Shown here: one piece after another, positions 1 through 32,000 of the stretch
Layout of the letters: every line of letters begins with the position of its first letter
How positions within the stretch are numbered: position 1 is the first letter of the stretch
Assembly: GCA_025349965.1 (NCBI GenBank)
Contig: CP075337.1
Span: 510,001 to 542,000 of the forward strand
From: Candidatus Saccharimonadota bacterium
GTDB lineage: Bacteria; Patescibacteriota; Saccharimonadia; Saccharimonadales; Saccharimonadaceae
Length of the DNA stretch: 32,000 nucleotides
Direction: 5' to 3'
Position numbers and translations under genes: made by a program
Notes under the pieces: generated by a model
Seen by the model: the letters and a program-made list of their open reading frames with translations, nothing else
The model's database searches: none
What the model was told of the DNA's origin: nothing

Positions 1-1
1 G

Positions 2-319
2 TCATTCATTGGGCCACGCCCATGGATTCCGACCTACTATGAGCACATGAACTTAGAACAACGCCGCCGTAACAACGTTCGCCCAGGCATCACCGGTCTT
101 GCACAGGCATACGGTCGCAACAACCTTAGCATTCACGAAAAAATCAACTACGATGTTGAATACGTTGACAACATGTCACTTCGTGGGGATCTTAAGGTTA
201 TTTTTGTGACCGTGAAAACACTCTTTGACCACGAAGCTCACGAGCTCGGCAAGGGTGGGATTCATGAGGAGCTGGATGTTTTGCGAAGCCAGAATGGAAA
301 CGAACTAGCTCGAGGGTAA
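2..319 (+). CDS. Initiating sugar-phosphate transferase (bacterial sugar transferase, WbaP/CpsE-like), C-terminal fragment; 5' end lies outside the window
   Basis: The frame is open from the window edge (SFIGPRPWIPTYYEH precedes the listed Met-47 ORF). GPRP...RPGITGLAQ...YDVEYVDNMSLRGDLKV is the conserved C-terminal block of this family. Stop at 317-319. Confidence 0.8.
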   Translation, partial: SFIGPRPWIPTYYEHMNLEQRRRNNVRPGITGLAQAYGRNNLSIHEKINYDVEYVDNMSLRGDLKVIFVTVKTLFDHEAHELGKGGIHEELDVLRSQNGNELARG

Positions 320-321
320 TC

Positions 322-1401
322 ATGAAGATTGTCTATGTCATTAACTCTATAAAAAACAGTGGCCCGAATCAAGTAGTGGAGGCTATGGTTAATGGGATTA
401 GTGATCGAAATGATGTAATAGTAGTAGCCTTCTTCGGTCCTAACGATAGTGCTGGCGCAGAGCGTTTAAGGAGAGTAGGAGCGAAGGTCGTAGTACTGGG
501 AGTTTCCAAGCGCCACATAATAACCAAGGGCACTCGTAGACTCAGGGCCTACCTAGAGGGGTGCGGCGTGAGTGTTATACACTCTCATGGGATTCTTTCT
601 GATATTGCGGTTGCAAGGTCTGGATTTGGCCAGAAGGCGCTGACGACAATTCATAACAATATGCCGGCAGACTACAAGAGTACATTCGGACCTATTAAAG
701 GTCTGCTATATACAACACTTCACTTGCTGTACTTAAGGAGAATTAGGCTAGCTGTCTGCTGTTCCAAGGATGGAATGAAGGCGATTCGGCCGTTTGTAAG
801 AAGGGTAACTTTTATCCATAACGGGTATGGTAGTGAATCGACGCAAGAAAGCGTATCGATACGAGATGAAATTCGAGCCACCATGGGTATTAAACCGAGC
901 GATAGGGTGTATCTTTACATAGGTCGATTATCTAAGAGGAAAAATATAAAGGAACTTATTCTCAATTTTAGGGTAAGTAGATCTGCAAATGAGCATCTCA
1001 TTATTGTTGGCGACGGTGAAGAGTATGAGTACTGCGTAGAAAATGCCGGAGATGGTATCCATGTTGTTGGATTTAAAGACAATGTAGAAGACTATCATAG
1101 AGTATCGGATGTGTATGTCTCGGCTTCATTGTCAGAGGGATTCTCAATTTCTATAATAGAGGCTCTTAGCAAAGGATTGTACTTGTTACTATCTGATATC
1201 CCATCTCACAGAGAAGTGATAGATATCGATCCGTCAAAGTATATCGGTACGATATTTAGTAACGGTAATTTTTCCGCCAAGAAAGATGAGTTGGTCAAAA
1301 GCATGGGCACGAGGCTTACGCCCGTAAACTATCATCAAAAGTACTTAACACAAGAGGTTATGATGAGGCAGTACGAAAAGTTGTACAAAGGTGTGTTATA
1401 G
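322..1401 (+). CDS. Glycosyltransferase, GT-B fold, family 4-like
   Basis: 359 aa. The C-terminal half has YIGRLSKRKN and VSASLSEGFSISIIEALSKG (EX7E-type motif of GT4 enzymes). GAGGG lies upstream of the ATG, which starts 2 nt after the upstream stop. Confidence 0.8.
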   Translation: MKIVYVINSIKNSGPNQVVEAMVNGISDRNDVIVVAFFGPNDSAGAERLRRVGAKVVVLGVSKRHIITKGTRRLRAYLEGCGVSVIHSHGILSDIAVARSGFGQKALTTIHNNMPADYKSTFGPIKGLLYTTLHLLYLRRIRLAVCCSKDGMKAIRPFVRRVTFIHNGYGSESTQESVSIRDEIRATMGIKPSDRVYLYIGRLSKRKNIKELILNFRVSRSANEHLIIVGDGEEYEYCVENAGDGIHVVGFKDNVEDYHRVSDVYVSASLSEGFSISIIEALSKGLYLLLSDIPSHREVIDIDPSKYIGTIFSNGNFSAKKDELVKSMGTRLTPVNYHQKYLTQEVMMRQYEKLYKGVL

Positions 1402-2228
1402 TGAAAAGTTTTTCGGTATTAACCTCCGTGTATTACAAGGAAAAACCTGAATATCTTAAGGCTGCCCTAGACAGTATCTTTAGCCAATCACTGCTTCCAA
1501 ATGAGGTAGTGCTCGTTAAGGACGGACCACTCGGTGATGAGCTAGAGGCTGTTATTGATGAATCGATTAAAAAACACGCCGAAACCTCTTTTGTAGTAGT
1601 TGAGCTAGGGCAGAATGTGGGTCTTGGTGAAGCTTTAAATAAGGGCCTTGAGAGAGTTAGCTCTGAATATGTTATGCGAGTCGACACGGATGACATATCC
1701 CTTCCGAATAGATTTGATAGGCAAATGCGTTTTCTAGACGCACACCCCGAGGTATCGATACTAGGCAGTAATATTGATGAGTATGATGAAGATATGCTTC
1801 GCAAGTTATCAGTTCGAGAGGTGCCACAAAGTCATGATGAGATAGTTAATTTTATGAAAGGCCGTAATGCGTTTAATCATATGGCTGTGGTCTTTAAGAA
1901 ATCTGCGATTATAAGGGTTGGTCAATACCAACCATGCCCCTTCTTTGAGGATTATTATCTATGGCTAAGAGTATTGTCAGCCGGTGGTAAATTTCATAAT
2001 ATCCAGGAGTCACTGGTTCGAGCTAGAGCAGGGAGCTCAATGATTTCCAGAAGAGGTGGCTTCTCGTATATATCTAATATTATTGCCTTCTATATAAAAG
2101 TACGCCGACTTAAGATTATGCCGGATAGCCAGATACTTAAATCGTGTCTAGGGCGATCGGCAGTAGCTATAATGCCAAATAGCCTAAGGGCTAGCATCTA
2201 CAGAAGGCGCTTAAGGAGTAGATTCTAG
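1401..2228 (+). CDS. Glycosyltransferase family 2 (GT-A fold)
   Basis: N-terminal SVLTSVYYKEKPEYLKAALDSIFSQS...VLVKDGP and the acidic motif RVDTDDIS. The GTG start overlaps the upstream stop (TAGTG). Confidence 0.85.
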   Translation: MKSFSVLTSVYYKEKPEYLKAALDSIFSQSLLPNEVVLVKDGPLGDELEAVIDESIKKHAETSFVVVELGQNVGLGEALNKGLERVSSEYVMRVDTDDISLPNRFDRQMRFLDAHPEVSILGSNIDEYDEDMLRKLSVREVPQSHDEIVNFMKGRNAFNHMAVVFKKSAIIRVGQYQPCPFFEDYYLWLRVLSAGGKFHNIQESLVRARAGSSMISRRGGFSYISNIIAFYIKVRRLKIMPDSQILKSCLGRSAVAIMPNSLRASIYRRRLRSRF

Positions 2229-2230
2229 CT

Positions 2231-3445
2231 ATGCTATTTCTTACTATTGCAGCTCTATTTTTTGTATTTGTAACACCTGTGTTATCGTGTGTCATATCTT
2301 TGGCTTTAATGTTGAAATTTAAGGATGTTAAATATAAATACATCTCAGGATTAATCTTTGCTACCGGTCTTGGCATGGTTTTGTCTAACTTCTATCCAGC
2401 AGGTGATTTAGACATGACGAGGTATTTTATGTTTATGAATACACTTACGTCCATGCCAGTAGCACAAGCATTGGGTGAAATTCTGCAGAACAGTGATCCA
2501 TTATCATATCTAATGATGTATACAGTTAGTAGCCTATTGGGAAATCATTATATTCTCATATTTGTATCGCTTATTTGCTATGCTGTCTATTTCTACATAG
2601 TTCTCAACATTAGCAAGCAGAACAATTCATCTCCACAGAAAACAAACCTTGCCCTTCTAATTTTCATACTCTGCTTCCAGATAGTTACGACGATAACAGG
2701 CATTCGATACGGAATAGCCGTGGCGCTATTTGCCCTAGGTCTATATATGGAGAACCGTGGCAAAAAGAAGTTGGCATGGCTCGCATATGTGGTAGCCTGT
2801 CTCACTCATGCATCTGCTTTGATCCTCATAGCGATTCGATTGTTGAGTCTTATTATTAGGAAGAGAGCTACACTTCCGAGTGTAGCCATCCTATACATGA
2901 CACCAGTCCTGCTAGTTCCATTTATATTTGGTGTTCTGGGACATCTTAATCTCCCGGGTATAGAAGATACGATACTTAAACTAGGTTTCTATGTTGGAGC
3001 AAGCGAATCTTCGACGAGCTACTTCTTCTGGTTTAATCTTGCGTTTAGTATTATTGCCTTGGTTATACTGATTATCTATAAGCTGAAGTCCAAGAACGGT
3101 AGTCTGTTGGTTGATGTTAATATAGCGGTTCTACTTGCGGGTATCGGTTGTCTGGTCTATCCTGTTATCGGAGGTAGGCTTCTGACCGCGGGACGTTATC
3201 TATTTTTGCTTAACATACCCCTGATACTCGCACTATTCTACTCAGGAGCTGGAAAATACTCATTGAGGTCAATCCCATTGTGGCGCTCGTTCGGAGTTGT
3301 AGCGCTCATCTTTATTGTGACTGGCAGTATCTTTTTCCAGATCTATTCACTAGCAGGCCTGGATATCGACTGGGCTAATGCAATATTGAATAGCTTTGAG
3401 CTTGATCAGTCGAAAATTATCACCCTTGAAGGATTAAAACCATGA
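2231..3445 (+). CDS. Polytopic membrane protein, Wzy/EpsG-like glycan polymerase candidate
   Basis: 404 aa, hydrophobic almost throughout (about 10-12 TM segments), with no soluble domain. It sits between glycosyltransferases in a Wzx-containing operon. The call rests on topology and context only. Confidence 0.55.
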   Translation: MLFLTIAALFFVFVTPVLSCVISLALMLKFKDVKYKYISGLIFATGLGMVLSNFYPAGDLDMTRYFMFMNTLTSMPVAQALGEILQNSDPLSYLMMYTVSSLLGNHYILIFVSLICYAVYFYIVLNISKQNNSSPQKTNLALLIFILCFQIVTTITGIRYGIAVALFALGLYMENRGKKKLAWLAYVVACLTHASALILIAIRLLSLIIRKRATLPSVAILYMTPVLLVPFIFGVLGHLNLPGIEDTILKLGFYVGASESSTSYFFWFNLAFSIIALVILIIYKLKSKNGSLLVDVNIAVLLAGIGCLVYPVIGGRLLTAGRYLFLLNIPLILALFYSGAGKYSLRSIPLWRSFGVVALIFIVTGSIFFQIYSLAGLDIDWANAILNSFELDQSKIITLEGLKP

Positions 3446-4440
3446 CAGTGTCTATTATAGTTCCGGTTTATAATGCCGACAAATATCTTGCGGTGACAGT
3501 GCGCTCTATTTTAGACCAAACACACAAAGACCTCGAAGTAATTTTGGTAAATGATGGCTCGACGGACAATAGTGAATCTATCTGCTTAGATTTTGCGCGC
3601 ATAGATGATAGAGTCTTGACTATTAGTCAGCCGAACGGAGGCGTGTCGGTCGCTAGAAACAAAGCACTGGAGCTGGCAAAAGGCGATTTTGTAGCATTCA
3701 TAGATAGCGATGACATTGTCTCCAATGAGTACATTCAGGTTTTATATGATAATCTAATCAATTCAGGTGCCGACATTTCGACATGCTCTCTTCAGCACTT
3801 CAATAGTGATGCACCGGTCATAGCGGACACCCGGCCCCTACACCAGAACACGATACTACTTAGCCCAAGCGACGCAGTATTAGACTTGCTTTATCAAAAA
3901 AGTATCGTTGCAGGACCGGTCTGTAAGCTATTTAAAAAAGAGGTGCTAAAAGATATCAGGTATATGGAAGGCGTTAAAGTAGCCGAAGACCTTGACGTTA
4001 GCTACAGATCTATATATAAGGCAAGTAGCATTGTTACTTCAAATTTTATTGGATACTACTACAGAATTCACAACACAAGCGCTATGCAAAGACCGTACAC
4101 TCATGATAGGTTTAAGGGTTTGAACATCTGCAAAGGTATACTTGAAGACTGCAAGAGAAGGGGTGATACGGCGTCCGTATCTGCGGCTAAAAATAGAGTC
4201 TTCATGGAAGCTATATATATATTATTAGCCATAGGGCAAGCTAGAGCTACCTTCAAGGCCGACTTTGCGGCAGCTAGAGATATAATAAAAAGGTATCGGT
4301 CGTTAATTATAAGAGACCCACTAAACACAAACACCAGCAGCAAGATATATGCAACAATATCGTACGCCGGCATTGTATTCATACTAATGCTATCTTCAGC
4401 AAAAAATTTTCTAAAATCAATAAAAAGTGGGGCATCATGA
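3442..4440 (+). CDS. Glycosyltransferase family 2
   Basis: VSIIVPVYNADKYLAVTVRSILDQTHKDLEVILVNDGSTDNS and FIDSDD motifs. ATGA overlap with the upstream gene. Confidence 0.85.
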   Translation: MTVSIIVPVYNADKYLAVTVRSILDQTHKDLEVILVNDGSTDNSESICLDFARIDDRVLTISQPNGGVSVARNKALELAKGDFVAFIDSDDIVSNEYIQVLYDNLINSGADISTCSLQHFNSDAPVIADTRPLHQNTILLSPSDAVLDLLYQKSIVAGPVCKLFKKEVLKDIRYMEGVKVAEDLDVSYRSIYKASSIVTSNFIGYYYRIHNTSAMQRPYTHDRFKGLNICKGILEDCKRRGDTASVSAAKNRVFMEAIYILLAIGQARATFKADFAAARDIIKRYRSLIIRDPLNTNTSSKIYATISYAGIVFILMLSSAKNFLKSIKSGAS

Positions 4441-5516
4441 GAAAAAAGACTCTAGCAATAAGGTTCTATAATGCCGAAAATCTCGGTGATGATTTATTTC
4501 TATATATAGCAGCAGAGCGCTACAAAAATGTGAACATTATTACCAATGGCGCCCAAGTTCCAGCAGACATAAGTGGCAAGAGCGTTAGAGTACTAACCCC
4601 AATTAAGTCAGTTGTGCTACGTGGATTAGATAAGCTATTTCATACGAACCTAGCGTTGAAATCAATAACAAAGAAAGTCGATGCCTTCGCATATATTGGT
4701 GGCTCCATATTGATTGAAGGTGAAGATATAAAGAGGTGGTATTCCGAGAGAGCTTTATTTACATCCAGCAAGGCTCCTGCATTTATTCTAGGATCCAATA
4801 TTGGCCCGTATTCATCGGCGGATTTTCTTTCTATAGTTGAGGATATATTTAAGGCAAGTGCCGATGTCTGCTTGAGAGACGCAAACTCTTATGCGCTAGT
4901 AAGTGGGCTTGATAACGTACGATTATCCACTGACATTGCTTTCAGTCTCAATACCGAAGCGTATGCAGCCATAAGTAGTACTAAAAATGTCATAGTATCA
5001 ATCATCGACAGCTATAAGAAGTTTGGCACAGACGTAGCCCGGAAGTATGATCGGGCCATAGCCTCTCTCACGAAAAAACTTACCGAAGAGGGTTATAGGG
5101 TTACATATATGTCATTCTGTAAATACGAGGGCGACGAGAAAGCATGTGAAAGGATAGCCAGCCTACTACCTAGAGAGATCCGCGAGAAGGTACAGTTGTT
5201 TAATTATCGCGGCAACCTCCAAGAGTCACTACAACTGCTTGCTTCTTCTGAGCTTATTATCGGCTCACGCTTCCATGCGAATATTCTCGGCCTTGTCTTT
5301 GGCAAAAAAGTACTCCCAATGGCTTATAGTGACAAAACTATAAACATCCTTAAAGATATGAACTTTCCTGGTCAAATTATCGATATTCGTAAAATCGACT
5401 CTTTTGATGTCGACACAGTAGACTTTGATTCAATACCTATTGTTGACGTAAGCGCACAAAAGAAACTCGCAGAAACACAATTCCAAGAACTCGATAAGGT
5501 GCTTACTAGGGCGTAA
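4437..5516 (+). CDS. Polysaccharide pyruvyl transferase family protein (CsaB/WcaK-like)
   Basis: N-terminal NAENLGDDLF and C-terminal ELIIGSRFHANILGLVFGKKVLPMAYSDK resemble the conserved blocks of polysaccharide pyruvyl transferases. ATGA overlap upstream. Confidence 0.65.
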   Translation: MRKKTLAIRFYNAENLGDDLFLYIAAERYKNVNIITNGAQVPADISGKSVRVLTPIKSVVLRGLDKLFHTNLALKSITKKVDAFAYIGGSILIEGEDIKRWYSERALFTSSKAPAFILGSNIGPYSSADFLSIVEDIFKASADVCLRDANSYALVSGLDNVRLSTDIAFSLNTEAYAAISSTKNVIVSIIDSYKKFGTDVARKYDRAIASLTKKLTEEGYRVTYMSFCKYEGDEKACERIASLLPREIREKVQLFNYRGNLQESLQLLASSELIIGSRFHANILGLVFGKKVLPMAYSDKTINILKDMNFPGQIIDIRKIDSFDVDTVDFDSIPIVDVSAQKKLAETQFQELDKVLTRA

Positions 5517-5518
5517 TC

Positions 5519-6934
5519 ATGTCTCGCAATACAACTCTCGTCAAAAACACCCTCATCATCGCTATCGGCAAGATATCGACGCAATTCTTAACCTTCCTCC
5601 TTCTTCCGCTCTACACCGCGTACTTGTCCGTTGCTGAATTCGGCACAGTAGACCTCGCACTCACATATGTCGCGCTGCTCGTACCGCTTGCTATGCTTTC
5701 ACTAGAAATGGGGGTATTTCGCTTTCTTATCGATGCCCGCAAAAACGAAGGTGAGAAAAAACAAATTATCACCAATGCACTACATATCGTAGTACTCGGT
5801 GCACTCGTAGCAATCGCACTGTATCTTACGGTAAGCACGTTCATCACAATTCCTCACGGTGGGTATATCATTAGTGCAATCATAGCCATGATATTCTCGA
5901 ACTTCTTCCTACAAATAGCACGTGGTTTTGGTAATAATCTCCAGTTTGCTATTGGAGGTATTGTTACCGGTCTTGCAACAATTGCTGCAAACATCACCTT
6001 CATCGTATTCATGGGAATGGGTGCAGACGGCATGCTCCTTGCGGTTGCACTGGCGAATGCTATCGGGGCATTATATCTTATAGCAGCACTTCGCCTACAT
6101 AAGTATATTGGCATTGGGGCAGGGGATAGGACGCTAAAAAAGCAGCTCCTCAGATACTCAACACCTCTCATACCCAACGGTATCTCATGGTGGGTCATTA
6201 ACGCCGCCGACAGAACGATTATCACAATCATCCTCGGCGTTGCAGCAAATGGTATCTATGCGGTTGCATACAAGTTCCCGTTGATATTTAGTGGTCTTTT
6301 CTCATTCTTCGGTATGTCATGGACAGAATCAGCCTCAGTACATATTAATAGCCCTGACCGTGACAAATTCTTCTCCCAGACCATGAACGCAAGCATTAAG
6401 CTCTTTGGTGCATTTGGAGCACTCATTATTGCTGGTGTGCCTTTTATATTTGGACTATTTGTCAATCAAGAATTCGCCGAAGCCTACATGTATATACCAA
6501 TCCTTATTATCGGTGCATTCTTTAACTCTATCGTGGGACTCTATAGTGCCATATACATCGCAAAGAAACTTACAAAACAAGTGATGACAACTTCAATAAT
6601 GGCCGCAGTTATCAATATTAGTTTTACATTGGTATTCATTCACTTCATAGGCATTTATGCCGCTGCAATTGCTATGGGTGTAGCATTTCTCAGTATGGCA
6701 ATTTTCCGTCATTACGATATGAAGAAGTATGTGAATATTACATACGAGCGTGGGATTTTCTGGAAACTCGGGTTGCTTTACGTTATTGCCGCGACGGGCT
6801 ACTATATGAGTGATATTTGGACCGTCTTAGCTGGAGGTCTTTTAGTTGCAGCAGGATCAATAAGGATCAATCAGGGTATAGGGAGGGTTTTGATACAAAA
6901 AGTATTCAAAAAGTCCTCAGCTAATATTAATTAA
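5519..6934 (+). CDS. Wzx-type flippase (MOP/polysaccharide biosynthesis protein family)
   Basis: 471 aa, about 12-14 TM segments. The N-terminus LVKNTLIIAIGKISTQFLTFLLLPLYT is typical of Wzx/MOP exporters. It is the last gene of the glycan operon. Confidence 0.8.
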   Translation: MSRNTTLVKNTLIIAIGKISTQFLTFLLLPLYTAYLSVAEFGTVDLALTYVALLVPLAMLSLEMGVFRFLIDARKNEGEKKQIITNALHIVVLGALVAIALYLTVSTFITIPHGGYIISAIIAMIFSNFFLQIARGFGNNLQFAIGGIVTGLATIAANITFIVFMGMGADGMLLAVALANAIGALYLIAALRLHKYIGIGAGDRTLKKQLLRYSTPLIPNGISWWVINAADRTIITIILGVAANGIYAVAYKFPLIFSGLFSFFGMSWTESASVHINSPDRDKFFSQTMNASIKLFGAFGALIIAGVPFIFGLFVNQEFAEAYMYIPILIIGAFFNSIVGLYSAIYIAKKLTKQVMTTSIMAAVINISFTLVFIHFIGIYAAAIAMGVAFLSMAIFRHYDMKKYVNITYERGIFWKLGLLYVIAATGYYMSDIWTVLAGGLLVAAGSIRINQGIGRVLIQKVFKKSSANIN

Positions 6935-6946
6935 AATTAGAGCTAA

Positions 6947-6955
6947 TGGTACAAT
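6947..6955 (+). promoter_or_regulatory. Extended -10 box TGGTACAAT upstream of the G5/Excalibur gene
   Basis: TGGTACAAT at 6947-6955, then AGGAG (6966-6970) 5 nt before ATG 6976. Confidence 0.45.
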
Positions 6956-6975
6956 AACTCCAAACAGGAGACTCC

Positions 6976-7602
6976 ATGGACCAAGCCCCAACCCCTACAC
7001 CACACAACCCAAGCAAATCCCAACCCAAGGAAACCGCACCAAAAAAGAAACTTTCAAAAGCAAAGATTATTACGGGAAGTGTACTTGGAGTACTCGTTCT
7101 TGGTGGTATTGGCAATGCCCTAGGGGGAGCGACCCCACCCAACACAGAGACCCAGAACACGGTTGTTAAATCAGCCGCTCCACAACCAACTACAAAAGTA
7201 GAAGAGGTAAAGAAAACACTCCCACATAGCACAACGGAAAAAGCAGATGCTACTCTTCCAAAAGGGGAGCGGCGAACTATTAGCGAAGGTACACACGGAG
7301 AGCAGACCGAAACGTATGAAGTAACCTATCTCGACGGCAAAGAGACGGGACGCAAGCTCGTAGGCGCAACAACAACGAGAGAGCCCGTTAACACAGTAGT
7401 TCATGTTGGTACGTACGTTGCACCGACGTCACAACCTGCACGCCAGAGCACATCAACACGTAACGAAACATCATCCAGCAATAACGCCTACTACAAAAAC
7501 TGTACCGCGGCTCGCAACGCTGGCGTCACTCCAATCTATCGCGGCCAGGCTGGCTACGCATCGCACCTTGATAGAGACGGTGACGGAATCGCCTGCGAAT
7601 AG
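6976..7602 (+). CDS. Secreted or membrane-anchored protein with G5 and C-terminal Excalibur (calcium-binding) domains
   Basis: N-terminal TM segment (IITGSVLGVLVLGGIG). G5-like block LPKGERRTISEGTHGEQTETYEVTYLDGKETGRKLVGATTTREPVNTVVHVGT. C-terminal YYKNCTAARNAGVTPIYRGQAGYASHLDRDGDGIACE matches the Excalibur signature. Confidence 0.75.
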   Translation: MDQAPTPTPHNPSKSQPKETAPKKKLSKAKIITGSVLGVLVLGGIGNALGGATPPNTETQNTVVKSAAPQPTTKVEEVKKTLPHSTTEKADATLPKGERRTISEGTHGEQTETYEVTYLDGKETGRKLVGATTTREPVNTVVHVGTYVAPTSQPARQSTSTRNETSSSNNAYYKNCTAARNAGVTPIYRGQAGYASHLDRDGDGIACE

Positions 7603-7664
7603 ACCTCGTCATATAGCGCATATGCTTTGCCTACATATCGCTATACTGTAAAATAAATTCAATT

Positions 7665-8462
7665 ATGAAAACACGCTATTGGGTCGCCCTTATACTAACC
7701 ATTCTTGCTATTAGCGGTTCTTTCACTATCGTAGCGCTCGTGAACCCTCAGGCGCTTTCCACCTGGGCCGATGTAACAATGGCACTTACGGCAGTTGCCG
7801 CTTCATACTATGCTATTTATCAATACCTTTCCAGCAGAAAAGTGCAGCGCCAAGAAAAGTCAGCAGAGATTATGCGCACTTACGCATCACACCTCGTTCA
7901 CCGTGTCAGTTTGGTGTATCAAATTTTTGAAGGAAACCCCATCCTCAGCACCATTACAAACAAGATTGATCGCAAAGCAAAGCTTCGGTTTACAAACGAT
8001 GAGCTGTCCAACTTTCCAATCACCACTCATGACAAAAAAGAGTACTTCGACTATCTTTACGACAACCAGCTGCGTACCCTAAAGCGTCGCGACGGTCTCG
8101 TTTACATAGATCTTCTCCCTAAGGACATTGCAGATAATCTACCCGAGCACCAAAATGTCGCAACGTTCATCGCCTTCACGCTCAACGAGCTTGAGACTGT
8201 CTGCATGGAAATTGAAAGCGGAGCCGCCGACACTAACTACCTCTATGGATCGCTTCACCAGACATTCCTACCATTTGTACGCAATGCCGCTATGCTGATT
8301 CAAAAACTCAATAACCGATCGCTCGATGATGAAAACTACTACCCTTACGTTTCAAGAGTGTATCGTCGCTGGGTATCGCGTGAAAATAGCAATCATACCA
8401 TGACAGAAAAGGCGCTTCAAAAAAACGAGAAGAAGCATGACAGAAGCTCAAAGCGCTTGTAG
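7665..8462 (+). CDS. Hypothetical protein with two N-terminal TM helices
   Basis: 265-aa ORF. Two hydrophobic segments within aa 5-55, then a soluble domain with no motif I recognise. The overlapping 95-aa alternative-frame ORF is judged spurious. Confidence 0.5.
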   Translation: MKTRYWVALILTILAISGSFTIVALVNPQALSTWADVTMALTAVAASYYAIYQYLSSRKVQRQEKSAEIMRTYASHLVHRVSLVYQIFEGNPILSTITNKIDRKAKLRFTNDELSNFPITTHDKKEYFDYLYDNQLRTLKRRDGLVYIDLLPKDIADNLPEHQNVATFIAFTLNELETVCMEIESGAADTNYLYGSLHQTFLPFVRNAAMLIQKLNNRSLDDENYYPYVSRVYRRWVSRENSNHTMTEKALQKNEKKHDRSSKRL

Positions 8463-8476
8463 TTATCGCTCGATTT

Positions 8477-8485
8477 TGCTATTAT
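8477..8485 (+). promoter_or_regulatory. Extended -10 box TGCTATTAT driving a micro-transcription unit
   Basis: TGnTAnnAT pattern, the same as other putative promoters in the window. It lies 14 nt after the upstream stop. Confidence 0.45.
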
Positions 8486-8517
8486 AGGATTAACAAATTA
8501 AGTACTTAGGAGAGAAA

Positions 8518-8550
8518 ATGTTTGAAGCAATCTACTCAGATAGCTACTAA
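8518..8550 (+). CDS. 10-codon micro-ORF (MFEAIYSDSY)
   Basis: AGGAG (8508-8512) 5 nt upstream of ATG 8518; TAA at 8548-8550; a strong terminator begins 19 nt downstream. Whether it is translated is unproven. Confidence 0.3.
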   Translation: MFEAIYSDSY

Positions 8551-8568
8551 ATAACAACTCTAACCAGC

Positions 8569-8595
8569 CAGCACCTACGGGTGCTGTTTTCTATT
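8569..8595 (+). terminator. Intrinsic terminator
   Basis: CAGCACC-UACG-GGUGCUG (7-bp stem, UNCG-type loop) followed by UUUUCUAUU. Confidence 0.75.
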
Positions 8596-8644
8596 CACAA
8601 TCTAATCACTTACCGTCTTACAGCTTTCGCGCTATACTAAACCC

Positions 8645-9466
8645 ATGATCATCCAAAAAGCCCTCATCCCCGTAGCCGGCTGGGGTACACGCATGCTCCC
8701 AATAACTAAAGCAGTAGAGAAGTGTATGCTGCCCATCGGTACGCGGCCCGTAATTGATTACGTTGTACAGGACGTAATTGCAGCTGGTATCACCGATATC
8801 TATTTCGTCGTTGCCGAGGGAAGTACCCAGATACAGCAATACTATTCCGCCAATGAGACGCTTAATCGTTACCTTACGCGTAACAACAAAACTGAAAAAC
8901 TTTCACTGGTTGCACCACCACAAAACATTACATTCCACTATATCACCCAGCCAAGCGAGGGGGGGTATGGAACAAGTATCCCCGTTGGTCTTGCGAGTGA
9001 CCATATAGAAGAAGGTGAATCCGTACTTGTGATTATGGGGGATCAGTTCTTCCTCCGGGATGATAACGGCTCAAACGCAGCCGATCTTATTCAACAAGTA
9101 GAGGCAAGTGGCGCTTCGTCTGGACTCCTCGGTGTACCAATACCAGAAGAGGATGTCTCAAAGTACGGCATTATTGAGAAAGATGCCGCAAATCGTTTCG
9201 TGCAAATTGTTGAAAAGCCTGCCCCAGAAGATGCGCCAAGTAATCTCAATAACGCCAGCTTTTACCTGTTTGATAAGAAGATTTTTGAACTCGCCAAAAC
9301 ACTACCAGCCAATCCAGTGCGTGGTGAGTTTGAAATTACCGATGCTATCAATACGTACGTTGAACAAGGTGGCACCATTATGGTGGGCGAGGCAAAAGGG
9401 CAATATCTCGACGCTGGCAGTCCAGATGGCTGGCTTCACGCAAATAACGTGGTGGCTCAAAAATAA
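8645..9466 (+). CDS. galU: UTP--glucose-1-phosphate uridylyltransferase
   Basis: N-terminal KALIPVAGWGTRMLPITKAVEKCMLPI (G-x-G-T-R-x-L-P nucleotidyltransferase signature) and VIMGDQFF. TATACT (8633-8638) lies 6 nt before the ATG. Confidence 0.85.
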   Translation: MIIQKALIPVAGWGTRMLPITKAVEKCMLPIGTRPVIDYVVQDVIAAGITDIYFVVAEGSTQIQQYYSANETLNRYLTRNNKTEKLSLVAPPQNITFHYITQPSEGGYGTSIPVGLASDHIEEGESVLVIMGDQFFLRDDNGSNAADLIQQVEASGASSGLLGVPIPEEDVSKYGIIEKDAANRFVQIVEKPAPEDAPSNLNNASFYLFDKKIFELAKTLPANPVRGEFEITDAINTYVEQGGTIMVGEAKGQYLDAGSPDGWLHANNVVAQK

Positions 9467-9468
9467 TA

Positions 9469-9906
9469 ATGTGGATTCGCTACGGACTCATTGGCCTCTG
9501 GATGCTTAGCATCTTCCTATTTTCACACCAGCCCGCCAGCTCGTCAGACAAGCAAAGTGGCTTCTTTGTCGCATTTATTGAACCGATTACTCCTGATGCC
9601 GATGGCAATCTATTAACATTTTTCGTCCGAAAATCAGCTCACTTTATTTTATACTTCATTCTCGGAGTACTCGTCTTCAACGCGCTACATAAGACAGTGC
9701 CGTCACGTAGAAAAGCAATTCTTATCAGTATATGTGTCGTGTTCGGGTATGCGGCGCTCGATGAGATTCACCAATTATTTATACCTGGACGAAGTGGGGA
9801 AGTGCGTGATGTCCTGCTTGATACCGTTGCTGGTACGATTGGCATTGGCGTATTTGCAAGCATTCAATCACTCCGTGCTCGACTAGCATTAAAACGTAAA
9901 ATGTGA
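9469..9906 (+). CDS. VanZ-like family membrane protein
   Basis: RKSAHFILYFILGVLVF and LDEIHQLFIPGRSGEVRDVLLDTVAGTIGIG match the two conserved VanZ blocks. The start is 2 nt after the galU stop. Confidence 0.8.
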   Translation: MWIRYGLIGLWMLSIFLFSHQPASSSDKQSGFFVAFIEPITPDADGNLLTFFVRKSAHFILYFILGVLVFNALHKTVPSRRKAILISICVVFGYAALDEIHQLFIPGRSGEVRDVLLDTVAGTIGIGVFASIQSLRARLALKRKM

Positions 9907-9912
9907 TATAAT
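9904..9912 (+). promoter_or_regulatory. Extended -10 box TGATATAAT, 8 nt upstream of the LCP start codon
   Basis: TGTGATATAAT overlaps the VanZ stop codon. ATG 9921 follows with no Shine-Dalgarno sequence. Confidence 0.5.
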
Positions 9913-9920
9913 AATAGAAT

Positions 9921-11363
9921 ATGCCAAAGTCATCTCAAAAAACAAGTACCACTCCTTGGTACCAACATCCAAAATTCAAGAAGATCATCAGTAGTACCCC
10001 TCAATATCTTGGTATCATCACCATCCTCCTCGCAGCAGTTGCAGTGATAACTCTTTTTATCGGCGGCGTACTACCGGCACTTTGGCTCGCTATCCTTGTG
10101 ATACTTGGCGGGTTTGGTCTCTGGCTCACACTAAAGCCACTTTTTTCTAAAAAGACACCGCCAAAGCGTCTTATTGCACCCGCAATTTTTGCTGTCGTTA
10201 TTTCAATTATCAGTATTGCTGTTGCATCATTTAATATTTCCGTCATGAATTTTCTTCGTGGCATTCAGGAGGGTGAATACCAGACCGTTACGTATTCAAT
10301 CATTGCAGAAAAAGACCGCTCAATGACAACTGAGAAAGCAAAAACTGCTGGTCTCGTGCACACCGACCCTTACCTTGAAGAGTCTAAAAAAGAGCTTAAA
10401 AATCACACAAAAGCTGATCCAAAAGACTATCCAACAACCAAAGCGGCGATGGAAGACCTTAAGGCTGACACGATCGACACAACCGTACTCAATACCGCCA
10501 ATGTACAGCTTGCCAAAGAATCTTATGAAGACTTCGATCAAAACTTTGAGGTTATTGCCACGTTTACTATCAAGGTGAAGGGGGCTACCGCCACAAAAGA
10601 CAACGCTGACGCCTCAAAGCCATTCGCACTCTACATCAGCGGTATCGATACCTACGGAGAAATTAGCGCCGTTTCACGCAGCGATGTGAATATGCTTGCG
10701 GTTGCAAACCCGACAACACGAAACCTCCTCCTCATTAATACGCCGCGCGACTATTACGTGCAGCTCCATGGCACAACCGGCACGAAAGATAAACTTACTC
10801 ACGCCGGTGTCTACGGTATTGATATGTCACGTCAAACACTCGAAGACCTCTACGGCATCGAGATTCCGTACTATATCCGTATTAACTTCTCGTCACTCGT
10901 TACTATTGTTGATGCGGTGGGTGGCGTTGATGTCTATTCTGACCGCGCTTTCAAGTCATTCCACGAGGGACAAAATCACCTTAATGGAAAAGATGCACTT
11001 GCGTTTTCACGCGAACGCTACAGCTTCTCGGAAGGTGACCGCCAACGCGGACGTAATCAACAGCGCGTTATTGAGGCGCTCGTCAATAAACTCAGTACAC
11101 CTGGAGCCCTCGCAAACTATCAGTCAATCCTTGGTGCCGCACAGGGGGCAATTCAAACTAATCTACCACCGTCCTTCATCACAAGCCTTGCAAATAAGCA
11201 GGTTTCAGATGCGAAGCGTTGGACCACTCGTTCTATGAGCGTTGATGGCACGGGCAGTATGGGGCCAACCTATAGCATGGGTGCGCAGCCGCTCTATATT
11301 ATGATTCCGGACGAAACATCACTCAATTCCGCTCGCACGGCAGCCCAGCAACAGCTAAAATAA
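9921..11363 (+). CDS. LytR-CpsA-Psr (LCP) family glycopolymer-peptidoglycan ligase
   Basis: N-terminal TM helices, then FALYISGIDTYGEISAVSRSDVNMLAVANPTTRNLLLINTPRDYYVQL...KLTHAGVYG...ALAFSRERYSFSEGDRQRGRNQQRV, the LCP catalytic-domain pattern. Confidence 0.85.
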   Translation: MPKSSQKTSTTPWYQHPKFKKIISSTPQYLGIITILLAAVAVITLFIGGVLPALWLAILVILGGFGLWLTLKPLFSKKTPPKRLIAPAIFAVVISIISIAVASFNISVMNFLRGIQEGEYQTVTYSIIAEKDRSMTTEKAKTAGLVHTDPYLEESKKELKNHTKADPKDYPTTKAAMEDLKADTIDTTVLNTANVQLAKESYEDFDQNFEVIATFTIKVKGATATKDNADASKPFALYISGIDTYGEISAVSRSDVNMLAVANPTTRNLLLINTPRDYYVQLHGTTGTKDKLTHAGVYGIDMSRQTLEDLYGIEIPYYIRINFSSLVTIVDAVGGVDVYSDRAFKSFHEGQNHLNGKDALAFSRERYSFSEGDRQRGRNQQRVIEALVNKLSTPGALANYQSILGAAQGAIQTNLPPSFITSLANKQVSDAKRWTTRSMSVDGTGSMGPTYSMGAQPLYIMIPDETSLNSARTAAQQQLK

Positions 11364-11435
11364 TCTTGCCATTCCGCCCCTTATAGCGCATACTTAAGCG
11401 TAAGAGGTATACAAAAAGGGTAGGCAACTTAAAGA

Positions 11436-13532
11436 ATGGCTCCATTAAAACTTTCGTCGTCGTGGTATCGTCGGTTTTTTACGGCGATTATTGTTGCATC
11501 CGTTGTATACGGTGCGCTCTACAGCACCTACACCGCTATTACCAAGCCACTTTTTAATAGTGGCGCTTTTGATGGTATTGCGTTAGCGGGGGCGGCTTTA
11601 TCTCTTGCAATAGGGATAATCGGCCTTTCTCTCCTGAAGAAGAACCCCACCGAAACCCCTCGCACAGTGGCGCTTTTCGCTTTCATTCTCTTCGCGCTCA
11701 CTACCGCCTATAGTGTTCAGCAGAGCGGAGGAATCGTCTCTCCATTTATAGCATTCTGGGCGTTAGTGGTCTTTTTCTCTCCAATTTTTGGAGCATATGG
11801 CTGGCTTCTTACTATTATTCTCACCGGAAGCTATACTGCTGCCGCATACCTTAATCAAGACCTCTCAACTCCAACGGCAATTGCCATTTCGCTCAGTAGC
11901 CTACTACCGCTTGGTCTTGGACTATTCCTCTTTCGGGAACACGCCGAGCAACCAGACCCATCCGGGACAAACGTCAAGCACCTCGCCAGTCAGCTTTCAG
12001 AGGTTGCCGCTAAATCTGAGATTATTATTAACGCCATCGGTGACGGGGTGATTGCGGTTGATGGAAAAGGAATTGTACAGCTTATCAACCCGGCCGCTCA
12101 AAATATTCTCGGATGGGGCAAGCAAGATGCACTGCTCCTAAATTACAAATCCGTACTCAAACTCACCGACGAACAAAACAAGCCCCTAGATGACTCACAA
12201 AACCCCGTACAGGAAGTGCTCAACACAAACCAAATGGCACACGGCAATAAGCTTGTAGCCCTCACAAAAGCAGAACAAAAGGTGTCTATTTCAGTAACCG
12301 TCTCTCCAATTGATTCCAGCGGCTCCGGTGTTATTATCATCTTCCGCGATGTCACCAAAGAACGCGCCGAAGAGCGAGAGCAAGCAGAGTTTATCAGTAC
12401 AGCAAGTCATGAAATGCGCACACCGGTTGCTTCTATTGAAGGCTATCTTGGCCTCGCGCTCAACCCAAACACCGCCACTATTGACCAGCGAGCCTTTGAT
12501 TTTATTAAAAAGGCCCAGGATTCCGCGGCGCACCTCGGCCGCCTCTTCCAAGACCTGCTCGACGTTTCAAAAGCAGAAGATGGCAGGATGACAAACATTC
12601 CAAAAGTCACTGATCTCGTTCCTTTTGTTCAGGAGCTTGCCGAAGGGCTCAACCAAAAAGCAGTCGATAAGGGGTTGCGCCTCATTTTCAACCCGGGGCA
12701 ATCAAGCGCGCAGCGTAAACTCATGCCCGTCTATTACGTTCATCAAGACCCAAGTCACATGCGCGAGATTATCGATAATCTTATCGAAAACGCCATCAAA
12801 TACACTCCGGAAGGCGAAGTCACAGTAGATATCGCCGGGTCAGAGGATAGGGTAGTAGTAAGCATTAAAGACACTGGCCTTGGGATTCCAGCCGAGGACT
12901 TAACACACCTCTTCCAAAAGTTTTATCGCATTGACAATGCAGACCGCCAGGAAATTGGCGGCACCGGCCTCGGACTCTACTTGTCACGTCGCCTTGCGGA
13001 ATCAATGAACGGAAGAATTTGGGCAGAAAGCACCTTCAAGGAGGGGAGTACTTTCTTCCTTGAATTACCGCGTATCAGCACACAAGAAGCTGAAAGCTTA
13101 AAGCAAGAAGAGGCATCGACCATCCGCCCAGAGCCTATCACTATCCCAGTACAAGTGCCAGAAGAAGCACCTGGTGTCCCAACACCACCACAAAGTAACC
13201 CTCTGCCACCGGCACCAACTCAGCCCGTTGTCGCAGCACCAGCGCCACCTACACAACCAGAAGTAGCGTCCGCTGCACCCCCAACGCAGCAACTCCCACC
13301 TCAACCTACTCCAATTCCAGCACAGCCAGCCCCAGTGCAAGCCGTAGCGCCTATCGCACAGCAGCCACAAACACCGGCGGTACCCACACCTCCGCAGCAG
13401 CAACCTGCAGCAGCACGTCCAGCTACGACAGTTCCACGCGGAGAAAGTCTCACCCGAGACCAAATCGCCGAACGCGTCCGTCAACTTGAAGAGCTCGCAA
13501 AACAGCAGCGTGAACAGGGTATCGGAAGGTAG
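11436..13532 (+). CDS. Sensor histidine kinase (multi-TM, PAS, HisKA, HATPase_c) with a Pro/Ala/Gln-rich C-terminal extension of about 140 aa
   Basis: About 5-6 N-terminal TM segments. PAS-like IINAIGDGVIAVDGKGIVQLINPAAQNILGW. H-box FISTASHEMRTPVASIEGYLGL. N-box IIDNLIENAIKYTPEG. G-boxes IKDTGLGIP and GGTGLGLYLSRRLAESMNGRIW. From about aa 555 the sequence is low-complexity PxP-rich. Confidence 0.9.
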   Translation: MAPLKLSSSWYRRFFTAIIVASVVYGALYSTYTAITKPLFNSGAFDGIALAGAALSLAIGIIGLSLLKKNPTETPRTVALFAFILFALTTAYSVQQSGGIVSPFIAFWALVVFFSPIFGAYGWLLTIILTGSYTAAAYLNQDLSTPTAIAISLSSLLPLGLGLFLFREHAEQPDPSGTNVKHLASQLSEVAAKSEIIINAIGDGVIAVDGKGIVQLINPAAQNILGWGKQDALLLNYKSVLKLTDEQNKPLDDSQNPVQEVLNTNQMAHGNKLVALTKAEQKVSISVTVSPIDSSGSGVIIIFRDVTKERAEEREQAEFISTASHEMRTPVASIEGYLGLALNPNTATIDQRAFDFIKKAQDSAAHLGRLFQDLLDVSKAEDGRMTNIPKVTDLVPFVQELAEGLNQKAVDKGLRLIFNPGQSSAQRKLMPVYYVHQDPSHMREIIDNLIENAIKYTPEGEVTVDIAGSEDRVVVSIKDTGLGIPAEDLTHLFQKFYRIDNADRQEIGGTGLGLYLSRRLAESMNGRIWAESTFKEGSTFFLELPRISTQEAESLKQEEASTIRPEPITIPVQVPEEAPGVPTPPQSNPLPPAPTQPVVAAPAPPTQPEVASAAPPTQQLPPQPTPIPAQPAPVQAVAPIAQQPQTPAVPTPPQQQPAAARPATTVPRGESLTRDQIAERVRQLEELAKQQREQGIGR

Positions 13533-13607
13533 TACACGATGGGTTTTAAGATTAAGCATAAGAAGTATAGTAATTTTCACATAAGTTAGGTAGAATAAAG
13601 AGTAATT

Positions 13608-14696
13608 ATGGCAAAAATCCTATTAGTCGAGGACGATAAAAGCTTACGCGAGATTTATGGCGTTCGTTTGATGGCCGAAGGGTACGAAATTGTATCTGCC
13701 GGTGATGGTGAAGAAGCACTTGCAATGGCAATCAAGGAGCGTCCAAATCTTATTATTAGCGATGTTATGATGCCAAAGATCAGCGGCTTTGATATGCTCG
13801 ATATTCTTCGCAGCACCACCGAGACAAAAGACGTGAAAGTTATTATGATGACCGCGCTTTCAAGCGAAGATCAACGCGCCCGCGGCGAAGCACTCGGTGC
13901 GGACCGCTATCTTGTTAAGTCTCAAGTTGGCATTGAAGACGTCGTTCGTACGGTCCATGAAGTCATTGGCGACTCCGTCGCGCCGGCTGCTGTTCCACAA
14001 TTTGGCCCAGGCCAAGTTGCACCAGCTGCCACTGCGGTAGAGACAAACTCTATTCCAGCTCCAATGCCAGCAGCACCAGCACCACCGGTTATTCCTACTC
14101 CAGCACCTGTTTCTATGGAACCTATGCCAGCAGCACCAGCTCCGGCTGTTGCTCCTACACCCGTAGCACCGGTTGAAGCGCCACTCCCAGTGGTGGCACC
14201 CGTAGTAGAAGAACCTGCGGTCACAATGCCCGAACTTCCACCACTTCCTGAAGCACCAGTAGAAATGCCCGCACCTATTCAGCCACCAGCGGCTGCACCT
14301 ACACCAGTTGCACCAGCTCCAGCAGAAGTTGCGCCGGCACCTGTCGCAGCACCAACACCTCAACCAATGCCCGCACCACAAGCTCCTATAGCTCCTCAAC
14401 AAGAAGTGGCACCAATTCAAACTCCGGCAGCACCCGTAGCCCCAGAGCCAGTCATGGCAACACCCGTAGCGCAACCAACTCCACAGCCGGTCGCTCCAGC
14501 GCCAGCTGCTCCTGTTGAATCAAATCTTCCACAGCCTACTGCGCCATTTTCATCACCCGCACCAGCATCGCTCGGCGAACGAGTTATTGAACCGCTCGTA
14601 AACCCAACTGCGCCTCAGCAAACACAAGACATTGCCAGCCAAATGGCACAAGCGCTTGGCGGGGAAACACAGCCTCCACAACCGCCGCAGCAATAG
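13608..14696 (+). CDS. Response-regulator receiver domain protein with a Pro/Ala-rich tail of about 240 aa and no recognisable output domain
   Basis: aa 1-120 is CheY-like (KILLVEDD, LIISDVMMPKISGFD, VIMMTALS, YLVKS). The remainder consists almost entirely of P/A/V/Q/T/E. Confidence 0.85.
   Translation: MAKILLVEDDKSLREIYGVRLMAEGYEIVSAGDGEEALAMAIKERPNLIISDVMMPKISGFDMLDILRSTTETKDVKVIMMTALSSEDQRARGEALGADRYLVKSQVGIEDVVRTVHEVIGDSVAPAAVPQFGPGQVAPAATAVETNSIPAPMPAAPAPPVIPTPAPVSMEPMPAAPAPAVAPTPVAPVEAPLPVVAPVVEEPAVTMPELPPLPEAPVEMPAPIQPPAAAPTPVAPAPAEVAPAPVAAPTPQPMPAPQAPIAPQQEVAPIQTPAAPVAPEPVMATPVAQPTPQPVAPAPAAPVESNLPQPTAPFSSPAPASLGERVIEPLVNPTAPQQTQDIASQMAQALGGETQPPQPPQQ
14064..14140 (+). repeat. Internal 60-nt-period duplication within the Pro/Ala-rich tail
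   Basis: ATGCCAGCAGCACCAGC at 14064-14080 recurs exactly at 14124-14140. The encoded 20-aa units are PMPAAPAPPVIPTPAPVSME and PMPAAPAPAVAPTPVAPVEA. Confidence 0.6.
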
Positions 14697-14700
14697 TCCG

Positions 14701-14709
14701 TGCTACACT
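14701..14709 (+). promoter_or_regulatory. Extended -10 box TGCTACACT, 7 nt upstream of ATG 14717 (leaderless configuration)
   Basis: The box starts 5 nt after the receiver gene's stop. There is no SD sequence before the ATG. Confidence 0.5.
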
Positions 14710-14716
14710 TATAGAT

Positions 14717-15397
14717 ATGACAGAACGGCTTAATAAATATTTAGCATTTCACCTCGGAGTCTCACGACGCGAGGCTGATTTGCTTATTGAGAAGGGGAGT
14801 GTTTGGGTAAACGGCACCGTCGCGACGCTTGGCGGCCGTCTCGAAACAGGTGATACTGTTACCGTGGATGGTACGATTGTTAAAGAAAAAGAAAATTACA
14901 CTTATCTTCTCTTTAATAAGCCTGCCGGATACGTCTCATCTCGCAAGCAACAAGGCGACAATCCAACACTTTATGATTTACTCCCAAAAGAATTTCACGA
15001 TCTCAAGCCAGTAGGGCGTCTTGATAAAGACAGTAGCGGACTTCTCATCCTCACCAATGACGGTGACTTTGCCTACGAAATGACCCACCCGAAGTTTTAT
15101 AAGATTAAGAATTATGAAGTATCCCTTGATAAACCACTTGAGCCACTTCACCAACAGATGATTAGTGATTACGGCATTGCGCTTGAAGATGGACCAAGCA
15201 AACTCAGCCTTGAACGCCGGAATGACGAGCGGACCGACTGGCTCGTGACCATGCATGAAGGCCGCAATCGACAGATCCGCCGCACGTTTGATACGCTGGG
15301 CTATAGTGTTACGGCATTGCACAGGATTAGCTTTGGACCGTATCTTATCGCTGAGTTAAAACCGGGTGAATTTAAAGCTAGCGAACGTCGTCTTTGA
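14717..15397 (+). CDS. Pseudouridine synthase, RsuA/RluB family (S4 domain plus catalytic domain)
   Basis: S4-like RLNKYLAFHLGVSRREADLLIEKGSVWVNG; catalytic GRLDKDSSGLLILTNDG; GRNRQIRRTF. Confidence 0.85.
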   Translation: MTERLNKYLAFHLGVSRREADLLIEKGSVWVNGTVATLGGRLETGDTVTVDGTIVKEKENYTYLLFNKPAGYVSSRKQQGDNPTLYDLLPKEFHDLKPVGRLDKDSSGLLILTNDGDFAYEMTHPKFYKIKNYEVSLDKPLEPLHQQMISDYGIALEDGPSKLSLERRNDERTDWLVTMHEGRNRQIRRTFDTLGYSVTALHRISFGPYLIAELKPGEFKASERRL

Positions 15398-15561
15398 GTT
15401 CGCCAAAATCAACATTCTCCTGTGTGTCTCATTATACGTTCCGATAGCAAACATACTCTTAACATATAAAAGATATGTGTTTTCTGATGACACAAAAAAA
15501 GAGTGGTGCTGAAATATTTTTCTCACTCAAACTGCTTACGCTCGCCAAAACCTCAAAACTA

Positions 15562-15570
15562 TGCTACAAT
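15562..15570 (+). promoter_or_regulatory. Extended -10 box TGCTACAAT, 10 nt upstream of the der ATG
   Basis: It sits inside the N-terminal extension of the listed ORF, which argues that the extension is not translated. Confidence 0.5.
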
Positions 15571-15580
15571 TACCTCTGTT

Positions 15581-16969
15581 ATGGCATCAAAACTACCAAC
15601 CGTTGCAATTATTGGACGAGCGAACGCAGGAAAAAGTTCGCTTTTTAACCGTTTCTTAAAGTCTCGTCAAGCAATTGTTGCGCGAGAAGCCGGAACAACT
15701 AGGGATAACGTCCTTGGAAAGGTGACCTATGGTGACCACCAGTTCTGGCTCGTTGACACTGCCGGCCTCAAAGACCCAAATGACGAATTTGAGGCATCTA
15801 TTCAAGATCAGATCGCCGAAGCTGCTGATGCCGCAGATGTTATTCTTGTTGTTACCGACAGCACTGAATACGTTGGCGACGAAGACCGCATCGTGGCAAA
15901 GAAGGCCCTAAGGAGCAAAAAGCCTGTCATCCTTCTCACTAACAAGTCAGACCTCAAAGAAAGCCTTCCAGTAGATGAATTCCGTCGCCTTGGTATTAAG
16001 GAAATCATCCCAACTAGTGCCGAGCACAACATCGGTATTCACGAAACACTTGAACGTGTTACTGAACTTATTCCCGCTAAAACTCAACAAGACCACGACG
16101 CCATTCGCGTCTCACTAATTGGCCGCCCAAACGTGGGGAAGAGCAATCTCTTCAACACTCTGGCGGGCAAGCAGCAAGCATTGGTTGCAAATATCGCCGG
16201 CACAACCCGTGATATCAACCGCGTTAAAGTAAAGTACAAAGGCGAATATATTGAGCTTCTCGACACTGCCGGCGTGCGCCGTCAAGGTAAGCAAGAAGTG
16301 GGCATTGAAAAGTTCAGCGTCCTCCGCACTCTTCAAGCAATTGAAGAATCTGATATCTGCTTCCTCCTCATGGATGTAAACGAGCTCAACACCCAGCTTG
16401 ATCAGCGCCTCGCTGGTATCATTAACGAAGCCGGCAAGGGAATGGTTATCGTTGTAAGCAAGTGGGATAGCGTCATGGATAAAGATGCCTTCACTCGTGA
16501 CGCACTCGCGCCACGCATCTCTCGTACTTTCGACTTCGTGCCATGGGTGCCACTCATCTTCACCAGCAGCGTTACCGGGCAAAATGTCTCAAAGCTTTTT
16601 GACCTCGTCCTTGAAATCCAAGAACGTCGCACCCAAGAGTTTAAGACTCGTAAGCTCAACGACCTTCTTCAAAAGACCGTTGCCCAACATCCACCTTCAG
16701 GGCTCAAGAACACCCATCCACGCCTTCGCTACATGGTACAAACAGACGTTTCGCCACCATGGTTTGTGATTTACGGAAGTAACCTCAAGTTTATTCACTG
16801 GAGCTATAAGCGTCACCTTGAGCGCGTCATGCGTGAAAACTTTGACCTTGTTGGGACCGCCATTAAGTTTAGCTTCCGCGACGAAAAGCAAATTAAGGCA
16901 AACCGCGAGAAGGAACGCCTTGCGGCAGAAAAGGCCCTCAAGCGAGCCGAAGCAGAAACTGAAAACTAA
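15581..16969 (+). CDS. der: Ribosome-associated GTPase Der/EngA (tandem G domains plus KH-like domain)
   Basis: GRANAGKSSLFN/DTAG/NKSD and GRPNVGKSNLFN/DTAG/SKWD. I chose the start at ATG 15581 (MASKLPTVAIIG), not the listed GTG 15503. Confidence 0.9.
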   Translation: MASKLPTVAIIGRANAGKSSLFNRFLKSRQAIVAREAGTTRDNVLGKVTYGDHQFWLVDTAGLKDPNDEFEASIQDQIAEAADAADVILVVTDSTEYVGDEDRIVAKKALRSKKPVILLTNKSDLKESLPVDEFRRLGIKEIIPTSAEHNIGIHETLERVTELIPAKTQQDHDAIRVSLIGRPNVGKSNLFNTLAGKQQALVANIAGTTRDINRVKVKYKGEYIELLDTAGVRRQGKQEVGIEKFSVLRTLQAIEESDICFLLMDVNELNTQLDQRLAGIINEAGKGMVIVVSKWDSVMDKDAFTRDALAPRISRTFDFVPWVPLIFTSSVTGQNVSKLFDLVLEIQERRTQEFKTRKLNDLLQKTVAQHPPSGLKNTHPRLRYMVQTDVSPPWFVIYGSNLKFIHWSYKRHLERVMRENFDLVGTAIKFSFRDEKQIKANREKERLAAEKALKRAEAETEN

Positions 16970-16970
16970 A

Positions 16971-17004
16971 AATATCGCCCCTGAAATTGGGGCGATATTT
17001 TTAA
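16971..17004 (+). terminator. Intrinsic terminator after der (the hairpin could also work on the opposite strand)
   Basis: 11-bp stem AAUAUCGCCCC/GGGGCGAUAUU with a 7-nt loop, followed by UUUUUAAC. Confidence 0.75.
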
Positions 17005-17057
17005 CTAAAAGAAAAAGGACTCACCCTCAGTCGCACGGAGCGACGAAAGGGGAGTCC
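17003..17057 (-). terminator. Intrinsic terminator of the minus-strand membrane-protein gene
   Basis: GGACUC/GAGUCC plus CCC/GGG outer stem and GUCGC/GCGAC inner stem (17017-17057). On the minus strand it is followed by UUUUUCUUUU. Confidence 0.6.
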
Positions 17058-17094
17058 AAGTTCTTGAGAGGGCGTATCATCATAGGCGAGCACC

Positions 17095-17466
17095 TTAGCG
17101 CGGCAATACGATGTTATTCGTGCGGCGAAGCATGACATCCCGGCACTGTCGCCGAAGGTGGATGAATCCGATCAGACAGATCGCAAACCCCATGATTCCT
17201 CCCACCAAAGCGAGTACAGAGAACACCAAGAAGATAACTCCGGTGGCCTCAACAACAGCAGCTCCAGCGATACCTGCAATGATCAAGATCACCACAGTGA
17301 GAACGGACAGCAATGTCGCATTTTCCGTCTCGCCCGCGAAAAGCCTCGGGTTCTTCGTCTTGTCCCGCGCACGATGCACGTGACGCATCAAGATGAGCAT
17401 CAAAACGACGAGTGCCAGAAAAAGCATCGACGCAACACCCATCATGACATAGCCGATCACGACCAT
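17095..17466 (-). CDS. Small integral membrane protein (3-4 TM), unknown function
   Basis: It is one of only two convincing minus-strand CDSs in the window (with 31201-31647). Hydrophobic segments VVIGYVMMGVASMLFLALVVLMLIL, LLSVLTVVILIIAGIAGAAVV and VIFLVFSVLALVGGIMGFAICLIGF. ATG 17466 is preceded by AAGGAAG, so I prefer it to the listed TTG at 17490. Confidence 0.6.
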   Translation of the reverse strand: MVVIGYVMMGVASMLFLALVVLMLILMRHVHRARDKTKNPRLFAGETENATLLSVLTVVILIIAGIAGAAVVEATGVIFLVFSVLALVGGIMGFAICLIGFIHLRRQCRDVMLRRTNNIVLPR

Positions 17467-17538
17467 AGTATCACTTCCTTTCAAGAACAAACCCTACATC
17501 ACAGCGATAAGGGGTATATTTACATTATATCATAATTA

Positions 17539-17547
17539 TGCTAATAT
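17539..17547 (+). promoter_or_regulatory. Extended -10 box TGCTAATAT, 6 nt upstream of ATG 17554 (leaderless configuration)
   Basis: Seen directly in the sequence; there is no SD. Confidence 0.5.
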
Positions 17548-17553
17548 TGCAAT

Positions 17554-18507
17554 ATGAGTAACGGCACAGAGCAATCACCCGAAACAGCCTTTTCCTCCAA
17601 ATCACGCTACGCCACTATTGAACGAAATAACGCAGAATCCTTTCTTTTTCACGAGCACCCACCCCTTGAAGTCATCCACTCACTTCACAGCATAGGTAAC
17701 TCTCGCGAACTTGGCGCCGTCGCCACTCGCACACTCCTTGCCGGCAACATGAGCCCTCTCAATGAGTACGGGCCAGTCCATCTTACACCAGAAGGGCGTG
17801 TTCACGACGCAAGGCGCAACGTTGCGGCCTTTCTCCACCAAAATAATATAGACCAGAAGCAAATACGCCTTCTCGCCCCAGAGCGCGACTACACCACGCC
17901 ACTCACCATCATCAACCTCGATACTATTTCACTCGAGCAAGATGACGCCCAACTTCTTCGGCCAGCAACAAAAGGCGACTTCATGTACACCCACAACGCC
18001 GAACTCGCTCTTGCCGTCCGTCCAGCTGATTGCCCAGTGGCATTTGTATCCGCCGAGACGCCAAAAGGGGAGGTGTCAGCACTTATTCACTTTGCATGGC
18101 TTGGTGTTGCACACGGGTACGTCACTCAAGCAAAAGAAGCTCTTAACTCCCTTGAAGTGAACTGGGAGAGTCTTCGCGTACGCCTTTCCGCCGGCGCGCA
18201 TGCTAAGTCGTATCGTTATACCAACTATCCAGAAGATCCTCGTGAAAAATTCCCCATCAGCGATGGACTCTTTGTTGATATCACACAAGGCAAAGAGGAT
18301 ACTACCTACAACTTTGCCATAGACGTTGCCGCCGCGGCCTATGAGGAAGTACTTAAGCACTGGGACATCACCCCGTACCAACTCTTTATGGACACCTCAG
18401 ACACCGCTGCACCAGAAGTGGGCTATTCGTCACACAGCCGTACCCACCAGCACTACCCGGTTGACGGCGAAAACTCCCGCGACCTTGTGGTAGCACGCCG
18501 CCCTTAG
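17554..18507 (+). CDS. YfiH/PgeF (DUF152, laccase-domain) family protein, with an N-terminal extension
   Basis: RPADCPVAFVS...ALIHFAWLGVAHGY resembles the ADC-P-V ... H-x-G-W-R-G core of the family, and the C-terminal GYSSHSR resembles the F-S-Y-R-R end motif. At 317 aa it is longer than typical members. Confidence 0.55.
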   Translation: MSNGTEQSPETAFSSKSRYATIERNNAESFLFHEHPPLEVIHSLHSIGNSRELGAVATRTLLAGNMSPLNEYGPVHLTPEGRVHDARRNVAAFLHQNNIDQKQIRLLAPERDYTTPLTIINLDTISLEQDDAQLLRPATKGDFMYTHNAELALAVRPADCPVAFVSAETPKGEVSALIHFAWLGVAHGYVTQAKEALNSLEVNWESLRVRLSAGAHAKSYRYTNYPEDPREKFPISDGLFVDITQGKEDTTYNFAIDVAAAAYEEVLKHWDITPYQLFMDTSDTAAPEVGYSSHSRTHQHYPVDGENSRDLVVARRP

Positions 18508-18520
18508 TATTATTAAAAGA

Positions 18521-19093
18521 ATGAAACTGATTCTCGCCCAAGGTAATCCCGAAAAACAGTACGAAACCACCCGTCATAATATTGGTTGGTTGGTGCTTGA
18601 TGCGTACGCAAAACACCTTGGCGCCACCTGGAAGCACGATAAAAAGCACGTGGCTGATATCGCGACAGCGGCTGTTAACGGAGAAAAGGTGCTCCTTGTT
18701 AAGCCACACACGTATTACAACGAGACGGGTCGAACCGCTCAAAGTCTGGTACAATTCTTCAAACTTATCCCACATACCGATGTGCTCGTATTACACGATG
18801 ACCTCGCGCTTCCATTTGGGACTATCAGAACACGAGAAAAGGGGAGTGATGCTGGTAATAATGGGATTAAAAGCCTTAACGCGCACCTTGGCCCCGACTA
18901 CGCGCGCATTCGACTTGGCGTCTGGAATGACCTCAAGCAACACATGGGCGATGCTGACTTCGTTCTGGCATCATTCTCAAAGGCAGAACAGGGGCAAATT
19001 ACTGATACAATCACCCCCGCTACACTCCCACTTATTGACGCCTTCATTCATAATTCCCTTGAGCCACAAAGCATACAGAGCTTACGCTTGTAA
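18521..19093 (+). CDS. pth: Peptidyl-tRNA hydrolase
   Basis: LILAQGNPEKQYETTRHNIGWLVLD, VLHDDLALPFGTIRTREKGSDAGNNGIKS. TATTAT (18508-18513) lies 7 nt before the ATG. Confidence 0.9.
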   Translation: MKLILAQGNPEKQYETTRHNIGWLVLDAYAKHLGATWKHDKKHVADIATAAVNGEKVLLVKPHTYYNETGRTAQSLVQFFKLIPHTDVLVLHDDLALPFGTIRTREKGSDAGNNGIKSLNAHLGPDYARIRLGVWNDLKQHMGDADFVLASFSKAEQGQITDTITPATLPLIDAFIHNSLEPQSIQSLRL

Positions 19094-19197
19094 AAACCTT
19101 CTTTTCGCCGTACCATAAGCGTACTCTTAGTTGAGCCCCATTCATCATGTTGAGCTCCTAAGGCGCAGCTTGACATCTTACTGAAAGTGAAAAGACA

Positions 19198-19635
19198 ATG
19201 GAACATGCAACGAGCCCGCCCGCGGGACATGATGCACGCATTGCGTTTATCGCGAAGTTGCCCGCAGACCTCATGCGGCGTACCGCAGGGATGGGCGTCT
19301 ACGCAAAGCGTCCGCTTTTCTTCCGTAAACGGAACGGCAAGCGTCGGCTGCAGTGGCTCCGCCCACTAGTCATGCACGAACCTGCCATCACACTCGATGG
19401 CAAAGATCGCCCCCTGTACTACCCGACGCTACTCCTCACCAAGCACAACACCTTCGTTCGTGGCGTCCTTCACGGCCGTCGCGTGCACTATTCGGCTATC
19501 GCAGCGAGCGAACTCACTGACGCCGAAGTCCGCAATCTCACCAGAGCAATCAGGGGAGAGTCCGGACTCCAAGATGCAGAATATCTCCGTATCGCCCGTC
19601 TTGGTGCGGTCGAATCTCTGAAGGATACATCATGA
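19198..19635 (+). CDS. Hypothetical protein (GC-rich islet A, gene 1)
   Basis: 145-aa ORF with G/C-rich third codon positions. Its stop overlaps the next start (ATGA). No recognisable motif. The start codon is uncertain because the SD is weak. Confidence 0.5.
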   Translation: MEHATSPPAGHDARIAFIAKLPADLMRRTAGMGVYAKRPLFFRKRNGKRRLQWLRPLVMHEPAITLDGKDRPLYYPTLLLTKHNTFVRGVLHGRRVHYSAIAASELTDAEVRNLTRAIRGESGLQDAEYLRIARLGAVESLKDTS

Positions 19636-20105
19636 ACACACCTCCGGATGACATCCGCTCATCTAACCTTAACGAGGCCGTGTCAGAGATTCTGTCACTG
19701 GCCGTAAGTCTCGGCATCACCGCCGCGCAAATGGACCCAGGCGGATACAATGCCTACAGGGCATTCCCTCCCGTCCCGCCAAGGGTGGTGCTCCATCCGT
19801 GGATGCTCGCATTCACCCCGTTCCTGCCAGCGGGTGGTGCCATCTGGGCAATGCAACAGCCTGTACGGCCGTTCGTTCTCGCATGGTACATCGGTACACA
19901 CAGGCTCATCGAGACAAGCCACTACTACGTGGCGGCTGATGGCGTGCTGTACGGATCTCAACTTCAACACCCCGTCAACGGGGAGGTCGAGGTCTTCCAG
20001 CTCACAGAGGATCTCCTTGGCATCATGCCCTGGGATGATCTCTACGGCCTGCTGATGCAAATGCGTGCTCAACGCGCATGGCAACTGCACTACCTCTCGG
20101 GGTAG
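19632..20105 (+). CDS. Hypothetical protein (GC-rich islet A, gene 2)
   Basis: 157-aa ORF translationally coupled to gene 1. N-terminal AVSLGITAAQM resembles a helix-turn-helix turn motif (weak). Followed by a terminator. Confidence 0.5.
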   Translation: MNTPPDDIRSSNLNEAVSEILSLAVSLGITAAQMDPGGYNAYRAFPPVPPRVVLHPWMLAFTPFLPAGGAIWAMQQPVRPFVLAWYIGTHRLIETSHYYVAADGVLYGSQLQHPVNGEVEVFQLTEDLLGIMPWDDLYGLLMQMRAQRAWQLHYLSG

Positions 20106-20141
20106 CACTGTCCGCTCTTCACCTACAGAAAGGAATCAAGA

Positions 20142-20174
20142 ATACCCGTCAGTAGTGGCGGGTATTTTTCTTTT
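20142..20174 (+). terminator. Intrinsic terminator of islet A
   Basis: AUACCCG/CGGGUAU 7-bp stem (20142-20148 with 20159-20165), 10-nt loop, then UUUUUCUUUU. Confidence 0.7.
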
Positions 20175-20176
20175 CC

Positions 20177-20222
20177 AAATAAAAAAGCGCCTACAGCAAG
20201 GGTGGGCATCGCTGTAGGCGCC
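20177..20222 (-). terminator. Strong intrinsic terminator on the minus strand
   Basis: 11-bp stem GCGCCUACAGC/GCUGUAGGCGC (20187-20197 with 20211-20221), 13-nt loop. On the minus strand it is followed by UUUUUUAUUU. Confidence 0.8.
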
Positions 20223-20492
20223 ATTTTACCCTTTAACCCACCCCGGAACATACCGGATGCAAAGCGTCGTCGACCTTGATCTCACATAGGTGCGCGCCTG
20301 AATGAACCTCGCAGAGTCTCATCCACTACTGGATAGTTGCAGATATATCCTTAAATTGGGTATCCGTCCGACCCCGAAGGGAAGAAGCGGCGTTAAAGGG
20401 GTTAGTAAATATGCAAAGCTGTCATTCTGAGGATAAAATCTTCAAAAAAGCGAGAAAAGTGGAGGGTAGGTACTTAAAACGCGCCTTGCATA

Positions 20493-20585
20493 CTACCTAA
20501 CATTGGCAGTACTATAAATAGTAACTACCGTTAGAAATAGGGGGTATAAGGTGCTTGATACAAGCGGGTTTGCTGTATCAATCAT
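20493..20585 (-). CDS. Possible leaderless 30-codon sORF (MIDTANPLVSSTLYPLFLTVVTIYSTANVR)
   Basis: The ATG begins 5 nt after the -10 box, and the stop TAG is at 20495-20493. There is no independent evidence that it is translated. Confidence 0.2.
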   Translation of the reverse strand: MIDTANPLVSSTLYPLFLTVVTIYSTANVR

Positions 20586-20590
20586 TTTTG

Positions 20591-20619
20591 ATTATAGCAC
20601 CTTGTTGACTATGTGTCAA
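20591..20619 (-). promoter_or_regulatory. Near-consensus sigma70-type promoter (TTGACA - 17 nt - TGcTATAAT)
   Basis: On the minus strand: TTGACA at 20619-20614, a 17-nt spacer, TG at 20599-20598 and TATAAT at 20596-20591. Confidence 0.7.
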
Positions 20620-20638
20620 TACTTTTTTGAGGGTAGAC

Positions 20639-21514
20639 ATGAATATAGGAAAAATCAATAGAATAAGTATAGTAAAAAATGGTTATGTTTCTAGGCTTAA
20701 AAACATACCTTCACCCCCGTTAGAACTCTATGTCGCAGGTACATTACCCGCCAAGAGACAGCTGACGGTGGCGATTATTGGGCCGCGCAAGCCGTCAGCG
20801 TATGGCAGGGAGGTCACGACACGTTTCACTTCGTTTCTTGCCAAGCACGGTGCCATTATTGTGAGCGGACTCGCTTTCGGCGTTGATAGCATTGCACATC
20901 AAGCAACCCTTGATGTGGGCGGCACTACAATCGCAGTACTCGCTAATGGTCTTCACCACGTTTATCCCGCCACCCATACGTCACTCGCCGAAGCAATTGT
21001 ACGAAGCGGGGGAGCGCTGCTCTCCGAAAAACCGCTCGGGTACGAAGTACGACGCCATGATTTCTTAGCACGGAACCGCCTCATTAGCGGCCTAGCGGAC
21101 GTCATATTCGTACCGGAGGCGACCGAAAAAAGCGGAACGCTCTCTACCGTTCAACACGCACTTGAGCAGGGAAAAGACGTCTTTGTCACGCCCGGCCCAA
21201 TTACAAGCCCGTATTCGGCTGGTTCCAACCGTCTCTTGCAACAAGGAGCACACGTTGCCCTCAAACCTGAAGATATATTGGAGTACAGTGCGCCAGAACT
21301 AGCATCCGAACTCACGCAGACCAAACTCCTTATTGGCGACACGCCACTTGAGACGGATATTCTGCGACTCATTCAAGCCGGCACACAGGATGGTGACACC
21401 ATTAGCAAGCAGGTGCAGGCACCACTCAATGAGTATCTCCAAGCTATTACCATGCTGGAGCTCAAAGGCGATATCCGTCCGTTAGGAGGAAATGTATGGG
21501 GGCTACGAAGCTAA
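20639..21514 (+). CDS. dprA: DNA-processing protein A (DprA/Smf)
   Basis: VAIIGPRKPSAYGREVT...IVSGLAFGVDSIAHQATL...RNRLISGLADVIFVPEATEKSGTLSTVQHALEQGKDVFV is the DprA Rossmann-like core. ATG 20639 is preceded by GAGGG, so I prefer it to the listed TTG 20627. Confidence 0.9.
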   Translation: MNIGKINRISIVKNGYVSRLKNIPSPPLELYVAGTLPAKRQLTVAIIGPRKPSAYGREVTTRFTSFLAKHGAIIVSGLAFGVDSIAHQATLDVGGTTIAVLANGLHHVYPATHTSLAEAIVRSGGALLSEKPLGYEVRRHDFLARNRLISGLADVIFVPEATEKSGTLSTVQHALEQGKDVFVTPGPITSPYSAGSNRLLQQGAHVALKPEDILEYSAPELASELTQTKLLIGDTPLETDILRLIQAGTQDGDTISKQVQAPLNEYLQAITMLELKGDIRPLGGNVWGLRS

Positions 21515-21549
21515 ACGACAGAGGTGAATACTAGACTTTTTAATGTAAA

Positions 21550-21560
21550 TGTGATATAAT
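21550..21560 (+). promoter_or_regulatory. Extended -10 box TGTGATATAAT upstream of islet B
   Basis: It implies a leader of about 90 nt containing the hairpin UAGUGG-GCAA-CCACUA (21588-21603) and AAGGAG (21645-21650). Confidence 0.5.
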
Positions 21561-21655
21561 TATATAGCTTAGTGTTGAGGCTCATAGTAGTGGGCAACCA
21601 CTAACGAACCTATCAACATTTTGCTTTCCCTATCCGTATCTCTAAAGGAGTCACA

Positions 21656-22087
21656 TTGAACGATACCATCGATAGCACTGTGCCCATCCGCATGGGCCAG
21701 AATACCTTCGGCACGCGGCTGGTGTACGCACTGGCAGCACTCGGAGTCACCGAGATCGATCGCAGCAATCGTCAGACGCTGGATGCGGCCTTTGTGTCCG
21801 CGTACCACAGCGTCGCGAGCGTGCTGGGCTACCCCGAACTCCGCAAGTTTGACTACTTGCTGGATCCGACCCATACATCCAACACAGTGGATGCCATCAT
21901 CCAAGGTTCGTGGTTCGGGTCGCTGGTCTTCGTGTCCAACGACAACCTCGGCCTCCTCTACATCACACGAGCGCTCACCCCGCACGATGCGATGAACCAC
22001 CTGATCGACGACGGAATGCCCGACATGTGGCTGGCCGCCGGTCATGCCTTCAAGGCGAACGTCGTCACGTACTCGAACCCCGTCTAA
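21656..22087 (+). CDS. Hypothetical protein (GC-rich islet B, gene 1)
   Basis: 143 aa. TTG start 5 nt after AAGGAG. Strong G/C bias at the third codon position. N-terminal LAALGVTEIDRS is an HTH-like motif (weak). Confidence 0.6.
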   Translation: MNDTIDSTVPIRMGQNTFGTRLVYALAALGVTEIDRSNRQTLDAAFVSAYHSVASVLGYPELRKFDYLLDPTHTSNTVDAIIQGSWFGSLVFVSNDNLGLLYITRALTPHDAMNHLIDDGMPDMWLAAGHAFKANVVTYSNPV

Positions 22088-22113
22088 CGCGAGGTCTTCA
22101 CTAAGGAGAATGT

Positions 22114-22596
22114 ATGGCACGAGGTAACGTAAGGAAGCGTCACCCCAAGCGCAAAAGCGCTTCCAAGCGACGCTCATCGGCACTCAGTACGCACGCGTTC
22201 ATCCTGTACCTCGCCTCGGCGTTGGTACTGCGAGGCACGCAGTGGGTGAGCAAGGAAAACCAGGTGACCCTCACGAGGGCCATCCAGGCAGCCTACGCAG
22301 TAGTCGCGGAAATGGCAGGTGATAGTGCACTTCGGTTCATTATCATTCCGCATCGTGTCCACGGCACCAGTGCCGACGTGGATGACATGATCGCCTACCT
22401 CCTGACACACTGGGCGCGCAAGGACAGGAACCGACACATCATCCATCTGGATACACTTCCCACGGATATCGCAGGGAAGTATCTGTCGGACCCTCAGGCG
22501 AAAAGCGAAGCAATGTGGCTCATCGCCGCCGATGCCTTCCTGGAAGTCATGAAAGAGGCGAACGCCGTTGGCTCGCGCATAGTCGCGCTGCGGTGA
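22114..22596 (+). CDS. Hypothetical protein with a very basic N-terminus (GC-rich islet B, gene 2)
   Basis: 160 aa. ATG 5 nt after AAGGAG (22103-22108). N-terminus MARGNVRKRHPKRKSASKRRSS. Followed by a 14-bp-stem terminator. Confidence 0.6.
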   Translation: MARGNVRKRHPKRKSASKRRSSALSTHAFILYLASALVLRGTQWVSKENQVTLTRAIQAAYAVVAEMAGDSALRFIIIPHRVHGTSADVDDMIAYLLTHWARKDRNRHIIHLDTLPTDIAGKYLSDPQAKSEAMWLIAADAFLEVMKEANAVGSRIVALR

Positions 22597-22619
22597 GAGG
22601 TTCGCACCGTTGATAGCCA

Positions 22620-22666
22620 AGGGGCTGTCGTGTAGTACCATACACGACAGCCCCTCTTTTCATTTT
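22620..22666 (+). terminator. Strong intrinsic terminator of islet B
   Basis: Perfect 14-bp stem AGGGGCUGUCGUGU/ACACGACAGCCCCU, 8-nt loop, then CUUUUCAUUUU. Confidence 0.85.
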
Positions 22667-22805
22667 CAACCCTAGTCAAAATAGAGCGGCGGTTTACAAA
22701 CGCAAATAACCCGTGTACACTGCAACCCTGTGTTCCGTTACCTATAGGTAATGCCGAAATGCGAAAAACAAAGCAACCATAAAGAACTTTTTAAGAAAAT
22801 AATTG

Positions 22806-22811
22806 TACACT
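22806..22811 (+). promoter_or_regulatory. -10 box TACACT (within TTGTACACT), 7 nt upstream of the topA ATG (leaderless configuration)
   Basis: There is no SD between the box and ATG 22819. The same TGTACACT octamer recurs at 22714-22721. Confidence 0.45.
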
Positions 22812-22818
22812 TATATAT

Positions 22819-25215
22819 ATGAGCAAAAATCTCGTCATCGTAGAGTCCCCAGCCAAAGCCAAGACTATTGAGAAATATCTTGGAAAAGAGTTCCACGTCC
22901 TCTCCAGCGTGGGGCATATTCGTTCTATTGCCAAAAAAACCAAAGATGGCACGCCACCAATTGACGTAAAGAACAATTTCAAAACAACCTATGAAATAGA
23001 TTCTGAAAAAAAGAAAACCATCACAGAGCTTAAAAAGGCAACCAAAGCAGCCGAAACCGTCTGGCTCGCAACCGATGAAGACCGCGAAGGGGAGGCGATT
23101 GCCTGGCACCTTTGCGAAGTCCTCGGTCTTGACCCTACAAAGACAAAGCGTATTGTTTTCCACGAAATTACCAAATCTGCTATTGAGGAGGCGGTAAAAA
23201 ACCCCCGCACTGTTGATATGCAACTCGTCCAGGCACAGCAAGCACGTCAAATTCTAGACCGTCTTGTAGGCTTTGAGCTCAGCCCTGTTGTCTGGCAAAA
23301 GGTCCCTGGCGGTAAATCTGCCGGGCGCGTGCAGTCACCAGCAGTCCGCCTTTTGGTCGAGCGCGAGCGTGAGATTCAAGCCTTTGAGGGTAACTTCCAA
23401 TTTAAGGTAACTGCTGAATTTACCCATGAGGGTGTCACCGTAAAAGCGGAACTCCCGCAACGCTTTGACACCGAAGAAGAAGCGCAAAAGTTCCTTGCCA
23501 GCCTTGAAGGTGCACAGTTCACTGTTTCCGATATCACCACCAGCCCATCTAAGCGCAATCCAGGCGCGCCATTTACGACCAGTACCCTTCAGCAGGAAGC
23601 CAACAGCAAGCTTGGCTTTGGTGCTCGTGCTACTATGTCCAGCGCGCAAAAGCTTTATCAGGCCGGTAAGATTACCTACATGCGTACCGATTCTGTCAAC
23701 TTGAGCGGTCAAGCACTTGCCGCAACTGCCGAGTACATCAAGAGTACTTTCGGTCCTGAATATTCAGAAGTGCGTAAATTCAAGACAAAGTCAGCCAGTG
23801 CACAGGAAGCCCACGAGGCAATTCGCCCAACTGATATGCGTCTTGAAAAGGGAAGTACTAATGAGTATGACCAAAAGCTTTACGACCTTATTCGTCGCCG
23901 CACTCTCGCCAGCCAAATGGCGCCAGCAAAGCTTGAAAAAACAACCGTCACTATCGCAATTAGCAGCTCCAACCTTGCTTTTGAAGCCAAGGGTGAAGTG
24001 GTGATTTTTGACGGATTCCTCAAAGTATATGGTGGTGGCAAGAAAGATCCAGACCTGCTTCCGGCACTTGCAACTAATGACACGCTCGGGCTTGAAACTG
24101 CCTCAGCTCGCCAAACCTTCAGCCGCCCACCAGCCCGCTTTACAGAAGGTTCACTAGTTAAAAAGCTTGAAGACCTCGGCATTGGCCGTCCATCAACCTA
24201 TGCAACAATTATTAACACCATTCAAGTCCGTGGTTACGCCGAAAAGGGTGAAGGTGAAGGGCAAGAGCGCGACGTTATCGTTCTTTCAACCGACGGCACT
24301 TCAGTTGAACGTGAAGTTGTGCAAGAAAAAACCGGTTCAGATAAGGGCAAGCTCGTCCCAACTTCTATTGGTATGATGATTGCCGACTTCCTCGGTGATC
24401 ACTTTGACCAAGTCATTGACTACGGTTTCACGGCAGATGTAGAAACCGAATTTGACCAGATTGCTACCGGTGCGCTTGCACGTAACGTCATGCTTGAGAA
24501 GTTCTACGAGCCCTTCCACAAGCTCATCGTCAATTCTGGTGGCATTGACCGCGCTCAAGTTGCTCAGGCAACACCCATCGGCAATGACCCAAAGACCGGC
24601 AAGATGATTTTCGCTCGTATTGGCCGGTTTGGCCCAATGCTTCAGCTTGGCGACGCTAAAAATCCAGATGGTACAGATGCAGACGAGAAGCCGCAGTTCG
24701 CCCCGATGCCAAAGGGCTTCCGTGTTGACACCGTCACACTTGAGGAGGCACTCAAGGCCTTCAAGCTCCCACGCCTTGTAGGCGAAACACCAGAAGGCTA
24801 CCCAATGAAGGCGAACATCGGCCGTTTTGGACCGTACATTCAGGTTGATAATCCAGAGACGAAGACGAAGCTCTTTATTAGCATCAAGCCGCTTGACCCG
24901 CACACCGTTACGCACGAGGAAGCGCTTCAATTCTACGCCGACAAGCTCAAGGCAGAGGCGGAGAAGAATATCGCTGACTTTGGCGATGGTATCAAGGTAT
25001 TGAATGGGCGATACGGCCCGTACGTCACCAACGGCACTAAAAACGCCAAGATTCCAAAAGATGTAGAGCCAAACGAAATCACCCACGAACAAGCCAAGGA
25101 AATGCTTGAAAAGGCGCCGGAGGCTAAGGGGCGGTTTGCGAAGCGCAAGACAGCCACAAAGAAGGCGCCGGCGAAGAAAGCGGCAACAAAGAAGCCGGCA
25201 GCGAAAAAGAAGTAG
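22819..25215 (+). CDS. topA: DNA topoisomerase I
   Basis: TOPRIM domain LVIVESPAKAKTIEKYLG...ATDEDREGEAIAWH; active-site Tyr context KITYMRTDS; three C-terminal GRFGP/GRYGP repeats; Lys/Ala-rich tail (KKAPAKKAATKKPAAKKK). Confidence 0.95.
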   Translation: MSKNLVIVESPAKAKTIEKYLGKEFHVLSSVGHIRSIAKKTKDGTPPIDVKNNFKTTYEIDSEKKKTITELKKATKAAETVWLATDEDREGEAIAWHLCEVLGLDPTKTKRIVFHEITKSAIEEAVKNPRTVDMQLVQAQQARQILDRLVGFELSPVVWQKVPGGKSAGRVQSPAVRLLVEREREIQAFEGNFQFKVTAEFTHEGVTVKAELPQRFDTEEEAQKFLASLEGAQFTVSDITTSPSKRNPGAPFTTSTLQQEANSKLGFGARATMSSAQKLYQAGKITYMRTDSVNLSGQALAATAEYIKSTFGPEYSEVRKFKTKSASAQEAHEAIRPTDMRLEKGSTNEYDQKLYDLIRRRTLASQMAPAKLEKTTVTIAISSSNLAFEAKGEVVIFDGFLKVYGGGKKDPDLLPALATNDTLGLETASARQTFSRPPARFTEGSLVKKLEDLGIGRPSTYATIINTIQVRGYAEKGEGEGQERDVIVLSTDGTSVEREVVQEKTGSDKGKLVPTSIGMMIADFLGDHFDQVIDYGFTADVETEFDQIATGALARNVMLEKFYEPFHKLIVNSGGIDRAQVAQATPIGNDPKTGKMIFARIGRFGPMLQLGDAKNPDGTDADEKPQFAPMPKGFRVDTVTLEEALKAFKLPRLVGETPEGYPMKANIGRFGPYIQVDNPETKTKLFISIKPLDPHTVTHEEALQFYADKLKAEAEKNIADFGDGIKVLNGRYGPYVTNGTKNAKIPKDVEPNEITHEQAKEMLEKAPEAKGRFAKRKTATKKAPAKKAATKKPAAKKK

Positions 25216-25236
25216 CGACAAGTCAAATTGAGTCGA

Positions 25237-25268
25237 GGACGGCAGCCATGCTGTCCTTTTCTCTTTAC
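25237..25268 (+). terminator. Intrinsic terminator after topA
   Basis: GGACGGC/GCUGUCC 7-bp stem (one G-U pair), loop AGCCAU, then UUUUCUCUUU. Confidence 0.7.
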
Positions 25269-25383
25269 AAAACACCCCGAAACCATAACCAACTTAAATC
25301 CAAACCACTATCTTCAAAACTCGTCGAATTTATGGTACAATAGTCCGAGAATTATGGTACTATAAGGTAACCATACAAAGTCT

Positions 25384-25412
25384 TTGACATTATTTACATA
25401 ATCTTGTATAAT
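25384..25412 (+). promoter_or_regulatory. Consensus sigma70-type promoter (TTGACA - 17 nt - TATAAT)
   Basis: TTGACA at 25384-25389 and TATAAT at 25407-25412. The listed TTG start (25404) of the downstream ORF lies inside this promoter. Confidence 0.7.
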
Positions 25413-25478
25413 GATATTAAAGAAGAAAATAGTAACTTAATTAATCCTCCTCGGGTGCGGCAGGAAGAAAGACGGAAA

Positions 25479-26531
25479 ATGACCGAAACAGCTGAAACAA
25501 CGCCAACAATTGACCTCGCCACAGGTGTAAATGATATTATTTCCCTTATTGACCAAGAGCGCGAGCGTGAAATTGTTACTCGTCGTTTCGGACTGTATGA
25601 GCGTCGCGAAACTCTCGAGCAAATTGGTGAGCTCCTTGGTATCACCCGTGAGCGTGTCCGTCAACTTGAGAAAGCCATTCTTGTACGCCTCAAGTCCGCA
25701 GCAGAGAAGGGCGAAACCGACACTGTTACACAACTTGAGAAGGTATTCATCCGCACCCTTAGTGAAATGGGCCGCGCTGCCCGCGTACAGGACCTCGCTG
25801 ACAAGCTTTATGGTCGCACCACTAATCTCCAAGAACGTGCCCACGTTGCCTTTATCGCAACTCTTGCGCCGAGCCTTACCGTGCTTGATGAGAATGACAG
25901 CTACTACCAATCCATTGCACACTCTGACTACGGTGACCAAAAGAAGCTTAAGAGCCGCGTTGATGAAATCGTTGCCACTATTAAGACCGGTAAAGTTCCG
26001 CAAACTGTTGACCAACTCTTTGACAAGCTTAGCTATGAGCATCCATCACAAGTTGCCGCCCTTGCAAGCATGAGCAAGCTTCTTGCGCACCTCAAAGACA
26101 CCTGGGGTCTTGCAAAGTGGCCAACCGTTAACCCAAAGAACATCCGCGACAAGATTTATGTTGTGCTCGCGGAAAACGGCAAGCCAATGCACTTTTCAGA
26201 CATTGCTGATGCTATCAAGGAAAGCTCATTCAAGCGCAAGGATGTCACCACACAGGCAATCCACAACGAACTTATTAAAGACAAGCGCTTCGTGCTTATT
26301 GGCCGTGGTATTTACGCCCTTGATACTTGGGGATACAGCAAGGGAACGGTCAGTGACATCATCGTTGATGTACTCAAGAAGGCAGGAGAGCCACTTCATC
26401 GCGATGAAATCGTTAAGCGCGTACTTGATAGCCGCCAGGTAAAAGAAACGACTATCCTCCTCAATCTACAGAGCAAGCCACTCTTCAAGCGTGTTGCAAA
26501 AGCGACATACGAACTCGCAGAAGCAGCCTAG
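25479..26531 (+). CDS. Sigma-70 region-4-like HTH protein with C-terminal HARE-HTH/winged-helix modules
   Basis: REIVTRRFGLYERRETLEQIGELLGITRERVRQLEKAILVRLK is sigma region 4. The two HARE-HTH-like modules are KIYVVLAENGKPMHFSDIADAI...FVLIGRGIYALDTWGY and IVDVLKKAGEPLHRDEIVKRVL...FKRVAKATYELAE. No sigma region 2 is recognisable. I chose the start at ATG 25479. Confidence 0.7.
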   Translation: MTETAETTPTIDLATGVNDIISLIDQEREREIVTRRFGLYERRETLEQIGELLGITRERVRQLEKAILVRLKSAAEKGETDTVTQLEKVFIRTLSEMGRAARVQDLADKLYGRTTNLQERAHVAFIATLAPSLTVLDENDSYYQSIAHSDYGDQKKLKSRVDEIVATIKTGKVPQTVDQLFDKLSYEHPSQVAALASMSKLLAHLKDTWGLAKWPTVNPKNIRDKIYVVLAENGKPMHFSDIADAIKESSFKRKDVTTQAIHNELIKDKRFVLIGRGIYALDTWGYSKGTVSDIIVDVLKKAGEPLHRDEIVKRVLDSRQVKETTILLNLQSKPLFKRVAKATYELAEAA

Positions 26532-26552
26532 CAGCCACTCAAACCGCTCAGC

Positions 26553-26581
26553 TTGCAAAATATCCATAAATTTGCTATAAT
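26553..26581 (+). promoter_or_regulatory. Near-consensus promoter (TTGCAA - 17 nt - TGcTATAAT)
   Basis: TTGCAA at 26553-26558 and TGCTATAAT at 26573-26581. An ATG (26588) follows 6 nt later. Confidence 0.65.
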
Positions 26582-26587
26582 ATAAAT

Positions 26588-26638
26588 ATGACAAACAGGG
26601 GAAATACCCCGTATAATACAAATAGACTATGGAAATAA
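26588..26638 (+). CDS. Possible leaderless 16-codon upstream ORF (MTNRGNTPYNTNRLWK) overlapping the ATPase start
   Basis: The ATG is the 7th nt after the -10 box. Its stop TAA (26636-26638) overlaps ATG 26629 of the ATPase within the sequence ATGGAAATAA. Confidence 0.3.
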   Translation: MTNRGNTPYNTNRLWK

Positions 26639-29316
26639 TCGGCGCCTTCTTCAATTTCTTCCTCCAGTGGTATATCTGGATACCTGTTGTTGCCGTGCTC
26701 TCATTCTTGACCTGGCGTAATTACAAGAAAGTAGCCGAGGATTGGACCGGTGAAGCCGACCTCCTTATTCTTGAAATTCCAAAAACGAATGACAAGCAGG
26801 AGCTTGCCGCCGAGCAAATGTTCGCCAGTCTTCATGGTATCCTCCGTGACGCTGACGAACTCCGCGCCAACAACGGGCGTCAAGAACACCTGAGTTTTGA
26901 GTTTGCTTCCGTAAAGGGGCAGATTCGTTTTTACGTGTGGGTGCCACGCGGGCTTCGTAATTTCGTAGAAAGCCAGATTTATTCCCAGTACCCGGCCGTG
27001 CAAATTCGCGAAGCCGACGAAGACTACGTTGCACACGAACGTGACCACAGTGTCATCTATTCATCTGAAATAACTCTCACCGAAACCGACATGCTTCCTA
27101 TTAAGACGTTCCAGAACTTCGAAGTAGACCCGCTTGCCGGCATCACCGGGACACTTGCAAAGCTCGAATCTACCGGTGATGAAATGTGGGTGCAGATTCT
27201 CGTGCGTCCAATTGCCGATGACTGGCACAAAACAAGCGAGAAGTGGATTGATGGCGTCAGGAACGGACGCAAAAGCATCACTTCAACAACTGCCAGCTGG
27301 CTTCCGCAGGTATTTGAAGCGCTTTGGCGCCCACCAGAGGAAGGGCAGAAGTCTACAGAAGTAAAAGAGCTTTCCGATCGCAACAAAACGCGTATCGCTG
27401 AAGCGGAGAAGAAGGCAACCAAGCTTGGCTATGAAGTAAAAATGCGCGTGGCGTACCTTGGTGAGAATCAGATTACCGCCAAACAGCAGATGCAGGCAAT
27501 TATTGGCACCTTCAAGCAGTACAACTCTACCAATCTCAACGGATTTAAGAGTGGCGCCGCGCACTTCGGAAAAGAACACCTTGAACCGTATCGTCGGCGC
27601 ATGTTTGGCGGCAAGGGTTTTATTCTTAATATTGAAGAGCTCGCGTCCGTCTTCCACCTTCCACACACTAACGTGGAGACGCCAAATATTGTCTGGGCGA
27701 GCAGTAAAACTGCCGAACCGCCAGCCAAGCTTCCCATCATTTCTGGTAACCCAGCAACGGACGAAAACATCAGCGCCTTTGGCCTGACAAACTTCCGTGG
27801 CATCAACCACCAATTTGGCATGCTTCGCTACGACCGCTCACGTCACGTCTATATCATTGGGCAAACCGGAGCAGGTAAGTCTGGCCTCCTAGAGCTTTTC
27901 GCGCTCAGTGATATTTTCCACGGGCAAGGCTACGCAATTATTGACCCGCACGGTGACTTTGCTATCAACAACATGCGCTTCATTCCCGGCAGCCGCATGG
28001 ATGATGTGATTTACTTCAACCCAGCAGATACGGCGTATCCAGTTGGATTTAACCCACTTGAAGTTACCAATCCGGACCAAAAGAATAACATTAGCTCTGA
28101 AGTGATTGGCGTGCTTAAGCGCATGTTTGGTGACTCATGGGGTCCTCGTCTGGAATATATTCTTCGCTATACCATTTTGGCCCTTCTGGACCGCCCAGAG
28201 ACCACCATGCTTGACATCACGCGCATGCTCACAGATAAGAAGTTCCGCAAAGAAACGCTTAGTTACTGTAAAGATACCGTGGTACTACAATTCTGGAATG
28301 TTGAGTTTGCCAGCTGGAATGATAAGTTCCAGGCAGAAGCAATTGCGCCAGTCCTTAACAAGGTGGGGGCATTTACTGCCAACCCAATCATTCGTAATAT
28401 TATTGGGCAACCAAAGTCTACCTTTAACATTCGCCAGATTATGGATGAAGGCAAGATTCTCATCGTGAATCTTTCAAAGGGTCTGATTGGCGAGGACAAC
28501 GCATCAATCCTTGGGTCATTCCTTGTCACCAAGATTCAGCTGGCTGCCATGAGCCGTTCCGACATTCCAAACATTGCCGATCGTCGACCGTTCTACCTTT
28601 ACGTGGACGAATTCCAGAACTTCGCGACGGATTCATTCGCAACCATTCTCTCTGAAGCGCGTAAATACGCCCTCAATCTCACCGTTGCTAACCAGTACAT
28701 TGGCCAGATGACAGACACCGTCCGCGACGCAGTCTTTGGTAACGTCGGTACGATGATTTCATTCCGTGTTTCTGCCGATGACGCGCCAATTCTCTCTAAG
28801 CAATTTGAGCCACAGTTTGAAGCAGGGGACCTCCTGCAAATGCACAACCGCCATTTCATTATTAACATGGTGATTAACGGTGAAAAAGCGCCCGCCTTTA
28901 GTGCGACAACGCTTACACTCCCACCAGAGCAGATTGATAACACCGGACGTATTGTTGAAAATACCCGCCGCCACTATAGCCGTACGCGCGCCGAGGTCGA
29001 ACAGGAAATTAGTACACTGATGCAGCCAGCCGGACAACAGCAGCAGGGCAACCAAAACACCAATAAGCAACCTACTGAACAGGTAGTGCCGCTCACACCA
29101 GCTCAGGCAAAGCTCTGGCCAATTGACGCGGGTGCAAAGGCCGTCGGAAGTATCGTTACGGCCCCGACAGCAGAGAAGAGCGCACCAAGCGAAGCATTTG
29201 GAAGTGGACCAGCGCCAGCACAACCACAAGAAGGTGATGCCCCGAAAAAGAAACGCCGTCGACGTCGTCGAAAGAGCTCTAACGGCAGTACACAGTCAAC
29301 GCCTCCAACACCATAA
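26629..29316 (+). CDS. Membrane-anchored type IV coupling-protein-like (TraD/VirD4/FtsK-HerA superfamily) ATPase
   Basis: N-terminal TM segment (WYIWIPVVAVLSFLTW) and a domain of about 380 aa of unknown function. Walker A YIIGQTGAGKSGLL; Walker B RPFYLYVDEFQNF; then ARKYALNLTVANQYIGQM, typical of the T4CP C-terminal region. Q-rich segment and a KKKRRRRRRK tail. Confidence 0.8.
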   Translation: MEIIGAFFNFFLQWYIWIPVVAVLSFLTWRNYKKVAEDWTGEADLLILEIPKTNDKQELAAEQMFASLHGILRDADELRANNGRQEHLSFEFASVKGQIRFYVWVPRGLRNFVESQIYSQYPAVQIREADEDYVAHERDHSVIYSSEITLTETDMLPIKTFQNFEVDPLAGITGTLAKLESTGDEMWVQILVRPIADDWHKTSEKWIDGVRNGRKSITSTTASWLPQVFEALWRPPEEGQKSTEVKELSDRNKTRIAEAEKKATKLGYEVKMRVAYLGENQITAKQQMQAIIGTFKQYNSTNLNGFKSGAAHFGKEHLEPYRRRMFGGKGFILNIEELASVFHLPHTNVETPNIVWASSKTAEPPAKLPIISGNPATDENISAFGLTNFRGINHQFGMLRYDRSRHVYIIGQTGAGKSGLLELFALSDIFHGQGYAIIDPHGDFAINNMRFIPGSRMDDVIYFNPADTAYPVGFNPLEVTNPDQKNNISSEVIGVLKRMFGDSWGPRLEYILRYTILALLDRPETTMLDITRMLTDKKFRKETLSYCKDTVVLQFWNVEFASWNDKFQAEAIAPVLNKVGAFTANPIIRNIIGQPKSTFNIRQIMDEGKILIVNLSKGLIGEDNASILGSFLVTKIQLAAMSRSDIPNIADRRPFYLYVDEFQNFATDSFATILSEARKYALNLTVANQYIGQMTDTVRDAVFGNVGTMISFRVSADDAPILSKQFEPQFEAGDLLQMHNRHFIINMVINGEKAPAFSATTLTLPPEQIDNTGRIVENTRRHYSRTRAEVEQEISTLMQPAGQQQQGNQNTNKQPTEQVVPLTPAQAKLWPIDAGAKAVGSIVTAPTAEKSAPSEAFGSGPAPAQPQEGDAPKKKRRRRRRKSSNGSTQSTPPTP

Positions 29317-29346
29317 CCCGCTTACGCTCGCCGAAGCGGGTATTTC
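29316..29346 (+). terminator. Probable terminator hairpin after the ATPase gene
   Basis: ACCCGCUU/AAGCGGGU 8-bp stem with a 10-nt loop. The U-tract is weak (AUUUC). Confidence 0.5.
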
Positions 29347-29347
29347 A

Positions 29348-29356
29348 TGCTACAAT
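29348..29356 (+). promoter_or_regulatory. Extended -10 box TGCTACAAT upstream of islet C
   Basis: Followed by a leader of about 30 nt carrying AAGGAG (29385-29390). Confidence 0.5.
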
Positions 29357-29395
29357 ACAACAACTCTTTGCCCATACCGATACAAAGGAGTATGT

Positions 29396-29704
29396 ATGTC
29401 AGAGGATGAGTCGGGGGAGCTCTCAGCAAGTACCAGCGAGCGCTTCCTGTTCATGATGACACCGGACATGGTGTATGATTCCGCGACGCTCTCACTGGAA
29501 GCTATCCATAAAGAGCAGGGCGAAATCAGGCAGCTCGCCGCAAAGCTCATGCTCGGCATGAGTGTCCGCTCGCCAAGCGAACCGGAATGGCAATGGGCAA
29601 ACAGCCACCTCGAGAAGCTTACCGAGCGGATCGAGGAGTTGGGAAGAGAGGAGGCTAATGCTGTCCGCTCGTTTATCGAGCTCGGAACGTATCGCGCCAC
29701 CTAA
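29396..29704 (+). CDS. Hypothetical small acidic, helical protein (GC-rich islet C)
   Basis: 102 aa starting at ATG 29396 (AAGGAG 5 nt upstream). The listed 193-aa ORF begins inside the ATPase gene and is rejected. The C-terminal half (HLEKLTERIEELGREEANAVRSFIELG) looks helical. Confidence 0.55.
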   Translation: MSEDESGELSASTSERFLFMMTPDMVYDSATLSLEAIHKEQGEIRQLAAKLMLGMSVRSPSEPEWQWANSHLEKLTERIEELGREEANAVRSFIELGTYRAT

Positions 29705-29714
29705 CCGTCCCACG

Positions 29715-29780
29715 CCCGCCAAGAAATCCCGCCGTAGAAGCATACCGCTCCGGCTCCGTTTCTTGGCGGGATTTTCTTTT
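29715..29780 (+). terminator. Intrinsic terminator with two alternative 5' arms
   Basis: CCCGCCAAGAAA (29715-29726) or AUCCCGCC (29726-29733) can each pair with UUUCUUGGCGGGAU (29759-29772). Followed by UUUUCUUUU. Confidence 0.75.
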
Positions 29781-29804
29781 ATCGCAAAGGTGCACCGCTT
29801 ATGC

Positions 29805-29833
29805 TTGCAACTTAGCCTCTTTAGTCGTACAGT
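29805..29833 (+). promoter_or_regulatory. Promoter TTGCAA - 17 nt - TACAGT, 7 nt upstream of ATG 29841 (leaderless configuration)
   Basis: Seen directly in the sequence. It lies downstream of the terminator, so the listed long ORF start (29562) is implausible. Confidence 0.55.
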
Positions 29834-29840
29834 AGGCGCT

Positions 29841-31091
29841 ATGTACGAGAACGAGCCGCCTCTAGAGTTTGCTACAGAATACTCACTAGATGAGATTGAC
29901 CGTGCTTGCGACACTATCGGCGAACGTATCGCCGAGACTGGCTCGCTATCAAACTACCTCTACAGCATCGAATGTGCGCAGGCTCGCGACAGGCTCGGCA
30001 GGGCAGAGCTGCTTCGCATGAAGCGTGTTAGCCATTTTATTGCGTCACCAGACGCTCCCACCGAGACGCAAGAAAGCGAAGCATTTTACAAGGGTGCACT
30101 GTTTGCGTCAGCGCTCCTACAAGAACTTCATCCAGAAAAGGAATTTACTGGCGGCACCCTTCTTCATAATTACCTCTGGAATGAACTAGACCAAGAAATT
30201 CAATCACGTGAATTATCCGGCCTTCCATTTAGTAAAAACTCCTTAGCAGTACGAAACCTTGCTGAAACACTCCAGTTCGACGGGCTTACATGGGCTGCGG
30301 AAGAAACCGAGTCTGTTGAAGATTATCGCCAATTTGCCTATACCTACTTTCCGGAACTTTATAAAGAGGATAGTGCGTACTACCACATGGCACTTGCCGG
30401 ATTTTGGACACCAATTCAAGAGCTCTACGAGCCTGCCGCACAACGAGAGTCGGAAGGTGTACTTGCGTACGTCAACGAACAAACGGCGCACGTAGAAGAA
30501 ACATTTGCGCACAACGCCCACGTAGAACCTGATTATATACCGACGAATTCCGAGCTAGCAGATATCATCGGGGATGTTTTTGAAAAGGAATCATACCACC
30601 CCTTAAAGAGAGAAACTGAACGTATCAATAAACAACTCCGAAAGCTTCGTGGAGAAACCGCCTCCATTGAATTTATGGACGACGAAGCGGCCAAGTACGC
30701 AATACGGCACCTACAGGAAGGCGAGCTGAATGCACTTAACCGTAACAATGAACTTATACAACCAGACGACCTCATTCATGTTACAGGATCGTACTTCTGC
30801 ATCGTCACAGAAGAGGATGACGTGCCAACAGAGGGAAGGATACCAAAGGGTACAACAGTGATGGGAATATTTGATTCCATCGCTGTTATCGAGGCACCAT
30901 CGATGCGAAAAATCACCAACGAAAACGCCGAAAGCTATCTCCCGGAAAAGATCCCGACGGCAGCGCTGATTCTACAAAATCCTACTTTCATGAGTAAAAA
31001 TGAGGCGGGCGAATCAATCATCAAGCGCACAGACAACACCACAATCGCCGTGCCGCTTGTACATAGCGCACATATATCGCGCGTCGAATAA
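29841..31091 (+). CDS. Hypothetical acidic protein, 416 aa
   Basis: Long uninterrupted frame starting at MYENEPPLEF. No motif that I recognise. Confidence 0.6.
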   Translation: MYENEPPLEFATEYSLDEIDRACDTIGERIAETGSLSNYLYSIECAQARDRLGRAELLRMKRVSHFIASPDAPTETQESEAFYKGALFASALLQELHPEKEFTGGTLLHNYLWNELDQEIQSRELSGLPFSKNSLAVRNLAETLQFDGLTWAAEETESVEDYRQFAYTYFPELYKEDSAYYHMALAGFWTPIQELYEPAAQRESEGVLAYVNEQTAHVEETFAHNAHVEPDYIPTNSELADIIGDVFEKESYHPLKRETERINKQLRKLRGETASIEFMDDEAAKYAIRHLQEGELNALNRNNELIQPDDLIHVTGSYFCIVTEEDDVPTEGRIPKGTTVMGIFDSIAVIEAPSMRKITNENAESYLPEKIPTAALILQNPTFMSKNEAGESIIKRTDNTTIAVPLVHSAHISRVE

Positions 31092-31133
31092 TTTCGATAC
31101 AGCAGAGCGTATTTCTTTACGACTTAATTTAAA

Positions 31134-31196
31134 AACCCTGTAGAGTTCCGCCTAGAGAACATCGCTGTTCGTCAATAGACGGAACCCCACAGGGTT
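31134..31196. terminator. Long hairpin between convergent genes (bidirectional terminator candidate)
   Basis: AACCCUGU/ACAGGGUU and GUUCCG/CGGAAC stems, with an inner GAACA-UCGC-UGUUC hairpin. The minus-strand side is followed by UUUUUAAAUU. Confidence 0.7.
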
Positions 31197-31200
31197 ATAT

Positions 31201-31647
31201 TTACACGTTCATCACTGCCAGTTCGGCGGCTTGCTGCTCGCAGTAGCTGCAGTTGCCAGCCGAAGAGAGGAGGATGAAGTGCTCGGGACACGACGGCCGG
31301 GGTACACTCGGAACGCTATAGCTCAGCGTTCCTGTTCCTGTCAGCGGCGGGCGGCCGAGGTGCGTCAGACCACTAGGCCACTGCAACTCCTCGATTCCCA
31401 TACCCAATGCATCCGCAATGAGATATGCCGTGTCGTACTTAATGCGCTTCTTTCCGCCCATCATAGCTCGGCGCACTACATTATGGTTCAGTCCGGTCTC
31501 CTGAACCAACCAGGGGACGTCAACCCCCAGCACTCCCATAGCGACAGCAATGGGGTATCGTTCGGTATCGTCTGTGCCTATCAAAGGCACCACCTCCTCA
31601 AGATGAAAATGTGCAAAATAAAATAAGTCAGCACTCTTTGCGCTCAC
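31201..31647 (-). CDS. XRE-like helix-turn-helix protein with a Cys-containing C-terminal region (GC-rich islet D)
   Basis: PWLVQETGLNHNVVRRAMMGGKKRIKYDTAYLIADALGMGIEEL fits an XRE/Cro-type HTH. The C-terminus has CPEH...CSYC. The listed start is GTG 31647; an alternative is TTG 31584, 8 nt after GGAGG. Confidence 0.55.
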   Translation of the reverse strand: MSAKSADLFYFAHFHLEEVVPLIGTDDTERYPIAVAMGVLGVDVPWLVQETGLNHNVVRRAMMGGKKRIKYDTAYLIADALGMGIEELQWPSGLTHLGRPPLTGTGTLSYSVPSVPRPSCPEHFILLSSAGNCSYCEQQAAELAVMNV

Positions 31648-31656
31648 TTAAATATC

Positions 31657-31665
31657 ATTATATCA
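31657..31665 (-). promoter_or_regulatory. Extended -10 box TGATATAAT (minus strand) for the HTH gene
   Basis: The reverse complement of ATTATATCA at 31657-31665. Divergent from the + strand box at 31714-31722. Confidence 0.45.
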
Positions 31666-31713
31666 TATTTATTGAAAAAAATCTAGTCCCTCCTTTGTAG
31701 ACCTATCCGCAGG

Positions 31714-31722
31714 TGCTACAAT
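31714..31722 (+). promoter_or_regulatory. Extended -10 box TGCTACAAT for the rightward gene
   Basis: Followed by AAGAGGG (31742-31748) and ATG 31755. Confidence 0.45.
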
Positions 31723-31754
31723 GGACATAACCACTACCAGTAAGAGGGCATGCG

Positions 31755-32000
31755 ATGGGTAAGTATAAAGAACTTGTAGCCGAATATAAACAGAAGGCGA
31801 AACGAAAGTACGAGGCGCTAAAGGTGGCGCGTCGCAAGCGCAGGGAACTCCCCCTCAAAGAGCAGTTTACGCTTCTAAAAGAAGACCGGTCTAAGCGTCT
31901 TGCATGGAAACGTCGCATCAAGAAAGTACAAGATCCGCGCGAGCAGTATGCTCAAAAGAAGGGCTATAAGCAGTACCGTAAACTCCAGAATCGGAAGTTT
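31755..32000 (+). CDS. Lys/Arg-rich hypothetical protein, N-terminal part (it runs off the window and is not in the ORF track)
   Basis: My own translation gives MGKYKELVAEYKQKAKRKYEALKVARRKRRELPLKEQFTLLKEDRSKRLAWKRRIKKVQDPREQYAQKKGYKQYRKLQNRKF, with no stop before the window ends. SD-like AAGAGGG lies 6 nt upstream. Confidence 0.4.
   Translation, partial: MGKYKELVAEYKQKAKRKYEALKVARRKRRELPLKEQFTLLKEDRSKRLAWKRRIKKVQDPREQYAQKKGYKQYRKLQNRKF

Follow-up and report, generated by a model that had tools for sequence, protein, structure and literature searches.

A predicted large structured non-coding RNA encoded divergently from dprA in Saccharibacteria

Introduction

OLE RNA and raiA-motif RNA are large bacterial non-coding RNAs (ncRNAs), each restricted to particular lineages. 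The action of OLE is only partly understood, and raiA RNA has no known function. RsaE/RoxS and RNAIII are regulatory RNAs of the Firmicutes that have C-rich loops. A very large part of bacterial diversity belongs to the Patescibacteria (CPR), most of whose biology is still to be learned. According to a 2022 transcriptome preprint there are no validated small RNAs in Saccharibacteria (bioRxiv 2022.03.25.485537), and ncRNAs are not mentioned in a Tn-seq paper that appeared in Cell in 2023 (PMC10633639) or in a 2024 perspective (PMC11665869).

This report deals with a locus in a 32,000-nucleotide stretch of a Saccharibacteria chromosome (contig CP075337.1, positions 510,001 to 542,000; hereafter the window). 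Its predicted product is the first lineage-specific RNA candidate for the Saccharibacteria (TM7), which are ultrasmall epibiotic bacteria. The best explanation overall would be a new structured Saccharibacteria ncRNA gene, to which we assign a probability of about 0.8. That the RNA represents a genuine new ncRNA family is very likely.

Locus and Transcription Unit

The gene order in the window is der, pth, RNA, dprA and topA. The RNA gene lies on the minus strand, upstream of dprA and divergent from it, in a gap (20106-20638) that had been described as the largest in the window. The gap is real; the only other stretch of more than 270 nt between plus-strand genes (16969-17554) carries a minus-strand ORF, which is also a called gene in the relative L081. 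The gene downstream of the RNA in the window is convergent, and both the identity and the orientation of the downstream gene vary among relatives. The ORF at 22114-22596, downstream of dprA, is shared with L081 only. A conserved protein partner in the neighbourhood was considered and rejected, as the genes that flank the RNA-dprA pair differ between relatives.

The consensus promoter of the preliminary description is present (Table 1); the interval 15000-26000 contains just one other perfect site. The promoters of the homologs have a recurrent TTGACN, a 17-nt spacer and TGnTAnnnT; the 17-nt spacer and the TG occur together in 85 of the 91 parsed promoters, a recurrence of limited weight since a promoter regular expression served in delimiting the homologs. 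A palindrome, TTGAC-N5-GTCAA (20605-20619), overlaps the -35 element and is found in 48 of 95 distinct promoter regions. The -35 element is about 20 nt and the predicted RNA start about 53 nt from the dprA start codon, and a promoter scan detected no sigma-70-type promoter for dprA. We infer that the transcript starts at A20585, 6 nt past the -10 element, and ends within the U-tract. Given the consensus extended -10 promoter, the RNA should be abundant.

The terminator that had been described is present as well. Both reading and folding of the sequence give an 11-bp stem (20221-20211/20197-20187) and a 13-nt loop, followed by U6AU3. The minimum free energy of the RNA is -139.4 kcal/mol, compared to -107.0 +/- 5.7 kcal/mol for dinucleotide shuffles (z = -5.7; 0 of 100 shuffles as low), and the RNA locus is the only match within the window for each of the two covariance models, one for the 5' and one for the 3' domain. 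At the level of sequence, the locus is established as a predicted gene for an independently transcribed, non-coding and highly structured RNA with two domains.

Table 1. Features of the RNA locus, listed by position in the window
Feature	Position	Strand	Basis or remark
Promoter	20591..20619	-	TTGACA 20619-20614, 17-nt spacer, extended -10 TGcTATAAT 20599-20591; 12/12 + TG
Predicted primary transcript, ~405 nt	20181..20585	-	ends inferred from promoter and terminator
P1, 5'-terminal hairpin (GAUUGAUACAG...CUUGUAUCAAGC)	20553..20583	-	covariation
Conserved single-stranded linker GCACCUUAUACCCCCUAUUUCUAAC	20530..20554	-	columns nearly invariant in 70 sequences
P2, optional inserted hairpin (GGUAGUUACUAUUUAUAGUACUGCC)	20505..20529	-	clean insertion, present or absent among homologs
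P3 5' strand (GUUAGGUAGUAUGCAAGGC)	20483..20501	-	pairs with 20419-20401
P3a hairpin (GCG..AAGU / ACUU..CGC)	20450..20482	-	caps P3; loop ACCUACCCUCC 20471-20461
P3b, variable hairpin	20420..20449	-	turns P3 into a three-way junction; length varies, missing in short forms
P3 3' strand (GCUUUGCAUAUUUACUAAC)	20401..20419	-	GUUAG variants covary with P3 3' partner
P4 5' strand CCCUUUAAC	20392..20400	-	long-range helix closing the 3' domain
Lineage-variable hairpins of 3' domain	20341..20391	-	other hairpins or none in relatives
Conserved core of 3' domain: H7, H8, H9, P5	20259..20340	-	covariation
H7	20340-20338 with 20261-20259	-	3/3 pairs changed on both sides
H8	20336-20326	-	2/4 pairs changed on both sides
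H9, containing CUCUGCGAGGUU	20324-20300	-	7/7 pairs changed on both sides
P5 (GGCGCGC)	20298-20292 with 20270-20263	-	2/7 pairs changed on both sides
G-tract GGGUGG, proposed pseudoknot 5' strand	20238..20243	-	perfect complement of 20205-20200
P4 3' strand GUUAAAGGG	20229..20237	-	pairs with 20400-20392
P7, intrinsic terminator hairpin, invariant 13-nt loop GAUGCCCACCCUU 20210-20198	20186..20222	-	U-tract to 20178

Homologs and Distribution

Homologs that adjoin dprA and are divergent from it are present in all 21 of the 21 GTDB Saccharibacteria species loci having upstream sequence. Further homologs come from 9 loci retrieved with DprA and from 104 metagenome contigs, and the RNA length ranges from 246 to 551 nt. 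Of the loci retrieved only through DprA, a set of six was checked and the RNA was found in 6 of 6. There are 129 full-length homologs and 118 distinct ones. The nhmmer collection that had been proposed as a check produced matches immediately upstream of dprA and antisense to it, with E-values down to 4e-23, the value for a Nanosynbacter locus in which DprA shares only 47% identity. With the closest relative, L081, identity is 93.6% for the RNA, compared to 67.5% for dprA. The divergent linkage of the RNA and dprA is strict across deep divergence, and the outer neighbours change.

A search at dprA loci found no such RNA beside the gene in the other CPR phyla, nor in other bacteria. When both models were run with filters off on five to eight CPR dprA loci, scores were at noise level, save for weak but correctly placed matches in the deep relative L030. 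A plasmid or phage origin was also considered and rejected: there was no blastn match in PLSDB or INPHARED, and a motif scan of the viral contigs in IMG/VR gave no match to the RNA. As far as the collected loci go, the RNA occurs in a single copy, always beside dprA and divergent from it. It is apparently restricted to the Saccharibacteria and universal there.

Structure of the RNA

Conservation and covariation in relatives, on which the preliminary description had made its case depend, were both found: compensatory changes support P1, P3, P4, four helices of the 3' domain and the terminator stem. The 5' domain is 96.4% paired, compared to 71.2% in shuffled and at most 45% in slid controls, and 21 of its 22 pairs have changed on both sides. 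The hairpin noticed earlier at the 5' end, P1, is real: in 76 homologs, both sides have changed at 7 of 7 pairs, and 91.9% of cells are paired. The long helix P3 has 98.4% of its cells paired, and 14 of 15 pairs show changes in both partners. In the linker between them, GYACCU is common to all clades and the divergent clade retains GCACCUAAAUAA; the ACCCCC of the main clade is not kept in the divergent one. An alternative P2 helix, formed by the 5' CUAAC and GUUAG, was rejected, as the GUUAG variants covary with the 3' CUAAC at the base of P3 and not with the 5' copy. The second (5') copy of CUAAC is also conserved.

The P3a stem, AAGU/ACUU, has the pairing-preserving variants UAGU/ACUA, CAGU/ACUG and ACGU/ACGU. 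An invariant ACCCUCC (20467-20461) forms the 3' end of its loop; in the form ACC(C)UCC, this motif occupies the 3' side of the loop in 118 of 118 distinct homologs and also in L030. The motif contains CCUCC, the anti-Shine-Dalgarno core of 16S rRNA.

The 9-nt long-range complement, at first considered only weakly significant by itself, turned out to be a real and conserved helix, P4. All 53 of the 53 full-length aligned homologs are paired, with UA to CG or AU compensations (at one position UA:46, CG:4 and AU:3), and in L030 the helix is re-written as CCCUUUCAUG/CAUGAAAGGG. Many G-U pairs, for example the GU:31 of one pair in P3 and the UG:33 of one pair in P4, are compatible with the minus strand only. 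Overall, the 3' structure is 97.5% paired, compared to 87.4% in shuffled and no more than 48.5% in slid controls, and 20 of 46 pairs have changed on both sides. This domain is 115-256 nt long, with minimal forms of only 115-124 nt, and consists of a core with variable peripheral helices. The GGAUGAG...UUCAUUC hairpin listed previously is H9 of the core and covaries at every pair. Two other hairpins on that list, CCC-UUCG-GGG (20372-20381) and UCCGG...CCGGG, exist but sit in lineage-variable parts.

In the terminator stem, P7, 6 of 10 pairs changed on both sides. Its loop contains CCCACCC, within which CCACCC (20205-20200) would pair with the invariant G-tract that immediately precedes the 3' strand of P4; as a duplex, these segments have a predicted energy of -17.3 kcal/mol. 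The loop motif occurs in every one of the 21 GTDB loci and in the 9 DprA-retrieved loci, sets that were assembled without using the motif. The pattern used to retrieve the 104 metagenome homologs contained both the G-tract and the loop, and the invariance of the two elements therefore rests on the 30 DprA-retrieved loci. Both elements are present in all other homologs and both are lost in L030. Because both strands are invariant, covariation lends the pseudoknot no support, and in an alternative fold from RNAalifold some of the G-tract lengthens P4. We would give the putative pseudoknot an even chance; if formed, it would tie P4 and the terminator together in a compact 3' module resistant to nucleases. 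Intermolecular GGGUGG:CCACCC pairing might also join copies of the RNA into homo-oligomers.

Known RNA Families and Rival Explanations

None of the 4227 families of Rfam 15 matches the window at gathering score. At E<=10, the locus and two distant homologs (L005 and L007) have no meaningful match. Ten loci were also run at gathering score; in all of these Rfam searches together, weak terminator-shaped noise and one unrelated tRNA were the only matches. ARAGORN, run on the window, finds no tRNA or tmRNA. Rfam cis-regulatory families do not match above noise; as for a riboswitch, T-box or other cis-acting leader, the window has no co-oriented downstream gene and the T-box motif is absent. The Rfam 15 models for OLE, GOLLD, ROOL, HEARO and raiA do not match either, and the RNA is absent from viral contigs. 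Full-text literature searches found no description of the RNA. The proposal of an orphan structured RNA of unassigned class is supported, and none of the refuting outcomes that were tested came about.

One might suppose that the RNA is an extremely diverged RNase P RNA, tmRNA, SRP RNA or 6S RNA, which standard models miss in CPR. For one complete Nanosynbacter genome PGAP lists no more than 2 ncRNAs (PMC8830319), and the RNase P RNAs of CPR are known to score below Rfam thresholds (PMC8172020); moreover, the present RNA resembles RNase P RNA in its size range and in having a core with helices at its periphery, and conservation is near the rRNA level. However, RF00010 still detected the CPR RNase P RNAs, among them those from two Saccharimonadia genomes (PMC8172020), and three divergent members of the present family match no RNase P, tmRNA, SRP or 6S model at E<=10; for RF00010 and RF00011 this holds at gathering score as well (window, L005 and L007). 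There is no terminal P1 or closing stem because the 5' end folds locally into a hairpin that covaries and the transcript ends in a terminator whose loop is conserved. Neither the CR-I motif of RNase P RNA (AGGAAAGUCC) nor the tmRNA T-loop motif occurs with at most one mismatch in any of the 118 homologs, none has CCA near its 3' end, and the possible tag frame GCA CCU UAU... is not conserved. The helix-8 motif of SRP RNA is found exactly in 0 of 118 and with one mismatch in 1 of 118. The consensus consists of two multi-branched domains with unpaired ends and not, as in 6S RNA, of a rod with a central bubble. Such a diverged RNA is therefore highly improbable. A still smaller, practically negligible chance is left for an mRNA encoding a hydrophobic protein of about 30 aa, or for the decayed remnant of a longer gene. 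An AUG at the predicted start, 20585, opens a leaderless 30-codon frame (20585-20493, minus strand), and gene callers annotate small ORFs over the locus in some assemblies. As had been reported, no ORF between the promoter and the terminator reaches 60 aa; the longest have 42 aa. The start codon of the 30-codon frame is present in only 13 of 118 distinct homologs and the frame is broken in L005, L004, L111, L115, L189 and others, where stops interrupt it, and no longer intact ORF was seen at homologous loci. ORF lengths are equal on the two strands (median 36 aa vs 33.5 aa) and substitutions track base pairing, not codons. The coding reading was rejected, since the leaderless ORF lacks conservation.

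Two other explanations concern regulation. The locus might be a cis-acting or antisense element of dprA, in which divergent transcription, a shared operator or overlap with an undetected dprA promoter or 5' UTR controls the expression of competence genes and the RNA product has no function. The strict linkage, the short distance between the -35 element and dprA, the missing sigma-70-type dprA promoter and the palindrome over the -35 element would all fit. Nevertheless, compensatory changes 100-400 nt from dprA, the G-U pairs and the invariant terminator loop indicate structural selection over the whole length, and the RNA is more conserved than dprA, which made no significant fitness contribution in Southlakia Tn-seq (PMC10633639). 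We consider a purely cis-acting element very unlikely, and a role as a shared control region may coexist with a function in trans. Alternatively, if the RNA were a regulator that pairs with other RNAs in the manner of RsaE/RoxS or RNAIII, its C-rich motifs would bind the Shine-Dalgarno regions of several mRNAs and repress translation, and the rest would only provide stability. The RNA does have three conserved unpaired C-rich motifs, namely the main-clade ACCCCC of the linker, the ACCCUCC of the P3a loop, with its anti-Shine-Dalgarno core, and the CCCACCC of the terminator loop. The best of 26 duplexes with ribosome-binding sites (RBSs) in the window is with the RBS of the neighbouring dprA (-14.5 kcal/mol). 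As this complementarity is not conserved at the other loci, the idea that the ACCCUCC loop targets the RBS of dprA was rejected and the match put down to chance. Also against base pairing as the main function, the RBS set is not clearly distinct from random windows (mean -5.5 vs -4.1 kcal/mol, sd 3.1), the linker ACCCCC is lost in the divergent clade, and no RsaE- or RoxS-type Rfam model matches. Many genes in the window have no Shine-Dalgarno sequence. Small RNAs of the RsaE/RoxS type have about 100 nt and few helices, but the present RNA has 246-551 nt, at least nine conserved helices and more than 40 conserved base pairs in a conserved multi-helix core, far above what an sRNA that pairs through a seed would need. 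A base-pairing regulator is therefore unlikely, although far less so than the cis-acting element.

Predicted Function and Significance

The reading that we regard as most likely is a new phylum-restricted class of large structured ncRNA that acts in trans through its fold and its C-rich loops. The RNA would act through its three-dimensional shape, most likely serving some conserved machine of the cell as scaffold or partner, and the exposed ACC(C)UCC loop would be the best candidate for contact with a G-rich partner, such as mRNA ribosome-binding sites, G-rich RNA or a protein. That the RNA works specifically through its fold or in an RNP is a tentative proposal, which we would put slightly below an even chance. 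Rather doubtful is an essential phylum-specific housekeeping RNA, that is, an RNP subunit or ribozyme that other bacteria lack. In that case, it would possibly be tied to translation, by way of the anti-Shine-Dalgarno-like loop, or to the DNA-uptake and recombination machinery encoded alongside, and the very short list of near-universal functional RNAs would have a new member for a whole bacterial phylum.

An RNA of this size in every sampled Saccharibacterium, with more conservation than dprA and a core of many helices, suggests a probably important function in organisms that have only about 700-1000 genes. Direct testing is feasible: TM7x (in which dprA is TM7x_01260) and Southlakia can be cultivated on their hosts and are naturally transformable, and Tn-seq and RNA-seq data exist. 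There is a practical gain as well, in that the covariance model can be used for genome annotation and spurious small ORFs over the locus can be removed.

Comparison with Known Systems

Like the class A RNase P RNA of bacteria, the RNA measures 250-550 nt, has a conserved core and peripheral helices that differ between clades, and is very highly conserved in sequence; a long-range helix and a likely pseudoknot are further points of agreement. Unlike RNase P RNA, it has no terminal P1 helix, no CR-I to CR-V and no match to RF00010 or RF00011. With 6S RNA it shares a stand-alone gene, a strong sigma-70 promoter and a predicted high abundance; it differs in lacking a single rod, in its unpaired ends and in its far greater conservation of primary sequence.

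With RsaE/RoxS and RNAIII the RNA has in common that it forms an orphan transcription unit under its own strong promoter and that several C-rich motifs are unpaired, including one located in the terminator loop. However, it is three to four times larger than RsaE/RoxS, has a conserved multi-helix core and does not match their models. In contrast to both RsaE/RoxS and RNAIII, one of its C-rich loops has an invariant internal complement, and no enrichment of complementarity to RBSs was seen in the window.

OLE and raiA RNAs resemble it in having hundreds of nucleotides, many covarying helices and highly conserved unpaired nucleotides, and in being confined to one lineage. They also have their own transcripts and are habitually located beside one particular gene, and no known mechanism accounts for them or for the present RNA. 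The RNA described here differs from them in that it belongs to the Saccharibacteria, not to the Firmicutes or Actinobacteria, that its partner gene is dprA and that its terminator hairpin lies inside the conserved fold.

The transcription unit and its neighbourhood

The predicted RNA is a minus-strand transcript of about 405 nt. At lower window coordinates it is flanked by Der/EngA, a Cu-oxidase_4 family protein, Pth and two ORFs without a Pfam match; at higher coordinates come DprA, two small ORFs, TopA and then a protein with Sigma70_r4/HARE-HTH. As the preliminary description had proposed, it has its own promoter and terminator. The promoter, with a 17-nt spacer and an extended -10 TG, matches the consensus at 12/12 positions and is one of only two perfect consensus promoters within 15000-26000. 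About 400 nt downstream lies the terminator, a stem with a 13-nt loop and a U6AU3 tail. Because the promoter matches the consensus, the RNA is presumably highly abundant. The 408-nt stretch folds at -139.4 kcal/mol, versus -107.0 +/- 5.7 kcal/mol for dinucleotide shuffles (z = -5.7). On sequence grounds, these and the following analyses have shown an independent, single-copy, conserved, structured and non-coding transcription unit.

Features of the RNA locus, its surroundings and related loci
Feature	Position	Strand	Remark
RNA promoter -35, TTGACA	20619-20614	-
RNA promoter -10, TGcTATAAT	20599-20591	-
Palindrome TTGAC-N5-GTCAA	20605-20619		overlaps the RNA promoter -35
RNA terminator stem	20221-20211/20197-20187	-	11 bp, GC-rich
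G-tract GGGUGG	20243-20238		borders the P4 3' strand on its 5' side
CUAAC, 5' and 3' copies	20530-20535, 20401-20405
GUUAG	20501-20497
Loop CUACCCUC	20461-20468		complementary to the dprA RBS
dprA RBS GAGGGUAG	20626-20633
Terminator hairpin AAUACCCGUCAGUAGUGGCGGGUAUUUUUCUUUU	20135-20170	+	belongs to convergent gene 19632-20105
Two ORFs, overlapping ends	19198-20105		145 and 157 aa; no Pfam match; locally GC-rich (56%)
Perfect 15-bp hairpin	22620-22655		after ORF 22114-22596
Second 12/12 promoter	25384-25412	+	directly upstream of Sigma70_r4 and HARE-HTH ORF 25404-26531
Spurious 30-aa ORF over RNA gene	L081 5855-5947		public gene call
Spurious 67-aa ORF over RNA gene	L210 1164-1367		public gene call
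Spurious 46-aa ORF over RNA gene	L211 985-1125		public gene call
Strongly diverged RNA homolog	L030 5620-5890	-	sequence read directly

The region from pth to the RNA is variable, since its gene content differs among relatives. Elsewhere in the neighbourhood, the second consensus promoter overlaps the listed TTG start of its ORF, so the true start codon must be further downstream, and the 15-bp hairpin, with T-runs on either side, looks like a bidirectional terminator. The DprA homologs carry the names Candidatus Microsaccharimonas or Saccharimonadaceae, which places the window on a chromosome of the Saccharibacteria (TM7, Patescibacteria).

Distribution

Loci were collected via DprA alone (GTDB species representatives) and searched by nhmmer with the window RNA as query, a check that the preliminary description had suggested. 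The search revealed a conserved RNA: each Saccharibacteria locus collected in this way has an antisense match immediately upstream of dprA, including Nanosynbacter sp. TM7-087 (E = 4e-23), though DprA there is only 47% identical. Full-length copies are present in 21/21 GTDB Saccharibacteria loci with upstream sequence, in L081, L084 and L085 and in six loci fetched solely by DprA identity (L206-L211). A motif scan of metagenome contigs added at least 120 loci, with 104 full-length copies among the matches listed. Homologs are 246-551 nt long (median 335). Nucleotide identity to the closest relative, L081, is 93.6% for the RNA and 67.5% for dprA. Among the matches listed, dprA is divergently adjacent in 85 of the 98 motif-retrieved contigs with room upstream; in some of the others it lies a few hundred nt farther off, or a more divergent DprA-like gene is found. 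The genes flanking the RNA-dprA pair vary between relatives.

Beyond Saccharibacteria, where the survey covered sequence beside dprA, a first nhmmer pass over 80 DprA loci found nothing outside Saccharibacteria-type loci. Both covariance models, whose E-values are rough, gave no match at E<=0.01 beside dprA in ten other loci, namely eight of other CPR lineages, L029 (labelled only 'bacterium') and L030. The last, whose DprA is 40% identical, represents a deep Saccharibacteria lineage and has weak, correctly placed matches from both models; its homolog retains the consensus promoter, GUACCU, a long P3 and a hairpin with ACCCUCC at the end of its loop, and its P4 is re-written as CCCUUUCAUG/CAUGAAAGGG.

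Structure

Covariation, another suggested check, uncovered compensatory changes in relatives across both RNA domains. In the 5' domain, 76 homologs were aligned to a covariance model made from 21 seed sequences. Canonical pairs fill 96.4% of the pair cells, versus 71.2% when shuffled and at most 45% with partners slid, and two-sided changes occur in 21/22 pairs (P1 7/7, P3 14/15), in agreement with RNAalifold. The small hairpin at the tip of helix P3 mostly has the stem AAGU/ACUU or else a variant that preserves pairing, and ACC(C)UCC forms the end of its loop in 118/118 distinct sequences. Either copy of the pentamer CUAAC could pair with GUUAG; covariation supports this for the 3' copy alone, at the base of P3, and the conserved 5' copy may allow an alternative pairing. 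G-U pairs are frequent and compatible with the minus-strand reading only.

The 9-nt long-range complement noted earlier, of weak significance by itself, is now helix P4, paired in 53/53 full-length homologs aligned to the covariance model and with UA to CG/AU compensations. The 46 pairs of the window-type 3' domain are 97.5% canonical, versus 87.4% when shuffled and no more than 48.5% with partners slid, and 20 of them changed on both sides (H7 3/3, H8 2/4, H9 7/7, P5 2/7, terminator stem 6/10). This domain ranges from 115 to 256 nt, with a constant core and peripheral hairpins gained or lost; alignments of the variable regions are imperfect.

The terminator loop, GAUGCCCACCCUU, has an invariant CCCACCC core, and the G-tract is its perfect complement (duplex -17.3 kcal/mol). 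Covariation is silent on this pairing because neither partner varies in the main family. Since the metagenome set was fetched with these very motifs, the unbiased sample is the 30 DprA-retrieved loci only, and both motifs are present in 30/30. In the gut and rumen clade the G-tract is found at another place, within GAGGUGGGUC of the 3' domain, with the terminator loop unchanged; in L030 both are jointly absent. In an alternative offered by RNAalifold, P4 is lengthened by part of the G-tract. For these reasons, we give a pseudoknot between G-tract and terminator loop roughly even odds.

Alternative identities

The RNA is very unlikely to be a small or decayed gene. The longest ORF between promoter and terminator is at most 42 aa, in line with the lack of any frame of 60 codons reported earlier, and the homologs have no conserved ORF. 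A 30-codon frame opens at the predicted transcription start; because it is broken in relatives (start codon kept in 13/118 homologs) and homolog ORF lengths are equal on either strand, the coding reading was rejected.

It is also very unlikely to be a diverged member of a known family. Rfam 15 (4227 models) gave no match in the whole window at the gathering score; at E<=10 the locus had only weak matches, driven by two terminators, the RNA's own and the hairpin back-to-back with it, and two distant homologs likewise had nothing beyond weak matches. The related loci (125 kb) returned an unrelated tRNA only, ARAGORN found neither tRNA nor tmRNA, and nothing similar was seen in plasmid and phage collections or IMG/VR. 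The hallmarks of RNase P (CR-I), tmRNA/tRNA (T-loop and CCA end) and SRP helix 8, looked for without success in the first reading of the single sequence, are absent from 118 distinct homologs, as are T-box sequences. CPR RNase P RNAs are diverged, yet a study whose genomes included two circular Saccharimonadia ones still recovered them with RF00010 (PMC8172020). The tests run placed the RNA in none of RNase P, tmRNA, SRP, 6S or cis-regulatory leaders. TM7x is said to have no validated small RNAs (bioRxiv 2022.03.25.485537), and PGAP annotation of a closed Nanosynbacter genome gave only two ncRNAs (PMC8830319). Because the membership tests that were run came out negative and a full-text literature search found no description of it, we file the RNA as very probably a new family.

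Possible function and relation to dprA

The 3' module would be compact and pseudoknotted, terminator included. The RNA would act in trans via its fold; an invariant core to which each clade adds peripheral helices of its own typifies ribozymes and RNP scaffolds, unlike seed-pairing sRNAs. The ACC(C)UCC loop, which includes the anti-Shine-Dalgarno core CCUCC, would be the best candidate for a contact surface. There is no support for a simple global model of RBS pairing: the loop binds the window's RBS regions hardly better than random windows, and many genes have no Shine-Dalgarno sequence. The complementarity to the dprA RBS is the best of 26 window RBS duplexes (-14.5 kcal/mol) and is probably due to chance, because other loci do not conserve it.

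The predicted RNA start (20585) is about 53 nt from the dprA ATG (20639), and the short spacer (20620-20640) holds no recognisable sigma-70-type promoter for dprA, whose RBS is GAGGG. Either the dprA promoter overlaps the RNA gene, or dprA uses another sigma factor or an activator. The palindrome, found in 48/95 distinct homologous promoter regions, might be the operator through which a dimeric regulator (e.g. CRP/FNR type) acts on both RNA and dprA. The strict divergent linkage to dprA, together with spacing, missing promoter and palindrome, suggests that the two genes share a control region, and possibly that the RNA is functionally tied to DNA uptake or recombination. In Southlakia Tn-seq, however, dprA did not contribute significantly to fitness (PMC10633639), which disfavours a dprA-dependent explanation of the conservation of the RNA.

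Among known RNAs, tests for membership in OLE, the raiA motif, RsaE/RoxS and RNAIII were negative, a C-rich-loop theme common to this RNA, RsaE/RoxS and RNAIII apart; it behaves like OLE and the raiA motif, which are lineage-restricted large structured RNAs.
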